Below are positions 1-64,000 of a stretch of 64,000 nucleotides of DNA, piece after piece; within the stretch, counting starts at the first letter, position 1, and every line of letters starts with the position of its first letter. The notes under the pieces were generated by a model, which did no database searches, was not told where the DNA came from, and saw only the letters and a program-made list of their open reading frames with translations. The stretch lies in NCBI GenBank assembly GCA_001819985.1, contig MHOE01000013.1, forward strand, positions 1,088 through 65,087. The letters are read 5' to 3'. Made by a program: the position numbers and the translations under genes. The stretch is from Candidatus Spechtbacteria bacterium RIFCSPHIGHO2_02_FULL_43_15b. GTDB lineage: Bacteria > Patescibacteriota > Minisyncoccia > Spechtbacterales > HO2-43-30.

Positions 1-627
1 TATAACTGTCGGTATCATATCTGAAGTGAAAGTTACTATTATTTGCTGTACCGATAAAGGAACGCTTGCCACTATTCCGGCAAAAATCATCAGCGAGGTG
101 CCGTTTCCTATGCCCTTCTCTGAAATAAGTTCGCCAAGCCACATTAGAAACACCGCCCCCGCAGTTACCGTGAGAGTCGTTACAAACATATCAAATTTGC
201 CCAAAGATTCTATCACACCCTGCTGGGTCAATAAAGTTATAAAACTAAAACCCTGCAAAGCCGCTAATGGAACAGTAAGCATTCTACCGTACTGATTAAA
301 TTTTTGCCTGCCCTGCTCTCCTTCTTCCTGATAAATTTCTTTCAGCTTTGGAAATATCATTGTCATTAACTGAAGAATTATAGTAGCTGTGATAAACGGG
401 CCAAGCCCAAGCATTACGATTGATACCTGCTCGAGTGCTCCTCCAGAAAAAATATTCAGCAACCCAAACACTTGGTTACTGCCAAAAAATCTTTCAACCT
501 CTCCGCTGTCAACGCCCGGCACGGGTAGATTAGCCGCGATTCTAAACACGCCAAAAATAACCAGAATAAACAATATTTTGTTTTTAAGCTCTTTGATTTT
601 GAAAAGCAACAGAAGCTTTTGAACCAT
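1..627 (-). CDS. secY: Preprotein translocase SecY, N-terminal part (gene runs off the window start)
   Basis: Minus-strand translation from the ATG at 627 gives MVQKLLLLFKIKELKNKILFILVIFGVFRIAANLPVPGVDSGEVERFFG...LGLGPFITATIILQLM...NQYGR, the SecY N-terminal signature. It lies immediately downstream of rplO as in the spc operon. The ORF track missed it because it has no stop within the window. Confidence 0.85.
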   Translation of the reverse strand, partial: MVQKLLLLFKIKELKNKILFILVIFGVFRIAANLPVPGVDSGEVERFFGSNQVFGLLNIFSGGALEQVSIVMLGLGPFITATIILQLMTMIFPKLKEIYQEEGEQGRQKFNQYGRMLTVPLAALQGFSFITLLTQQGVIESLGKFDMFVTTLTVTAGAVFLMWLGELISEKGIGNGTSLMIFAGIVASVPLSVQQIIVTFTSDMIPTVI

Positions 628-681
628 AAATTCTGAATAAGAAAAAGTAAAAATCTAAGAAACTCCCGCTTTAAGCCCCGT

Positions 682-1116
682 TTATTTCGTATTAATCTTA
701 GCTTCAGCGGATTTCGACATTGTTACTCCTTCAAATTTGAGTTTTTTTGAAAGCTCTCCTTTCCCTAGTATTTTAACATTTGGAACTTTCCTCGCAACTC
801 TGCGAATAATTCCCTTTTCCAATAAAGTGTTAACGGATACGGTCTCTCCATCGCTATATTTTCCGTCTATTTCGTCTAAGTTAACGATTTGCCAAGTTTC
901 AAAAGCGCTTGTGCTTTGTTTTTTGTATCTTGACGCGGGAACACCGCGAAGTTTATGGATTTTGCGTATAAAATCCCTTATAGCTGGACGGATTCTGGCG
1001 CCAGCTCTTGCCTTTTGACCCTTAATTCCGCGACCAGAATAAGTACCGCGTTTTCCTCCGCGGCCTATACGCTTTTTCTTCTTGAATTTAATTTGGGTTA
1101 ACTGATGCAGTTGCAT
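682..1116 (-). CDS. rplO: 50S ribosomal protein L15
   Basis: 144 aa with a Gly/Arg/Lys-rich N-terminus (KKKKRIGRGGKRGTYSGRGIKGQKARAG) typical of uL15. Position is between S5 and secY. Confidence 0.9.
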   Translation of the reverse strand: MQLHQLTQIKFKKKKRIGRGGKRGTYSGRGIKGQKARAGARIRPAIRDFIRKIHKLRGVPASRYKKQSTSAFETWQIVNLDEIDGKYSDGETVSVNTLLEKGIIRRVARKVPNVKILGKGELSKKLKFEGVTMSKSAEAKINTK

Positions 1117-1127
1117 GGAATAAAAAA

Positions 1128-1718
1128 TTATTTTGCCTCTTTTGCTAGGTTTTCACTTTCTTCAATTTCGACATTCTCCGCTACTTCTTCGTTTTTCCCG
1201 ATTTCTTCTTTTATATTTAGGGCTGACACGCCTCTTTTTTCCTTAAATCCAATAGCTTTCAACGCCTCGACTGTCGCCCTGGCGTTATTAAGTTTATTTA
1301 CGCTTCTTGATAGGATTTTACCGACTATATTTCTATATCCCGCTAGATCGCATACCACTCTCGCCGCGCCGCCCGCTATTATACCCCTGCCTTCTTCGGC
1401 TGGGCGCAGGAAAACCTTCGCACTCGACGATTTCCCGTAAGATTCGTGCGGGATGCTTCCTTTTTTTGTAATCGGAACGCTAACCATATTCTTCCTCGCC
1501 GTTCTTACGGCTTTTTCAACTGCTTTCTGCACATCGGATCCTTTTTCGCTCGCAACGCCCACCTTTCCAGACCTGTCGCCAACTACAACTACCGCCCGAA
1601 AACTGAATCTTCTTCCCCCTGAAGTAACTCTAGCAACTCTTGCCACATCTAAAAGCTTGTGTTCCACATCGGATATTAGAGATTCCCTCTGTTTGAATTG
1701 TTGTCCTTGTTTTATCAT
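1128..1718 (-). CDS. rpsE: 30S ribosomal protein S5, with an acidic C-terminal extension
   Basis: The S5 dsRBD/core motifs are present (VVVVGDRSGKVGVASEKGSDVQKAVEKA...). It is followed directly by rplO with no L30 gene in the 11-nt gap. Confidence 0.9.
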   Translation of the reverse strand: MIKQGQQFKQRESLISDVEHKLLDVARVARVTSGGRRFSFRAVVVVGDRSGKVGVASEKGSDVQKAVEKAVRTARKNMVSVPITKKGSIPHESYGKSSSAKVFLRPAEEGRGIIAGGAARVVCDLAGYRNIVGKILSRSVNKLNNARATVEALKAIGFKEKRGVSALNIKEEIGKNEEVAENVEIEESENLAKEAK

Positions 1719-1722
1719 GGTT

Positions 1723-2091
1723 CTAAAATTTTAATCCGCCTTCCCTCGCGCCTTCGGCTAGAGCTTTTACTCTTCCGTGGTATTTATACCCGCCTCTATC
1801 AAAAACAACTTTTTCGATTTTTTTTCCCATTGCTTTTTCGGCAACCAATTTCCCGATGCCGCGCGCAACTTCTGATTTACCATGCGCGTCTTTCGATTTT
1901 CTCTTGGATTCCTTTTTTATATCTTCCATTGTAACCGAAATTAAAGTGGCGCCTTTTGAATCGTCTATAACTTGGGCGTAAGTATATTTATTTGATCGAA
2001 ATACGCAAAGACGCGGAACTTCTGATGTTCCTATTATCTTCGATCTCACCCGCTTATGTCTTTGTTCTCGTTTTTTTTGTGTTTGTTTCAT
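1723..2091 (-). CDS. rplR: 50S ribosomal protein L18
   Basis: 122 aa with a uL18-like N-terminus ([37 protein letters not shown]). Operon position between L6 and S5. Confidence 0.9.
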
Positions 2092-2117
2092 ATTTGAAAA
2101 TCAATCAAATTCATACT

Positions 2118-2681
2118 TTAAGCCGCCGCTTTCTTACCCGACTTTCTCCTTATATGCTCGCCTTCGTAGTGTATTCCCTTGCCTTTGTATGGTTCCGGTT
2201 TTCTAAATGACCTTATTTTAGCCGCGGCTTGACCAACCATCTGCTTGTCTATTCCGCTTACTGTTATCACATTGCCTTCTACGATTACTGTCACTCCATC
2301 CGGTATATTGAATTCCACTGGATGAGAAAAGCCAAGACTAAGAGTCAAAATTTTTCCCGCAACCTGCGCGCGGTATCCGACTCCTTCCATTTCCAATTTT
2401 TTTTGATATCCCTCCGTTACTCCCTCAAACATATTAAATACCAGAGCGCGACTTAATCCCCAAATGGCGGAGCTTTTCTTTGGTATTTTCTTCCAATCCT
2501 CATCTTTTTCCAGAGATACGGGCCGTAAATTAATCATATCTTCATTTTTCGTGATAGTTATCAAGGGATCTACGGTAAGTGAAAGTTCGCCTTTCGGACC
2601 CTTAACCGAAACCAGACCATCTTTCAAGGTGACCTCAACATTGCTTGGTATTTTTATTGGAAGCTTGCCTATTCGACTCAT
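2118..2681 (-). CDS. rplF: 50S ribosomal protein L6
   Basis: 187 aa starting MSRIGKLPIKIPSNVEVTL, matching the uL6 N-terminus and its two-domain length. Confidence 0.9.
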   Translation of the reverse strand: MSRIGKLPIKIPSNVEVTLKDGLVSVKGPKGELSLTVDPLITITKNEDMINLRPVSLEKDEDWKKIPKKSSAIWGLSRALVFNMFEGVTEGYQKKLEMEGVGYRAQVAGKILTLSLGFSHPVEFNIPDGVTVIVEGNVITVSGIDKQMVGQAAAKIRSFRKPEPYKGKGIHYEGEHIRRKSGKKAAA

Positions 2682-2751
2682 AATGAATACCCTAATAACT
2701 TTCTAAAACATATTTTTAAGATAAATCAATTACTGCCGTAGAACTCATTTC

Positions 2752-3141
2752 TTACCAAACTTTACATAACACTTCACCGCCCACTTTTTCCTTTTTCGCA
2801 TTTTCTCCGGTCATTATTCCTTGAGGCGTAGAAACCACTAATATTCCGTATCCGTATCTCACCTTAGGAATTTCCTTGTAACTTGCGTAGATTCTTTTTC
2901 CGGGCTTACTCACCATAGTCAGATTATTTATAACTGACTCCCCATCTTTACTATATTTTAATGAAATTATCAATCTCTGCTTACCGCCCCTGTCCTTGAC
3001 CTGAACATCTTCTATGAAACCTTCCGATTTGAATATTTGAGCTATACCCATATTAACCTTTGAATACGCAACCTTAACACTCGGGTGCTTCACACTCTTG
3101 GCGTTCCGTATTGCTGTTAGCATATTTGCTATATTATCCAT
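2752..3141 (-). CDS. rpsH: 30S ribosomal protein S8
   Basis: 129 aa starting MDNIANMLTAIRNA, the canonical uS8 start. Confidence 0.9.
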   Translation of the reverse strand: MDNIANMLTAIRNAKSVKHPSVKVAYSKVNMGIAQIFKSEGFIEDVQVKDRGGKQRLIISLKYSKDGESVINNLTMVSKPGKRIYASYKEIPKVRYGYGILVVSTPQGIMTGENAKKEKVGGEVLCKVW

Positions 3142-3186
3142 AATTTTACGAATAAATTACCGATCTCGATAGGTAAAATTTATCTA

Positions 3187-3372
3187 CTACCAGCTCGATT
3201 TCTTTACCCCCGATATCTCTCCCTTATTTGCCAATTCTCTGAAACACATCCTGCATAGACCAAATTTTCTCATATAACCGCGCCTTCTCCCACACTTAAA
3301 ACATCTACGAATAATTCGCGTTGAAAATTTCGGTTTTTTAAGTGATCTTGCGATTTGACTTTCCTTAGCCAT
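3187..3372 (-). CDS. rpsN: 30S ribosomal protein S14 type Z (zinc-binding)
   Basis: 61 aa with [24 protein letters not shown], the CxxC...CxxC motif of short-form S14. Confidence 0.85.
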
Positions 3373-3451
3373 TGAAATTCTTCTTCATCCCTGACTGTTT
3401 AACTGCGGGTACGCGCAGGCAATCAGTCAGGGATGAAGATACATAATTTAA

Positions 3452-4024
3452 TTACTTTCCCTGAAAAGGAACTCCCAACTGCTTCAATAATTCCAATCCC
3501 TCCTCGCGGATTCTCGCATTAGTAACTATCGTTATCTCCATGCCCCAAATTTTCCTGACTTTGTCATGCGGTATATCGGGAAATATCATCTGCTCCTTAA
3601 TGCCTATTGTCATATTGCCGTGTTCGTCCACGCATTTACTGTCAATGCCCCTAAAATCCCTTGAACGCGGGAAAGCTATTTTTATAAGGCGGTCTAAAAA
3701 ATCATACATCCTACCGCCTCTTAACACAACCCTAAGACCGCTTATCATTCCCTGTCTTAATTTGAACCCGGATATTGATTTTTTCGCCCTAATAATCTGT
3801 GGCTTCTGTCCGGTTATCAATGTCATCTCTTCTATAATATCCTCTATCGAGGAAAGCTCGCCCGAAGCGCCTTCGGATCCCTTAAAGGTGTTGACAATCC
3901 TTCCTACGCCCGTGTTAACCACGATTTTCTCAAGTTTGGGAACGGCAAAAACATTCGCATAGCCAAATTTTTCCTTGAGTGCGGGAATAACTTTATCTAT
4001 GTAATTTTCTTTTGCATTTGGCAT
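3452..4024 (-). CDS. rplE: 50S ribosomal protein L5
   Basis: The start was moved to the internal ATG at 4024 (MPNAKENYIDKVIPALKEKFGY...VPKLEKIVVNTGVG), which aligns to the uL5 N-terminus. The longer ORF-track start (4180) would overlap rplX. Confidence 0.85.
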   Translation of the reverse strand: MPNAKENYIDKVIPALKEKFGYANVFAVPKLEKIVVNTGVGRIVNTFKGSEGASGELSSIEDIIEEMTLITGQKPQIIRAKKSISGFKLRQGMISGLRVVLRGGRMYDFLDRLIKIAFPRSRDFRGIDSKCVDEHGNMTIGIKEQMIFPDIPHDKVRKIWGMEITIVTNARIREEGLELLKQLGVPFQGK

Positions 4025-4064
4025 ATTCGGTATACGACGATAATTTATAAAGATAGGATCAAAT

Positions 4065-4370
4065 CTATACGGCTTCGCCGCATTTTTTGCATATCCTATA
4101 TTTTTTGCCGTCCGCAATCTTACGGCCAACCCTGACTGCCTTTGAACACTTGGGGCACAAAAACTTCGCGTTTGACGCATCGAAAGAAGCCGCTACCTCC
4201 ACGGTTTGGCCTTTTTCTCCTTGGCGCCTCGCCTTCACGCGTTTTTTCTGAATATTTATGCTCTCAACAACAATCTTCCCCTCTTTCGGGAGAACTTCAG
4301 TTATTTTCCCTTTCTTGCCGCGATATTTTCCGGAAATCACCAGTATATTGTCGCCTTTGTGTAACTTCAT
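4065..4370 (-). CDS. rplX: 50S ribosomal protein L24 with a C-terminal 4-Cys zinc-ribbon insertion
   Basis: KOW-domain start MKLHKGDNILVISGKYRGKKGKI. The C-terminus carries CPKC...CKKC in place of the usual short tail. Confidence 0.85.
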   Translation of the reverse strand: MKLHKGDNILVISGKYRGKKGKITEVLPKEGKIVVESINIQKKRVKARRQGEKGQTVEVAASFDASNAKFLCPKCSKAVRVGRKIADGKKYRICKKCGEAV

Positions 4371-4418
4371 AAAATATTAAACTTGCTTAACTAAATAAAA
4401 TTTATGTGCCATTCGTCA

Positions 4419-4784
4419 TTACAGCACTTCCGGCGCCAGCGAAGCTATCTTATCAAATCCCTTCTCCTTTATTTCTCTAGGTATGGGACCAAAAATTCTC
4501 CCGCCCTTCGGAACATCTCCATCCAAAATGACCGCGGCATTGTCGCTGAACCTTATGTATGAACCGTCTTTCCTTCTATATGCTTTTTTCTGCCTAACTA
4601 TAACGGCTTTGACAACTTCCTTCCTCTTCACTATTCTTCTTGGTTCAGCTACCTTAACAGACGCAACCACTATATCTCCCAAAGAAGCGTATCTTCTCCT
4701 TGTGCCTCCAAGTACCTTAAAACACTGGATAATTTTTGCTCCGGTATTGTCTGCTACATTTAATTTTGTCCCCGCTTGAATCAT
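4419..4784 (-). CDS. rplN: 50S ribosomal protein L14
   Basis: Start set at the internal ATG ([17 protein letters not shown]...), matching the uL14 N-terminus. The upstream 19-codon extension in the ORF track overlaps rpsQ. Confidence 0.85.
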
Positions 4785-4818
4785 TTTGTTATATTTAAAA
4801 AATTGGCCGTAATTTTTG

Positions 4819-5061
4819 TTACTTACCCTCCGGAACAGCAAATTCGACGATTCTCCATCTTTTATACTTGCTTATCGGCCTCGTCTCCTCGATAACCACG
4901 ATCTCGCCGATTTTGTGCTTATTTTCGGGATCGTGCGCCTTATATTTTTTTGTGACCCTAAAACGCCTCTCGTATTTGGGATGTTTTTTTAATCGCGAAA
5001 CCTCCACAACGACAGTTTTGTTCATTTTATCCGATACAATTGTGCCTTTAAGTCGTTTCAT
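4819..5061 (-). CDS. rpsQ: 30S ribosomal protein S17
   Basis: 80 aa starting [21 protein letters not shown], the uS17 OB-fold signature. Position between L29 and L14. Confidence 0.85.
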
Positions 5062-5137
5062 TTTGATTCTGTCACCCTTGATGAATAATCTCTGGATTCA
5101 AACAGACGATCCATTAAGGATACAGCATCATAAATCT

Positions 5138-5356
5138 TTATTTCTCATTTAATAAAGTTAGGACTCTTGCTATATCTTTCCTTGCGGATTTCATTTCCCT
5201 TATGTTTTTAACCCTTCCCTCGGATAAATCAAAACGCAAATCGAGCAAACGATTCCGCTTTTCATCGGATAATTTTTGAAGTTCTGGTTTTGATTTTTGC
5301 CGCAATTCTCTTATTTTCATAATTATATTTTGCGTACGCTCGTCGCAAACCGACAC
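5138..5356 (-). CDS. rpmC: 50S ribosomal protein L29
   Basis: 72 aa helical protein (ELRQKSKPELQKLSDEKRNRLLDLRF) between L16 and S17. Confidence 0.8.
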   Translation of the reverse strand: MSVCDERTQNIIMKIRELRQKSKPELQKLSDEKRNRLLDLRFDLSEGRVKNIREMKSARKDIARVLTLLNEK

Positions 5357-5379
5357 AACGCACGCGTAAACATTTATTT

Positions 5380-5790
5380 CTATCTCTTTATTATCCGCGT
5401 TCTCACTGGCAACTTATGACCCGCCACCCTTAGCGCCTCACGGGCAACCTCCTCTGAAACACCGTCTAATTCGAACAGGACCCTGCCCGGCCTAACGGGA
5501 AAAACAAAATGGTCAACACCCCCCTTGCCGCCTCCCATCGGAACCTCTGTGCCCTTTTTTGTTACGGGCTTATCCGGAAAAATCCTTATCCACATTTTTC
5601 CTCCTTTCTTCATAGCGCGTATTATTGCCCGCCTTGACGCTTCTATATGCCTCGAATCTATCCATTTATCTCCGCTTATAACTTGTAATCCAAAGGTTCC
5701 AAAGCTTAGCTCGTTGCCACGAGATTCAACAGCCGCGCGCCTTCGTCCTTTTGTCCATTTTCTATGTTTTACTTTACTTGGCAATAACAT
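5380..5790 (-). CDS. rplP: 50S ribosomal protein L16
   Basis: 136 aa starting [18 protein letters not shown], matching the uL16 N-terminus. Confidence 0.9.
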
Positions 5791-5863
5791 TTTGTAATCC
5801 TTTTAGCCTATTTAAGGCATATGATTTTAGTAAATACTAAAACTTTCCGCCATATAAGCCAGC

Positions 5864-6529
5864 TCACTCCAATTTCTCCCCTTTGTAAATCCAAACCTTT
5901 ACGCCTATAACGCCATAAGTGGTGTACGCTTCATTTTTTGCAAGCTCTAGATTGGATCGCAAAGTATTCCTGGGCATCCTTCCTTCTTTTATTGATTCCC
6001 TTCTTGACATATCCGCGCCTCCAAGCCTGCCGGCCAATACTATCTTTGCCCCTTCCACTTCTTTGTTCGACATTATTCTTTCCATTGCTTTTTTCATAAC
6101 CCTTCTGAAAGGCATCCTTCTCTCAAGCTGTTCAGCTATGCTTAGACCTACTACATTTCCGAAACTTTCAGGATTCTTAACTTCCCTTATTTCAATTTTG
6201 ATTTCCGATAACTTTTTGTCCCCGCCGTATTTCAAAACGACTCGCCTAAGAATTTTCTCCAGATCTTTTTTAATGCTTTCGGCTCCGGCTCCCGATCTTC
6301 CTATTATTAAACCGGGCCTCGATGTATTTATGATTATTATAATTCTGTTAGCAGTTCTTTCTATTTCAATACTTTCCAGTCCCGCCGATCTAAGTTTCTT
6401 TGACAAGTATTCCCTAATTGAAACATCCTCTCTGACTCTTTCAGAATATCGCTTTTCGTCAAACCAACGCGCTTTCCAATTCGCATTTATGCCTAATCTG
6501 TATGCTAATGGATGAACTTTGTGACTCAT
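5864..6529 (-). CDS. rpsC: 30S ribosomal protein S3
   Basis: 221 aa with a KH-domain region and MSHKVHPLAYRLGI start. Position between L22 and L16. Confidence 0.9.
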   Translation of the reverse strand: MSHKVHPLAYRLGINANWKARWFDEKRYSERVREDVSIREYLSKKLRSAGLESIEIERTANRIIIIINTSRPGLIIGRSGAGAESIKKDLEKILRRVVLKYGGDKKLSEIKIEIREVKNPESFGNVVGLSIAEQLERRMPFRRVMKKAMERIMSNKEVEGAKIVLAGRLGGADMSRRESIKEGRMPRNTLRSNLELAKNEAYTTYGVIGVKVWIYKGEKLE

Positions 6530-6579
6530 ATTTTGGCGGCTAAAATAGCTGGTGTGTAAAAATATATTCTTGAAATCTT

Positions 6580-6969
6580 TTACGCACTAACTTTCTTTTC
6601 CTTTTTATTTTCCGTTTTTTCTTGTTTTATTTCCGAAGACCGTTCATCTAGAACTATAGTCACATGACTTGTGCGTCTTTTTATCGGCGCGGCATGACCT
6701 CTTCCCGTGGGCCTAAACCTTTTATGCGCGGGGCCGTTATCAACAGAAATTTTCTTTATATACAAATTCCCCTCGCTTTTAGAAAAATTATTCTTTGCGT
6801 TCGATATGGCAGAATCCAATAACTTAGCAACGCTCGGAGCCCCTCTCTTACTTAAAAACTGGAGCTGTTTTTTAGCGTTATCCGCATCCATGCCTCTTAT
6901 CAAATCGGAAATCGCCCTGATTTTTCGAGGGCTCATTCGCAAGTATCTGATTTTTGCAGTCATTTCCAT
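6580..6969 (-). CDS. rplV: 50S ribosomal protein L22
   Basis: 129 aa starting MEMTAKIRYLRMSPRKIRAISDLIRG, the uL22 signature. Confidence 0.85.
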   Translation of the reverse strand: MEMTAKIRYLRMSPRKIRAISDLIRGMDADNAKKQLQFLSKRGAPSVAKLLDSAISNAKNNFSKSEGNLYIKKISVDNGPAHKRFRPTGRGHAAPIKRRTSHVTIVLDERSSEIKQEKTENKKEKKVSA

Positions 6970-7072
6970 ACTGATCGTAAATATTAGTTTCGCGCATTGT
7001 TCGGCGTCGGTTTACTGTATTTTGGAAATCCTAACAAAACCGGCGCGGAAATATGCGCAAAAAACACTAACT

Positions 7073-7357
7073 TTAACTTTTCTTCTCCAGTTCTTGTTGC
7101 ATTTTTCCTCCGTGCCTAATGAATTTTCTTGTTGGTGAAAATTCGCCCAGTTTATGGCCGACCATGTCTTCAGTAACAAAAACGGGGATATGCTCTCTAC
7201 CATTGTGAACCCCGAATGTAAATCCTATCATTTCAGGGCTTATCGTGCAAGATCTTGACCATGTTTTTATTACTGCCCTGTCGCCAGCTTTAAGATTAGC
7301 TATTTTCTTTAGTATTCTTTCATCTATGTATGGTCCCTTTTTTAGTGATCGCGGCAT
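7073..7357 (-). CDS. rpsS: 30S ribosomal protein S19
   Basis: 94 aa [19 protein letters not shown]...GHKLGEF, canonical uS19. Confidence 0.9.
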
Positions 7358-7448
7358 GATTTTATGATTAGATTAGCAATTTCTATGAACACACGAAACG
7401 GTTTTATAAATCGTAGCGTATTCGTAGAGAATTCATAAATACTATCCA

Positions 7449-8285
7449 TTACTTTCTTTTTTTATTCTTTCTCCGATGCAATATCATACTGTTCGAATAT
7501 TTTTTGTGTCTGCGCGTCCTTACGCCGTACGCATTCTTGCCCCAAGGCGTTTTTGGATGCTTTAACCCTATCGGCGCTCGTCCCTCGCCTCCTCCGTGCG
7601 GATGATCAACGGGATTCATCGCCGAACCCCTGACATGGGGCCTTATTCCCTTGTGCCTATTTCTTCCGGCCTTTCCCATAACCTCTAAGTTGTGTTGCCT
7701 GTTTGAAACAAACCCTATACTGCCGTAACATTCAGCAAAAACTTTTCGCACTTCCCCCGAAGGCATAGCGAGCATTGTGTGCTTCCCTTCCGTCGCCAGA
7801 ACTTTTGCGCCTGTTCCACCGGATCTTGAAATCTTTCCTCCTTGCCCCGGATTTATCTCGACATTGTACACAAACGCGCCGACGGGCACATATTTCAGTT
7901 TCATTCTGTTGCCTGTTTTTACCTCTCCGGCCTCTTCATAACAAACAATGTCTGTTCCGACATTTAACCCGTCGGGTGCTACTATGTAAGCACTTGTTTT
8001 GTCGCCGTATTCAATCAGCGCAATCCTTGCGCTTCTGTTCGGATCATATTCAATACCAAGCACCTTAGCCGTTTCGCCTATCTTTTTTTCTCCGAAATCT
8101 ATTATTCTGTATCTCCGTTTCGCTCCTCCCCCTTTGAATCGCACGCTTATTTTACCCCTGCTTCTGCCTCCCGTTTTATGCAAAGGCGCCAAAAATTTTT
8201 TCTCGGGAGTTTTTTTGGTTATCATGCTAAAATCAGGTCTTGTCATACCGCGTCTTCCAGCACTTGTTGGTTTGTATAATTTCAT
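7449..8285 (-). CDS. rplB: 50S ribosomal protein L2
   Basis: 278 aa with uL2 motifs ([30 protein letters not shown]). Confidence 0.9.
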
Positions 8286-8326
8286 GGTTTTAGTTTGCGA
8301 CTTGCATTAGCCGCTGTTTTACCTTT

Positions 8327-8779
8327 TTAATGCGGTAAAACCTCGATAATCTCGCCTTTCCTTAATTTAACAACGGCCTTAGTGTAGCCGGATCTCCAAC
8401 CTATTTGCCTTCCCCTCCTTCTTTTCTTTCCGGGCATTTTGATTTTGGAAACTTTTTCCACATGCACCCCGTAAATATCCTGTACTGCCTTCCTTATTTC
8501 AGCTTTTGTCGTATTGCTGAAAACTCTAAATACATACTGATTAACTTTTGTTAAATCCGTTGATTTTTCCGTTATATGCGGCTGTTTCAAAATTCGAAAC
8601 GCAGATTTAGACGACTTTAATCCAGTCGCGGCCTTATCTTTTGGCTTTTCCGCCTTCCCTTTAACGCCTTTTTGGGATTTTGCCCGCGTCTCTTTCTTAG
8701 CATCTTTAGATTTTGCTTTATCTGCTTTTTCTTTATTTTTTATAAAATCGAATAATGCCATTTTGAAAATCCGACTCAC
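8327..8779 (-). CDS. rplW: 50S ribosomal protein L23 with a Lys/Ala-rich N-terminal extension
   Basis: The C-terminal ~95 aa matches uL23 (ILKQPHITEKS...KAVVKLRKGE). The N-terminal ~55 aa is a low-complexity K/A-rich extension, so the true start could be an internal Met. Confidence 0.8.
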   Translation of the reverse strand: MSRIFKMALFDFIKNKEKADKAKSKDAKKETRAKSQKGVKGKAEKPKDKAATGLKSSKSAFRILKQPHITEKSTDLTKVNQYVFRVFSNTTKAEIRKAVQDIYGVHVEKVSKIKMPGKKRRRGRQIGWRSGYTKAVVKLRKGEIIEVLPH

Positions 8780-8782
8780 CCA

Positions 8783-9478
8783 TTACACCTGTTTAATGGC
8801 CGCGTTCGGGCTACCGCCGAGGCGTGGTTTTTGAGTTTTGGAATCTAATTTGCTTTTATATTTCTCTTTTATAGCGTCAACGGCGTCTGCTGTAACTATT
8901 AAATATTTATAATTAAGCAAATCTGCAACATTCATATTGCCTAAGCTTATAATCTTAAAACTCTCGATGTTTCGTCCCGACTTCTGCAATGCTTCATTCT
9001 TTTTCTCAATTATCATTACAGTACCCTCTCCTCCGGGAATCATTTTCTCTATAAACGCCACTAAATCCTTGGTCTTTGGCTTATCTAATTCGAATTTATC
9101 AACAACAATCATTTCCTTATCGCTTGCCTTTGTCGATAAGGCCATAAGAACAGCTTTCCTCTTCATTTTCTTATTTATCTTTTTTTTGAAATTTCTTTCC
9201 TTTGTCGGGCCAAAAGTAACTCCACCGCCAACCCATATGGGAGAACGGATCGAACCATGCCTTGCTCGTCCCGTCCCTTTCTGTCTCCATGGCTTTTTGC
9301 CGCCACCCCTAACCTCGCCCCTGCCCTTCGTATGAGCTATAACTTGACGCGTATTTGCCATCTGCGTTACAAACGCCTGATGTAAAAGCGCGGGTGTTAT
9401 TTTCATTCCGAAAATACTTTCGGGCAAATCCATCTTCCCTACTTCTTCGCCGTTTCTATTGTAGACCTTCGTTTTCAT
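8783..9478 (-). CDS. rplD: 50S ribosomal protein L4
   Basis: 231 aa with position and composition typical of uL4 (...GRGEVRGGGKKPWRQKGTGRARHGSIRSPIWVGGG...). Confidence 0.85.
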   Translation of the reverse strand: MKTKVYNRNGEEVGKMDLPESIFGMKITPALLHQAFVTQMANTRQVIAHTKGRGEVRGGGKKPWRQKGTGRARHGSIRSPIWVGGGVTFGPTKERNFKKKINKKMKRKAVLMALSTKASDKEMIVVDKFELDKPKTKDLVAFIEKMIPGGEGTVMIIEKKNEALQKSGRNIESFKIISLGNMNVADLLNYKYLIVTADAVDAIKEKYKSKLDSKTQKPRLGGSPNAAIKQV

Positions 9479-9539
9479 CCTTAACGCGCTTGTGCATACT
9501 TAGCCGCAAAACGACTTACACGCACAAGGGTAATTTAAG

Positions 9540-10142
9540 TTATCCTATTATCTCAACCAAACTTCCCCTCGATCCTGGAATAGCTCCTTTCAACGCCAAA
9601 AGATTATTCTCCTTGTCAATTTCTAAAATCTCGACTTTCTTTATTGTCACGCTGTCATGACCCATTCTTCCGCCCATCCTCTTGCCTTTCCTCGTATGTT
9701 GCGGAAATCTGGAACCGATTGATCCGGGCGATCTGTGTTTTTTCTTTGTTCCATGAGTTTTTGGAAGTCCGGAAAATCCATGCCTTTTCACGACCCCTTG
9801 AAATCCCTTTCCTTTCGAAACGCCTTTTAGCGTAACTTCATCGCCCGCATTAAAAGCAGATACATCGATCTTGTCGCCGATTTTCAATTTCTCTTCGCTT
9901 CTACATTCGCGTACCCATCTGAAACTTCCCAAATCCCTAAAATGCCCCTTCAGTGATTTTGATAATTTATTTTTGCTTTTAGTGCCAAATCCAACCTGAA
10001 CAGCGTCATATCCGTCTTTGTCCTTTGACTTCATTTGCGTAACAACGACAGGTCCCGCCTCAATAAGCGTAGCGGGTGCAATATTTCCGTCTTCCATAAA
10101 AATCTGCGTCATTCCTAATTTTGTGCCTAAAAGAAATTTCAT
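9540..10142 (-). CDS. rplC: 50S ribosomal protein L3
   Basis: 200 aa starting MKFLLGTKLGMTQIFMEDG, the canonical uL3 N-terminus. Confidence 0.9.
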   Translation of the reverse strand: MKFLLGTKLGMTQIFMEDGNIAPATLIEAGPVVVTQMKSKDKDGYDAVQVGFGTKSKNKLSKSLKGHFRDLGSFRWVRECRSEEKLKIGDKIDVSAFNAGDEVTLKGVSKGKGFQGVVKRHGFSGLPKTHGTKKKHRSPGSIGSRFPQHTRKGKRMGGRMGHDSVTIKKVEILEIDKENNLLALKGAIPGSRGSLVEIIG

Positions 10143-10229
10143 ACATTTTACCCTTATTCATAATCTACTCGAAAAATAAAGCCCTGTTTTATTCGTTTTT
10201 TGCGTTTATAAATTATTAGTTGGGGCAAA

Positions 10230-10258
10230 CAAAAAAAGCTGGCGTAGTCCAGCTTTTC
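10230..10258 (-). terminator. Intrinsic terminator/attenuator-like hairpin between rpsJ and rplC
   Basis: AGCTGG-cgtagt-CCAGCT stem-loop. On the minus strand it is followed by a 7-T run, and it is flanked by an A-run on the other side, so it is symmetric. Confidence 0.45.
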
Positions 10259-10336
10259 GACTACTTCCTAACGATTTTATAAATTTACACCTTTGGATAT
10301 GTATGCAACTCTGCGAATAAATTTAATTTTTCGCAA

Positions 10337-10393
10337 ATTACCGAGCGCTAAAATCAATACTTTGCATAAATATTGATTTTAGCGCTCGGTAAT
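10337..10393 (-). promoter_or_regulatory. 23-bp perfect inverted repeat (long stable hairpin) in the rpsJ-rplC intergenic leader
   Basis: ATTACCGAGCGCTAAAATCAATA (10337-10359), an 11-nt loop, then TATTGATTTTAGCGCTCGGTAAT (10371-10393). The arms are exact reverse complements. Confidence 0.6.
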
Positions 10394-10452
10394 AATTTTC
10401 GTTCTTATAACAATGCGGCATGATCTGCGGGCATTAGTGTATCGAAAACTGT

Positions 10453-10797
10453 TTACATCTTGACTTCTATATCCACTCCCGCAGGCAAATTCAAATCCAT
10501 TAAAGCATCTATAACTTGAGGGGACGGATTTACGATATCCACTAATCTCTTATGGATTCTCATCTCGAACTGCTCGCGCGCGTCCTTATGAACGAACGAA
10601 GATCTGTTAACTGTGTATTTGTGCGTCTCCGTAGGCAGAGGCATTGGACCATGAACTTCCGCGCCATAACGCATCGCCGTATCCACTATCTGACGCACGC
10701 TTGAATCAATCACTTTGTGGTCGTATGCCTTTATTTTTATCCTGATTCTTGTCTGAACCTGCGGATCTTCTTTTTTTGTTGCTGTTTTTGACGGCAT
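10453..10797 (-). CDS. rpsJ: 30S ribosomal protein S10
   Basis: 114 aa ...[40 protein letters not shown]..., matching uS10 core motifs. It lies directly downstream of tuf. Confidence 0.85.
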
Positions 10798-10852
10798 TTT
10801 CCGTTAATTTCCAGCGAAGCCGCATTAAAACACGGCAAAAACCGGTAAATTT

Positions 10853-12049
10853 TTAAACAAATATCTTAGTAACAACACCCGCTCCAACAGTTCTGCCACC
10901 TTCTCTTATAGCGAATCTCTGCTGCTCTTCCAAAGCCACCGGAACTCCCAATTTGATTTTTATACTTACCGTATCTCCGGGCATAACCATTTCTGTTCCC
11001 TCTGGTAATGTAACATCTCCCGTAACATCGGTTGTTCTTATGTAGAACTGCGGCTTGTAACCAGTGAAGAATGGGGTGTGTCGTCCGCCCTCTTCTTTGG
11101 ATAAAACATAAACTTCCGCATCGAATTCAGTATGAGGAGTAACACTTCCGGGTTTAGCAACAACCTGGCCTCGCTCAACATCCTCTTTCTTCAAACCTCT
11201 AAGCAAGACCCCAACATTATCTCCAGCAAGACCCTCGTCCAGCATCTTGTTGAACATTTCAATGCCGGTAATTGCTGTCTTTTGAGTTGGCTTTATTCCA
11301 ATTATCTCTATATCTTCTCCGGTCTTTATCTTTCCGCGTTCTACTCTTCCAGTAACCACTGTTCCTCGTCCCTCAATTGAAAATATATCTTCAACCGGCA
11401 TAAGGAAGGGCTTTTCCGTTTCTCTTTTTGGAACTTCAAAATACTCATCAAGCGCTTTCATCAATTCTCCCATTGGTTTTACGGCATCCTCCTCCGCGGA
11501 TCCGGCCTGCAGAGCCAGAAGCGCAGAACCTTTGATTATGGGGATTTTCTCTCCATCAAATTCGTACTTCGAAAGAAGCTCTCTTACCTCCGCCTCCACT
11601 AACTCTATAAGTTCGGGGTCATCTACCTGATCCACCTTATTCAAGAATACTACGATGTTTGGAACTCCAACTTGTCTTGCCAAAAGAATATGCTCTCTCG
11701 TTTGGGGCATTGGACCGTCTGCCGCGGAAACCACAAGAATAGCGCCGTCCATTTGAGCGGCTCCGGTAATCATGTTTTTTATGTAATCCGCGTGACCCGG
11801 AGCATCTATATGCGCGTAGTGGCGTTTTTCTGTTTCGTATTCAACATGAGCCAATGCTATCGTTATCCCTCTCGCCTTTTCTTCCGGCGCGGAATCTATC
11901 TGATCCACTCCTTTATCCGAAGCACGAAAACCCTTTAATTTTGCATACTTTAAAATAGCGGCAGTTAATGTAGTCTTACCATGGTCAACGTGGCCTATCG
12001 TGCCTACGTTAATATGCGGCTTTGTTCTCTCAAATTTTTCTGTTGCCAT
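10853..12049 (-). CDS. tuf: Elongation factor Tu
   Basis: 398 aa with [18 protein letters not shown] and NKVD GTPase motifs, and full-length similarity to EF-Tu. Confidence 0.95.
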
Positions 12050-12256
12050 GATTTTTTATCTATAGCTTATTGACTTTCTGGATTCTTAGGATTTTCATAA
12101 AAAACCAGAAAATAAAAAGCATTGTTTATTTATCGAAAATTATATTAATTACATGAATACTATATGGAATAAAATTTATAACACCAGTTTAATTTTTAGC
12201 AAAATACAGCCAACTAGTCAATACCTTGCATTGATTACGCATAAAACTAAATGCGG

Positions 12257-12586
12257 TTAAAACGGGAGGTCTTCTATTCTTATACCGCTCTCATTGGAAT
12301 TTTCTTGGGCTGAATTTGCGCCTGTTGAATTGCTTGCGTTAGCGCCCATATCTTGCCTTTTCTGTTCTCCGCTCTGGAAATTATCCCTCGAATGAAAACT
12401 ATTTACATCACGATTATTCATTGTATAATCCTCATCTTTCTTGTAATTTATGCTAATGGATTTCTCGAAAGACCGCAAGTGTTGATATTCTTCAAATGTC
12501 AAAACAACATAAGACGGCTTGCCGTCCTCAACAACTATAATGCGCTCGCCCTCCTTGCTTATTAATTTTTTGATTGAGTTAAACAT
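12257..12586 (-). CDS. Small protein with a Phd/YefM-antitoxin-like N-terminal domain, a low-complexity N/S/G/Q-rich linker and an acidic ...EDLPF C-terminus
   Basis: The N-terminus RIIVVEDGKPSYVVLTFEEYQHL matches the YefM/Phd pattern ([23 protein letters not shown]). The C-terminal IRIEDLPF resembles the SSB acidic tip (DDDIPF). No toxin partner is adjacent. Confidence 0.5.
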   Translation of the reverse strand: MFNSIKKLISKEGERIIVVEDGKPSYVVLTFEEYQHLRSFEKSISINYKKDEDYTMNNRDVNSFHSRDNFQSGEQKRQDMGANASNSTGANSAQENSNESGIRIEDLPF

Positions 12587-12596
12587 ATCCTAAAAT

Positions 12597-14702
12597 CTAC
12601 TTTTTACCTTCTATTATTTCTTGGGCCACATTAGATGGGACATCTTGGTAATGGCTGAACTCCATAGTATAAGACCCGCGCCCCTGGGTCATCGACCTTA
12701 GATTCGTAGCATACCCAAACATATTTGCCAAAGGCACTTTAGCTGAAATTGTTCGCATACCGCCCCTTTCGCCCATCTCCTCTATTGACGCGCGCTTAGA
12801 CGACAAATCACCGGTCACATCGCCTAGAAAATCTTCCGGAATAATGACTTCCACCTTCATTATGGGTTCAAGTAGCACTAATTTTGCTCGCCGCGCGCCT
12901 TCTTGAAAAGCAATTGATCCCGCTATCTTAAACGCAGCTTCTGAAGAGTCCACTTCGTGGTAAGACCCGTCGTATAGAGTTGCCTTCAAATCTATAACCC
13001 TGTATCCGGCAAGCACTCCCTTCTCCATGGCCTCTTTTATACCCTTCTCGATTGCGGGTATGAATTCCTTCGGAATTACGCCTCCCCTTATTTGATCCAC
13101 GAATTCAAACCCGGCCCCCCTTTCCAGTGGCTCAATTTTCACCCAAACATGGCCGTACTGCCCCCTTCCTCCCGACTGCCTTATGTATTTTCCTTCAGCT
13201 TCCGCTGTCTCTTTCACGGTTTCCCGGTAAGCCACTTGCGGCTGACCGACGCTCGCCCCAACCCTGAACTCTCTCAACATCCTGTCCACGATTATTTCCA
13301 GATGAAGTTCTCCCATGCCGGATATTATGGTATCACCGGTCTCCTGATCGGTTTGCACCCTGAAAGTAGGATCTTCTTCCGCTAATCTGTGAAGCGCAAT
13401 TCCCATCTTTTCCTGATCGCTTTTTGTTTTTGGCTCAATTCTTATGGATATTACCGGCTCCGGAAAAACTATTTTTTCAAGCACTATCCTATAATCCGGA
13501 TCGCAAATAGTATCTCCGGTAGTTGTCTTTTTTAACCCGACAGCCGCTCCAATCTCCCCGGAATATATGGTATCCACCTCCTCTCTTTGATTCGCATGCA
13601 TTCTTACAATTCTGCCAACCCTCTCTTTTTCGCCCGTTGTCGTGTTTAACACATAAGAACCTTTATCTAATGTTCCCGAATAAACCCTAAAGTAAACCAG
13701 CTGACCGATAAAAGGGTCGGTAGCAACCTTAAAAGCTAAACCGGCAAATTTTTCGTCGTCCCTCGACTCACGAATAATTTCTTCTCCGGTTTTAGGGTCT
13801 TCTCCGGTTATAGCTGGAACATCTATCGGGCTAGGGAGGTAGTAAATAACAGCGTCCAAAAGCAACTGCACTCCTTTATTTTTTAAGGCCGAACCGCAAA
13901 ATACTGGGACCACAGTATTGTTTATTGTACCCTTGCGAAGCGCGGATCTTAAATCTTCCGTAGCGATTTCCGCGCCATTTAAGAATTTTTCAGTTAAAAG
14001 ATCGTCTTGCTCCGCTATTCTTTCTACTAATTTTTCTCTTGCCGCCTTTGCTTTTTCTTTCATATCTTCCGGCACTTCCGATTCTTCGATTTTCTCGCCG
14101 TTTTCACCTGAAAATCTGTATGCCCTAAGTTCCAGCAAATCAACAACTCCTTCGAATGTCGATTCAATACCTATGGGGATCTGCGCGGGGATAGCATTTG
14201 GAGTTAAGCGATCAAGAATGGACTTATAACTTTTCTCAAAATTCGCGCCCATTCTGTCGAGCTTATTTATGAAACAAATCCTAGGCACTTTGTATTTATC
14301 CGCTTGATGCCATACCGTTTCCGACTGTGGTTCAACGCCCGCGACTCCATCGAATACAACAACACCGCCATCAAGAACGCGCAGGGATCTTTCCACTTCC
14401 ACGGTGAAATCTACATGCCCCGGAGTGTCTATTATATTGATTCTATATTTATTGACTTTATCCGTCTTTGGAAATCTTGTTGGAGTCCAAAAACAAGTTG
14501 TTGCCGCTGAAGTTATGGTTATACCCCTTTCTCTCTCTTGTTCCATCCAGTCCATTATCGCTTCGCCCTCGTGAACTTCGCCTATGTGGTGTGAAATTCC
14601 GGTGTAAAATAAAATGCGCTCGGATACGGTTGTTTTCCCGGCGTCGATGTGGGCAATAATGCCTATATCGCGATTTTTCTCTATTGGGTATTCTCGCGGC
14701 AT
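12597..14702 (-). CDS. fusA: Elongation factor G
   Basis: 701 aa with AHIDAGKTT and DTPGHVDF motifs and the full five-domain length. Confidence 0.95.
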
Positions 14703-14852
14703 AAATTTAATAACATGAACTATTTGTAAATCTGCGCAAATCCTGATTTACCCAAAAATCTCCTTAATCGAAACGGCACAGTATGCCGACTCGATTAATT
14801 TTGAAAATAATATTTTGTGAAAAATCCAAGAGTTTCATATTCCATATTATTG

Positions 14853-15320
14853 TTACCAAGAAAAATGCGCGAAGGCTCTGTTAGCATGCGCCATTTTGTG
14901 AGTATTCTCTTTCTTCTTGACCGCTTCTCCCTCATTCTTTGAAGCCGATATTATCTCCTCGGCCAACTTAACGGCCATTGTCGCTCCTTTTCGAGATCTG
15001 GCCGCTTGTATCATCCATCTTAACGATAAATTCAGGCGCCTGTCGCCTTTTACCTGTTTTGGAACCTGATAATTCGCTCCTCCGATTCTCCTCGATTTCA
15101 CTTCTAGCATGGGAGATGTATTCTTTATGGCTTCATCAAAAACATCCAGCGGCTCTTGTTTTGTTTTTTCCGCTATAATATCGAACGCGTCATAGATTAC
15201 ATCTCTGGCTACGCTTTTCTTGCCATCCCACATTACATAGTTTATCAATCGAGAAACTACCACATTGTTATACTTATGGTCTGGCATTAATGTTCTTTTT
15301 GGCGCTGGTTTTCTTCTCAT
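14853..15320 (-). CDS. rpsG: 30S ribosomal protein S7
   Basis: 155 aa MRRKPAPKR...; position is between S12 and EF-G. Confidence 0.9.
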   Translation of the reverse strand: MRRKPAPKRTLMPDHKYNNVVVSRLINYVMWDGKKSVARDVIYDAFDIIAEKTKQEPLDVFDEAIKNTSPMLEVKSRRIGGANYQVPKQVKGDRRLNLSLRWMIQAARSRKGATMAVKLAEEIISASKNEGEAVKKKENTHKMAHANRAFAHFSW

Positions 15321-15323
15321 AGA

Positions 15324-15734
15324 TTATTTAGGTGTTTTAGCTCCGTATTTACTTCTTCCCTGACGCCTTGCCTCGACTCCGGAAGAATCCAATACGCCCC
15401 TTACTATATGGTATCTAACGCCGGGTAAATCCTTGACTCGCCCTCCTCTTATTATAACTACGGAGTGCTCCTGAAGATTATGCCCTTCGCCCGGTATGTA
15501 AGCGGTAACTTCCATGCCGTTAGTTAATCTGACTCTGGCTATTTTTCTTAATGCCGAGTTTGGTTTTTTTGGCGTTGTTGTCCTTACGCTAATGCAAACT
15601 CCTCTCTTGAAAGGCGACCAGTATTTCTTTGGCCTGTTTTTAATAGTGTTGAAACCAAAAGCCAAAGCAGGCGATTTTGTCTTTTTGCGCGCCTTTCTTC
15701 TGGGATTTTTGATTAGCTGATGAATAGTCGACAT
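15324..15734 (-). CDS. rpsL: 30S ribosomal protein S12
   Basis: Start set at the internal ATG giving [14 protein letters not shown]..., the canonical uS12 start. The PNSALRK motif is present. Confidence 0.9.
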
Positions 15735-15803
15735 TAGATAACTCGCATCCAGTATGAATATTTCCAATGTTTCATACTTTGAGCTTTATGTTTTTATGAA
15801 TGT

Positions 15804-15832
15804 AATCTAGCAAAATACAAAGTCGATGTCAA
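15804..15832 (-). promoter_or_regulatory. Sigma70-type promoter of the str operon (rpsL)
   Basis: Minus strand reads TTGACA (15827-15832), a 17-nt spacer, then TAGATT (15804-15809), about 70 nt upstream of the rpsL start. Confidence 0.45.
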
Positions 15833-15885
15833 TAAACTAAATCGCTAATATGCCAATTTAGTTAGCTCTAACATTCCACTGATGT

Positions 15886-15917
15886 TGGCAAATTAAAATT
15901 CGACTTTTAGTCGAATT
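15886..15917 (-). terminator. Rho-independent terminator after the membrane-protein gene
   Basis: AATTCGACT-ttt-AGTCGAATT perfect 9-bp stem, followed on the minus strand by TTTTAATTT. Confidence 0.5.
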
Positions 15918-15932
15918 TCATAACTTATTAAT

Positions 15933-16730
15933 TTATTCAGTAAATTTCACGCCCCTACACCCAACCGCCAACCTTGCCATTAAATACAAAAACAGATGCT
16001 TTACGCTTCCTCCCGCTGTGCGCACTTCCGACCAGACGAGTCGCAAATCCGGCAAAGCTACTTTCCAAATAAAAAAACCCGCGATCAAAACTGCTATTAA
16101 AGCCATAAATAAAACAACGGCCCATGATATAAATGTGTAAAAATCCTCTATTGTTAAATGTGCCGCCCTCTCTTTGGCGCCGGAAATTATAACCTCTGCG
16201 AATCCCGAAACAACAATTGCCACTGTTATCATCGCAAGCGATATCAATATTAAAACCGCGGGTCCTATGGGTTGACTGCCGAAAAACACCACCCCTTTCT
16301 TCGTTATGGATATCCGAGAACCCATAAGCCAAAGAAGTAAAGCCAAGAGAATCCAAATCGCCCACACAAATGGCATCATAAACAGCGAGTGGAAAAATAA
16401 CGCCCAGTACTCGCATTCACTTCGGACTTCGGATACTTTTTCCTCTTCCAAGTTAAGGTTTATCCACTTGATAAATTTGTAGTGCCACGAACTCTTCCGT
16501 ATCACTACATCTGATCTTGCCGCATTCAGAGATTTCTGTCTTAAGTTCGAAAATGATATTCCTAAAACTCCGCAAACGCATACGATCATAATTAAACCCG
16601 CCAAACTCGAGACAGTAATCAATATCCATGCATCAATTGGCACTTTATACATGTAAAAAACAAACGCTGCCACCAAAAACGATACGCAAAAAATAAAGGT
16701 CTTGACAAATCGGCGCGTTAGCATAGCCAC
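15933..16730 (-). CDS. Hypothetical multi-pass membrane protein
   Basis: 265 aa with several hydrophobic segments. No recognisable catalytic motif. The internally overlapping ORF 15955-16416 is in another frame and is treated as spurious. Confidence 0.55.
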   Translation of the reverse strand: MAMLTRRFVKTFIFCVSFLVAAFVFYMYKVPIDAWILITVSSLAGLIMIVCVCGVLGISFSNLRQKSLNAARSDVVIRKSSWHYKFIKWINLNLEEEKVSEVRSECEYWALFFHSLFMMPFVWAIWILLALLLWLMGSRISITKKGVVFFGSQPIGPAVLILISLAMITVAIVVSGFAEVIISGAKERAAHLTIEDFYTFISWAVVLFMALIAVLIAGFFIWKVALPDLRLVWSEVRTAGGSVKHLFLYLMARLAVGCRGVKFTE

Positions 16731-16802
16731 ATCTCCTTATTTAACTCTAGTGCCTGTCGTATGGTAATATAAATTTTGCGTTATGTCAACAGGGCCAAAC
16801 AC

Positions 16803-16830
16803 TTTACAAAAAATTCAAATATGGTATAAT
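16803..16830 (+). promoter_or_regulatory. Strong sigma70 promoter with extended -10
   Basis: TTTACA (16803-16808), a 16-nt spacer, then TGg-TATAAT (16822-16830). GAGGAGG (16854-16860) lies 6 nt before the GTG start at 16867. Confidence 0.5.
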
Positions 16831-16866
16831 ACTTTCTAGAAACTTACTGACACTTGAGGAGGTTCT

Positions 16867-17280
16867 GTGAGGACCGCGTACACCGCATACGATATTACAT
16901 TTTTCCAAGAGGCGCGACGGGCGGCTCAAAACTCCTCGATGCGAAAACTCGTTGGAGCGGTCGTAGTTTCTCGGGGTAAACCCGTGGGTACAGCTTTCAA
17001 TCGCGTTGGGAGTGCGAAACTCTTTTTTGGAGGGAGAACATTTATTTCTCCGTTTTCCCGACACGCGGAAATCCGTGCGGTCATACAAGCCGGGATTTCA
17101 AATATAAGCGGATCCACACTTTATGTGTGGAGAAATACCAAGGACGGAACGCCCGCTTTGGCGCGACCATGCGGTAATTGCATGGCGATACTCCAAATCC
17201 TTGGAGTAAAGAGGGTGGCGTATACTACGAACGCTCATCCCTTTTATGAAGTAGAGGCGATACCAAAAATACCGAGCTAA
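16867..17280 (+). CDS. CMP/dCMP (cytidine/deoxycytidylate) deaminase-family zinc enzyme
   Basis: HAEIRAV and PCGNC zinc-binding motifs of the CDA fold. A ~13-aa insertion (WRNTKDGTPALAR) sits between TLYV and PCxxC. Confidence 0.7.
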   Translation: MRTAYTAYDITFFQEARRAAQNSSMRKLVGAVVVSRGKPVGTAFNRVGSAKLFFGGRTFISPFSRHAEIRAVIQAGISNISGSTLYVWRNTKDGTPALARPCGNCMAILQILGVKRVAYTTNAHPFYEVEAIPKIPS

Positions 17281-17315
17281 AACTCGGTATTTAATTTGAG
17301 ACCGTTTTATTTCAG

Positions 17316-17338
17316 GTGCATTAGAATGCACTTTTTTG
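17316..17338 (+). terminator. Rho-independent terminator after the deaminase gene
   Basis: GTGCA-ttagaa-TGCAC hairpin followed by TTTTTTG. Confidence 0.5.
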
Positions 17339-17485
17339 TTGCTCTATCTAGATTACTTAATCAATTAACATATTAAACTGGGTATTATGAACAAAAAAAT
17401 GTAATCCCAACTGCCCGATATGCGATAGTAACAAAACAGTTAAGCGAGGAATGGGATAAAAATAAAAAAACTTGAAACTTGAGCA

Positions 17486-17508
17486 ATAAAAAAGGAGCTA
17501 TTGCTCCT
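17486..17508 (-). terminator. Rho-independent terminator after the 135-aa hypothetical gene
   Basis: Minus strand GGAGCAATAGCTCC hairpin followed by TTTTTTATT. Confidence 0.5.
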
Positions 17509-17514
17509 AAAATA

Positions 17515-17922
17515 TTAGGCCCTTAATCCTTCTCTGAAATTTTCTAGTTTTATTGTTTCTGAAAATTTACCTTCTACTAGGAATGGCTCCCCAGATTCTT
17601 TATTCCAAACGATATCGTACAAATCATTCAAGGGATGCTCCTTCGGATTAGCGTCTGCATCAGTAAGATACCCGTCTTCTATGATAACGGCCCCATTACT
17701 ATCAAGTATTTTGCCACTTCGTGCAAACAGACAACCAACGAAATTTCTAAATTCAACAGTGCAAGCCAACGCCCCATCTTGTTTGTAGAATTCAAAGCGT
17801 TGTGTATTTATTATATCGAATTGTCTTGGGTCAGATCTTTCACTACTAACTCTTCGCCAATGTAAACCCAAAAGAGCAGATATGGTATTTTCAGTCGCAC
17901 TAAGAACTTGCCTTGATTTCAT
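17515..17922 (-). CDS. Hypothetical protein (135 aa)
   Basis: Clean ORF with its own terminator. No recognisable domain. Confidence 0.5.
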   Translation of the reverse strand: MKSRQVLSATENTISALLGLHWRRVSSERSDPRQFDIINTQRFEFYKQDGALACTVEFRNFVGCLFARSGKILDSNGAVIIEDGYLTDADANPKEHPLNDLYDIVWNKESGEPFLVEGKFSETIKLENFREGLRA

Positions 17923-18084
17923 ATTTCTCCTTTTAGATTACCCATACCTTGGGCTGTTCCATTACTATATCGACTATTAAAACCTTGTCAAGTTTTTGCA
18001 AAATTTACCAAAAAATTTAAGAGAAGAAAATACTTAAAAAACACCGGAAACAAAACGGATTTATTTAATTTCCTAAAAAATTTG

Positions 18085-18735
18085 CTAACCCATCCCCGTA
18101 ATAAGGCGAAATAGAAAAATTACAACCGGCATCAACGAACTAAACAAAAAAACGGCAAAAAACAAAGCTAGAATAAAGCCATACTGCGAAAGCATAGCTT
18201 TTATATGTTCGAGGTGCGGGGGCAAAACAGCAAAAAGCAATTTCGAACCATCGAGAGGAGGAATCGGCATTAAATTGAAAAGTCCAAGTATTATATTTAC
18301 AAGCACAATCGTCACCAGTGCCTCAACCATTGCCGCAAGCATCGGAGTTTGTCCTTCCGCTATGCCAGCCAGCACTCCAACCGGCATAAACCTTAAGGAA
18401 AGGCCAAACACTAATGCTATAAGAAAATTCGATGCCGGTCCCGCAAGTCCAACATATACAGCTCCCCATTTTTGGTCGCGTAAATTGTATGGGTTGTACG
18501 GAACGGGCTTTGCCCACCCGAAAGCTTTGCCCACGGTGAGCACTAAAATCAAGGGTATCACGACAGAACCCATGGGATCTATGTGTTTTAAGGGATTTAG
18601 CGTAAGTCGTCCTTCGTCTTTAGCGGTAGAGTCCCCCTGCCACAACGCAACTAATCCATGAAAAAATTCGTGAATTGAGGCGGAAAACAATACTATGACT
18701 ATCCATAAAACTATATTTTGGATTCCTTGGTCCAT
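18085..18735 (-). CDS. Site-2 protease family (M50) zinc metallopeptidase, membrane-embedded
   Basis: HEFFHG (HExxH) inside a TM helix and multiple further TM segments. Start set at the internal ATG (MDQGIQNIVLW...). The 5' extension in the ORF track is likely non-coding. Confidence 0.7.
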   Translation of the reverse strand: MDQGIQNIVLWIVIVLFSASIHEFFHGLVALWQGDSTAKDEGRLTLNPLKHIDPMGSVVIPLILVLTVGKAFGWAKPVPYNPYNLRDQKWGAVYVGLAGPASNFLIALVFGLSLRFMPVGVLAGIAEGQTPMLAAMVEALVTIVLVNIILGLFNLMPIPPLDGSKLLFAVLPPHLEHIKAMLSQYGFILALFFAVFLFSSLMPVVIFLFRLITGMG

Positions 18736-18773
18736 ATTGCAAAAAATTAACGAATGCGCTACTATTTGAATCA

Positions 18774-18992
18774 ATGAATAAAAATAATAAGCAGTGTCCG
18801 CTATGCGGAAAACAATCTCAACTTGAATGGAAACGAAAATTACTTCGCGGTAATTATAACCCGACGCATAAAGTGCGTAAATACCCAAATCTTCAATGGG
18901 TCAAATTAACATACGACAAACAGGGCTTGAAAGCCGGTTCTCGAATAAAAGCGTGCGCCAAATGCATAAAAGCGCTATACAAACCCCGATAA
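18774..18992 (+). CDS. rpmB: 50S ribosomal protein L28
   Basis: 72 aa with CPLCGK...NYNPTHKVRKYPNLQ...KACAKC. This matches the bL28 pattern (CxxCGK...N.SH...R.F.PNLQ...C..C). Confidence 0.7.
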   Translation: MNKNNKQCPLCGKQSQLEWKRKLLRGNYNPTHKVRKYPNLQWVKLTYDKQGLKAGSRIKACAKCIKALYKPR

Positions 18993-19064
18993 GTCCTTTT
19001 TGTAGAATAGCGCGATTAGTACTATAATTAGTTATAGTATTTTTTTATAGAAACGAATCAAAAA

Positions 19065-19139
19065 CGGGCTGTAGTACAACGGTCAGTATGCAAGGCTGGG
19101 GGTCTTGCGATTTGGGTTCAATTCCCAGCAGCCCGACCA
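19065..19139 (+). tRNA. tRNA-Pro (anticodon GGG)
   Basis: 75-nt cloverleaf by manual folding. 7-bp acceptor CGGGCTG/CAGCCCG, anticodon loop CTGGGGG with G37, T-loop TTCAATT, discriminator A, and encoded CCA. Confidence 0.8.
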
Positions 19140-19200
19140 AGTTAGACATTGAGAGTTTCTATAACTATTAAACGGATGCGGAAACATATATAATAAACCC

Positions 19201-21000
19201 GTGGGAGAACTAAACGAACAATCTAAATTTGAAATACAGCCGGTTGTCGAACAAGAACCTTTTCAAAACCTCGCGGTACAAGGGTTTTTTGCAAAATGGT
19301 GCGAGATTAACGACTCCATTACTCCTAAAATAATCAGCCGCGAGGCATGGGAGCAAAGACGCGAAGAAGGCGTATTGGAAAAAACACCAGACCAAGACAG
19401 CAAACGAACTCTGTATCTGCCTATAGATTTGAAGCTGTGGGAAATGGTTGGCGTAGTTGAAGCCGTTGATCATGACACATTCAAGACAAAACCGGAACGA
19501 CAAAATGAAAAAAGAGACAAACTTCTAGCGTTAGGTAAACTTTTTCAAAACTCCGGCATATATATCGCTCAACGATTGGATTCGATTGAAGACGGAAAAA
19601 AAATTGCTGGCGCGCTTGCCGAAGAATTCTACGATTACGGACTCTCGCTAGGCACTGGAAAAAAAGCAGAAACTACGACTAACCTTAACGATATCGCGTC
19701 AAACAGTTTAACGCCCGAAGAAACTCAACAAGCGGACCGTTTTCTTGCCGGGAAAAATCTCTACGCGTCAAGACAAGCACGGGCTGAAAAAGCAAGCGGG
19801 TCTGATCCGGCAAAGCAAGACGAGATTTATGAGGCCGAACGGCAAAAAACCCTATCTCAATTTTTCGGAGTGGCTCAAAATGCTTTTGAGTTAAAACAAA
19901 GAACGGAAAATCTTGAACAGAAACCCGCCGCTAGCGGTCTGAAGCCCTGGCAAAGCAATACGCCTATTCATAACGCTTTCTTGGAAAAAATTGAACGGGC
20001 TATGATAAAAGAGGTGGAAGCTCCAAAAAATGAGCTTGTCGGTTCGATATTCCGCGGAGCATTGCCGAAACTGATTAGCGATATGCGGGAACAAGGGTGG
20101 AAACGCGGTGTCAATTCCCTTTTTGAAAAATTAGGTATAAATTTTTCAGTTGAGCAAAGAAAAATCGCAGATGTGTTGAATATCACTCAACTAAAAACCG
20201 AGCTGGAAAATATCCGCGAGTCGAAAAATCTGGATACAATCTCCGCAAAAGAACGGGAAATTGCCGATAAAATCCAGAAAGCGGTCGGCAGTTTTCCATA
20301 CAATAAAAGTCACGGTAACAACCCCGCGGAAATTGTCGCGAACCAATACATCAACTGTGTCGGTGCTTCAACCCTCGGCGGCGCGCTCATGAAAGAAGCG
20401 GGTCTTGATTACTTAGTGGGTGATGTGCCTCACCATTCTATTTTATTTCTCGTCACAAGCGACGGTCATATTGAACATAGAGATATGCTCGACAAAGGAC
20501 TAAAATCTAATAAGGAATTAACCGACAAAATGATAGTCGGAAAGAAAAAAGATGGCTCGCCCCTTGCCGTCGCGGATATTGAGGCATTCAGTCGCGATCC
20601 CAAACCAGAAGGTCTGGTCTTTGATATTCAAGAAGAAGGTCCTGACTATCTAAACAAAATCCCCTGGATTAAGGAGGTGAGAAGGCAATATGTAACGGTT
20701 TTTGAACCGGAATACGGCCAACAAATTCAAATACTGGGCAATACGGGCGGCGCTCTTTACGATCTTGGCCGCTACGAGGAAGCGGCTGAATTCTTTCGAC
20801 AAGCGGCGGCTCTTAACCCCAAGGCTTCCTTTATTTACTACCTGTGGGGCGATGCTCTTTCCGCTCTCAACCGCCACGAGGAAGCGGCTGAAGCGTACCA
20901 AATATTTATTGATCTAGCAAACAGACAAAGAGGTCGTTTATCGATGAAAATTCAGATAAAACATGCTAGAGATAAAATAGCTAGATTAAAAAGTAAATAG
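19201..21000 (+). CDS. Large hypothetical protein with a putative transglutaminase-like Cys-His-Asp core and C-terminal TPR repeats
   Basis: NCVGASTLGGALMKEAGL...HHSILFLVTSDGHIEHRD resembles the TGc C/H/D arrangement. C-terminal YDLGRYEEAAEFFRQAAALNP...YYLWGDALSALNRHEEAAEAY is TPR-like. GTG start. Confidence 0.55.
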   Translation: MGELNEQSKFEIQPVVEQEPFQNLAVQGFFAKWCEINDSITPKIISREAWEQRREEGVLEKTPDQDSKRTLYLPIDLKLWEMVGVVEAVDHDTFKTKPERQNEKRDKLLALGKLFQNSGIYIAQRLDSIEDGKKIAGALAEEFYDYGLSLGTGKKAETTTNLNDIASNSLTPEETQQADRFLAGKNLYASRQARAEKASGSDPAKQDEIYEAERQKTLSQFFGVAQNAFELKQRTENLEQKPAASGLKPWQSNTPIHNAFLEKIERAMIKEVEAPKNELVGSIFRGALPKLISDMREQGWKRGVNSLFEKLGINFSVEQRKIADVLNITQLKTELENIRESKNLDTISAKEREIADKIQKAVGSFPYNKSHGNNPAEIVANQYINCVGASTLGGALMKEAGLDYLVGDVPHHSILFLVTSDGHIEHRDMLDKGLKSNKELTDKMIVGKKKDGSPLAVADIEAFSRDPKPEGLVFDIQEEGPDYLNKIPWIKEVRRQYVTVFEPEYGQQIQILGNTGGALYDLGRYEEAAEFFRQAAALNPKASFIYYLWGDALSALNRHEEAAEAYQIFIDLANRQRGRLSMKIQIKHARDKIARLKSK

Positions 21001-21072
21001 GTGACGCGGCATAATTGTATCTCGTTTACGCTCCAAGTTTTGGCTTCATACGGGCAAAAAGTTCACGCTTGC

Positions 21073-22221
21073 CTAAATAGCATACCCCGTATTCTTTGCG
21101 AGATACGCAAATGACTCTTTATCTTGGCGTTCGGATTTTATGCCGTTAAACTCTGCCTCCATAATCCTTGAGCGCTTGAGCGAAGCCCTGGAATTATCTA
21201 TAAAATGACAAAATTGCGCGCGAAGCTTAAGCTCCTGATTTCTCGTTATGTCATCCTGCCTTCTCATTAAGCACAATATCTTTTCGAAACGCAAAGCTTG
21301 CCATATCGCGAATCCCGGCTGATTTTTTAGCCACGCAAAGAATGCCCCTGAAACCCTTTCCCTGTCTTTTATATCTTCTTCTTCGTTACCGTTTATAAGA
21401 CGGCTCATAACCTCCGGACGGCGAAGGTTCGCGTAAAGTTCCCGCATCTCATCATCTCCTTCCCTTAAAAACACTACTTCCTCGCCTAAACCCGCGGCGC
21501 CGAGATCCGAAAACGCCACAACCAAAACCTCTTTTGGAACTTTCTCTCCGCGCTCCATCGGCATTTCAATATGGGGCTGGAAAAACATAGGCCCTTTTAT
21601 TATACCCTCCCCTTTTAATTCCTCCATGAATTTCCCTAACTCCGGATTTTGGCTGATAGCCGCTCCGTAATATGGATATTCCTCAAATACAGCACCCTTA
21701 AAATCACTGCCGAGATTGACATCCGGATATGTGGCATCTATCGCCCAACGGGCAATTCGGATATCTTCTTCAGTAAAAATCTTGCTATTTGAAATTTTGT
21801 TTTCATCCCTCATCTGCTCCTCAAGGAGTCCCGCGCTCGCCCCCTCATTCCCATCCGCTCCTTTTGGCTTATCGCCCGCGCGCGCGCCGCGATGCCGCCG
21901 CACCATAGCTAATATTTCATTTTGGTCAGCGCGGTCATAATTTATAACCGTGTCATGCCACGCGATAGCCATATCTGCGAGCGCGTACTGTTTCGGAGAT
22001 AACTCCAACGCCTCTGCCATTTGCTTTGCGCGACTTTCCAAAACTCTAGGATGTTCCGATGTATGATATGTCTTTGGATCCCTGCCCGACTCATCGTGCT
22101 CCTTTCCGTGAAAATCGAGGCCTCTATCCGCGATTCTTCTTGATACTTTTTCAAAGGTTGTTTCACTCGAATTTTCCGCATCCGGATTTTTCTCGCCTTC
22201 GAATTTTTGGGTATTATCCAT
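21073..22221 (-). CDS. Hypothetical protein (382 aa); possible HD-type metal-dependent hydrolase, weak
   Basis: Long clean ORF. H...HD-like residues (HTSEHPRV...AIAWHDTV) are only suggestive. Confidence 0.45.
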   Translation of the reverse strand: MDNTQKFEGEKNPDAENSSETTFEKVSRRIADRGLDFHGKEHDESGRDPKTYHTSEHPRVLESRAKQMAEALELSPKQYALADMAIAWHDTVINYDRADQNEILAMVRRHRGARAGDKPKGADGNEGASAGLLEEQMRDENKISNSKIFTEEDIRIARWAIDATYPDVNLGSDFKGAVFEEYPYYGAAISQNPELGKFMEELKGEGIIKGPMFFQPHIEMPMERGEKVPKEVLVVAFSDLGAAGLGEEVVFLREGDDEMRELYANLRRPEVMSRLINGNEEEDIKDRERVSGAFFAWLKNQPGFAIWQALRFEKILCLMRRQDDITRNQELKLRAQFCHFIDNSRASLKRSRIMEAEFNGIKSERQDKESFAYLAKNTGYAI

Positions 22222-22335
22222 ATTGCCAATATATGATAAAATTAAAATCTATACGCATAATAAAGCAATAAGGCATTAACTGGCAAAGGTCGAGAATCTT
22301 CGCAAATCCAATAATCAATTTTTAAGTTAAATACC

Positions 22336-23193
22336 ATGTCAAAATTTTTAGCAACGATTGTCATGCTTGGCGCTGGAGTAGGAGGCGTTTCTTTCGCCGC
22401 GGAGGACTCTTTGCCGGGCGACCAGCTTTATCCCGTAAAGATTTACTTCACCGAAAATGTTAAATCCGCTTTATCGTTAGACCCGGAATCCGACGCTAAT
22501 ACCGAAGCGGCCAAAATAGGAAAGCGTCTCGAGGAAGCCGGTAAACTCGCGCTTAAGGGAAGATTAAGCCAAAATATCGCGGACAAACTGGACGCGCAAT
22601 TCCAAAAGCACCTGCAAAAAATGTCGGAAATTGCCGATAAACTTGAGGAGCAAGGCAAACTTGAAGCCGCGAATCAAATTAGATCCCGTCTCGAATCTAT
22701 TCTTATCGCGCACGAAGAAATACTCCAGGAAATCACGGAAAATGCTCTGACGAGACCGGAAATAAAAGAAATTGTAGCCAAAGTAAAAAACCAAATTCAA
22801 ACTCAATTCGCAGACAATGAAGAATTGAGAATCCGTATCGAAGATAAACTAAGATCTAAGATCGGACCCGCTGTCCAAACTGCCGCTGAAGGAAAACTTT
22901 CCGCCGCGGAAAACAAATTGGATGAAGTGGAATCTTTTGTTGAAAAAAAATCCGATACGCTTAGTCCTGAAGCTAAGATGAAAATAGATGCCGCCATAAC
23001 AGCCGCTAGAAATGCCATAACCGATGGAAAAACCAAATTGAACTCCGAACAATATGCCGAAGCGTTCCTGCTTTTCCAAAAATCCATAGCGCTTTCCCAG
23101 CAAGCGAAAATAATGGCGGCTATCCACTCCGAATTAGCAGAACAGGATCTTGAAACCGATAATAACGAACTTGAAGATAACGGGGGAGAATAA
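22336..23193 (+). CDS. Secreted/exported coiled-coil protein (DUF5667-like)
   Basis: N-terminal signal-like segment (MSKFLATIVMLGAGVGGVSFAAE), then long heptad-rich helical repeats. Confidence 0.55.
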   Translation: MSKFLATIVMLGAGVGGVSFAAEDSLPGDQLYPVKIYFTENVKSALSLDPESDANTEAAKIGKRLEEAGKLALKGRLSQNIADKLDAQFQKHLQKMSEIADKLEEQGKLEAANQIRSRLESILIAHEEILQEITENALTRPEIKEIVAKVKNQIQTQFADNEELRIRIEDKLRSKIGPAVQTAAEGKLSAAENKLDEVESFVEKKSDTLSPEAKMKIDAAITAARNAITDGKTKLNSEQYAEAFLLFQKSIALSQQAKIMAAIHSELAEQDLETDNNELEDNGGE

Positions 23194-23682
23194 CTAGGAC
23201 GCATGAGATAGAAAAACATCTCGGGCAATTGCCCGAGATGTTTTTTGTTGCTTCGCGGAAGAACTTTTATCCGCTCTCATTTTAATATCCATAACCGCGA
23301 CCGTTTCGCCATCCTGATTGAAAATTTCCATCTTGCAATTAAAATATCCGAATCCCCAATGTGCCTTATCATATTTTAACAACACCTTTAATATGCAATA
23401 TATGTGCTCACCCGCCCTTACCGGTTTTAGATATGATGTCTTATCCTCAATGAGCATTAACCCTTCCAAAAAACTATAAGGAAGAGCTCCTATGGCAACA
23501 TCGCCGGTAAGCCGGCCATGAGAAACTATTTCGCCAAAAGGTCCTTCCCGGCTAGCATCCTCATCGAGATGCAGGGGGTTGTGATCGCCCGTAAGATCGG
23601 CAAATCTTTCAATCATATCAAATGTTATGATCTGGAGATCTGTTTTGATCTCATATCCTTCTTTTACATCTTCAAAGTACAT
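23194..23682 (-). CDS. MaoC-like (hotdog-fold) dehydratase
   Basis: GDHNPLHLDEDAS...G.IVSHG hotdog motifs. Start set at MYFEDVKEGY, which is preceded by GGAGGG. The upstream extension in the ORF track lacks an RBS. Confidence 0.7.
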   Translation of the reverse strand: MYFEDVKEGYEIKTDLQIITFDMIERFADLTGDHNPLHLDEDASREGPFGEIVSHGRLTGDVAIGALPYSFLEGLMLIEDKTSYLKPVRAGEHIYCILKVLLKYDKAHWGFGYFNCKMEIFNQDGETVAVMDIKMRADKSSSAKQQKTSRAIARDVFLSHAS

Positions 23683-23841
23683 CAAAATCCCTCCTTTCAA
23701 TTCGCGCGTCAAAGAATAAATACAACAAAATCCAGAAATCGAAAATGTTGACTGTTCAAACAAAAATGGTATTATTCCTTAGCTACTTTGACTTTGAGGT
23801 TAGTATGCGATGAACCTTAAAAATTTACAAGTGGTGAGCGC

Positions 23842-25362
23842 ATGAAGAATAGGTGGTTTATGATTTCTATTCTCGCAATTGTCTTTTTGGGAATTGGCGG
23901 GATACCATCTTATGGAGTAAATACGGAGGCAGTATCTGCGGGGCATGGCGATTACAACTTCCTGCTTTGGATAGCCATTCTTCTCGTTATTGCCGCGTTC
24001 GGACGCCTTATCGAAAAAATAAAACAGCCATCGGTTCTTGGTGAACTTGTAGCGGGCTTGCTTCTTGGCGTTCCTCTCTTTGTCGGCTTTACTTATTTTG
24101 AAAATGTCAAAAATAGTGAATTCATAAAGAATGTAGCAGAGCTTGGCGTAGTAATACTCCTCTTCCAGACAGGCCTTGAATCTAATATTTCCGAAATGCA
24201 AAAAAATGGAGTCCGAGCTTTGGCTGTGGCCGCAATAGGAGTCGCGGCGCCTTTTTCCCTTGGCTATTTTGTAAGTCCGCTACTTATACCCAACTTATCA
24301 TCTCACACCGCCTTATTTTTAGGAGCAACGCTTACCGCCACATCTGTCGGTATAACAGCTCGGGTATTTAGGGATCTTGGAAAGCTCAACACTAGAGAGG
24401 CAAAAATCATTTTAGGAGCCGCCGTATTTGATGATGTAATAGGACTTATAATTCTTTCCGTAGTATCTGCCATAGCGCTGAATGGTTCAGTCGAGATTTC
24501 AGATGTTGGCTTTGTGATTGCAAAAGCCGTGGGATTCCTGTTAATCGCGGTCTTTTTGTTAAGGCCGCTAACGCACCATATAAGCAAAATGTTTTCAAAA
24601 ATCAACACGGGGATAGGAATGAAATTCGTTCTTGCGATGTCTTTTTGTTTGGTTTTAGCGTACGCGGCAAGTTTAATAGGGCTTGCGCCGATAGTAGGAG
24701 CATTCGCCGCTGGAATAATACTTGAACCCGTACATTTCAAATTCTTCAAAGAACCGGAGATTATCGAGGAAATTAAGCGCGCCGTACAAGGTGCAAGAAC
24801 ACAAATAAATCAGCGCGTCTCTGAAGTGATAAACAGGTCATCGTATAATCTCGGAATTACCAGTATAGAAGGTATGCGAAGCATAGCTTCTACCGCGATA
24901 AATCAGATTGACAGGATATCTGAATCAGTAAATAAGCACTCCGATCGCCATGTAGCATCACTGCTTGAACCTATAGCATATCTAACTGTGCCTATATTTT
25001 TCGTCCTAACCGGAATGCAAGTTGACCTTGCCACGCTTGGCAATGCCAATGTCGTGGTGGCGGCCGCCGGAATAACTTTTATTGCTTTTACTGGAAAAAT
25101 CGTGTCGGGCCTGGTTATGTGGCGTAGCGGCATCAAATCGGTAGCTGTTGTGGGATTCGGAATGATACCAAGAGGTGAGGTGGGGCTGATTTTCGCAACG
25201 ATAGGCAAAGCTATCGGGGTAGTGTCGGAAGAAGTATTCTCAATCGTTATAATAATGGTTATGGTAAGCACACTTGCCACGCCGGTTATACTTGGATTCC
25301 TGCTTAAAGACAGGGGGGACAACGACCATACCTTAACGCAAAAAACGAATGAGGTGATGTAA
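23842..25362 (+). CDS. Cation:proton antiporter (CPA/Kef-type Na+ or K+/H+ exchanger)
   Basis: 506 aa, ~12 TM helices, LGELVAGLLLG motif. A hydrophilic ~70-aa insertion sits mid-protein. Confidence 0.75.
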   Translation: MKNRWFMISILAIVFLGIGGIPSYGVNTEAVSAGHGDYNFLLWIAILLVIAAFGRLIEKIKQPSVLGELVAGLLLGVPLFVGFTYFENVKNSEFIKNVAELGVVILLFQTGLESNISEMQKNGVRALAVAAIGVAAPFSLGYFVSPLLIPNLSSHTALFLGATLTATSVGITARVFRDLGKLNTREAKIILGAAVFDDVIGLIILSVVSAIALNGSVEISDVGFVIAKAVGFLLIAVFLLRPLTHHISKMFSKINTGIGMKFVLAMSFCLVLAYAASLIGLAPIVGAFAAGIILEPVHFKFFKEPEIIEEIKRAVQGARTQINQRVSEVINRSSYNLGITSIEGMRSIASTAINQIDRISESVNKHSDRHVASLLEPIAYLTVPIFFVLTGMQVDLATLGNANVVVAAAGITFIAFTGKIVSGLVMWRSGIKSVAVVGFGMIPRGEVGLIFATIGKAIGVVSEEVFSIVIIMVMVSTLATPVILGFLLKDRGDNDHTLTQKTNEVM

Positions 25363-26726
25363 TGCCGACGGCCAAAACAAGAACATCTGAACCCCTATTA
25401 CAATCTCTTTTCGAAAAAGTCGAATGGGCTGGAAAACTGCTCGAAGTACCCGACTGGGTGATAGAACAAGAAATAAAACTCTACAAGTGCCATGAACTCA
25501 CCGTAGGAAAATTACGGCTAGAGATGGATGACGGAACCTCTGAAAGATTCTCCGCGACCGTGGTATTGCATTGCCAGCCATATTACCACGACAGACCATA
25601 CAAGGGGGGAATACGGCTTTCCAACACAGTTACCCCCTCATTCCTTAGAGTCCTTGCCTTCGAAATGACCTTCAAATGCGCGGTTGCTAATATTGAATTT
25701 GGCGGAGGAAAATCCGGAATACGGATGGAAAGACCCATAAACCAATACTCGCCCCGCGAAATCACAAGGATTATAGAAGCTTTCTCCGAAGTATTTATAA
25801 AGGAACATAGAGTAATATCCCCCCGCTATTATGTTCCCGCGACAGATATGGGAACGACTTCCGGTAATATGGATGTGATACACGGCAAATACTGGGAAGA
25901 GGCCAAAAACGGAACGATAGCAGGCGGCACAGGAACGGCGGTAACCGGACGAACTGTAAAAAATGGCGGAAGTCCAGGCCGGGAAGAGGCGACGGCTCTC
26001 GGGGGTCTAATTGTTCTCGAAAAATTACGCCAGCTAGGCGATATGCCAAAGCTTAAAAGCAAACAACCCACGGTTGTGGTTCAGGGCTTGGGACAAGTAG
26101 GTGGCAACTTCGTAAAGCTAGCCGAAGAACGCGGTTACAAAGTTGTTGGCGTAAGCAATATTACTGGCGCGGTTTACAACAAAGACGGAATAGATATATC
26201 AGAACTTCCAAAGAATAGTAACTTATCCATAAACCCCAACGGCTCCTTGGAAAATGTTACTGGAGAGCATTTGCTATCGCAGGATATTATAACAAAACCA
26301 TGCGATATACTTGTGCCTGCCGCCATGGAAAATGTAATAACCATGGAAAACCATCGAGGAATCAGCGCAAAGGTAATACTTGAACTTGCGAATCACCCGA
26401 CAAATGAAAACGCTCACAGAGAACTCACGAAAAGGGCCTATGTGGTACCGGATATATTCGCTAATGCCGGAGGCGTAAGCGTATCTTTCTGGGAATGGTC
26501 GCTAAGCTTGGGACACCCTCGCCACAGTATGCAGATACAGCAAACTCTTGAAGAGGTACGCGCCAATCTTACCGCTCAAATGGAAGACGCGACAAATCAA
26601 GTTCTTTGGTACGCCAAAAAATACGACACGGATCTTCGTGGAGCGGCGTGGCTTAAAGCCACCCAGCTTATAGCTGAACGGCTTCAGATGAAACATGGCG
26701 ACCGATGGGCGCCAAGACAAAAATAA
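25362..26726 (+). CDS. gdhA: Glutamate dehydrogenase (Glu/Leu/Phe/Val dehydrogenase family)
   Basis: FGGGKSG catalytic lysine motif and GLGQVGG dinucleotide fold. ATGA start/stop overlap with the antiporter gene. Confidence 0.85.
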   Translation: MPTAKTRTSEPLLQSLFEKVEWAGKLLEVPDWVIEQEIKLYKCHELTVGKLRLEMDDGTSERFSATVVLHCQPYYHDRPYKGGIRLSNTVTPSFLRVLAFEMTFKCAVANIEFGGGKSGIRMERPINQYSPREITRIIEAFSEVFIKEHRVISPRYYVPATDMGTTSGNMDVIHGKYWEEAKNGTIAGGTGTAVTGRTVKNGGSPGREEATALGGLIVLEKLRQLGDMPKLKSKQPTVVVQGLGQVGGNFVKLAEERGYKVVGVSNITGAVYNKDGIDISELPKNSNLSINPNGSLENVTGEHLLSQDIITKPCDILVPAAMENVITMENHRGISAKVILELANHPTNENAHRELTKRAYVVPDIFANAGGVSVSFWEWSLSLGHPRHSMQIQQTLEEVRANLTAQMEDATNQVLWYAKKYDTDLRGAAWLKATQLIAERLQMKHGDRWAPRQK

Positions 26727-26789
26727 AACTTTTCCAACCGGAAAGGTTTTTTATTTGTTTTTGCTACTCTATTATGCTAAATTTTAACT

Positions 26790-27092
26790 ATGCAAATAAT
26801 AATACAAAACCCAAGACAAAATCTAGTAAACGCATTGAGGCAATGCGGATATCATTTCGAACGCCACCATATACAAACCAGCGAGGTTAGCGCGGCAAAA
26901 AATTTAGGAATCGGCGGATTCCCCCGCTTTCATTGCTACGCGAAATTAGACGATGATAAAAATATTGTTATAAACCTTCACTTGGACCAAAAACGCCCAA
27001 GCTACGCGGGAACTCGGACGCACGGAGGCGAATATGACGGCGAATTGGTTCGACAGGAAGCAGAGAGGATAAAAAAACTGTTTGAGATATAA
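26790..27092 (+). CDS. Hypothetical small protein (100 aa)
   Basis: ATG start, His-rich. No recognised family. Confidence 0.4.
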   Translation: MQIIIQNPRQNLVNALRQCGYHFERHHIQTSEVSAAKNLGIGGFPRFHCYAKLDDDKNIVINLHLDQKRPSYAGTRTHGGEYDGELVRQEAERIKKLFEI

Positions 27093-27138
27093 CTTTATAA
27101 TTTCGATTCCATTAAAAATTCAAAAACAAAACTGAAAA

Positions 27139-27837
27139 TTATCTTATTACGCTTCCCTTAAAATCCTCCCCTCTCACCGCTTTCGCTAAATTTTCAAGCT
27201 CCGTCCCCTTAACAATAATCGCTTCTACGCTTTTTTCTTCCGCGAGCTTCGCCGCTATAGGATCAACCGGGGCTTTCATTCCCGGGGTCCATTCATCTCC
27301 CACCATTTTCCTGTACTGTTGCCATGACAATTTTTCTAATCGTTTTGCTGAAGGATTTTTTTCTATATCGTCGTCATAAACATAGTCGATTCTTGTCGCT
27401 ATTAAAACGCTATCTGTATGAAACCTAACGGCGAGCATAACCGCTATGTAATCCGTGGACCAACCTGGCTTCCAACCCGAAGCTATAAAAAGATTGTGCT
27501 TATCTTCGTTTCCGATATCCTTAGTGGGATCGTCGAGTATAATCGGGTGCGCTACATCGAAAAAAACAGTCCTTAACAAATGACCATTCAAGCGAGTCGC
27601 GTGTATGCCGATCCAATCCTTATCCTCATCTGAAATATCAACGATTTCCGAAGCAGCGTTTTGATAGTTTCTAGCGGTGATGCCGCCTCCCGCAACTATA
27701 ACAAATCTCTTTCCTTCATCTAAAAACTTTAAGATAAAATTCCTGAATCCCTTAAGGAATTCTGTGTTGATTTTTTCGGGTACAATAATAGACCCTCCGA
27801 GGGCCATAACTATTGTTTTATTATCGTTTGAGTTCAT
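27139..27837 (-). CDS. pyrH: Amino-acid-kinase-fold protein, archaeal-type UMP kinase
   Basis: MALGGSIIVPE, VIVAGGGITAR, IGIHATRLNG, GWKPGWSTD, DYVYDDD...NPSAKR and VDPIAAKL align along the full length with archaeal PyrH (e.g. GGSVLVPE / VVGGG / GGTHPGHTTD / DGVYTADP / VDPLAAK). Confidence 0.7.
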   Translation of the reverse strand: MNSNDNKTIVMALGGSIIVPEKINTEFLKGFRNFILKFLDEGKRFVIVAGGGITARNYQNAASEIVDISDEDKDWIGIHATRLNGHLLRTVFFDVAHPIILDDPTKDIGNEDKHNLFIASGWKPGWSTDYIAVMLAVRFHTDSVLIATRIDYVYDDDIEKNPSAKRLEKLSWQQYRKMVGDEWTPGMKAPVDPIAAKLAEEKSVEAIIVKGTELENLAKAVRGEDFKGSVIR

Positions 27838-27902
27838 TTATTGGAATCATAGCGCGAGTTCGGATTTTGTAAAGATGGTGATAAATTGAATAATGCGTAC
27901 AA

Positions 27903-28060
27903 CAAAAACCCTTCCTCAATAGGTGCGGGGAATGAACCCGATATTATTATGTAAGTGGGTCCCCGCAGCATCCCGCCAAGGCGACATGCGATATAAGGAT
28001 CCCTCTTAAAAGATTTGATCCGGATTCAATGAACCCCGCACCAATTGAAAAAGGGTTAAA
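27903..28060. repeat. Imperfect ~25-bp inverted repeat pair flanking a ~100-bp GC-rich core with repeated CCCCGCA motifs
   Basis: Arm A (27905-27930) and arm B (28033-28060) match after reverse-complementing (AACCCTTCCTCAATAGGTGCGGGG vs AACCCTTTTTCAATTGGTGCGGGG). There are three CCCCGCA copies in the same orientation, one GTGCGGGG in inverse orientation, and an AATGAACCC direct repeat. Confidence 0.5.
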
Positions 28061-28154
28061 AAAACTCTTACCCCGCACTCTTATGGTACGCTCTAATTAA
28101 ATCTTATGGCTAAATTTTTCCACGCTCTTTCGCTTGAAAATTCAGAGAAAACCC

Positions 28155-28748
28155 TTAAAACATAATATCCTCCTCCGCTCTTTTGTATTCATGTATTTCT
28201 TCGCTCTTAAACCAATGCTCGAGCTCGTGAGCCGCTTCTGAAGAATCGCCAGACGCGTGAACCACATTGTGTATCGCCCGCTTGCCGATATTTGCAAGTG
28301 TCGGAGAATCTACCGAGAAATCCCCTCTTATCGTTCCCATTTCCGCCACCGCGGGAATGGTTTTTCCGACTATCTTCCTCACCATATCCACGGCGTGTAT
28401 TCCCTGTATTACCATCGCTACTATAGGACCCGAAGTTAAAAAATCCACATTCCACCCCGCTATTTCTTTTCCGATCTCAAGCGGATCGTCAGTTCCAAGT
28501 TCTTTTATGGGATCTTTGCCGTACTGCCGATAGTTATCGAGGGTTTTTTCTCCCATCCCGCGAAGCCATCCATCAGTATTCGGATAGTGGTCTCTAGCCA
28601 TGTCTTCGCTTGCGACTATCATCTTAAGCGATATTATTTTGAGACCTCTCGATTCAACGCGCTTTATTACTTCGCCCACCAAACCGCGCTTTACTCCGTC
28701 CGGTTTGACAAACAAAACTGTTTTTTCTTCTTTTGGGCTGATTTCCAT
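28155..28748 (-). CDS. ndk: Nucleoside diphosphate kinase with a ~45-aa insertion
   Basis: VKPDGVKRGLVGEVIKRVE, the active-site NVVHASGDS motif, and WF near the C-terminus. A long insertion falls in the Kpn-loop region. Confidence 0.85.
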   Translation of the reverse strand: MEISPKEEKTVLFVKPDGVKRGLVGEVIKRVESRGLKIISLKMIVASEDMARDHYPNTDGWLRGMGEKTLDNYRQYGKDPIKELGTDDPLEIGKEIAGWNVDFLTSGPIVAMVIQGIHAVDMVRKIVGKTIPAVAEMGTIRGDFSVDSPTLANIGKRAIHNVVHASGDSSEAAHELEHWFKSEEIHEYKRAEEDIMF

Positions 28749-28820
28749 AAATTTAGGTTTAGGTCTTGGATTTTAGGAAACGACTTTGCGTTTGCTTTTA
28801 AAAGTGGGCTAATGCCTAAT

Positions 28821-29729
28821 TCAAAAACTTTTACCGTTACTTCTTAACAAAATATCGCCCTCCAAGTCCGTCCTTCTAATCTCTATACCATATTTTTCAA
28901 ATCTTTGCAAAACTGCATCATGCGGATGTCCATAGGAGTTATCTCGGCCAGCTGATATAATGACTGTTTTTGGATTTACTTCTCTAAGAAATAATTCAGA
29001 CGAAGATGTTTTGCTCCCGTGATGCGGAATTTTCAAAATTTTAGATCCTATCGCGTTATCGCTAGAAACTATCAATTGCTCTACCACTCTTTCAATGTCA
29101 CCCGTAAAAAGAAATGTGTCATCTCCGTACACTAAACGAAAAACAACCGACAAATCGTTCTGCTCAAAACTAACGGGGTCTGACCCCGTTAGTTTTGAGG
29201 GGTGGAGGATTTCCAAGAAAGATACTTTGGACATCCATATCCTCATCCCGTATTCACCGGCTAAAACCTCCGCCCCTTCGGATAAAACCGCCTCATTCCA
29301 TTTTTCAAAAATTTCGGTTTCCGCCGGTACGCCGTTCCATATTACCGTTCCTATTTCGTAATGTTCCAATGCGGGCACAAGGCCAGTTATGTGATCCGCG
29401 TCCGCGTGAGTCGCAATCATAATATCTATTGACCTATCCCAAAATGGCATAACCGAATTCAATTTTTCGACAACTTTGTCATCCGGCCCGCCGTCAACTA
29501 AAACTTGCTTGCCGTCGGGAAAATTCATAAAAATCGCGTCTCCTTGCCCAACATCAAAAAAGTAAATGCCAAGCTCTCCTGTTTCCGCGTTTGCGAAAAC
29601 GGCAATCCACGATAAAATCGCCACGATAACGAGCGTTATAAGTATAATATACCCGTGCGCTAATTTGAAAAAAATATAATTTATGGAAGATTTTATTGAC
29701 TCCATGTTTTTGCGATTATACAACGCCAA
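28821..29729 (-). CDS. Membrane-anchored metallo-beta-lactamase-fold protein of the ComEC C-terminal nuclease-domain type
   Basis: N-terminal TM, then DVGQGDAIFM...HADADH...GD and the C-terminal motifs typical of the ComEC/Rec2 Lactamase_B domain. Confidence 0.7.
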   Translation of the reverse strand: MALYNRKNMESIKSSINYIFFKLAHGYIILITLVIVAILSWIAVFANAETGELGIYFFDVGQGDAIFMNFPDGKQVLVDGGPDDKVVEKLNSVMPFWDRSIDIMIATHADADHITGLVPALEHYEIGTVIWNGVPAETEIFEKWNEAVLSEGAEVLAGEYGMRIWMSKVSFLEILHPSKLTGSDPVSFEQNDLSVVFRLVYGDDTFLFTGDIERVVEQLIVSSDNAIGSKILKIPHHGSKTSSSELFLREVNPKTVIISAGRDNSYGHPHDAVLQRFEKYGIEIRRTDLEGDILLRSNGKSF

Positions 29730-29807
29730 CCCAAAAACAGTAAACTCTAATTCGGCAATGCCTGTTATGTATTTTAAGCATACAAATAAAAAGACGCTTT
29801 AGCGTCT

Positions 29808-30704
29808 TTATTTTTTAAAATCTTCCTCTATCTGCCTGACTAATTCATCCAGGTCAAGCAAGAGATCGTTTTTCTTGGATATGTCAACTTCCGTGTAAAG
29901 TCGCTTTCCTTCCCTCACGCCCTCGACCCCAGAATACCCCGTGACATCGAAAACCAAGATTCCCGTAAAAGGAGTGCTTACTCCCCTTACCCCCATTGTG
30001 TTGCTTGTATTCTTCCGAACTTTTTCGGAAAATAAACTTGGGCCCAAAGGATGAAGTTCATAAATGTGTTCTACGCTAATACTTAAATCTTCTATGCGGA
30101 TTTTCCGTACGGAACCATCTTCATAGAAAATTGACATTTCCACCCTTTTGAGCGGGTCTCCCTCTTTGTAATTTCTTAGAATAACTGAACCCGAAAGCTT
30201 TCCGTCATTACCGTAAACATTAAATCTTAGGGTAAAATTTCCGCCCGAATCAACTTGAAGAACATACCTTGAATCAAAATCCCCTTCAGGCAATGTCAGC
30301 TTCATCAGTCCATCTTTCACGACCCTGCCAAATGCCGGATCCGAATCTATTAGTACGGGGGTTGGAATTGGAGTTGGCTCTAATGTCTCTATCTCCAGTT
30401 CTGGCACTTCCAAAATCGGCGTTGGCGTTTCAGTCGGTACAGTTGTGGGGCTTATTAGCGGCATAGGCGTTATTGTAGGCAAAGGTACGGGAGTACTAAT
30501 CGGCGCAACTTCATCGGCGATTTCTTCCGATTTTTCACTAGACCAGAAAGGCAAGCCGAATACGCCAATACTGTAAAGAAAAACTAAAAACAGAAAAATA
30601 AAAACAATAGCGGCGAACAAGCCCAACAACAAATTATGCCTGTCTCCTCCGCTTCCTCTATATTCGGGTCTTCGCGAATTGTTCATTTTTACTCCTTCTT
30701 CCAT
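29808..30704 (-). CDS. Hypothetical membrane-anchored protein with a Pro/Thr-rich linker and C-terminal globular domain
   Basis: N-terminal TM (LLLGLFAAIVFIFLFLVFLYSIGVF), a PT-rich low-complexity linker, then a ~190-aa domain. It lies 9 nt downstream of the FtsZ-like gene on the same strand. Confidence 0.55.
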   Translation of the reverse strand: MEEGVKMNNSRRPEYRGSGGDRHNLLLGLFAAIVFIFLFLVFLYSIGVFGLPFWSSEKSEEIADEVAPISTPVPLPTITPMPLISPTTVPTETPTPILEVPELEIETLEPTPIPTPVLIDSDPAFGRVVKDGLMKLTLPEGDFDSRYVLQVDSGGNFTLRFNVYGNDGKLSGSVILRNYKEGDPLKRVEMSIFYEDGSVRKIRIEDLSISVEHIYELHPLGPSLFSEKVRKNTSNTMGVRGVSTPFTGILVFDVTGYSGVEGVREGKRLYTEVDISKKNDLLLDLDELVRQIEEDFKK

Positions 30705-30713
30705 TCAGACCTA

Positions 30714-32036
30714 CTACAAGCTCGGCAAATCTTCGCCGACCCGTTTTACAGATCCCCAATTATCTTTCCGCTTGGCGCTTCGCTCGTTAATTTTGTCCTT
30801 GTATTTCAGCGCCTCTTCATAAAACCACTTTACCTGATCCATTAAAGCGCCTTCGCCGATATCCGTTAAAATAACCGTAACTCCTATGGTATTGGACGAT
30901 CTTCCTGGATAAGTACCCTTTCTTCTTTTCGCGTCGGGCACTTTTTCCGCCAGCACCGAATCCATCATTGATATAATCTCCTCGGTTGCTTCCTCGGCCG
31001 GCCCGCTGAAAAGGCCTATCACGCCGCCCGCATCGTACAATGCCAATCCGGAATCTTTATGTGTGAAATCGCAACCGACAGAAAGTTCGCCTAGGGCCTC
31101 GTCCACCGCATTTCTCGCGCGTTCAATTTGAGCTTGCGTGGCAGAAATATGCCTTGGATTGCCTCTGCCGAATATACCCGCCTTTTCTTTTGGTCTAGGG
31201 GGGACATCTTTGAAGCTCACGCCTATTGCCGTGTGACCTTTAAGAACCCTGATCAAATCGTTCGCGTCCAAAACTTCCCCGATGTAATTTACGCCGGTTT
31301 CCTCTCCCACTGAAAGTATATCCATAAAAGAATCGACGATCCTGCGGTTTATAAGCAAATAGTTTACTTTCATCGAATCGGACTTTCGCACGAATCTCTC
31401 GTTGTCTATTATAAACACCGCGTCCGCTTTTGAATTTTCCAAAACCCTCTTCAAACAAGTCGCCGTGTTTACGACGCTATCCGCGTCATCATAGTCGCTT
31501 CTGAAGGGAAGTACTAGCATCGCGTACACGGGCTTTTTGAATTCGTCCTTAAGCATATCCACTATAACCCCAACGGATCCCGATCCCGTGCCTCCGGCCG
31601 TGCTGGCTATCACAAGAATCGCGTCTGCGCTGTAAACATTTCCGTACTCCCTTATTGTGCCCACTATTTTCTTTGACTCTTTCTTCGCCTGCTCTGCCCC
31701 ATCCTGGTTTACCTTTCCCGCCCCGCGTCCCCGGAAGTTATCGGCCGCTCCAAGCAAAATTGAATGATCCTCGGTTTGGGGAATATTCTCCAGACCGTAC
31801 ATATCGCCCTTTCCGAGGTTAAGCGCAAAAATCCCCTTGATTATGTCGGGATCCTTTTTCCTGATATTGCTTCCTTCCTTGTCGCCTGTAATAATCCTTA
31901 CTTTCCTGTTTTCCCACAGCCAATAAGCCATGCGAGCGAATTCATCGGCTATGTTGCCGCCGCCCTGACCGCATCCTACAATGACAAGTTTCATATATCG
32001 CCTCCTTTGCGAAGCATTTACATTTTCAAGGTGCAA
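30714..32036 (-). CDS. Divergent tubulin/FtsZ-superfamily GTPase (FtsZ-like paralog, not the canonical ftsZ)
   Basis: IVGCGQGGGNIA (G-box 1) and the exact tubulin signature GGTGSG (ASTAGGTGSGSVG). 440 aa with a long non-FtsZ C-terminal region. The canonical ftsZ is at 36666-37811. Confidence 0.75.
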   Translation of the reverse strand: MHLENVNASQRRRYMKLVIVGCGQGGGNIADEFARMAYWLWENRKVRIITGDKEGSNIRKKDPDIIKGIFALNLGKGDMYGLENIPQTEDHSILLGAADNFRGRGAGKVNQDGAEQAKKESKKIVGTIREYGNVYSADAILVIASTAGGTGSGSVGVIVDMLKDEFKKPVYAMLVLPFRSDYDDADSVVNTATCLKRVLENSKADAVFIIDNERFVRKSDSMKVNYLLINRRIVDSFMDILSVGEETGVNYIGEVLDANDLIRVLKGHTAIGVSFKDVPPRPKEKAGIFGRGNPRHISATQAQIERARNAVDEALGELSVGCDFTHKDSGLALYDAGGVIGLFSGPAEEATEEIISMMDSVLAEKVPDAKRRKGTYPGRSSNTIGVTVILTDIGEGALMDQVKWFYEEALKYKDKINERSAKRKDNWGSVKRVGEDLPSL

Positions 32037-32164
32037 GGATAACCCGTTTGGCTATCGTGCTATTGTTAATCAGTTTTACTTCCGTGTCAATAATTCTTAT
32101 GAGCTAGCGAAAAACAGCAAATCCCGAATCTGAGACAAAATACCTTAGAAAAAATTCGAATTTT

Positions 32165-33367
32165 TTATCTTTCCATCTTAAAATGCTTGACTAGAAGCCA
32201 TAGAGAGACAAAATACAACACCCCCAAATACCACGGAAACGCTTCAATTTCCCAAACTGCGAATGGCATATCCGAACTTATATCTATGACCTTATAGGAA
32301 TAACTTAAAAACAGCCATACTGGCCAAAACAATATCCTTCCGACAGTTTCCGATAGAATACCCGCGATACTCGCTATAAATCCCAATCCCAAAGTCAAGG
32401 AAGTCATCGGAATTATCAAGATATTTGTAAAAATCGACACCAGCGACAATTGCCCGAAATTAGAAATAAGTATCGGCGCAGTGAACAAAACAGACGGCAC
32501 TGTCATTGATATAGTGTTTCTTATGCCAAATAACTGCGGAGTGAATTTCAAATTATCCATAAACCATGATGAAGTCATAGATATTCCAAGCGTAGCAAGA
32601 AATGACAACTGAAATCCCACATCAAATTTCAAAAGCAAGGGGTTTGACATTAGCATCACCGCCGCGGCCAACACCAGCAACCGCCGCGCCTGCGAAAGGC
32701 GTCCCGCTTTTTGCGCGAAAAGAAGTATTCCTCCCATTATCCCGGCTCTCACCGCCGATGGAGGAGCCCCGACCATTATTGTAAAAAGGACTATGAAAGA
32801 GACCGCAAAATAAAACGCGTGATGACGCCACATACCAAGCATTAAACCTAGGCCTATCAGCATATTTGCCAAGATAATAATATTCATCCCCGAAATCGCC
32901 GTTATGTGACGCGTACCCGATCGGTTCAATTTTTCTTTCAAATCACGCGACAGCCGTTCTGTCTCGCCAAGCATAATAGCTCCAAACAAAGAACTTTCAG
33001 GAGGAGAAAGAGCGGAATCCATACTCTTTCTTAAGCTAGTTTTGAAATCGCCTATTTTATTCTCAAGAAAATTTGCCTCGGCGTATTCTTCTTTTGGATT
33101 GGTTCTCTTGTAATAATCAAGTGTGTCTTTTGGAGCATCAAACATCTGATATCTAAAAATCCCCGCCGTAAAAGACAAAAATAAAAACCCGACAATAACC
33201 GCGCTTTTGTTTCTCCGCCAAAATATCGAAATTATCCCCGCTGAAAAAACGAAAAATAACCATACAAAAATCTGCGAAACCAAATACGCCGAGCTTATAA
33301 AAACGCCGGCGATAAAACATAGGCAAATATAAAGAAAAATGCGCGAAGGATGCATTGTAAGATTCAT
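32165..33367 (-). CDS. comEC: ComEC/Rec2 N-terminal part (DUF4131 + competence channel domain) without the MBL domain
   Basis: Multi-TM protein with GMNIIILANMLIGLG...SFLATLGI, the competence-domain signature. 400 aa, lacking the C-terminal lactamase domain. Confidence 0.7.
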   Translation of the reverse strand: MNLTMHPSRIFLYICLCFIAGVFISSAYLVSQIFVWLFFVFSAGIISIFWRRNKSAVIVGFLFLSFTAGIFRYQMFDAPKDTLDYYKRTNPKEEYAEANFLENKIGDFKTSLRKSMDSALSPPESSLFGAIMLGETERLSRDLKEKLNRSGTRHITAISGMNIIILANMLIGLGLMLGMWRHHAFYFAVSFIVLFTIMVGAPPSAVRAGIMGGILLFAQKAGRLSQARRLLVLAAAVMLMSNPLLLKFDVGFQLSFLATLGISMTSSWFMDNLKFTPQLFGIRNTISMTVPSVLFTAPILISNFGQLSLVSIFTNILIIPMTSLTLGLGFIASIAGILSETVGRILFWPVWLFLSYSYKVIDISSDMPFAVWEIEAFPWYLGVLYFVSLWLLVKHFKMER

Positions 33368-33466
33368 ATAGCATTTACTCGCGCATTTACAAGCCCAAAA
33401 ACTTAAAACAGCAAAGATTGGGGTCTTCGCTGTTTTAATATTCGTATCGGTTTAGTCATCTAAAAG

Positions 33467-35761
33467 CTACGCTGTTTTTACTGCCGACGGTTTTGTCGCT
33501 TCTTCTATCTCGCAAACTCCCCCTACGCAAGCAAGCTCTTTCGACCCCTGCGTCGCGTCCTCCTTTTCGTAATAAAGAATCTGCGAAAAATCAACCTTGG
33601 GCATATTGGCCGCCAATTCATTATATCTTTTCTCGTCTATTTCCTCATACGGCGCCATCGCGTAGGCATGATTATTGCGGGGCAAGAATGAAAGCCCCCC
33701 TAGAATATCCCAATTGCCATACAGCCAGTTAGCGGTTGTCAGCCATTCATCTTCTCCCACGGAAATAGTAACGGATGGATTATGCTCCGTATAATTTTCC
33801 TTGACCATTTTCCAATGCTCCAGCTGATCTAACGCGGAAATATCGTCCCTAACTATTGCCACATCCGGGGCCTTAACCGGAAATTCTAAAATGAATGTCG
33901 AGGCGGAAGAAACTAACTGGCCAACTTCCGGATAATATTTTGCCTTTTGGTCTCTCAACATATGAAACAGAGGATCGCTCGCTGAAATTCTTATTCTTCT
34001 TATGTAATACTTCGCGTGCCTTGGATGCATCCCCGAAGAAGCATCCACAAGCTGGGAAACTGTTCCGGACGGCTTAACGCAAGTAACGCATGTGGACGGA
34101 TTTATACCAAATTTCTTAGCGTACTCAAAATTTACTCTCACCGCTTCTTCTTTTATGGCTTGCAGAATTTCCGTATCGCGAACAGCGGGACAATCCCATT
34201 GTCCCGTAAGAGAAACACCGAGAAGCCGCTCTTCTTCGCAATTTTTCTTCCACTCGCTTGAAAGGTAAGGAAAATTCGTAAGCGTTGACTGGTATGTTCC
34301 GAGAATCGAAGCTAATCGCGCCTTTTTAACCAAGGTCTCCTTGGTATCTTCAGCTCGGCACACCACTTCCGACAAATTGCAGAATTCTTTCGATCTCAAC
34401 ACAATCTCCCCGCAAGGGTTCGTGCCTGCCGTGTGCCAGTATTTTCCGAACTTTTTCCACCGCCTTTGCGGAAGCTGATGCTTTAACCCCCCCCTGTTGA
34501 ATATCCCGCGTTCGCCAGTACCGTTTCTCGCCAAAGCAAGCCATTCTTCCACGAACTCGATATTAGAGGGCTTTTTATTGTACGCCGATGAATTGTTTGC
34601 CATTTGGCGATGCGGCTCGAGAAGATAGAACTGCCCCTCTTTGGCGTGACGCATTTCCTGATCGTCTAAATCTGACAAACTTATCATAGCGCTTCTTCTT
34701 ACCCCTCCCATAACAACTACCTCGCCTATTTTGCATAAAATGTCGTGAGCGTCTATGTTCGACAGCCTTTTACCTTGACGAGACAGAATTTTTTTTCGCG
34801 CGAAATTAAGCAGGGAACGCAAGGGCTCCGGACCCGAACTTTGCCCGCCCATTGTTAAAAGCCGCGAACCGGCCGGCCTTATCTCTGAAAAATCGAAGTC
34901 CACATCGCTTCCTTCATACCACGCCTTTAATCCAAGAGTTAATGCGTCTCCCCAGCCCTCTTTGCTGTCTTTAATAATATGCGTCGCAACTTTTTTGTTT
35001 GTTTGAAATTTAATTATAGGAAGCTGTTGGATCGTCTGGCTTTCCACTGAAAATCCGACTCCCGCGCCGCACATTGAAAGATACATCACTTCCGCGAAAT
35101 CCTCGATCTTAGAGGGCGCTATGTACGAACAGTTATACGCGCTCACATTGGTTTTCTTCGCCGCGGGACCGGCAGACCACATTAAACGCATAGAGGGCAT
35201 TACTTTCTGCGTTAATATCGCCTCCTCTATCTCTTTGTACTCGCTCTCCGTCAATTTTTTGCCGAGATTTTCTTTCATAAAATCTACATATCTCGCCACT
35301 GTTTCGATCCAAGTTTCGCGCCTGCCTTGATCGGGAATCCATCTTGAATATGTGCGGTAATATATAAATTCAGAAAGCGCGTTTCTAAAATATTTTTTAC
35401 TCTCTTCCGCCAAGCGCCGAACATTTTTAGGGACAAATTTCCTAGCGGCTCTAACTTTTGCTCTTTCGCTTCGGTATAGTATGTAACCTTTAGCGACTTT
35501 CGCCATACCTTGATTTATCAATGCCTCTTCAACCAAATCCTGTATCTCCTCCACGCCGGGTATATCGCCCTTCTTAAATTTTTTGTTGAGGGATAATACA
35601 ACCCTGTCCGCAACTTTTTTTGCAGTCCTTATATTCTCCTTCCCGTCAACTGCATTTATCGCTTTATTTACGGCATTTACTATTTTAGCAACATCGAAAT
35701 CAACAATATCGCCGCTTCTTTTTTTGACCTTTATTATCTTTGCCCTTAAAATGCTCGGCAT
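33467..35761 (-). CDS. nrdJ: Class II (adenosylcobalamin-dependent) ribonucleotide reductase with N-terminal ATP-cone
   Basis: ATP-cone at the N-terminus (KRSGDIVDFDVAKI). The active-site NPCGEI motif is typical of class II RNR. 764 aa. Confidence 0.85.
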   Translation of the reverse strand: MPSILRAKIIKVKKRSGDIVDFDVAKIVNAVNKAINAVDGKENIRTAKKVADRVVLSLNKKFKKGDIPGVEEIQDLVEEALINQGMAKVAKGYILYRSERAKVRAARKFVPKNVRRLAEESKKYFRNALSEFIYYRTYSRWIPDQGRRETWIETVARYVDFMKENLGKKLTESEYKEIEEAILTQKVMPSMRLMWSAGPAAKKTNVSAYNCSYIAPSKIEDFAEVMYLSMCGAGVGFSVESQTIQQLPIIKFQTNKKVATHIIKDSKEGWGDALTLGLKAWYEGSDVDFDFSEIRPAGSRLLTMGGQSSGPEPLRSLLNFARKKILSRQGKRLSNIDAHDILCKIGEVVVMGGVRRSAMISLSDLDDQEMRHAKEGQFYLLEPHRQMANNSSAYNKKPSNIEFVEEWLALARNGTGERGIFNRGGLKHQLPQRRWKKFGKYWHTAGTNPCGEIVLRSKEFCNLSEVVCRAEDTKETLVKKARLASILGTYQSTLTNFPYLSSEWKKNCEEERLLGVSLTGQWDCPAVRDTEILQAIKEEAVRVNFEYAKKFGINPSTCVTCVKPSGTVSQLVDASSGMHPRHAKYYIRRIRISASDPLFHMLRDQKAKYYPEVGQLVSSASTFILEFPVKAPDVAIVRDDISALDQLEHWKMVKENYTEHNPSVTISVGEDEWLTTANWLYGNWDILGGLSFLPRNNHAYAMAPYEEIDEKRYNELAANMPKVDFSQILYYEKEDATQGSKELACVGGVCEIEEATKPSAVKTA

Positions 35762-35984
35762 AAGATGTGCTATCCGCGGACAATAAGAGCCCGAATATCT
35801 TCATGCTTCGAGCTCTGCTGGTTATCTACGGATTTTAATTAATTATAACGAACTTTTGCTTTCTGGAAGTTTATTATAGCACATCGAAATTTTGTAAAAT
35901 TTTCAAATTTTGTGGATAAGTTTATAAAAATAAGACAAAAAAAAGCCACCTTTTATGATGGTAAATGGGCCCCGGGGTGTAGCC

Positions 35985-36390
35985 TATGATCGCACACTTA
36001 AGTGTACGGAGGCCACGCCCCAGGGGAAATGTCGAACGAGGGCAGACAAGCTACCTTCGTCCGAGTGCTAGACGAGGAGAGAGAGAGGAGAAGTCCCCAA
36101 CCGTCCCCGTCGAGTATTTTATGCCCCTGACGCGATTGCTCGCGCCAGAGACATTTTGGAGAAAGTCCATAAATATTCACAAGGGGGAGGTCACAACTCC
36201 CCCGCCCTGTGAAGCAAGGAAGGGGTTGTGAAGTCCCCCTAACTACCCTCCCTAACCTCAAAGGATATCGCGCGCCTGGCACAGCCAGAAAAACGCGAGT
36301 AGGGGTCCCTCATAGCTCAGTCCCGGCATCATAAATGCCAGACTGAAAAATCTATGAGGTTTTTCGCCGTGAGGCTACGGAATTTCTCCC
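35985..36390 (+). ncRNA. GC-rich structured non-coding RNA candidate (possibly RNase P RNA; identity unresolved)
   Basis: ~400-nt island of much higher GC than the flanks, with many local helices. Six-frame ORFs here are R/P-rich junk. GAAGCAAGG-AAGGGG and CCCCCGCCCTGTG resemble RNase P CR-III. Three GA(A)AGTCC motifs are present. The 5' GTAGCCT (35992) can pair with the 3' AGGCTAC (36373). Confidence 0.35.
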
Positions 36391-36665
36391 TCAAACCCGC
36401 TTTCCAAAAATTTGAAACGGCTTTGAGGCAAAAATCCCTTATTTCAACTTTTCATTTGTCAACGCTCCACCATTATATCACTTCTAGCATTTATTGTCAA
36501 TAGGTTTGGGGTAATTATTGCTTAAAATGGCTTGTTTAAGCTATTTTTACCCTCACATTTACGCCTTATAACACCATTACTTATCCGTATCCTGGCGTGA
36601 GTATCCGACAATTAAATTTTGCATTTTCAACCTTCGCTGAACACTCAAACAAAACGCAAAACCCT

Positions 36666-37811
36666 TTATCTCATTTTTTTTCTAATGAAAGCCGGTATAT
36701 CCCAGTCCTCGTCTTTATCGCTTTCTTCCTTGCTGTCTTTTTTTTCTGCCATTTTTTCCTCTCTTTTTGGCTGTCTTTCTTCTTCTATTCTTGAATTTGC
36801 CTGAAAACTGTTGTTTTGGGCCGTATCCTCTTTTGGAGCAGTCAATTTCCGGTCCAGTTCGAAAAATCCGGTCGCAATTACCGTAACTTTTATTTCGCCC
36901 TTTTTTAATCTATCGTCTATCACAGCTCCAAAAATAACTTTCGCGTCAGGATGTATAGAATCGGTTATAACTTTCGCCGCCTCGTTTATTTCGTACATAG
37001 TCAAATCGTCAGTTCCGCTAACCGAGAACAGCAAACCTCTCGCTCCATCAACGGACAACTCGAGTAAGGGAGAGTTTATTGCCATTCTTGCCGCCTCTAT
37101 AGCCCGTTCTTCTCCAGTCGCTCTTCCTATGCCCATAAGAGCGGATCCCGCATCGTGCATTATGGCCCTTACATCCGCGAAATCCACATTTACTATGCCT
37201 GGCTTTACCACTAAATCGGAAATGCCCTGAACTGCCTGCCTAAGCACATCGTCAACTATTCCAAATGCCTCCACAAGCGTTGTCTTCCTCTCGATTATAC
37301 TCAATAATCTGTCGTTCGGTATTGTTATCAGCGTATCCACGCGCTCTTTTAGGTTATTTAGGCCCTCTTCCGCTATCCTCGCGCGTTGAGTTCCTTCAAA
37401 AGAAAACGGTTTTGTCACCACGCCTACCGTAAGAGCTCCTGTTTCCCTCGCCACTTCGGCAACCACCGGAGCGGCTCCCGTACCGGTGCCGCCGCCTAAG
37501 CCGCAGGTAACAAAAACCATATCCGCCCCCTTAAGAGCTTCGTGTATATCGTCTTTGTTCTCCTCGGCTGATTGACGGCCAAGATTTGGGTCCATTCCCG
37601 CTCCCAGACCTCTGGTAACATTTTTGCCCACATGGATTTTCAAACTCGCCTTTGCGTGATGAAGGTCTTGAGCATCGGTATTTACGGCAATAAATTCCAC
37701 TCCTTGAATTTTCGCTTCAAACATTCCGGAAATCGCGTTATTGCCGCCTCCGCCGACGCCAACAACTTTTATTTTAGCGAATGTTTCTATATCGGGTTTT
37801 ATGGAAGGCAT
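36666..37811 (-). CDS. ftsZ: Cell division protein FtsZ (canonical)
   Basis: [11 protein letters not shown] and [15 protein letters not shown] motifs. C-terminal conserved peptide DIPAFIRKK. 381 aa. Confidence 0.9.
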
Positions 37812-37948
37812 AGTTTATAATTTTATGCTTATTAACGGTTAGGTTTTGGGACTCGATATTGCGTAAACTCTTATACGCGCGTACACGCGCAATCCTCAAC
37901 TGCTATCCATGCCCAAACCCCAACCTAGTTTATAACATATTATTCTAC

Positions 37949-37975
37949 AAAAAAAGGCACATATATGTCAATGCC
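37949..37975 (-). terminator. Terminator-like hairpin between ftsA and ftsZ
   Basis: Minus strand GGCATTGACATATATGTGCC followed by TTTTTTT, located 30 nt downstream of the ftsA stop. Confidence 0.4.
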
Positions 37976-38004
37976 TACCTGCAAAAAATCAACATTTAAT
38001 CTAC

Positions 38005-39240
38005 TTAAGGCATAAACGCCTTGAACCATCTCCTTAATTGCCTTACTGAATTATTCAATGAAGGTATTTGCGGAATAAAACCCTCCTTTACTTCATATCT
38101 TAAATCTATGCCCCAAAAAACAAGACCGAGCACAGTCGCGTAAACCGGATCATCGACTCTTTCGACTATACCCTCCACCTCCCTAGGAAATCCTATTTGT
38201 ACGGGCAAACGCATTTTTTGCTTTGCAAAATCAACTATATGCGGAGTTTTTGCTCCTCCTCCCACTAGAACAACTCCACCGGGAAGAAACGCCTCTTTTC
38301 CGATTTTTTTCAGTTCTTTGTTCACGAGATCGAATATCTCTGAAAGTCGGGCTTCAATTATTTCGCAAAGTTCCTTTCTTGAAATGCTTCCGTTCTCCTG
38401 GTTGTCTATGTATGAAAGGTCTATGAAATCTTTTTTTGTGACTTCGGAGGCCAAAGCGGAACCGTACTCCAATTTTATGCTTTCAGCCGCCTCAACCGGA
38501 ATTCTTAAACCTATCGCTATATCGTTTGTTATATGAGCGCCGCCTAGCGGGACTATACTTGTGTGCAAAAGATCGCCCTCTTCATATACGGCTACGCCAG
38601 TAGTACCTCCTCCGATGTCCACGCACACAACGCCTAATTCCTTCTGCCGTTTTGTAAGAACTGCTTTTGAAGCGGCTAAAGTGTCTAAAACCGTGCTTTC
38701 TACTTCTATATCTAAATCATTTAAGCATCTCGACAGATTTCTTGTGTAAGGCGACGCGCCGTTTATTATAAGCGTATTTGCTTCCAATCTCACTCCTTTC
38801 ATTCCCAGGGGGTCTTTTATATTGCCTTCCCCGTCCACAATGAATTCCCGTGGAATCACATGGAGTATTTCCCTGTTGTTGGGCATTGAAAATGTTTGAG
38901 CCGCTCCTATAACGCGGTCAATATCTTCCGCGGAAATTTCCCCGTCCGCCCGCGACACGGCGACAACCCCGCGACTCTGACTCGAAAACGCGTGGCTTCC
39001 TCCTATGCTCACTATCGCTTTTTCTATTTTCACCCCAGCCATCCTCTCTGCCGCCTGAACCGATTCCGAAATACTTTGCATAGCTTCTTCTATATCCACG
39101 ATGACTCCTCGCCTTACCCCGCTTGCCCTAGAGAAACCAATACCAATAATCTGGGGCAAAATGTCCTCCTTTTTTTGAGCAACCACAGTATAAACACTAT
39201 GACTGCCGATATCTATGCCTACAATTATGTTGTTAGCCAC
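38005..39240 (-). CDS. ftsA: Cell division protein FtsA
   Basis: 411 aa actin-fold ATPase (IVGIDIGS..., DIGGGTT...). Position is upstream of ftsZ. Confidence 0.85.
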   Translation of the reverse strand: MANNIIVGIDIGSHSVYTVVAQKKEDILPQIIGIGFSRASGVRRGVIVDIEEAMQSISESVQAAERMAGVKIEKAIVSIGGSHAFSSQSRGVVAVSRADGEISAEDIDRVIGAAQTFSMPNNREILHVIPREFIVDGEGNIKDPLGMKGVRLEANTLIINGASPYTRNLSRCLNDLDIEVESTVLDTLAASKAVLTKRQKELGVVCVDIGGGTTGVAVYEEGDLLHTSIVPLGGAHITNDIAIGLRIPVEAAESIKLEYGSALASEVTKKDFIDLSYIDNQENGSISRKELCEIIEARLSEIFDLVNKELKKIGKEAFLPGGVVLVGGGAKTPHIVDFAKQKMRLPVQIGFPREVEGIVERVDDPVYATVLGLVFWGIDLRYEVKEGFIPQIPSLNNSVRQLRRWFKAFMP

Positions 39241-39261
39241 GCGAAAAAATGAAAATCGTTA

Positions 39262-39702
39262 TTAAACATTTAATTTTTCCATTATCTCCTCTTCGATTGA
39301 GTGCATAGCCAAGCGTTTCTTCTCGCTGTCTTCGTGATGATGCCCAAGTAAATGAAGCGTGCCGTGTATTATAGTATGAGCAAGTTCTTTCCGGAAAGAA
39401 ACGGAGGATTTCAAAGCGTTATCTTTAACGATTCCCGGACATACAAACACCTCTCCTATAAATCTAACATTTTTTTCGAAATGTGGAAAATTATTACTAA
39501 ACTCAAAAGATAAAACATCCGTGGCTTCGTCTATGCCTTTGCGCGAACGGTTTAATTCTCTCATCCTGATTTCGTTCACAAAAACTACGCTGAAACAAAC
39601 ATCGTCTTTTATCTTCTGACGAGCTAATACGAACTCTATCGCGCGACTAACAAACTTACTGTCTATTATGTATTTTGTCGAATTGAAAATTTCGATGCCC
39701 AC
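39262..39702 (-). CDS. ybeY: rRNA maturation endoribonuclease YbeY
   Basis: HGTLHLLGHHHED metal-binding motif (HGxLHLxGYDH) and UPF0054 length. Confidence 0.85.
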   Translation of the reverse strand: MGIEIFNSTKYIIDSKFVSRAIEFVLARQKIKDDVCFSVVFVNEIRMRELNRSRKGIDEATDVLSFEFSNNFPHFEKNVRFIGEVFVCPGIVKDNALKSSVSFRKELAHTIIHGTLHLLGHHHEDSEKKRLAMHSIEEEIMEKLNV

Positions 39703-39704
39703 GA

Positions 39705-39926
39705 TTATTTCACGCGTCCCATTTTTCTTAACTTGCCGTAATGTTCGCGCATTTTTTCACGGTTAAGAGCCGCAACTCTTCGCGCGTTTTTATTGAGAGG
39801 CTTTAAGAAATGCCTTTTCCCCTTTGCCTCTTTCAATATGCCGCTTGCCTGCACGCGCTGAACGAAACGGCGCACAACGCCAGACAAGGCCTCTTGTTCT
39901 TTTCTAATTATGTGAATCATAAGCAA
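39705..39926 (-). CDS. rpsU: 30S ribosomal protein S21
   Basis: 73 aa basic protein. ...ALSGVVRRFVQRVQASGILKEAKGKRHFLKPLNKNARR aligns to bS21 (ALRRFKRSCEKAGVL...FYEKP..ERKR). Confidence 0.7.
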   Translation of the reverse strand: MLMIHIIRKEQEALSGVVRRFVQRVQASGILKEAKGKRHFLKPLNKNARRVAALNREKMREHYGKLRKMGRVK

Positions 39927-39991
39927 TTTTGATAATCAAAATAAAAATTTCCTGGATAAACATTTTTATTTTTTAGTTTGATTCTTTTGTT

Positions 39992-40309
39992 TTAATTCTT
40001 GCCCCCAAGCAGATGTAAATGTATATGATCTATAATCTGACCGCCCTTGCTTCCAACATTGAACGCAAGTTTATAGCCGTCATCAATTTTATGCTCCTTT
40101 GCTATAATCTTTGCCGAAAAAACCATATCGCCCACAAGCTCGCGATCATCTTCCGTCATATCGTTTATCGTGCCTATATGCTTCTTCGGCACAACTAAAA
40201 TATGCGTAGGCGCTTTTGGGTTGATATCCCGAAACGCGACAACCCTTTCACTTTCAAAAACTATATCCGCGCCCTTCTCTTTTTTCACGATTTGGCAAAA
40301 AATACACAT
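39992..40309 (-). CDS. HIT-family (histidine triad) nucleotide hydrolase
   Basis: HIHLHLLGG histidine triad and CIFC N-terminal motif. 105 aa. Confidence 0.8.
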   Translation of the reverse strand: MCIFCQIVKKEKGADIVFESERVVAFRDINPKAPTHILVVPKKHIGTINDMTEDDRELVGDMVFSAKIIAKEHKIDDGYKLAFNVGSKGGQIIDHIHLHLLGGKN

Positions 40310-40381
40310 ACGCTGGGAGTTAAATTTTTGACTTTTGATTTTTCCGCCGCGTTGACTGCGGTCTCGACCTTATTCTGGATA

Positions 40382-41737
40382 TTATACTTTCCTAAGACGC
40401 TTCTTTATCTCTTTTATAACCTTGCCCATCGGAACTACCTCCTGGCTTCCGCTCTTCATATCTCGAATTATTATGGTGTCTTCCGCAACTTCCTGATGCC
40501 CGAGAATCAAAGCGTATTCCACTCCGATCTTATCCGCCAACTCCATCTGCGCTTTTATCGATGACTTGCCGAACGACTCTCTCACCAATATTCCCGAGGA
40601 TCGAAACTCCTCCATAACTTTAAGCCCTCTCTTTTTCGCAAGATCGCCAAGATGGACAAAGAAAACATGAGGCACCCGCTCTTTCGTAAGTTTCAGCCCA
40701 AGCTTTTTTATCACAGCTACTGTGCGATCAACTCCTATCGCCCCGCCTATCGCGGGAGCTTCTTCTCCTCCGAAAAGCTTTACCAACTCGTCGAATCTTC
40801 CGCCTCCGGCTATTGCCGTCGCTCTTTCTTCCAAACCGTCGGAACGCAACGCGCCGCCATCTTTATTTCGCTCTTCGTTCTGGGACTTTTTTGCCCCGCC
40901 CGGTTCGGATAAAACCGAAAATATTTCAAATACGGTTTTTGTATAGTAATCCAAACCACGGACTAAATGCGAAGACAACGCATAGGGTACCTCCAAAAAA
41001 TCCAAAATCTCAAGCACATCTTTCAAATGGCTATGACATTCCTGACAAAGATAATCCACAATTTCCGGAGCTCCGGCTTTTAATCTTTCGCATTTCTCGT
41101 CTTTGCAATCAAGAACTCGTAAAAGGTTGGTCTTTATCCTTTGTCTGCAATCTTTGCATACGGAGCGTTCCCTTCCGTTATAGTATTCCCTAAGCACTCG
41201 CCTATATGTGGGCTTACATTTCAAGCATCCTATGCTGTTTATCTCTATTCTTAAATCTTTTATTCCCAATGACTGAAAAATTTTATAGAAAACGAATATG
41301 ACCTGCGCGTCCAGCGCAGGTTCAAGCTCTCCTATCGCATCTATTTCAAACTGCCGGAATTCTCTTAATCTTCCGCTCTGCGGCCTTTCGTGTCTAAATA
41401 CAGATCCGTAAGTTGAAAGTTTAACGGGTTGAGACCATGATGCCATTCCGTGCTGTATAAAAGAACGCACAATAGAAGGCGTGAATTCGGGACGCAGTGT
41501 AAGCGGATCGCCTCCCAAACTTTTGAATGAATACATCTGTTTTTCCACTATATCGGAGGTGACACCCGTTCCTTTCTCGAAAAGTTCTGAATACTCGATA
41601 ACTGGCGTGTCGATTCTCTCGTAATCATAATAGGAAGCGAGCTTAAAACATGCGTTTTCAACCATTTCAAAAATTTTCCTGTCTTTCGGCAGGGTATCGG
41701 GCATACCTGTTACATTTTGATATTTAGCTTTTGACAT
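40382..41737 (-). CDS. hisS: Histidyl-tRNA synthetase with a Cys-rich insertion
   Basis: Class II aaRS motifs and GGGRFDELVKLFGG. A ~70-aa insertion carries multiple CxxC pairs. Confidence 0.9.
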   Translation of the reverse strand: MSKAKYQNVTGMPDTLPKDRKIFEMVENACFKLASYYDYERIDTPVIEYSELFEKGTGVTSDIVEKQMYSFKSLGGDPLTLRPEFTPSIVRSFIQHGMASWSQPVKLSTYGSVFRHERPQSGRLREFRQFEIDAIGELEPALDAQVIFVFYKIFQSLGIKDLRIEINSIGCLKCKPTYRRVLREYYNGRERSVCKDCRQRIKTNLLRVLDCKDEKCERLKAGAPEIVDYLCQECHSHLKDVLEILDFLEVPYALSSHLVRGLDYYTKTVFEIFSVLSEPGGAKKSQNEERNKDGGALRSDGLEERATAIAGGGRFDELVKLFGGEEAPAIGGAIGVDRTVAVIKKLGLKLTKERVPHVFFVHLGDLAKKRGLKVMEEFRSSGILVRESFGKSSIKAQMELADKIGVEYALILGHQEVAEDTIIIRDMKSGSQEVVPMGKVIKEIKKRLRKV

Positions 41738-41783
41738 ACGATAATTTTTCGCGCGTTCGTATTAAATACCCAAATCCATTAAA

Positions 41784-42353
41784 TCAATATTCCGGCTCTT
41801 TTATTATTTCGAAACTGTCGAACGGCCACGCTCTTATCCATGCCTTTCCTATAATAGCGCCGCGTTTCACCGACCCCCAGCTTCTGGAATCCGAACTTGA
41901 ATTCCTATTATCCCCTAAAACAAAATACTCGTCTATCCCAAGTATAGCCTCCATGTCTCCTTGGGTTACTTCATGAAGATACTCCTCCTCCAAAAGTTTT
42001 AGAGAATTGTGATCCTGCCCCACCCACACACTACCGCCTTTTATGCTTATCACTTCTCCGGGCATACCTATTATCCTTTTTATGTAAAACTGTGAAGTGT
42101 TTTGCGGCGGCCTGAAAACCACGACATCTCCTCTCTGCGGCTGGCCGAAATGGTATCCTATTTCGTTTATAATTAAATAATCTCCCCCCTTGAAATTGGG
42201 CTCCATGCTGGCGCCTCTCACAAAAAATGGCTGCATTACAAAATATCTTATAGGCACAATTATAGCTAAAGAGATTAAAACAATCTTAAAAATCTCCCAC
42301 AAAAAAGAAGTTGAACTTTTTATTAAACTCATGCAAAGATGATACCACAACAT
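41784..42353 (-). CDS. lepB: Signal peptidase I
   Basis: N-terminal TM, GASMEPNF (catalytic Ser box), and GDNRNSSSDSR box. Confidence 0.8.
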   Translation of the reverse strand: MLWYHLCMSLIKSSTSFLWEIFKIVLISLAIIVPIRYFVMQPFFVRGASMEPNFKGGDYLIINEIGYHFGQPQRGDVVVFRPPQNTSQFYIKRIIGMPGEVISIKGGSVWVGQDHNSLKLLEEEYLHEVTQGDMEAILGIDEYFVLGDNRNSSSDSRSWGSVKRGAIIGKAWIRAWPFDSFEIIKEPEY

Positions 42354-42499
42354 TTAATGATTTGCAATCGCGTATTGTCCGAATCAATATGTTGTTACTC
42401 GTACTATTGCGTAAAATCGTATATGTTGTTTATAATTACTACATTGACACACTAATCAACGAATTTATCATATTTATTAAAAACTGTTTAGCTAAAATT

Positions 42500-43393
42500 A
42501 TGCCAGATCCCAATGCTGAAAATTTTAGACCGGAAAAGTCCGATGCGGAATCAAACACCGAACTTCCAGAAACGCAATCGCCCCTCGAAAAATATGAGGC
42601 GCTTATCAAGCGACTTATTTTGAAATTCGGCGGAGAAGGCGCGTTGGATTTAGTCCGAAAAGCCAAAGCTGAAGTCCAAAAAATACAAGATAAACTGCGA
42701 AAATCAAAAACTGATGGAGAAAAAATGACTCCCGAAGAAATCACGCAAGAATCCGACATTACTGAAGGAGAACTAGATATTCCAGAAACAGATAGAGTGC
42801 CCGACACGCTATTTTCGCATGGCACTTCGGGCGAATCAAGCATAACAAACGAACAATTCTTGAATATTTTAGAAATGATAAACCGTGCCAAAGCCCGACA
42901 AAAACCGCCATTGCCCGAAGGACTCACCCAATCTCATGAAAATGCTTCTGCTACGGAAAAACCCGAAAAAAAACAGGAAGATCCTGAACGATTTTTATCA
43001 GAAGGCGCGGCTCAATTATCTCCAGAAACATCAGAAAGGAACAGCCTCGAAGCGATAAAAGGCAATTTAGCTAGAGGCGCTAAAACCCTCGCGATATTAG
43101 GGTTAAAACCTTTCGATGCCTTAGGTGCTATAATTGACACAAAACTATTCGAACGACAGCAGACGCGTTTATACCAAAAAATATCAGAAACAGAGAACTT
43201 GCTTCACCGCCTTGAAACTCTTTCCCCCGCTAAAATAGAAGCCGAACATATAAGAGCTCTCCGGGAGAAACTGGGCGAAAGATTGAACGAGCTCAACCAG
43301 AAAAGGGACGCTCAAATTAGACATTTCTCTGGTCTCACAACCGCGAGGCGCATTATCCAATCACTCAAAACCGAAGAACCGAAGATTAAATAA
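42500..43393 (+). CDS. Hypothetical acidic, largely disordered/coiled-coil protein
   Basis: Start moved to the ATG at 42500, because the ORF-track start overlaps lepB on the opposite strand. No recognisable domain. Confidence 0.45.
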   Translation: MPDPNAENFRPEKSDAESNTELPETQSPLEKYEALIKRLILKFGGEGALDLVRKAKAEVQKIQDKLRKSKTDGEKMTPEEITQESDITEGELDIPETDRVPDTLFSHGTSGESSITNEQFLNILEMINRAKARQKPPLPEGLTQSHENASATEKPEKKQEDPERFLSEGAAQLSPETSERNSLEAIKGNLARGAKTLAILGLKPFDALGAIIDTKLFERQQTRLYQKISETENLLHRLETLSPAKIEAEHIRALREKLGERLNELNQKRDAQIRHFSGLTTARRIIQSLKTEEPKIK

Positions 43394-43395
43394 AC

Positions 43396-43629
43396 ATGAC
43401 AACCGCAGAACAACTTAAAAAAATAATAGACGAACTTGAACTTTCAAACGCTGGAAGAAAAAAAGCCAACGAAATTTTTGCGATGATGGAAAAAAGGGGG
43501 ATGCTCCGCGAACAGGAAAAACAAATGCTTTTGGATCTAATAGATGCCGAAATGTTTTTGGGAGCCCTTCAAATAAAAGCCATAGACGCCAATATAGAAG
43601 AGATAACAAAAGTCCTGTCTCGCGCCTAA
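43396..43629 (+). CDS. Hypothetical small helical protein (77 aa)
   Basis: Begins 3 nt after the previous stop. No family recognised. Confidence 0.4.
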   Translation: MTTAEQLKKIIDELELSNAGRKKANEIFAMMEKRGMLREQEKQMLLDLIDAEMFLGALQIKAIDANIEEITKVLSRA

Positions 43630-43644
43630 CAGGCATTTCTATAT

Positions 43645-44670
43645 TCAAGCGGACGCTTTTTTTGTCCTCATCTCGACCGCGCCAACTATACTAAGATATG
43701 CCAGGTCTTTTTTAAGCACTCCGAGTTCCATACCCCGCTTCTTTTTCTCTTCCAAAATATCCTCAAATATCCGCTTTAATTTTTCCGCGGATCTAAAAAG
43801 TGTCTCATTTTTTTCGTCCCCCCTTAATTCTTCGGCAATTCTGATTACTTGAGCCAATATTTCGTTAATGTACACAAGCTGAATCGGGTCATTCTGCGCT
43901 TCAATAAAAAGCTCATCGTATTTTTTTTGCAAAGTATCCTTTAATCCCTTATCCACTGCCACATCGATTGATTTCTCCAACCTTATCATTTGAGCTTGCC
44001 TATCAAAAAACGCGTCAGCGTTAGCGCCGTCAATCCCTATCGCAACCGGAATTACGCCTTGAATTTCACCCTTAAAATTACTACCTTGAATCTGGCTAGC
44101 GAAAAATTCAACTTTTGCTCCGCCATTTTTTATTTTCAAAAAATTTCGAAAAATTTTTCTGTGTACCGTACTCGCTTTCAGCGATACATCTATGGAAAGA
44201 GCGATTTTATCGCCGTCTTCCGAGTCGAATTCAACGACAACATCCACGCCGTTTTTCAAATCGTCGTATTCTGTAGTTCGAATTGCGTACGCATTTTCTC
44301 CAAACCAATTGCCCATTTCTATATTTTCTCGGACAAGCGTTTCCAGCGCTTTATTTCTTAATTCCCCGCGAATCATCGCTTTGCGGACTTTTTCACGCTC
44401 TTTCTCGCGTAAATCTGGATCTTGGATATCTTTTACCGCATTATCAACATCCTTCTTGAATTGCTCGACAAAACCCGCTTTAATATTTAATTGATCTCTA
44501 ATTGCCGCGTCTATTCTTTCATCTCCATAAACATCTCTGAAATTTTCTACACTCAATCTACGCCCGAGTTCGTGCGCTATTATCAAATCTACATTTCCCT
44601 CCGAGCTTATCGGATAGTCCTCGGTTTTTATAGGTCCTTTCTCTATTTTATCTGCCATAGTAAATTTCAC
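43645..44670 (-). CDS. Hypothetical protein (341 aa), last gene of the ATPase operon
   Basis: Clean ORF downstream of the T4CP-like ATPase on the same strand. No recognisable motif. Confidence 0.5.
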   Translation of the reverse strand: MKFTMADKIEKGPIKTEDYPISSEGNVDLIIAHELGRRLSVENFRDVYGDERIDAAIRDQLNIKAGFVEQFKKDVDNAVKDIQDPDLREKEREKVRKAMIRGELRNKALETLVRENIEMGNWFGENAYAIRTTEYDDLKNGVDVVVEFDSEDGDKIALSIDVSLKASTVHRKIFRNFLKIKNGGAKVEFFASQIQGSNFKGEIQGVIPVAIGIDGANADAFFDRQAQMIRLEKSIDVAVDKGLKDTLQKKYDELFIEAQNDPIQLVYINEILAQVIRIAEELRGDEKNETLFRSAEKLKRIFEDILEEKKKRGMELGVLKKDLAYLSIVGAVEMRTKKASA

Positions 44671-44775
44671 AATTGTAGTTATTTAATAATCTTCGTTACA
44701 AAACTTGCGCCTTACCCCTTCTGTCGCCTTACTTATTTTTATACGACCCTCCGCGAAGCGCTCATTGAAAAACGG

Positions 44776-47310
44776 CTAAACACCCTCTAATAATGTCCCG
44801 AACCTGTCCATAATCTCCTGCTCTACCATATTCCTCGGCCTTCCGTACTTTAACTTTGAAATCTTTTTTATCGGCTCGATGATACTCGGGTCTCCCTGTT
44901 TTGGTTTTAGGGTCTCGACTCTGAACGGCGGATAAACTTTATTGTTCATCATAAGCTTCAAAACGAGCCGGAAATTATCGAGGTTGACAAGATCAAATCG
45001 AGAAAATTCCGGCTGGAATTGTTTCTCCAAAAACTCCGCGTCGCTCGCGCCTATGCGGAAAGCTCCGATTGTGCCCACATTACCAAGCACCGCGTTTTTT
45101 ATATCTTCCTCTAATTGGGGTATGTATTGGTGAGCTAAAATAAGATTTAACCGATATTTTCTTGCTTCCGAAAGAATAGTAGCTATGCTATCCGTGGAAA
45201 AATTCTGGAATTCGTCCAGATACAGATAAAAATCCCGCCTTTGCTCTTCCGGAATCTTACCTCTCCTCATAGCGGCCATCTGAATTTTAGAAACAAGAAT
45301 AAGCCCGAGCAATGAACTGTTAACTTCGCCAGTCGCGCCCTTAGAAAGATTCGCGAGAAAGATTTTTCCTTCATCCATCAGCTGGGCAAGATTGAATGAC
45401 GACTTCTGCTGGCCTATGATATTGCGCATCATCTCATTTTCTATAAACCTTCCGATTTTTGAGACAACATAACCCAGCATATCGGATCTCGTGTTGCCGG
45501 TTGTCTGCTTCCATTCTTTAATCCAGAAATTTCTAACCACGGGATCTTCCACCCTTCTTAATCTTTCTTCCATAAACTCGGAGTCGGTAAACATACGGGG
45601 AATTTCAAGGAGAGTCCCGGGATTTGCCTTGTCCGCCATTAACGCTAGCATCGCGTTCCTCATATAATGCTCGAACATAGGCCCTATCATTTCAGGCGGA
45701 AAAAGTTTTTGGAAAATCGCAACCATCTCCTGAACCGCGAAGTCCTTCTGCTCTGGAGTTTCATATTCAAGCATATTTAGCCCCATCGGCCGATCGCCAT
45801 CAAACGGCTCGAAGAGCACCACATCTTCTACTCTTTCCTTCGGAATATTGGAAAGTATATGCTCCACTAAATCTCCATGGGGATCAACGACCCCTACTCC
45901 CTCGCCATTTTGGATGTCTTGCCTTATCAATTCTTCCAATAAACTGGATTTTCCCGTACCGGTCTGACCTATTACATAAAAATGTCTTCGCCGATCATTC
46001 CTTGAAAGAAATGCGACTTCCCTGTCATCGCCCCTGAAATTAACCCTGCCAATCACGGGGAACTTGCCTTCTTGCTTGCCTTCGGATATTTCCTGCGGAG
46101 GAGGCGCTGATTCCGTTGCTTTTGCCATCCTGATATACGGCGTCTCGATAAATCTTGTCGGGAAATGATAAACGCTTGTCAATTCCTCTATATTAAGAAT
46201 GTTGCTTTCAGCTGGAGTGAAATTCCTAAAGCTAAAGTTATAAAGAAACTTTTTGAGCTGGCCTTTTTTCTTGACTGTCTTAGCTTCAAAACCATTTAAG
46301 GAATAAAGCGAGAACTGACTGAAACTGTTTAAAAGATGCTCCAGTATTTCTTCGGATCTCTCCTTGGTCTTTGAAGACGCTACCAACCGTATATTCGCCA
46401 TAAATACCTGCTTCTCAAACTTGTCCTGAATTTTCTGAACAGTTCTGTCGTCAACCACCTGAATCGGCATTGTAGGTGTCATACTGTCCCTATAATCCTT
46501 TTGCTCATCGTTGGGACTCGCCATTCCTATATAACTCATAATATTAACGCTGGATTGTTTCTTGAAATTTTGGCGATTGTCTTTTGGTTTCTTTGAAGAA
46601 ATCCCGCCGATGCCGGATTTCAACGATTCGGCCGCCGCAACCTCGGCTGTGCTTCCACCTTTTATCTTCGCGATAACATTGTATCCTATGTTTTTCCATT
46701 TCTTCTGCGGATACGGGCTTATAACAACCTGTATCGCGGCTCCTTCATCCGCCGCTATTTTGCTTAACGCGTTTGTAATTGTCGCAAGCGGGTCTTTGTC
46801 CAGATTTTCATAAGTATTTATAGGAAATACGGGATAATTTTCAAGCTTGAAATATGCTCCAACACTCACTCCGCCCCTCTCAAAAATAGTGTAATCCTGC
46901 GGCATTTCTTCCACTATTGCCCGCGGATACACGCCGTGGACAAATTTTTCAAATCCGCTTCTCATATATCTTGGGACCGCAACATAAAACTCAATATCGC
47001 TTCCTCCGGTTTGAGAAGCTATCTCGAACGCTACCCGCGGAGTTTCGCTTGTAAATTTCTTGAAAAAACTCGGCTCTCTAAGATGAAGGAAGCCCGTAAA
47101 AATTTGCTGCATATCGCCTATAAGCTCTTTCTCCTGCCTCTTCATAATATCTTCGTCGCCGAAATCGTACTTAGGCATCAATACTAGAAACAGAGCCATA
47201 TCAAAGCTTGAGATAATTTTTCCTTTTTCGCTTACCCTCCTCAAAAAAAACAAAAATGCGCCCGCGAAAAACAGGATTATTGCAAAAAATATTGTAAACC
47301 AGTTTATCAA
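44776..47310 (-). CDS. Membrane-anchored P-loop ATPase of the VirD4/TraG/TraD (type IV coupling protein)-like / DUF87 HerA-FtsK superfamily
   Basis: N-terminal TM. Walker A HFYVIGQTGTGKSS, Walker B YLYLDEFQNF, and the downstream LILAHQ motif. 844 aa. Confidence 0.6.
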   Translation of the reverse strand: MINWFTIFFAIILFFAGAFLFFLRRVSEKGKIISSFDMALFLVLMPKYDFGDEDIMKRQEKELIGDMQQIFTGFLHLREPSFFKKFTSETPRVAFEIASQTGGSDIEFYVAVPRYMRSGFEKFVHGVYPRAIVEEMPQDYTIFERGGVSVGAYFKLENYPVFPINTYENLDKDPLATITNALSKIAADEGAAIQVVISPYPQKKWKNIGYNVIAKIKGGSTAEVAAAESLKSGIGGISSKKPKDNRQNFKKQSSVNIMSYIGMASPNDEQKDYRDSMTPTMPIQVVDDRTVQKIQDKFEKQVFMANIRLVASSKTKERSEEILEHLLNSFSQFSLYSLNGFEAKTVKKKGQLKKFLYNFSFRNFTPAESNILNIEELTSVYHFPTRFIETPYIRMAKATESAPPPQEISEGKQEGKFPVIGRVNFRGDDREVAFLSRNDRRRHFYVIGQTGTGKSSLLEELIRQDIQNGEGVGVVDPHGDLVEHILSNIPKERVEDVVLFEPFDGDRPMGLNMLEYETPEQKDFAVQEMVAIFQKLFPPEMIGPMFEHYMRNAMLALMADKANPGTLLEIPRMFTDSEFMEERLRRVEDPVVRNFWIKEWKQTTGNTRSDMLGYVVSKIGRFIENEMMRNIIGQQKSSFNLAQLMDEGKIFLANLSKGATGEVNSSLLGLILVSKIQMAAMRRGKIPEEQRRDFYLYLDEFQNFSTDSIATILSEARKYRLNLILAHQYIPQLEEDIKNAVLGNVGTIGAFRIGASDAEFLEKQFQPEFSRFDLVNLDNFRLVLKLMMNNKVYPPFRVETLKPKQGDPSIIEPIKKISKLKYGRPRNMVEQEIMDRFGTLLEGV

Positions 47311-47336
47311 GACATTAGAAAAAATAGTAAACAGGA

Positions 47337-47750
47337 TTATCTTTCAAATTTCTTGTAATTTTCGTCCTTAGCCAAAATGTCGTGCAATTTGTCCTCCACA
47401 TACGGATCCCCAAGAGCGCGCGCCAATTTTACCGCGAAAACAACTCCTTTTTCTTTTGTTATATCGAAAATTCTCTTAACTCTGCCGTCGGAATCTAGTT
47501 TTTCTATTTTTAACTTTTCTTTTCTTACTTCCTCCTCTTCTTCCGGGCTTAACTGCTTATCATCGGACTTTTGGGACAATCTCTCCCGTTCCATTTGTAT
47601 TTCCGAAGAGCCCGTCATTTCTTGCCGCTCCTTAAATTCGCCCCCCTTTTCCGCGTTATCTCGCGTTTCGGGCTTATATCCTTCCTGCCCATATCCCTCG
47701 TTTCCGGCCAGCTCTTTATTCTCTTTTCCTTTTGATATATCCTCTGCCAT
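47337..47750 (-). CDS. Hypothetical acidic protein (137 aa), first gene of the ATPase operon
   Basis: Glu/Lys-rich. Its stop is 27 nt upstream of the ATPase start on the same strand. Confidence 0.45.
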   Translation of the reverse strand: MAEDISKGKENKELAGNEGYGQEGYKPETRDNAEKGGEFKERQEMTGSSEIQMERERLSQKSDDKQLSPEEEEEVRKEKLKIEKLDSDGRVKRIFDITKEKGVVFAVKLARALGDPYVEDKLHDILAKDENYKKFER

Positions 47751-47859
47751 ACGCTCGCATTATACCCTCCTTATCATTCGCTGGTCAATTCTCATAGTTT
47801 TAATTGAGGGCTGGATCTCCTTTTCCATTCCTCGGTCAATTGCTATCATATAGTCAGTT

Positions 47860-48963
47860 ATGAGAATTTTAATATCGGTAATAATACTATCCGCAATCGC
47901 CCTTCTCGGAATAAGCACTTTTTCCGGTGTTTTGTATCAGCGCGGAATTATATACATAGGCGATATTCCTAAAACATCCCCCGAGGCGTCCAGCGCGAAA
48001 TTGACATTTGTGAAAAAAACTCTTGATACCATCCTTTCCGGAACGCAAAATGTCGAGAATCAGCAAATAATCCTAAAGGGCGAGGATACCGACCAAATCA
48101 ATTTCTTATTCCTCGGTATAGGGGGCGAAGAGCATGTAAGCGGAAAATATTTGACAGATACTATAATAGTAGGGGTATTCATTCCCTCGAATAAAAAAAC
48201 CGCTTTTATTTCGATACCGCGCGATCTTCTTGTGCTTTCGCCGAACGGCGGGGGCTATACTAGGATAAATGCCCTGTATGCCATGCCGCCAAAAGGCGAA
48301 CCCGAAGACAAGGGATCTCCGGGATCTAGGGGAGTGGAACACACAAAAAAAACAATAGCCGCTATCACCGGAATTCAAGCTGACTATTACGCGATAATAG
48401 ACCTTGAAGGTGTAGAGGAAATAGTCAGCATACTTGGCGGCATAAATATCGCTCAAAATTACAACTTAAAGGACTCCCGATTTCCGGACAAAAATTACGG
48501 ATATGAGATCTACGAGATTAAAGAGGGTTGGCGTTATATGAACGGCGAAGACGCGGTAAAGTACATCCGCACGCGGCATACCCAAGGCGGGGACTTCGAT
48601 AGAATGAAGAGACAGCAGGAAGTCGCAATGGCTATAAAAAACAAAATTGACGGATTAAAATCGTTATCCGGCCTGCCCAAAGTCCTTTCCCTATACGAAG
48701 CCATACAGGATCATTTTACTACGAACCTCAAATTCAACGAGATTATGCGACTTATGGATTTGGCCGAAGGCGCGAATGATAGTAGTATAATACTCGAGAG
48801 AATAACCGCCGAACAAGGAGATGTTTTGAAATATGATAGTATAATATGGAATGGGATAAGAGCGTCGGTCTTATCGCCCAAAGCCGGCAGAGAGGAATAT
48901 TCCGAGATAAAAGATAAAATAGAAACTATAGTAACGAACCTTAAATCAGCCGATACCGAGTAA
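47860..48963 (+). CDS. LytR-CpsA-Psr (LCP) family cell-envelope phosphotransferase
   Basis: N-terminal TM, then the LCP core (FLFLGIGGEE...DTIIVGVF...ISIPRDL...YIRTRH). Confidence 0.8.
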   Translation: MRILISVIILSAIALLGISTFSGVLYQRGIIYIGDIPKTSPEASSAKLTFVKKTLDTILSGTQNVENQQIILKGEDTDQINFLFLGIGGEEHVSGKYLTDTIIVGVFIPSNKKTAFISIPRDLLVLSPNGGGYTRINALYAMPPKGEPEDKGSPGSRGVEHTKKTIAAITGIQADYYAIIDLEGVEEIVSILGGINIAQNYNLKDSRFPDKNYGYEIYEIKEGWRYMNGEDAVKYIRTRHTQGGDFDRMKRQQEVAMAIKNKIDGLKSLSGLPKVLSLYEAIQDHFTTNLKFNEIMRLMDLAEGANDSSIILERITAEQGDVLKYDSIIWNGIRASVLSPKAGREEYSEIKDKIETIVTNLKSADTE

Positions 48964-49030
48964 TAGTCATTAAAATATTTGAGAAAAACAAATCCCCGTC
49001 CATTGCATTCGCAAAACGGACGGGGATAAT

Positions 49031-49180
49031 TTACTTCTTAGCGACGGTTCCCGCCGCCTTCCCCTCCTTCCCCTTCTTCCCCTTCTTCTTACTCTTCTTG
49101 AGTAAGGGGGAGCTGGAACTACTGCGAGGCGCGCAGGTTTCGCACCCGCAGTGCCCCCCTATAGCATTCTTCATTGCCAT
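49031..49180 (-). CDS. Unannotated 49-aa Cys-rich, Lys-rich small protein with a strong SD
   Basis: Minus strand AGGAGGT, an 8-nt spacer, then ATG. Translation is MAMKNAIGGHCGCETCAPRSSSSSPLLKKSKKKGKKGKEGKAAGTVAKK*. It falls below the ORF-track length cut-off. Confidence 0.35.
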   Translation of the reverse strand: MAMKNAIGGHCGCETCAPRSSSSSPLLKKSKKKGKKGKEGKAAGTVAKK

Positions 49181-49234
49181 AGTAGAACACCTCCTTCTTG
49201 TTTACTAAAGATAACCCTAGCTTAACGCATATCA

Positions 49235-49855
49235 ATGAAAAAGTCAATACCAAAACCCGAAACTTTACTTATTATAGGACTTGGCAATCCCGGAGCCAAA
49301 TACCGAGGCACTCCACACAATGCCGGATTTTTGGCTATAGAACTGCTGTCTAAACTATGGAATGCCGAATTTCATCAGGAAAACAAATCGAATTCGGAAA
49401 TCGCGGAGGTAAAAATTTATGATAAACAAATAATCCTTGTAAAACCCGCTACTTTTATGAATAACTCCGGACAAGCTGTCGCGGCGTTAACTAAAACCTA
49501 TGGCCTCGATCCTCAAACTTCCGTCTGGCTCGTCCACGACGATGCGGATCTCGAACTCGGAAAAATTAAAATCGTCAGGAATCGGGGTTCCGCCGGACAT
49601 AAAGGAGTTGAGGATGTCATACGAAAACTTCAAACTAAAGATTTCGCGAGATTTAGAATAGGAATAATGGCAAAGCATCTTTCGCAGAACCGTTCAAAAT
49701 CAATTATGAATAAATTCGTGGTTTCCGGATTGAATAAAGAAGATGAAAAAATTTTTAAAAAATCGCTTGAAACCGCGAAAGACGCTGTTTTATTCGCTCT
49801 TGAAAACGGACTTGAGAAAACCGCGAGCATCTACAACCGCCAGAAAAAATCCTAG
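49235..49855 (+). CDS. pth: Peptidyl-tRNA hydrolase
   Basis: LIIGLGNPGAKYRGTPHNAGF N-terminal signature. 206 aa. Confidence 0.9.
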   Translation: MKKSIPKPETLLIIGLGNPGAKYRGTPHNAGFLAIELLSKLWNAEFHQENKSNSEIAEVKIYDKQIILVKPATFMNNSGQAVAALTKTYGLDPQTSVWLVHDDADLELGKIKIVRNRGSAGHKGVEDVIRKLQTKDFARFRIGIMAKHLSQNRSKSIMNKFVVSGLNKEDEKIFKKSLETAKDAVLFALENGLEKTASIYNRQKKS

Positions 49856-50220
49856 GCAAATAAATTTCGCGAACTTACAAAAAACCTCCCTATATCGCAT
49901 GGGAGGCGCGTCTTATACGGATTTACGAGACGCAAAACGGATGATGTTTGAAATCGAAAACGCCGAGCGTAAAATGCCTCGAAACGCCCATTACACTACC
50001 TGCGAACCTTTCTGGTCAATATGAGTAAAATACCCAGCATGCCAAGAAAAGACGCTACTTAACCGAGCTGAAGGAGGGGTTGCCCAGAGTTCGCTATCGC
50101 TCCTCAATAACACTCGAATGCCGACAAAAAAATCGAAGGATATTGAGGAGCGACCGCAGGTAGTATGATAGGCGCTCGCATTGAAATTGTCCGTATAACA
50201 ATGTAACATATATAAAATCA

Positions 50221-52203
50221 ATGAAACAGTCAATGGATCGACTGATAATAGTAGCGATAACCCCCCCCATTCTGGAAAAGGGGCTAGTTTGGTTTGAACA
50301 ACATAAACAAAGAATTGAAAAAGCGTCTTCTCCGTTTTGGCAAAGAAACACGCTTACATTACGAAAAGATCAGAAAATAACAATGTCGGAAGTCGTACGG
50401 ACTCTTTATGACTTCGGCTATCAAAAATATCAGGATATCGAGCTTCCCGGAGAATTTTCGCAAACCGGAGGAATATTGAATGTATTTCCCGTGAATTCGG
50501 AATTTGCTTTGAAAATAGAATTTTTGGGAAATACCGTGGAAACTATCTATAAAACATCAAAGCTCAATCCAGACCCGCAAAAACCTCTCAACAAAGTAAT
50601 CTACAACGAAGGCGCGCGCAGAAAAGAACCGCAATCCGACTTGTCCAAACTGAAACCCGGTGATTTTGTCGTCCATCTTGACCATGGAATAGGATTATTT
50701 GCCGGAAAATCTCAAACGGTTGCCCTAAACAGCCAAACTCTAGAACAAGATACCTCATATATTATTGAATACGCGGGCGGCGATAAACTTATCGTGCCGG
50801 AAAATGTATCATACAAACTCTCGCCCTATCTTGGATTTTCCAACCCGACGATTTACCGCCTCGGAGGAAATCTGTGGCATAAAACAAAAAAGAGAGTTAA
50901 TCAAGATATCATAAAAACCGCGAAAGAACTCCTTAGAATTTACGCGCGGAGGGAAGTCGCAACTCGCCCGCCATACGATAAAGACAGCGATATGACAGCC
51001 CAGCTTGAACAGGGCTTTGAGTTTCAAGAAACCGCGGATCAGGCAATTGCGATAGATAAAGTGATGAAAGACCTTGATAAAAATATTCCTATGGACCGGC
51101 TTATATGCGGAGATGTGGGCTTTGGAAAAACCGAAGTCGCGCTTAGAGCCGCGGCGCGCTCGGTATTTTCCGGCAAACAAACAGCTATTATAGCCCCCAC
51201 AACAATCCTTGCGTGGCAACATTTCAATACTTTCAAATCGCGCCTTGAAAAATTTCCGGTTAGGATAGAGCTTCTGACGAGAATCCAAAAAAACGCGGCG
51301 CAGAAAGAAATTGTCTCGCGCTTAAAAAGCGGAAATGTGGATCTCGTCATAGGAACACACAGAATACTCCAAAAGGATGTGGGGTTCAAAAATCTGGGTC
51401 TCTTAATAATAGACGAGGAACAAAGATTCGGAGTAAAGCAAAAAGAAAAATTAAAGAGTTTTAGATCTGAACTTGATGTGCTTTCGTTATCCGCGACCCC
51501 GATACCAAGAACGCTTTACTTTTCAATGTCCGGATTAAAAGATATAAGCAATATCCAGACCCCTCCGCAGAACCGGCTCCCAATACATACCTTCGTTATG
51601 CCAAAGTCGAAAAGTATAGTTAAAAAAGCCATACAAAAAGAACTCGAGCGGCACGGGCAAGTTTATTACCTTCATAATCGCGTAGCCACCATAGAATCGG
51701 CGCGAAAACGGATAGGGGAGCTTGGACTTGGCGAGGTGAAAATTTCCGTTGGACACGCCAAGCTTCCGGAAAATCACCTGATATCTATTATTCAGGATTT
51801 CAGGGACAAAAAAACAGATATCCTTGTCGCAACAACTATAATTGAAAACGGTCTTGACCTTTCAAATGTAAATACTCTTATCGTTGAAGACGCGACCCGC
51901 CTTGGTCTTTCCCAAGCGCATCAGCTTCGCGGACGGATAGGAAGAGGCGATAAGCAGGCGTACGCATATTTTTTGTATTCGCCAAAAAAATTAACCGACA
52001 TAGCGAAAAGGCGTCTTAAAACTCTGAAAGAGTATCAGGGACTCGGAGATGGATACCAAATCGCGATGCGCGATCTTGAAATTCGGGGGGCCGGAAATAT
52101 TTTAGGCCGCGAGCAACATGGGAGTATAAATAAAGTTGGACTTAATCTCTATTGCCAAATGCTCAATGAGGCCGTAGAACGATTAAAGACGGAGAATTTG
52201 TAA
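50221..52203 (+). CDS. mfd: Transcription-repair coupling factor, short form lacking the N-terminal UvrB-homology domains
   Basis: CarD/TRCF RNAP-interacting domain (DFVVHLDHGIGLF...), then the superfamily-2 translocase (GDVGFGKTEVALRAA, DEEQRFG, QLRGRIGRG). 660 aa versus ~1150 in canonical Mfd. Confidence 0.75.
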   Translation: MKQSMDRLIIVAITPPILEKGLVWFEQHKQRIEKASSPFWQRNTLTLRKDQKITMSEVVRTLYDFGYQKYQDIELPGEFSQTGGILNVFPVNSEFALKIEFLGNTVETIYKTSKLNPDPQKPLNKVIYNEGARRKEPQSDLSKLKPGDFVVHLDHGIGLFAGKSQTVALNSQTLEQDTSYIIEYAGGDKLIVPENVSYKLSPYLGFSNPTIYRLGGNLWHKTKKRVNQDIIKTAKELLRIYARREVATRPPYDKDSDMTAQLEQGFEFQETADQAIAIDKVMKDLDKNIPMDRLICGDVGFGKTEVALRAAARSVFSGKQTAIIAPTTILAWQHFNTFKSRLEKFPVRIELLTRIQKNAAQKEIVSRLKSGNVDLVIGTHRILQKDVGFKNLGLLIIDEEQRFGVKQKEKLKSFRSELDVLSLSATPIPRTLYFSMSGLKDISNIQTPPQNRLPIHTFVMPKSKSIVKKAIQKELERHGQVYYLHNRVATIESARKRIGELGLGEVKISVGHAKLPENHLISIIQDFRDKKTDILVATTIIENGLDLSNVNTLIVEDATRLGLSQAHQLRGRIGRGDKQAYAYFLYSPKKLTDIAKRRLKTLKEYQGLGDGYQIAMRDLEIRGAGNILGREQHGSINKVGLNLYCQMLNEAVERLKTENL

Positions 52204-52293
52204 TATATCAAACTCTGCATTATGAAAACCGAACTCCGGCATCGTCTTTGTCTCGCCGTGTAAAATAAATTTGAAATCTATAACATATCGCTC

Positions 52294-53178
52294 ATGCAAG
52301 ATCGAAAAAACAAATACAAAAGCATTTCTATAAATGACGGCGCATACCCATCGCGTCTCAAGGAAATCCCCCAGCCGCCGAAAGTTTTACACATTCGGGG
52401 ATCGATTCCATCCGCGCCGATGATCGGCGTAGTTGGCACGCGGACATTCACGCCTTATGGAAAAAGGGTTGCCGAACACATTGTCAGAGGCCTTGCCAGA
52501 GCCGGAGTTTGCGTAGTCAGCGGCATGGCAAGAGGCATTGACACGGAAGCCCACAAAGTAGCTCTTGAATCCGGCGGACAAACTATCGCCGTTGTCGGCT
52601 CCGGAATAGACGAAAGCGTAATTTATCCCCGGCAGAACATCGGCCTCGCAAGAGAAATCGAAAAACACGGAGCTGTGCTTAGCGAATTTGATCCGTTCGC
52701 GAAATCCGAAACCTACTTCTTCCCGCAAAGGAACAGGGTGATTTCCGGTTTGTCTCTTGGGGTTTTGGTTGTCGAGGCAAAGGAAAAAAGCGGAGCTTTA
52801 ATTACCGCGAATTTCGCGCTCGAACAAAACCGCGAGGTTTTTGCAGTACCCGGCAGTATATTCTGGGAAACATCGCGCGGACCAAATAACCTAATAAAGC
52901 AAGGCGCGAAATGCGTGACAACCGCGGACGAAATTTTGGAAGAATTCAATCTTTTGGCGCCGGAACAACTCCAAATCAACACGCCGGCAAATACGCCCAT
53001 TGAGGAAAAAATTTTAGCGATGCTCCTAAAAAACGGCGGCAATTCCGTTCACATAGACAAACTCATAACACTCACAGAACTCTCGTCCGCGGATGTTTCA
53101 AGCTCGCTTACGATAATGGAACTCGAGGACAGGGTAAAAAATCTTGGAGGAGGATATTACGCGATAATGAGCCAGTAA
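52294..53178 (+). CDS. dprA: DNA processing protein DprA (Smf)
   Basis: Rossmann-like DprA core (VVSGMARGIDTEAHKVALESGGQTIAVVGSGID). Conserved adjacency to topA. Confidence 0.85.
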   Translation: MQDRKNKYKSISINDGAYPSRLKEIPQPPKVLHIRGSIPSAPMIGVVGTRTFTPYGKRVAEHIVRGLARAGVCVVSGMARGIDTEAHKVALESGGQTIAVVGSGIDESVIYPRQNIGLAREIEKHGAVLSEFDPFAKSETYFFPQRNRVISGLSLGVLVVEAKEKSGALITANFALEQNREVFAVPGSIFWETSRGPNNLIKQGAKCVTTADEILEEFNLLAPEQLQINTPANTPIEEKILAMLLKNGGNSVHIDKLITLTELSSADVSSSLTIMELEDRVKNLGGGYYAIMSQ

Positions 53179-53301
53179 TCGGAAGCTGACCAAGTCCCAG
53201 TTAAATCCGGCTTTTGTTCACAGTTTGACATTTAATTTTTGCCAGTTGACAATAAACAATAGTAAGTGTAAAACACTTCCCAGTAATTAGCATCCTCGTC
53301 T

Positions 53302-55326
53302 ATGAAGCTGGTAATCGTAGAGTCCCCGACTAAATCTAAAACAATACAAAGATTTCTTCCCGAAAGCGATTATATCGTGAAATCTTCGTTTGGCCATGTG
53401 CGGGACCTTCCCAAAAGCGACCTCGGCGTTGATGTTGAGCACGATTTTACGCCTAAATATGTTACTCCCCGCAAAGCCCAGCCCCATGTGAAAGAACTCA
53501 AGCAGGAATTCAAAAAATCGGATGAGGTAATATTCGCGACTGATGAAGACAGGGAAGGCGAAAGCATATCGTGGCACCTTGCGAAAACGCTCGGCATAGA
53601 CCCGGAGAAGGCAAAAAGAATAGTTTTTCACGAAATTACGAAATCGGCCATACAAAATGCTCTCGAAAATCCGAGGGTGATAGATATGAACCTCGTAGAT
53701 GCCCAACAGGCGCGGCGCATACTCGACCGGCTTGTTGGCTACAAACTATCACCCCTTTTATGGAAAAAGGTCGCGAGGGGCCTTTCCGCCGGACGCGTTC
53801 AATCTGTTACCGTGCGACTTGTGGTTGACAGGGAAAGAGAAATTCAAAAATTTAACCCCGAAGAATTCTGGACGATTGAAGCAGAGCTTCAATCGTCCAG
53901 AAGCAAAGGCAAAAAATTTGTTGCGCGTTTATACAAAATTCGAAATGAAGTTGCGGATAAACTTCATCTAAAAAATCAGGAACATTCCGACGGGATATTG
54001 AAAGACCTTGAAGGCGCGAATTATCAGATTCAAAAAATCGAACGGAAAGAAACCAAAAGAAATCCGCTTCCGCCCTTCACCACAAGCACGCTTCAACAGG
54101 AGGCCTCGCGGAAATTCGGTATGTCGTCTAGGCAGACGATGGTTATAGCTCAATACCTTTACGAGAGAGGATACATAACATACCACAGAACAGACTCCGT
54201 AAACCTCTCCCAACAGTCGCTCGACGGCGCCAAAAAATTCATACAGTCAAAATACGGCGAGAGCTACTACTATTTCCGCGTATTCAAAACCACATCAAAA
54301 GGAGCACAGGAAGCTCACGAGGCCATAAGACCGACTTCTCCAAATAAAATTCCGGATACGCTAAAGATCGAACCGCGCCAGAAAAAAATTTATGACTTGA
54401 TATGGAAAAGATTTGTCGCTTCACAGATGGCGCAGGCCGTATTTGACGCGACAACAGTTGATATTTCAGCCGCGGACATTTACACTTTCCGAGCCAACGG
54501 GTCGATTTTGAAATTCGACGGATTTCTTAAAATTTATCCCGTAAAATTCGAAGAGAATGACCTGCCGGAACTTTCCGAAAATGAAATCCTCGAACTCCTA
54601 AAGTTAACCCCCTACCAGCACTTCACACAGCCCCCCGCAAGATATTCGGAAGCCACACTCATAAAAGAGCTTGAAAAAAACGGCATCGGCCGGCCTTCAA
54701 CCTACGCTCCCACGCTGTCAACTATACAGGAAAGGAACTATGTTCAAAAAAACGAACAAAAAAAATTCCAGCCAACGGAAATCGGAATAGCCGTGAACGA
54801 CCTCCTTGTTGAGCATTTCCCGGATATAGTTGATACGCGCTTCACCGCGGATATGGAACAAAATCTGGACAAAATAGCCGAGGGGAAAGAAAAATGGGTT
54901 CCTGTTATACAAAATTTCTACCGGCCATTTTCTCAAATCCTGGAGGCAAAATATGCCGAAATAAAAGACCGCGTAAAGATCGAGGAAAAAACCGACAAGG
55001 TATGCCCGGAATGCGGAAAACCCATAGCGATAAAATTCGGCAGATTTGGCAAATTTTACGCTTGCACGGGTTTTCCCCAATGCCGCCACACGGAACCTCT
55101 GGAAAAGAAGGAGGTAAACACCGGTATAAAATGCCCGAAATGCGCCGACGGTGATATTGTTGAAAAACGCACAAAAAAGAAAAGAGTATTTTATGGATGC
55201 AATAAATATCCGGCATGCGATTTTGCTTTATGGAATAAGCCAACTGGAGAAAAATGCGACAAATGCGGATCAATGATGGTCGAGAAAGGTAAAAACATAG
55301 CATGCTCAAATAAAGAGTGTGCATAA
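53302..55326 (+). CDS. topA: DNA topoisomerase I with C-terminal zinc-ribbon repeats
   Basis: Toprim start MKLVIVESPTKSKTI, the catalytic Tyr region, and three C4 zinc ribbons in the C-terminus (CPECGK, CPKCADG, CDKCGS). Confidence 0.9.
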   Translation: MKLVIVESPTKSKTIQRFLPESDYIVKSSFGHVRDLPKSDLGVDVEHDFTPKYVTPRKAQPHVKELKQEFKKSDEVIFATDEDREGESISWHLAKTLGIDPEKAKRIVFHEITKSAIQNALENPRVIDMNLVDAQQARRILDRLVGYKLSPLLWKKVARGLSAGRVQSVTVRLVVDREREIQKFNPEEFWTIEAELQSSRSKGKKFVARLYKIRNEVADKLHLKNQEHSDGILKDLEGANYQIQKIERKETKRNPLPPFTTSTLQQEASRKFGMSSRQTMVIAQYLYERGYITYHRTDSVNLSQQSLDGAKKFIQSKYGESYYYFRVFKTTSKGAQEAHEAIRPTSPNKIPDTLKIEPRQKKIYDLIWKRFVASQMAQAVFDATTVDISAADIYTFRANGSILKFDGFLKIYPVKFEENDLPELSENEILELLKLTPYQHFTQPPARYSEATLIKELEKNGIGRPSTYAPTLSTIQERNYVQKNEQKKFQPTEIGIAVNDLLVEHFPDIVDTRFTADMEQNLDKIAEGKEKWVPVIQNFYRPFSQILEAKYAEIKDRVKIEEKTDKVCPECGKPIAIKFGRFGKFYACTGFPQCRHTEPLEKKEVNTGIKCPKCADGDIVEKRTKKKRVFYGCNKYPACDFALWNKPTGEKCDKCGSMMVEKGKNIACSNKECA

Positions 55327-55380
55327 TCGGGTAAGGTGCTATGCTAAAGGAAAAGCGGGTCGTTTGACCCGCTTTTAGGT

Positions 55381-55689
55381 TTAGTTGAAAAAATTTGGGC
55401 TATTGGCCCCCTTAACCTGGTCACTCGTTGGAATGACCAGGGCACTATATTTTTGACCATCCACATCAACCGCCGCAACTATTTTCCCATTTTCCTGATT
55501 AAGAACCCAATCAAGTATTGTAAGTGCGCAGTTCAAAACCTGCGCATCCGTTTTGTAACCAAGTAATTTCCTTAATTCCTCAAACCTTCGCAGGTTTGAT
55601 TCCGGCATTTTCAATTCCATAACAACCATCTTCATTTTTCGTTCCCCTCCTTTACAATTCGGAATAACACAATTATAATACGGATGCAA
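55381..55689 (-). CDS. Hypothetical small protein (102 aa)
   Basis: ORF only, with possible alternative internal starts. No family recognised. Confidence 0.35.
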   Translation of the reverse strand: MHPYYNCVIPNCKGGERKMKMVVMELKMPESNLRRFEELRKLLGYKTDAQVLNCALTILDWVLNQENGKIVAAVDVDGQKYSALVIPTSDQVKGANSPNFFN

Positions 55690-57851
55690 TGCAAAGTCAA
55701 TATCAAAAATTACTTGCTCAAATCCAAAAATCCTATAAAAACTCCGAAAACAAGCTCATCTCGGAAGCATTTGAAGTTGCTATTAAAGCTCACGCGGACC
55801 AAAAAAGAGCTAGCGGGGACGAATACATTATCCATCCCCTAAACACCGCTCTTACTCTTTCTAAAATGGGGGCAGACGCGACTACTGTAACCGCGGGACT
55901 TCTACATGATGTTCTTGATGACACGGCCGTATCAAGAGAAGAATTGCTAAACCAATTCGGGCCGGAAATCACTTTCCTTGTCGAGGGCGTATCCAAACTA
56001 GGCAAAGTAAAATACAGAGGCGTTGAGCGCCATGCTGAAAATTTAAGAAAAATGCTTATCGCAATAGCCAAAGATTTCCGGGTTGTTTTGATAAAACTTG
56101 CCGACAGATATCACAACCTAACAACCCTCGACGCTCTTCCGCCGGCAAAACAAAGGCGAATCGCGCTTGAATCGCTTGAAATATACGCTCCCCTGGCATT
56201 TAGATTCGGAATAAGTGAATTGTCCAAAAAAATCGAAGACCTTTCTTTTAAGTACTGCTATCCGCAGGAGTATGAAATGATAATGCAAAGCGTGAAAAAA
56301 CGCTATCCGGAAAGGGAAAAATATCTCGCATCCATAAAACCCTATGTGCGCGCCCAACTTCTTAAAGAAGATATCTCCCCTATCGAGATCCAGACGCGGG
56401 CAAAACACTACTGGTCCTTGTACAAAAAATTGAAGAAATACGATATGAATTGGGATAAAGTCCACGATCTTGTCGCGATGAGGATAATAGTAAAAAACAT
56501 AGAGGAATGTTACGCCACGCTCGGAATAATACATAAACTTTGGAGGCCGCTTCCCGAAAAAATAAAAGATTACATAGCCCTTCCAAAACCAAACGGCTAC
56601 CAAAGCCTGCATACAACAGTATTCTCGAGGGGGGGGTACATTACAGAGTTTCAAATCAGGACAAAAGAGATGCACGAACTTGCGGAAAACGGAATCGCGT
56701 CTCACTGGCTTTACGCGGAAAGCGGAAAACCCAAAAAGGGTTCGAGAGCCGAAGGTAAAAAATTCGAATGGATAAAACAGCTTAGGCGATGGCAGAAAGA
56801 AGTCAACGAATCTTCCGAATTCCTCGAAGGCCTCAAAATAGATATTTTTTCAAACAGGATTTTTGTTTTCACGCCGAATGGAGATGTGATAGACCTTCCG
56901 GAAGGAGCGACTCCCGTTGATTTTGCATATTTAATTCACACGCAACTTGGCGACAATTGTTCCGCCGCAAAAGTAAACGGCGACATAGTTTCTCTCGATA
57001 CGGAACTTAAGAACGGGGATCTGATTCAAATAATAAGGGAGGGGAACAGAACACCCTCGCGGGACTGGCTTCGTTTTGTTAAAACAAGCACAGCGCGTTC
57101 GCGAATCCGCGCTCACCTCAAAAAAGCACGGAGGGATGAAAATATAGAACATGGTCGGCAACTTCTTAATGCCGAACTTGAGAAGTTAAACCAGCCGAAC
57201 TGGATTTCCGTGAAAAAGACAAGAAAAGACAATGTTCTCTTAAATCTTCCGTATAAAGATGAACTATCCCTTATCGCCGCTGTAGGGCAAGGAGACATAT
57301 CTCCGTATAGAGTGGTAAAATATGTCGTTGACGAAAAACAAATACTTGCTCAAAAAGCAATCACTGGCTTGGCATTTTCTTCCAAAATGCGTAAAAAAAC
57401 GGATAAAATTCATAAAATAAAACTTGGCGAACTTGAAGGCGCCGCAACCCGTATAGCTCACTGCTGTTCTCCGATCCCGGGAGAAGATATAGGCGCGTAT
57501 ATAACAATAAGAGCGTACGCCGCAATACACAGACTGTCATGCTCAAACTTCATGCGCCTCGCTCAAAAAAACAAATCGCGAATCATACCCGCCTCTTGGC
57601 AGGCAAATAAAGATATGCATTTCGCGCAAATAAAAATAGCGGCTTTTGACCGCGTAGGTTTGCTTCAGGAAGTAAGCTCGACAATATCGAATATGGGAAT
57701 AAATATACTCTCGATCAAGGCAGAGCAACAGGCAGACGCTCAAAATGCCGATTTATCCGTTATAATGGAAGTTTTTGATATCGATCAGCTTCATATGCTC
57801 ATAAATCATCTGGAGAGGATTAAAAATGTAAAAAATGTACAACGCGTATAG
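55689..57851 (+). CDS. rel: Bifunctional (p)ppGpp synthetase/hydrolase (RelA/SpoT homolog)
   Basis: N-terminal HD hydrolase (HPLNTALTL...HDVLDD), RelA_SpoT synthetase region, then TGS and a C-terminal ACT-like domain. 720 aa. Confidence 0.9.
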   Translation: MQSQYQKLLAQIQKSYKNSENKLISEAFEVAIKAHADQKRASGDEYIIHPLNTALTLSKMGADATTVTAGLLHDVLDDTAVSREELLNQFGPEITFLVEGVSKLGKVKYRGVERHAENLRKMLIAIAKDFRVVLIKLADRYHNLTTLDALPPAKQRRIALESLEIYAPLAFRFGISELSKKIEDLSFKYCYPQEYEMIMQSVKKRYPEREKYLASIKPYVRAQLLKEDISPIEIQTRAKHYWSLYKKLKKYDMNWDKVHDLVAMRIIVKNIEECYATLGIIHKLWRPLPEKIKDYIALPKPNGYQSLHTTVFSRGGYITEFQIRTKEMHELAENGIASHWLYAESGKPKKGSRAEGKKFEWIKQLRRWQKEVNESSEFLEGLKIDIFSNRIFVFTPNGDVIDLPEGATPVDFAYLIHTQLGDNCSAAKVNGDIVSLDTELKNGDLIQIIREGNRTPSRDWLRFVKTSTARSRIRAHLKKARRDENIEHGRQLLNAELEKLNQPNWISVKKTRKDNVLLNLPYKDELSLIAAVGQGDISPYRVVKYVVDEKQILAQKAITGLAFSSKMRKKTDKIHKIKLGELEGAATRIAHCCSPIPGEDIGAYITIRAYAAIHRLSCSNFMRLAQKNKSRIIPASWQANKDMHFAQIKIAAFDRVGLLQEVSSTISNMGINILSIKAEQQADAQNADLSVIMEVFDIDQLHMLINHLERIKNVKNVQRV

Positions 57852-57862
57852 CATTATTGACG

Positions 57863-58747
57863 CTAAGAACTCAACACTCTCTTTACCCATGTCTCAAGAT
57901 CCGCCTGCGTTCCGAATTCTATGAAAACTCGCGTCTTAGACCCGAATCTGTTTACCCTGATATCTCCCATTTCCCAGTAATTTTTGAGTTTACTCGCAAA
58001 CTCCGAAAGCTCCGGGTTTTCTCTCACGATACTGGCTCTCATTGCCGGCTTATCAAATCTTTTTTGTATTTCCCACAATCTACTTTGCGCCTCGAATATA
58101 TCCATATTGCCCTTCATCATTTCATCGAATAGCTTCTTTTGCTTGTCGGGCTCGCTGTTTAATGTCAAAAGATACTTGGCGTGGCTTGCCGGAATTTTCT
58201 TTCCCTCGACGGCTTTTAGCAAATCTTCCGGAAGTTTAAGCATCCGAATAGCGTTTGTTATGACCGATCTGCTTTTCCCAACCTGCTCCGCTATACCGTT
58301 GTGGCTCATTCCGAATTTCTTGTTCAACACTTCATAAGCCCGAGCTTCTTCTATCGGATTCAAGTTTTGTCTTTGTATATTTTCTACAACCGAAATCGCC
58401 AATTTTTCCGGCGTAGTGCTTTTTCGCACAACAACCGGAACCCTCGGCAAATTGACCATCCTTGCCGCGCGCCACCTTCTCTCTCCAGCAATCAATTCGT
58501 ACTCAACATCCCTTCCCGTACTCGTCTCTTTTCCAATTTTAGTAACCAATAAGGGCTGTAAAATCCCATATTCCCTTATTGATGCCGCGAGATCTTTTAA
58601 TTCTTGGGGGTCAAATTCCTTTCTTGGTTGCAGTGGGTTTGGATGAATCTTGTCTATATCTATTAAAAAAACGCTTTCTTTTGGAGAAACTCCCTGGTCG
58701 TCACCAGGCCCTCTTTTTTGTGGAATTAATGATGCTAGACCGCGCAT
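57863..58747 (-). CDS. parB: Chromosome partitioning protein ParB
   Basis: ParB-box region (LQPLLVTK...GERRWRAA) and an HTH. It is downstream of parA on the same strand. Confidence 0.85.
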   Translation of the reverse strand: MRGLASLIPQKRGPGDDQGVSPKESVFLIDIDKIHPNPLQPRKEFDPQELKDLAASIREYGILQPLLVTKIGKETSTGRDVEYELIAGERRWRAARMVNLPRVPVVVRKSTTPEKLAISVVENIQRQNLNPIEEARAYEVLNKKFGMSHNGIAEQVGKSRSVITNAIRMLKLPEDLLKAVEGKKIPASHAKYLLTLNSEPDKQKKLFDEMMKGNMDIFEAQSRLWEIQKRFDKPAMRASIVRENPELSEFASKLKNYWEMGDIRVNRFGSKTRVFIEFGTQADLETWVKRVLSS

Positions 58748-58833
58748 TTAATTGTACTTGTTTCGGCAAACAATAAGCAGAAACAAATTTTGGGTTTGAA
58801 TTCTAATATTCTATAAACTACGAGCCGCCTAAA

Positions 58834-59598
58834 CTACGATGTCCTCTTTATAACTTCTTCGGCAAGCATTTTATAAGCTCTCGCTCCGTGAGACAAGGGA
58901 TTGAATTGAAAGATTGTTTTTCCGTGCCCGGGAGCTTCGGCTAAGTCAACATTCCGAGGTATCATTGTGTCAAAAACATATCCTGGAAAATTTCTCCTTA
59001 CCTCTTTCGCTATCTCCCTGTCTAGACGGTTTCTCTTATCGTACATTGTGAGAACCGCGCCCAGTATGTCAATATCCTTGCCAAGATTTTCCCGAATCAA
59101 ATTCACTGTTTCCAAAAGTTGAGCAAGCCCTTCGAGAGCATAATATTCGCACTGTACTGGAACCAAAACCTCATCTGAAGCTACTATACCATTTATCGTA
59201 AGAAGCCCCAAGCTAGGAGGGCAATCAACTATAACATAGTCAAAATCCGTCCTTACTTTGATTATAGCATCGTGCAGGCGAAACTCTCTATTTTTCATAT
59301 TCACAAGCTCAACCCCCGCTCCCGCCAAATCAAAAGAGGCCGGGATTATGTGGCACCCAAGCGAATTCGTGGGCTTAATAGCTTCGTGAGCGGGTATCTT
59401 GGTATCTAAGATATGGTAAGATCCAAAATCAACCTTTCTCGGGTCCACCCCCACTCCGGAAGTTGCGTTGGCTTGAGGGTCAAAATCAACCAAAAGCACT
59501 TTCTTTCCTAAAGCCGCAAGATAAGCCGAAAGATTAACCGAAGTTACGGTCTTTCCAACGCCTCCTTTCTGATTCGCTATGCTAATTACCTTTGCCAT
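58834..59598 (-). CDS. parA: Chromosome partitioning ATPase ParA (Soj)
   Basis: Deviant Walker A KGGVGKT. 254 aa. Confidence 0.9.
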   Translation of the reverse strand: MAKVISIANQKGGVGKTVTSVNLSAYLAALGKKVLLVDFDPQANATSGVGVDPRKVDFGSYHILDTKIPAHEAIKPTNSLGCHIIPASFDLAGAGVELVNMKNREFRLHDAIIKVRTDFDYVIVDCPPSLGLLTINGIVASDEVLVPVQCEYYALEGLAQLLETVNLIRENLGKDIDILGAVLTMYDKRNRLDREIAKEVRRNFPGYVFDTMIPRNVDLAEAPGHGKTIFQFNPLSHGARAYKMLAEEVIKRTS

Positions 59599-59723
59599 TA
59601 CTTAGTATTATCGCACAGAGAAGAAAATTTACAAATTTCGCATTTTTGAGTATTATAACTTCGTAACGCGAACGCCCAAACTACTAGCCGAACCGACAAT
59701 CTAAGATACGATATAAATTTTAT

Positions 59724-59810
59724 GCCCGGGTGGCGGAACTGGCAGACGCGATGGACTCAAAATCCATTGGGGGCAACCTCATGAGAGTTCAACTCTCTCC
59801 CCGGGCACCA
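59724..59810 (+). tRNA. tRNA-Leu (anticodon CAA), type II with long variable arm
   Basis: Manual fold gives acceptor GCCCGGG/CCCGGGC, anticodon stem ATGGA/TCCAT with loop CTCAAAA, a long variable arm, T-loop AGTTCAACT, discriminator A, and encoded CCA. A TTTACA-17-TATTAT promoter-like pair sits at 59628-59656. Confidence 0.85.
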
Positions 59811-59813
59811 AAA

Positions 59814-59843
59814 CAAAACCGCTCATAGGGGGCGGTTTTGATA
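59814..59843 (+). terminator. Rho-independent terminator after tRNA-Leu
   Basis: AAACCGC-tcataggg-GGCGGTTTT hairpin followed by a T-run. Confidence 0.5.
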
Positions 59844-59954
59844 TCCTTCGAACACCACGATGCTCGCACGCTGTTTTTTTTGGTGGCAAATTCTTTTATA
59901 ATATCTCGATGTAAAATCGAGAACAAAAATAAAGGACTGGCGGAATCTCTTTCG

Positions 59955-60230
59955 TCAGCCCCTGATACGACGGTGGCTAATCCACCGTCGTATCAATTTT
60001 TTTGTCCATACAAGAGAAACCATAGGTGCGATGCACCAAATAACAACTCCTGTTACGAATAATCCTAATATTATCTTGAGGACGATCGTCCCGAACTTAC
60101 CTGTATTACCAAACGCAGTTCTACCATTTTCGATCTGATCAAGACTGATGATTAGAAACACATAGAGCAAGAGGCCTAAAAGAACTAACATTAATCCTAC
60201 TACTACTAAGATCCCAAGCCTCAAACGCAT
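59955..60230 (-). CDS. Small two-TM membrane protein (91 aa)
   Basis: Strong SD (GGAGGT) 5 nt upstream of the ATG at 60230. Two hydrophobic helices. Confidence 0.5.
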   Translation of the reverse strand: MRLRLGILVVVGLMLVLLGLLLYVFLIISLDQIENGRTAFGNTGKFGTIVLKIILGLFVTGVVIWCIAPMVSLVWTKKLIRRWISHRRIRG

Positions 60231-60299
60231 AACCTACCTCCTCTGCTGTACTTGTACGGAGTGTTCCTTAGTTTGGTTGCTACAGATAGTATATTCTAA

Positions 60300-60578
60300 T
60301 CCAAAACAAAACATAAGCTTAAACAGAAGCCGCTTCCTTCCAATTTCCTGCATGGGTGTATTTATACAACCACAAAAGTAAAATCTCATCTCCCCAAAAG
60401 CGTTGCCATATTTTCCGATAACGACCCTTATGTACCGCTTGATAACCAAGATGATTTTCGAGATAAACTTGGCTCGGAAATTGTTATTGAGCATGAAAAA
60501 GGACATTTTAGTGACGGAAACGACGGTATGACTAAATTGCCGATTATTCTTAAATCCATCCTTAAACTTGCTCGATAA
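60300..60578 (+). pseudogene. Remnant (C-terminal ~75 aa) of an RBBP9/YdeN-family serine hydrolase (alpha/beta hydrolase)
   Basis: The open frame (no ATG) translates ...TKVKSHLPKSVAIFSDNDPYVPLDNQDDFRDKLGSEIVIEHEKGHFSDGNDGMTKLPIILKSILKLAR*. This aligns to the C-terminal third of RBBP9/YdeN (..[22 protein letters not shown]...KLHKFTDCGHFQ). The N-terminal part, including the nucleophile Ser, is absent. Confidence 0.4.
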
Positions 60579-60638
60579 AAATATGGCAACTTTAAGAATA
60601 CAGCATCAAGACAAAAAACGGCATAGCGCTGTTTAATT

Positions 60639-61235
60639 TTAGATTTTACCTTCGGATATTAGTTTTATGCAACCCGCCAAAAGCAAATCTTCTTTTTTAT
60701 GAATCGCTTCAGCTAATTCTTCGACAGAATCAAACCCTATTGAATCAATCTCAAATTGACTGATTATAGCGCCGGTATCCATTCCCTCATCGACGAAATG
60801 GACAGTACACCCGGCTTTCAAATCTTCGTGGCGGTTGCGCCACTGCTCTTCTATCGCCCTATCCCCGTCTCCCCGATATTTGGGCAAAAGCGATGGATGA
60901 ACATTTACAATACGGCCCGCGTACGCTTTAACGAAACTTTCCGGCATCAAAACGCGCCAACCCGCCATTATCACAAAATCTACGCCTGAATCATCCAACA
61001 TACGCCGAACATTTCCCGTAAAAATTTCTCTGCCTCCCGCTTTATTTTTGTAGTTTGACCATTCGAGAACTCCAGTGTTTATTCCGTTTTCTCGCGCGCG
61101 AGAAATTCCAATCCCATTTCCGATACAGCTTAAAACTAAAACAATATTTATATTGGAAATACTTTTTACTGATTCTAAAATTCGAGGAACTCTGGAACCC
61201 CTTCCCACTAAAAGAGCTAATCGCTTATATTTCAT
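60639..61235 (-). CDS. purN: Phosphoribosylglycinamide formyltransferase
   Basis: Formyl-transferase motifs (VNVHPSLLPKYRG; Asp in the following segment). 198 aa. Confidence 0.8.
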   Translation of the reverse strand: MKYKRLALLVGRGSRVPRILESVKSISNINIVLVLSCIGNGIGISRARENGINTGVLEWSNYKNKAGGREIFTGNVRRMLDDSGVDFVIMAGWRVLMPESFVKAYAGRIVNVHPSLLPKYRGDGDRAIEEQWRNRHEDLKAGCTVHFVDEGMDTGAIISQFEIDSIGFDSVEELAEAIHKKEDLLLAGCIKLISEGKI

Positions 61236-61317
61236 AAATTCCTCCTTTATTATCCATACGCAAATCTTGTTTTAATTTTCCTTTTACAAAAAATCGCGTT
61301 ATTGCAGAAAATTCATT

Positions 61318-61947
61318 TTATTTTACCTTAAATATATCCGCTATTTCTTTTGCGCTCACCGGCCCTACTCTAAGAATTCTTGGTTTGCCCTGACTTAAAT
61401 CCAGAATAGTGGATGCCTGCCCTTGCTCTAAAACTCCTGCATCTATTATCAGATCCGGCCTAAAAGTTTCTTTTCTAAACCGTTCATAAACTTTCGCGGC
61501 ATCGGTCATCGGTTCTTCCCCTGAAATATTTGCCGAAGTTGAAGTTATGGGGCCGTTAAACGCTCTTATAAGCGCGATGCAAAAATCATTATTTGGCATC
61601 CTTAGAGATATTGTGTCTTTTCCCGATGTTATCCAATTCGGCACTATGTCTCTTTTCTTCAAAACAACGCTTACGCTTCCAGGCCAAATGGCTTTTAGAA
61701 TTTTTTCAGCCGACGAATCAATATAAGCAAGCTTTTTCGCCATTGCTATATTTTTCACTATCAACGGCACTGCTTTTTCCGAGGGGCGTTTTTTGATTCG
61801 AAACAAACGCCTCATTATAAAATCGTCAAACGGATTAACGCCGAGCCCATACACCGTGTCGGTAGGATACACTATCGAACCGCTGTGTTTCAACGTTGAA
61901 ATCGCTTGCTCGATCGCAGTTTTTTCTGAAAGCTTGATAATCTTCAT
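61318..61947 (-). CDS. tsaC: L-threonylcarbamoyladenylate synthase (YrdC/Sua5 family)
   Basis: YPTDTVYGLG motif. 209 aa, the YrdC single-domain form. Confidence 0.85.
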   Translation of the reverse strand: MKIIKLSEKTAIEQAISTLKHSGSIVYPTDTVYGLGVNPFDDFIMRRLFRIKKRPSEKAVPLIVKNIAMAKKLAYIDSSAEKILKAIWPGSVSVVLKKRDIVPNWITSGKDTISLRMPNNDFCIALIRAFNGPITSTSANISGEEPMTDAAKVYERFRKETFRPDLIIDAGVLEQGQASTILDLSQGKPRILRVGPVSAKEIADIFKVK

Positions 61948-62003
61948 ATGTTAAATTCGCATGATAAAAACCAATAGAAAACGAGGGCTCTTTCGATTCC
62001 CGA

Positions 62004-63014
62004 TTATCCCTCGACAATCCCCATTATAATCTTCGCAACCCTCTTTGAATCATGCAAGAATGGATTTCTATTTTTAGCCATTGGGTCTGACTTTATAATT
62101 TCTTTTGGCGATAATCTGGCAATCTCTCCGCCGATAAATCTTTTGTCGCCTTTCTCGCTCTCGTTTGCCAAAAGGGCGTGCGAAAGCGCGGAATTCTTAT
62201 ACTTTTTCAGAATTTTATCCGGAATAGACGCTGTGTTGTGTATAATGTAATCAAATTTGACTCCGCCCGCGTATTTTGAAATCTGCCTTTCAAAATCGCT
62301 TATTGAAAATTTATCCGTATGACCCGGCTGGGTGAAAAGATTTGCTATGTATATTTTCTTCGCGCCCGAATTTTTGAATGAATCTCTTATTTCTCTAACG
62401 AGAAAATTAGGGATAACGCTCGAGAAAAGATTGCCCGGCCCTACGATTATAACATCAGCGTTTTTTATCGCTGAAATCGCCTTTGGATTTGCCTTTGTCG
62501 CGGCGGGAGAAATCATCATTCTCTTTAGCTTTTCGCCGACAATTCTCGATCTTGTTATGCTTTTTTCACCGACGATTTCGCTCCCGTCTGAAAATTTAGC
62601 CACTAAATTAACCGGCCTCAATGTCGCCGGAATTAACGATCCTTTAGCGCCCGCTAAAACCAGAAGCTCATCTATCGCTTGCTGAAAATCTTTGTTTTTT
62701 TGGTAAAAAAGAGTGATTAAAAGATTGCCAAGAGTGTGCCCCTGCAAAGACCCCTCCTGAAAACGATCGTTCAAATAGCCGTAATTCCTAGACGCGAGAG
62801 CAACAAGGCACTGGCGTATATCTCCGGGGGGGATCATCTCGAATTCGTCTCGTAGTTTACCCGAAGAGCCGCCGTTATCCGCGGTTGTAATGATAGCCGA
62901 AAGGTTTACCGGATATTTTTTTAGGCCTTCGAGCACCGCGGATGTTCCACTGCCGCCGCCTATTATAACTACACTTTTGTATTCGCTGGAGTTTTTCATA
63001 AAAATATTATACAA
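62004..63014 (-). CDS. YvcK/CofD-family (gluconeogenesis factor, UPF0052) protein
   Basis: VIIGGGSGTSAVLEGL and TTADNGGSSG motifs. 336 aa. Confidence 0.8.
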   Translation of the reverse strand: MYNIFMKNSSEYKSVVIIGGGSGTSAVLEGLKKYPVNLSAIITTADNGGSSGKLRDEFEMIPPGDIRQCLVALASRNYGYLNDRFQEGSLQGHTLGNLLITLFYQKNKDFQQAIDELLVLAGAKGSLIPATLRPVNLVAKFSDGSEIVGEKSITRSRIVGEKLKRMMISPAATKANPKAISAIKNADVIIVGPGNLFSSVIPNFLVREIRDSFKNSGAKKIYIANLFTQPGHTDKFSISDFERQISKYAGGVKFDYIIHNTASIPDKILKKYKNSALSHALLANESEKGDKRFIGGEIARLSPKEIIKSDPMAKNRNPFLHDSKRVAKIIMGIVEG

Positions 63015-63129
63015 TGAAATGATAAAATATTCAAGTTTAATGACCGCCGCGCGAACTCTATGAATATTATCACGAAAACTATCCGCGTAAAAGTAAAAAG
63101 CCCTCGTTGAGGACTTTTAACGCTTCGCG

Positions 63130-63660
63130 TTAATCTTCTGGATTATTACTTCTCCTTAACCTTGACTTCTTCGCGTCTTCTACGCGTTTTCGCGTATCCG
63201 CATCCAAACGCATTTCCGAAATAACAAGCGTGATTCTTTTTCCCCAATGCGCCAGATTGTTTGGCAAAAAATTATCGATGCCTTCTGCGGAACACTCAAA
63301 TTCTGAAATACAATGAACGAGACTCACTTTACCATCGAGATCTTTAATCGCCCAAGCACGAATAGTTTCCAGATTCTCCACATTCCTATGAGCTTCAAAT
63401 AGATATTCTTCTAAGGACTCGCCTTCTTTTGATTGCTTCTCGTCTTCCCTGTTAAGGACCCCCGCCACGCGCAACAGATCGCGCAGTGTTTGTTCCCGCA
63501 TTTTTACGCAGAGTGCTAAAAATGACATCAGCTTTTTTTGTTCCAAAAACCTTGCGGCTGAATCTTGCTTTCCTGATGGCGAAAACCCGTGAGCTTTGAA
63601 ATCTTCGAGCATCTCGCCCAGGAAAAAATACAACGCCTTCTCTCTAGCTCCCAATTCCAT
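63130..63660 (-). CDS. Hypothetical protein (~176 aa)
   Basis: ORF with a probable ATG start at MELGAREKALYFF, preceded by GGGGG. The ORF track used an upstream TTG. Confidence 0.45.
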   Translation of the reverse strand: MELGAREKALYFFLGEMLEDFKAHGFSPSGKQDSAARFLEQKKLMSFLALCVKMREQTLRDLLRVAGVLNREDEKQSKEGESLEEYLFEAHRNVENLETIRAWAIKDLDGKVSLVHCISEFECSAEGIDNFLPNNLAHWGKRITLVISEMRLDADTRKRVEDAKKSRLRRSNNPED

Positions 63661-63784
63661 TTTTGAAACCCCCAACTTACAAGTTCATTGAGAATAATAG
63701 GCATAAAAGTATAATCCGTCAAGCATTGTAAACATAAAAGCCGCGATATTACACGGCTTTTCAACACGAATTTGAAAAAATTAT

Positions 63785-63952
63785 TTATCCATCGGTCGCG
63801 TCTATCGTTGGGTCTGATCCCCCAAAATCCGGGATTAGACAGTTCGGGCACTCCGATGGCCTCGTCTGGGGCCGATCCTTTCCGTTCGGATCCCGAACCG
63901 GAGGAATCCAAGAAAAATTTCTGCGGCATATGTTACAGAACCATCCTGCCAT
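63785..63952 (-). CDS. Unannotated 55-aa zinc-ribbon protein with a strong SD
   Basis: Minus strand AAAAGGGGAGG, 6 nt, then ATG. Translation is MAGWFCNICRRNFSWIPPVRDPNGKDRPQTRPSECPNCLIPDFGGSDPTIDATDG*. The CxxC...CPNC arrangement looks like a zinc ribbon. This explains the local GC-rich patch. It is below the ORF-track length cut-off. Confidence 0.4.
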   Translation of the reverse strand: MAGWFCNICRRNFSWIPPVRDPNGKDRPQTRPSECPNCLIPDFGGSDPTIDATDG

Positions 63953-64000
63953 GATTTGCCTCCCCTTTTCAAAATTTGTTAAAACTATAATACCACAAAG

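Follow-up and report, generated by a model that had tools for sequence, protein, structure and literature searches.

CetZ proteins form a branch of the tubulin superfamily that controls cell shape in haloarchaea. In MreB-RodZ and FtsZ-ZipA, a filament in the cytoplasm is coupled, genetically or physically, to a protein that spans the membrane once and has a flexible linker rich in Pro; the cytoplasmic part of RodZ is a folded HTH domain, and ZipA, which is oriented N-out, also has a folded domain in the cytoplasm. Genomes of CPR bacteria are tiny and retain very few accessory systems. CetZ-like proteins of Chloroflexota were already mentioned briefly in 2023, in one or two sentences that described those of Chloroflexota-Dehalococcoidia as "sparse paraphyletic groups" whose C-termini match the CetZ_C HMM; the published tree labelled the Chloroflexota sequences "CetZ-like" and placed them outside the canonical CetZ node, and the gene neighbourhoods of the CetZ and CetZ-like groups were unrelated (PMC9871819). 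The same study reported a "divergent second FtsZ" of CPR bacteria as an FtsZ-derived copy (PMC9871819). FtsZl1 proteins are of the Tubulin_2 type and are encoded in operons with vWA, GTPase, and OmpA genes (PMC2875224). In the literature, we found no description of the membrane partner presented below or of the occurrence of CetZ-like proteins in CPR bacteria.

The window that we analysed is a stretch of 64,000 nt from contig MHOE01000013.1 of Candidatus Spechtbacteria bacterium RIFCSPHIGHO2_02_FULL_43_15b. An earlier note on this DNA had proposed a two-gene unit composed of a second, divergent tubulin/FtsZ-superfamily GTPase and a membrane-anchored partner. Both open reading frames are present in the window on the minus strand, at 30714–32036 and 29808–30704, and all features described here lie on that strand. 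The TTG at 32036 is a mechanical ORF start only; the likely true start is the ATG at 31994, with the strong ribosome-binding site AAGGAGG (32001–32007) located 6 nt upstream, and the GTPase (30714–31994; stop codon TAG, 30714–30716) has 426 amino acids instead of the 440 first given. The 9-nt gap originally described between the genes holds if the partner is read from its first ATG, at 30704, but the partner starts at the ATG at 30686, which has AAGGAG (30692–30697) 5 nt upstream and matches the invariant Met of all homologues, and the real gap is 27 nt. The partner so defined has 292 amino acids (29808–30686; stop codon TAA, 29808–29810).

The two genes form an operon: each has its own ribosome-binding site, 27 nt separate them, and the pair has a single promoter-like site and a single terminator. 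The two-gene unit of the earlier note is genuine and is conserved across phyla. The promoter-like site (TTGACA-17 nt-AACAAT, 32062–32090), which was identified by a consensus scan with 10/12 matches and is a consensus match only, sits in a spacer of 170 nt between the ComEC-N stop and the start of the GTPase gene. A hairpin resembling an intrinsic terminator (29790–29809; an 8-bp stem with 4 GC pairs, followed by the T-run TTATTTGTAT) lies directly 3' of the partner stop codon. The neighbours of the pair in CPR bacteria are ComEC halves. An Rfam search of the leader found no element, and a defence-system search gave no match.

The GTPase comprises a Tubulin/FtsZ GTPase domain (Pfam PF00091, amino acids 3–203; 31386–31988), a CetZ_C domain (PF21011, amino acids 206–382; 30849–31379), and a long C-terminal helix (amino acids 383–422 in the AF2 model) followed by a terminal LPSL peptide (30717–30848). 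Both profile matches pass their cutoffs, at 75.1 bits versus 33 for Tubulin (E = 1e-20) and 36.7 bits versus 21.6 for CetZ_C, so that the C-terminal half, previously regarded as non-homologous, is a CetZ_C domain. PF21011 is also precomputed on 120/120 homologues among the matches listed. The proposed nucleotide-binding motifs were borne out as GCGQGGGN (T1) and AGGTGSGS (T4); the GGTGSG core of T4 (amino acids 134–139) lies at 31578–31595, with GQGGGN of T1 in the same domain, and G9, Q10, G11, G12, and G134–G139 are invariant among 56 homologues. The T7 loop GEVLDAND (amino acids 239–246; 31257–31280), inside CetZ_C, is unchanged in 32/32 non-redundant homologues. With T1, T4, and T7 intact across the family, these proteins are predicted to be catalytically competent. 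CetZ_C also contains a long M-loop (about amino acids 264–286; 31137–31205) with the hydrophobic tip KAGIFGR; all 32 non-redundant homologues have a hydrophobic tip flanked by basic residues.

The GTPase shows the hallmarks of CetZ1 (10.1101/2024.04.08.588506): its M-loop is long and hydrophobic at the tip, its C-terminus is a short, conserved peptide of hydrophobic character, and its T7 catalytic residue is acidic. T7 and the M-loop align to VVDSSEII and GGGLLSR of CetZ1, D246 aligns to E218, and the M-loop tips GIFGR, SLLGR, and GFFSKF align to GLLSRL. The C-terminus is (L/V)PxL in 32/32 homologues, with P424 and L426 invariant. This peptide is the obvious candidate for docking, but LPxL-like tails also occur in relatives without the partner, including those in phage-like contexts. 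A PDB sequence search retrieved CetZ1 at 4e-26 with the single sequence and, over its full length, at 4e-33 with the family profile, which also matched CetZ2 (2e-18), Methanosaeta CetZ (3e-11), TubZ (5e-8), gamma-tubulin (4e-5), and FtsZ (2.5e-4). An AF2 model of the GTPase alone (pLDDT 80.5, pTM 0.83) is most similar to CetZ structures. The first three Foldseek ranks are CetZ1, CetZ2, and Methanosaeta CetZ, with the top matches 4b46 and 4b45 at TM 0.89 versus 0.68–0.79 for FtsZ. All matches to the GTPase in a plasmid database (18/18) are haloarchaeal tubulin/FtsZ-family genes. Judged by these profiles and the predicted structure, the GTPase is CetZ-like and neither an FtsZ paralogue nor an FtsZl protein. 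Given that our neighbor-joining tree contained one archaeal reference only and had weak deep support, we judge where the GTPase stands with respect to canonical CetZ from the profile and structure scores together with the published tree.

The canonical FtsZ of the window is a separate protein, as was pointed out earlier. It is encoded at 36666–37811, scores 427 bits on TIGR00065, carries the FtsA-binding tail, and has FtsA directly upstream; the CetZ-like pair lies 4.6 kb from ftsA-ftsZ. BLASTP between the two GTPases gives E = 0.17. The CetZ-like GTPase shows no match to FtsZ_C (PF12327), scores 41.6 bits on TIGR00065, below the cutoff of 295.2, ends in LPSL rather than D-I-P-x-F, and has no division-gene neighbourhood. 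A frameshifted or duplicated ftsZ is ruled out: the open reading frame is intact, lacks significant similarity to the window FtsZ, and has hundreds of full-length homologues. The second FtsZ of CPR bacteria (PMC9871819) also appears to be a different protein, because it is described as FtsZ-derived; it is set apart by that description.

The transmembrane helix, Pro/Thr-rich linker, and C-terminal domain (~180 amino acids) attributed to the partner were all confirmed. A cytoplasmic N-terminal tail, MNNSRRPEYRGSGGD (30642–30686; peptide sequence MNNSRRPEYRGSGG), bears the motif M-[RK]-x-x-[RK]-x-x-E-x-R and precedes the transmembrane helix (ORF amino acids 22–45; 30570–30641), for which the AF2 model gives a helix with pLDDT 81–97 and the Kyte-Doolittle mean over 20 amino acids is 3.0. 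The extracytoplasmic linker (30342–30569), read from the sequence and present in all partner types, has no secondary structure in the AF2 model, where its pLDDT is mostly 44–62 and, over the greater part of the linker, under 50. The outer part, a type-A ectodomain (29811–30341), was modeled as a beta-rich core with a C-terminal helix at moderate confidence (pLDDT 64), and a structural search with this model gave no informative match. The partner had no match in Pfam, NCBIfam, PADLOC, or PDB sequences, and a single-sequence search retrieved only itself; it is homologous to the downstream gene at each locus of a CetZ-like homologue, which is seen only via those downstream genes and the profile built from them.

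The tail is conserved. The E and the R two residues later are present in 32/32 homologues, as is R/K three residues before the E, and Met stands at a fixed distance in 30/32. A strict regular expression for the motif missed 8 loci, which by eye were variants (RVDERR) or had slightly longer N-termini. Part of the conservation of the tail, namely that of its basic residues, might be due to the positive-inside rule alone. The tail contains on average 4.2 K+R, versus 0.6 in the 20 amino acids past the transmembrane helix, and the partner is therefore oriented N-in (C-out), a topology found in 32/32 pairs. Only ~15 partner residues face the cytoplasm. The tail motif, transmembrane helix, and Pro/Thr linker are the constant parts of the partner, and the outer domain is of two unrelated types. 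Given that the outer domain is swapped while the other parts are kept, it is the ~15-residue tail and the anchor that travel with the GTPase. One locus has an additional 59-amino-acid copy that consists of tail plus transmembrane helix only.

Conservation of the pair was assessed in those 73 related loci whose downstream sequence could be read. In all of them (73/73), the next gene on the same strand, directly downstream of the GTPase at a distance of 9–140 nt, encodes a bitopic protein, and the partner is kept even beside GTPases that are only 46% and 40% identical. Such pairing, together with the family signal (Pfam Tubulin E = 1e-20), is far beyond chance. Homologues at 58–64% identity number in the hundreds, and the named ones belong to Chloroflexota (Dehalococcoidia, SAR202). 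The module is native to many Chloroflexota, in which it keeps a stable chromosomal position beside panB and a gene of the DUF2520 family (Rossmann-like) or beside other housekeeping genes. The synteny of the window pair recurs on a second CPR contig, a diverged one, whose GTPase is 63% identical and whose neighbours are 60–82% identical. That the GTPase has diverged like its neighbours in the two CPR genomes argues that the pair is under purifying selection, and sequence comparison indicates that at least two diverged CPR genomes have inherited it vertically, at a single chromosomal location.

The compositional signal for recent horizontal transfer is weak. GC3 of the window GTPase is 0.54, compared with 0.41–0.48 for its neighbours, that of the partner is not raised, and in the second CPR genome the GTPase (0.45 versus 0.40–0.46) is marginal if at all. 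The neighbor-joining tree, with its weak deep support, placed the CPR sequences neither inside nor outside Chloroflexota, and the CPR module may stem either from an ancient transfer or from ancestry common to Chloroflexota. A search of a phage database and viral contigs found no relatives of the core family. Two related lineages occur in phage- or plasmid-like contexts, neither with a bitopic partner: in P0178 (49% identical) the gene immediately upstream is ParB-like and there are several PHROG matches, and P0345 (37% identical) adjoins a terminase.

The closest characterised counterparts are the archaeal CetZ proteins (Haloferax volcanii CetZ1 and CetZ2, PDB codes 4b46 and 4b45; Methanosaeta, 3zid), which provide the best sequence and structure match, share the Tubulin GTPase plus CetZ_C architecture, the intact T7 loop, the hydrophobic-tip M-loop, and a short hydrophobic C-terminal peptide, and likewise occur beside a canonical FtsZ. 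They are euryarchaeal, whereas this GTPase is bacterial and only ~20–28% identical to them, they end in LESLF rather than LPxL, and the obligatory adjacent bitopic partner is found here. The Chloroflexota proteins of Santana-Molina et al. 2023 (PMC9871819), at 58–64% identity, evidently belong to the same family, although that account mentions neither a CPR member nor the conserved partner with its tail motif and exchanged ectodomains. MreB-RodZ and FtsZ-ZipA offer a works-like analogy, a filament coupled through a single-pass protein, and RodZ is likewise N-in with its C-terminal domain outside; there is no sequence or fold relationship, and the cytoplasmic part here is a peptide of ~15 residues instead of a folded domain.

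We slightly favour an interpretation of the operon as a CetZ-type GTPase filament with its transmembrane adaptor, an envelope-coupled module for shape or envelope organisation. The GTPase would polymerise in the cytoplasm in a GTP-dependent manner, the short N-terminal peptide of the partner would dock on it, and the transmembrane helix and Pro/Thr linker would join the filament to an extracytoplasmic domain that can be exchanged. Like CetZ1 in haloarchaea, the module would act in shaping the cell or organising its envelope, and not in cytokinesis; it would supplement the canonical FtsA-FtsZ division genes without replacing them. The putative cellular role is extrapolated from haloarchaeal CetZ1, which is only ~23% identical; the accessory cytoskeletal system put forward in the earlier note is plausible as a candidate role.

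The co-transcribed genes might instead lack physical coupling, with the tail acting solely as a topogenic or insertion signal, the GTPase reaching the membrane via its M-loop or staying cytosolic, and the partner being an independent envelope protein. The tail is rich in basic residues like any N-in anchor, the hydrophobic tip and basic flanks of the M-loop could bind membrane alone, and CetZ1 by itself binds liposomes in vitro (10.1101/2024.04.08.588506). An invariant E (32/32) at fixed spacing from Met1, however, goes beyond the positive-inside rule, adjacency in 73/73 loci survives replacement of the whole ectodomain, and the 59-amino-acid copy retains just tail and transmembrane helix, so that we consider uncoupled action unlikely. 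We give somewhat less credence still to an accessory cell-division system, in which a second Z-ring-like filament with a ZipA-like anchor would aid or replace FtsZ-FtsA. The combination of a tubulin-superfamily GTPase and a bitopic anchor superficially resembles FtsZ-ZipA and lies close to ftsA-ftsZ in the window, but a canonical FtsA-FtsZ with the FtsA-binding tail is already present, the Chloroflexota pairs adjoin panB, DUF2520-family, or other housekeeping genes rather than division genes, the globular domain of the partner is outside the cell, unlike that of ZipA, and CetZ1 and CetZ2, the nearest relatives of the GTPase to have been characterised, act in shape and motility rather than in division (PMC9871819; 10.1101/2024.04.08.588506).

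Highly improbable, in our estimation, is a mobile-element system for DNA partition or positioning of the TubZ/PhuZ kind that has settled in the chromosome. TubZ and PhuZ are also tubulin-superfamily GTPases, relatives of the CetZ-like family occur in phage- or plasmid-like contexts (P0178 and P0345), one of them beside a ParB-like gene, and GC3 of the window GTPase exceeds that of its neighbours. Those two relatives nevertheless lack the bitopic partner, and the surroundings of the window pair contain neither a gene for a TubR/ParB-like DNA-binding protein nor an integrase or phage gene. The pair is chromosomal and has a membrane partner in place of a DNA-binding adaptor. Synteny is kept in the second CPR genome and position in Chloroflexota, the phage database and viral contigs gave no match, and similarity to TubZ (5e-8) and PhuZ-type structures (TM ~0.5) is below that to CetZ. 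The pair resembles the FtsZl1/FtsZl2 families (Makarova and Koonin 2010), which the earlier note invoked, in that a divergent FtsZ-like protein with a membrane-protein neighbour occurs beside canonical FtsZ and that membrane action has been proposed for them. Membership of these proposed membrane-remodelling families is ruled out: Tubulin_2 (PF13809) reaches 18.6 bits versus a cutoff of 27 and aligns to just 43 residues, the vWA, divergent P-loop GTPase, and OmpA-family genes of those operons are absent from the window and related loci, and the presence of CetZ_C and the best structural matches fit the CetZ branch instead.

A bolder version of the adaptor interpretation, which we offer tentatively and would not yet bet on, is that the partner is the first dedicated transmembrane adaptor of any CetZ-type cytoskeleton. 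Its ~15-residue peptide would capture the filament and signal the filament's position through the membrane to outer domains that are interchangeable, giving wall-poor or ultra-small bacteria (Dehalococcoidia, SAR202, and some CPR) a non-MreB system for shape and envelope patterning. Because phages have also taken up the GTPase lineage, in combination with a ParB-like partner, that lineage would parallel in bacteria the radiation of CetZ in archaea and would follow a logic of its own in switching partners. CetZ-type cytoskeletons extend beyond archaea: they occur widely in Chloroflexota of marine and subsurface habitats and also in CPR bacteria, where retention of the module under apparent purifying selection argues that it does something important. 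The obligatorily linked transmembrane partner provides a testable handle on a link between CetZ and the cell envelope, reduced to a 10-residue motif in a two-protein system.

Both open reading frames proposed in the earlier note were borne out on the minus strand, with the larger containing the motifs GCGQGGGN and AGGTGSGS. As read from the DNA, the GTPase most likely starts at the ATG at 31994, 6 nt downstream of AAGGAGG, and comprises 426 amino acids (30714–31994). The partner, a bitopic membrane protein (29808–30686), most likely starts at the ATG at 30686, 5 nt downstream of AAGGAG, giving 292 amino acids and an intergenic gap of 27 nt; this Met aligns with the first Met, which is invariant in all homologues. 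A putative consensus-type promoter (TTGACA-17-AACAAT) lies upstream of the GTPase gene, and the partner stop codon is immediately followed by a hairpin and T-run, so that the two genes have the appearance of a self-contained operon. The region of the pair contained no Rfam element.

The pair sits exactly between a ComEC "Competence"-domain gene (32165–33367, minus strand) and a separate metallo-β-lactamase gene encoding an NH2-terminal TM helix (28821–29729, minus strand), which look like two halves of ComEC; a second CPR contig, L015, shows the same arrangement (3686–4918 and 7206–8105). Elsewhere in the window, a gene for an 844-amino acid VirD4/TrwB-like type IV coupling protein (44776–47310, minus strand) adjoins two open reading frames without a Pfam match (42311–43393 and 43645–44670), which fits the monoderm-type T4SS that has been reported from Patescibacteria. 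A 100-amino acid open reading frame (26790–27092, plus strand), whose downstream neighbours lie on the other strand, showed a weak, sub-threshold AHH/HNH nuclease match (E = 0.02); the match may be fortuitous, or the product a fragment of a toxin.

In Pfam, the GTPase matched Tubulin (75 bits) and CetZ_C (36.7 bits; cutoff, 21.6), with FtsZ_C absent and Tubulin_2 under its cutoff, and it scored 41.6 bits against the FtsZ equivalog cutoff of 295. A PDB search with the single sequence ranked Haloferax CetZ1 (4b46; 4e-26, residues 58–422) highest, followed by CetZ2 (4b45) and Methanosaeta CetZ (3zid), ahead of TubZ, γ-tubulin and FtsZ. A family profile of 56 sequences steepened the gradient from CetZ to FtsZ (CetZ1, 4e-33, full-length match; CetZ2, 2e-18; 3zid, 3e-11; TubZ, 5e-8; FtsZ, 2.5e-4). 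An AlphaFold2 model built on the same family alignment was confident (pLDDT 80.5, pTM 0.83), and the three CetZ structures were its top Foldseek matches in PDB, with target-normalised TM scores of 0.89 for CetZ1 and CetZ2 versus 0.68–0.79 for FtsZ; phage tubulins matched more poorly than CetZ. The tubulin/FtsZ fold anticipated in the earlier note was recovered, in its CetZ form. With tblastn against a plasmid collection, all 18 hits were haloarchaeal tubulin/FtsZ-family genes.

An acidic T7 residue, a long M-loop with a hydrophobic tip and a C-terminal peptide have been singled out as features of CetZ1 (10.1101/2024.04.08.588506). The T7 motif GEVLDAND was invariant in 32 of 32 sequences, with D246 of the GTPase aligned to E218 of CetZ1; the M-loop is of unusual length and has a hydrophobic tip (GIFGR, SLLGR or GFFSKF; GLLSRL in CetZ1), and a short, conserved hydrophobic peptide, (L/V)PxL, forms the C-terminus where CetZ1 has LESLF. 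Constraint on the family is strong, with a mean column identity of 75%, and the nucleotide-binding and T7 motifs are intact. Given these CetZ1 features, the GTPase is, judged by sequence, a catalytically competent CetZ-like protein; a neighbour-joining tree was compatible with a position either within the canonical CetZ clade or next to it.

The gene for the canonical FtsZ of the window (36666–37811; TIGR00065, 427 bits; Tubulin and FtsZ_C; FtsA-binding DIPAF tail) comes straight after ftsA, at a distance of 4.6 kb from the pair. As the earlier note maintained, the GTPase is distinct from it: BLASTP between the two was not significant (E = 0.17), which rules out a duplicated or frameshifted ftsZ.

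More than 600 homologues of the GTPase were found; the best 120 were all full-length, 58–64% identical and with Tubulin and CetZ_C, and the named ones among them were all from Chloroflexota, Dehalococcoidia or SAR202. When 1.84 billion cluster representatives were searched exhaustively, only 337 matched at E ≤ 1e-3 and 28 at ≤ 1e-30, so the branch is compact. The partner matched an annotated protein of Candidatus Spechtbacteria bacterium RIFCSPHIGHO2_02_FULL at 100% identity. The remaining genes of the window are those of an ordinary CPR chromosome. The metagenome contig L015 (twin, L014) has the same gene order (RNR, ComEC-N, GTPase, partner, MBL, NDK, UMP-kinase-like), with identities of 60–82% for neighbouring genes, 63% for the GTPase and 29% for the partner. 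This synteny among diverged neighbours indicates vertical inheritance of the pair at a single position, shared by no fewer than two CPR genomes that are well diverged, and excludes contamination or recent arrival. Compositional signals of transfer were weak, and the neighbour-joining tree did not resolve nesting of the CPR sequences within Chloroflexota. The only synteny break seen was a type I phosphodiesterase/nucleotide pyrophosphatase gene between RNR and ComEC-N in L015 (2369–3619, minus strand), missing from the matching window position. Just ahead of the conserved NxCGEIVLRS motif, the class II ribonucleotide reductase (RNR) of L015 (47–2320) appears to harbour an intein that includes an HNH-type endonuclease; the window RNR (33467–35761) lacks this insertion.

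Partner-less relatives were also observed. P0178 (L080, 4229–5491; also L081 and L082), of 420 amino acids and 49% identical to the GTPase, is encoded on a phage- or plasmid-like contig with a ParB-like gene (phrog_1033) directly upstream and nucleoside deoxyribosyltransferase, Acb1/RNA-ligase-like and radical-SAM genes nearby; no bitopic partner is present. It may represent mobile-element use of the same GTPase lineage, and such an element could have carried the lineage from one phylum to another. P0185/P0345 (L085, 842–2020; L086, 2264–3442, in GCA_036514775.1), of a CetZ_C-bearing lineage (392 amino acids, 37% identical; 269 cluster members, including one protein from a Dehalococcoidia MAG), likewise lacks a partner, and its gene is convergent with one for a phage terminase large subunit, which suggests a prophage-borne CetZ-like protein. 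On L083, two partner-type genes lie downstream of a 46%-identical GTPase: the first (1422–1601) encodes a 59-amino acid protein made up solely of the tail motif, here ARIPERYG, and a TM helix, a natural "minimal adaptor", and the second (1614–2687) a full 357-amino acid type-A partner.

The GTPase is operon-paired with an N-in bitopic protein, and in related genomes, where the earlier note proposed to look for the pair, the two genes strictly co-occur. Conservation of the partner is concentrated in a short cytoplasmic peptide, and its outer domain is exchangeable. We propose that the GTPase would polymerise on GTP, like CetZ1 and CetZ2, that the NH2-terminal peptide of the partner would dock on the GTPase body, and that the linker and ectodomain would tie filament position to the envelope or exterior. 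MreB-RodZ and FtsZ-ZipA are similar in logic but differ in structure. We hold the identity of the GTPase and its pairing with great confidence; the partner as an adaptor linking it to the envelope is an even proposition, and the reading as a whole is slightly favoured.

The main rival, that the genes are merely co-transcribed without physical coupling of their products, is unlikely in view of the invariant tail Glu, the fixed tail spacing and the existence of a tail-only mini-protein. A little less probable still is an accessory cell-division system, given the complete FtsA-FtsZ pair and the location of the Chloroflexota copies outside division clusters. Partner-less phage relatives would fit a TubZ/PhuZ-like mobile partition system, but the window pair is chromosomal, syntenic and membrane-partnered, and the core family had no matches in a phage database or on viral contigs, so that this reading is very improbable; no anti-phage defence model matched either protein. 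Membership of the FtsZl families, to which the earlier note compared the pair, failed the defining tests, Tubulin_2 among them, and is scarcely credible.

CetZ-like proteins of Chloroflexota-Dehalococcoidia have been reported in one or two sentences (Santana-Molina et al., PMC9871819), and the tree in that paper puts the Chloroflexota sequences outside the canonical CetZ node. Full-text searches of open-access papers and bioRxiv gave no account of the bitopic partner, tail motif, ectodomain swap, CPR occurrence or phage-context relatives; within that scope, the conserved partner and the CPR occurrence are apparently undescribed. Given that FtsA-FtsZ is present in the window and that the Chloroflexota copies lie outside division clusters, the CetZ-like pair is more likely to act in shape or envelope organisation than in cytokinesis.
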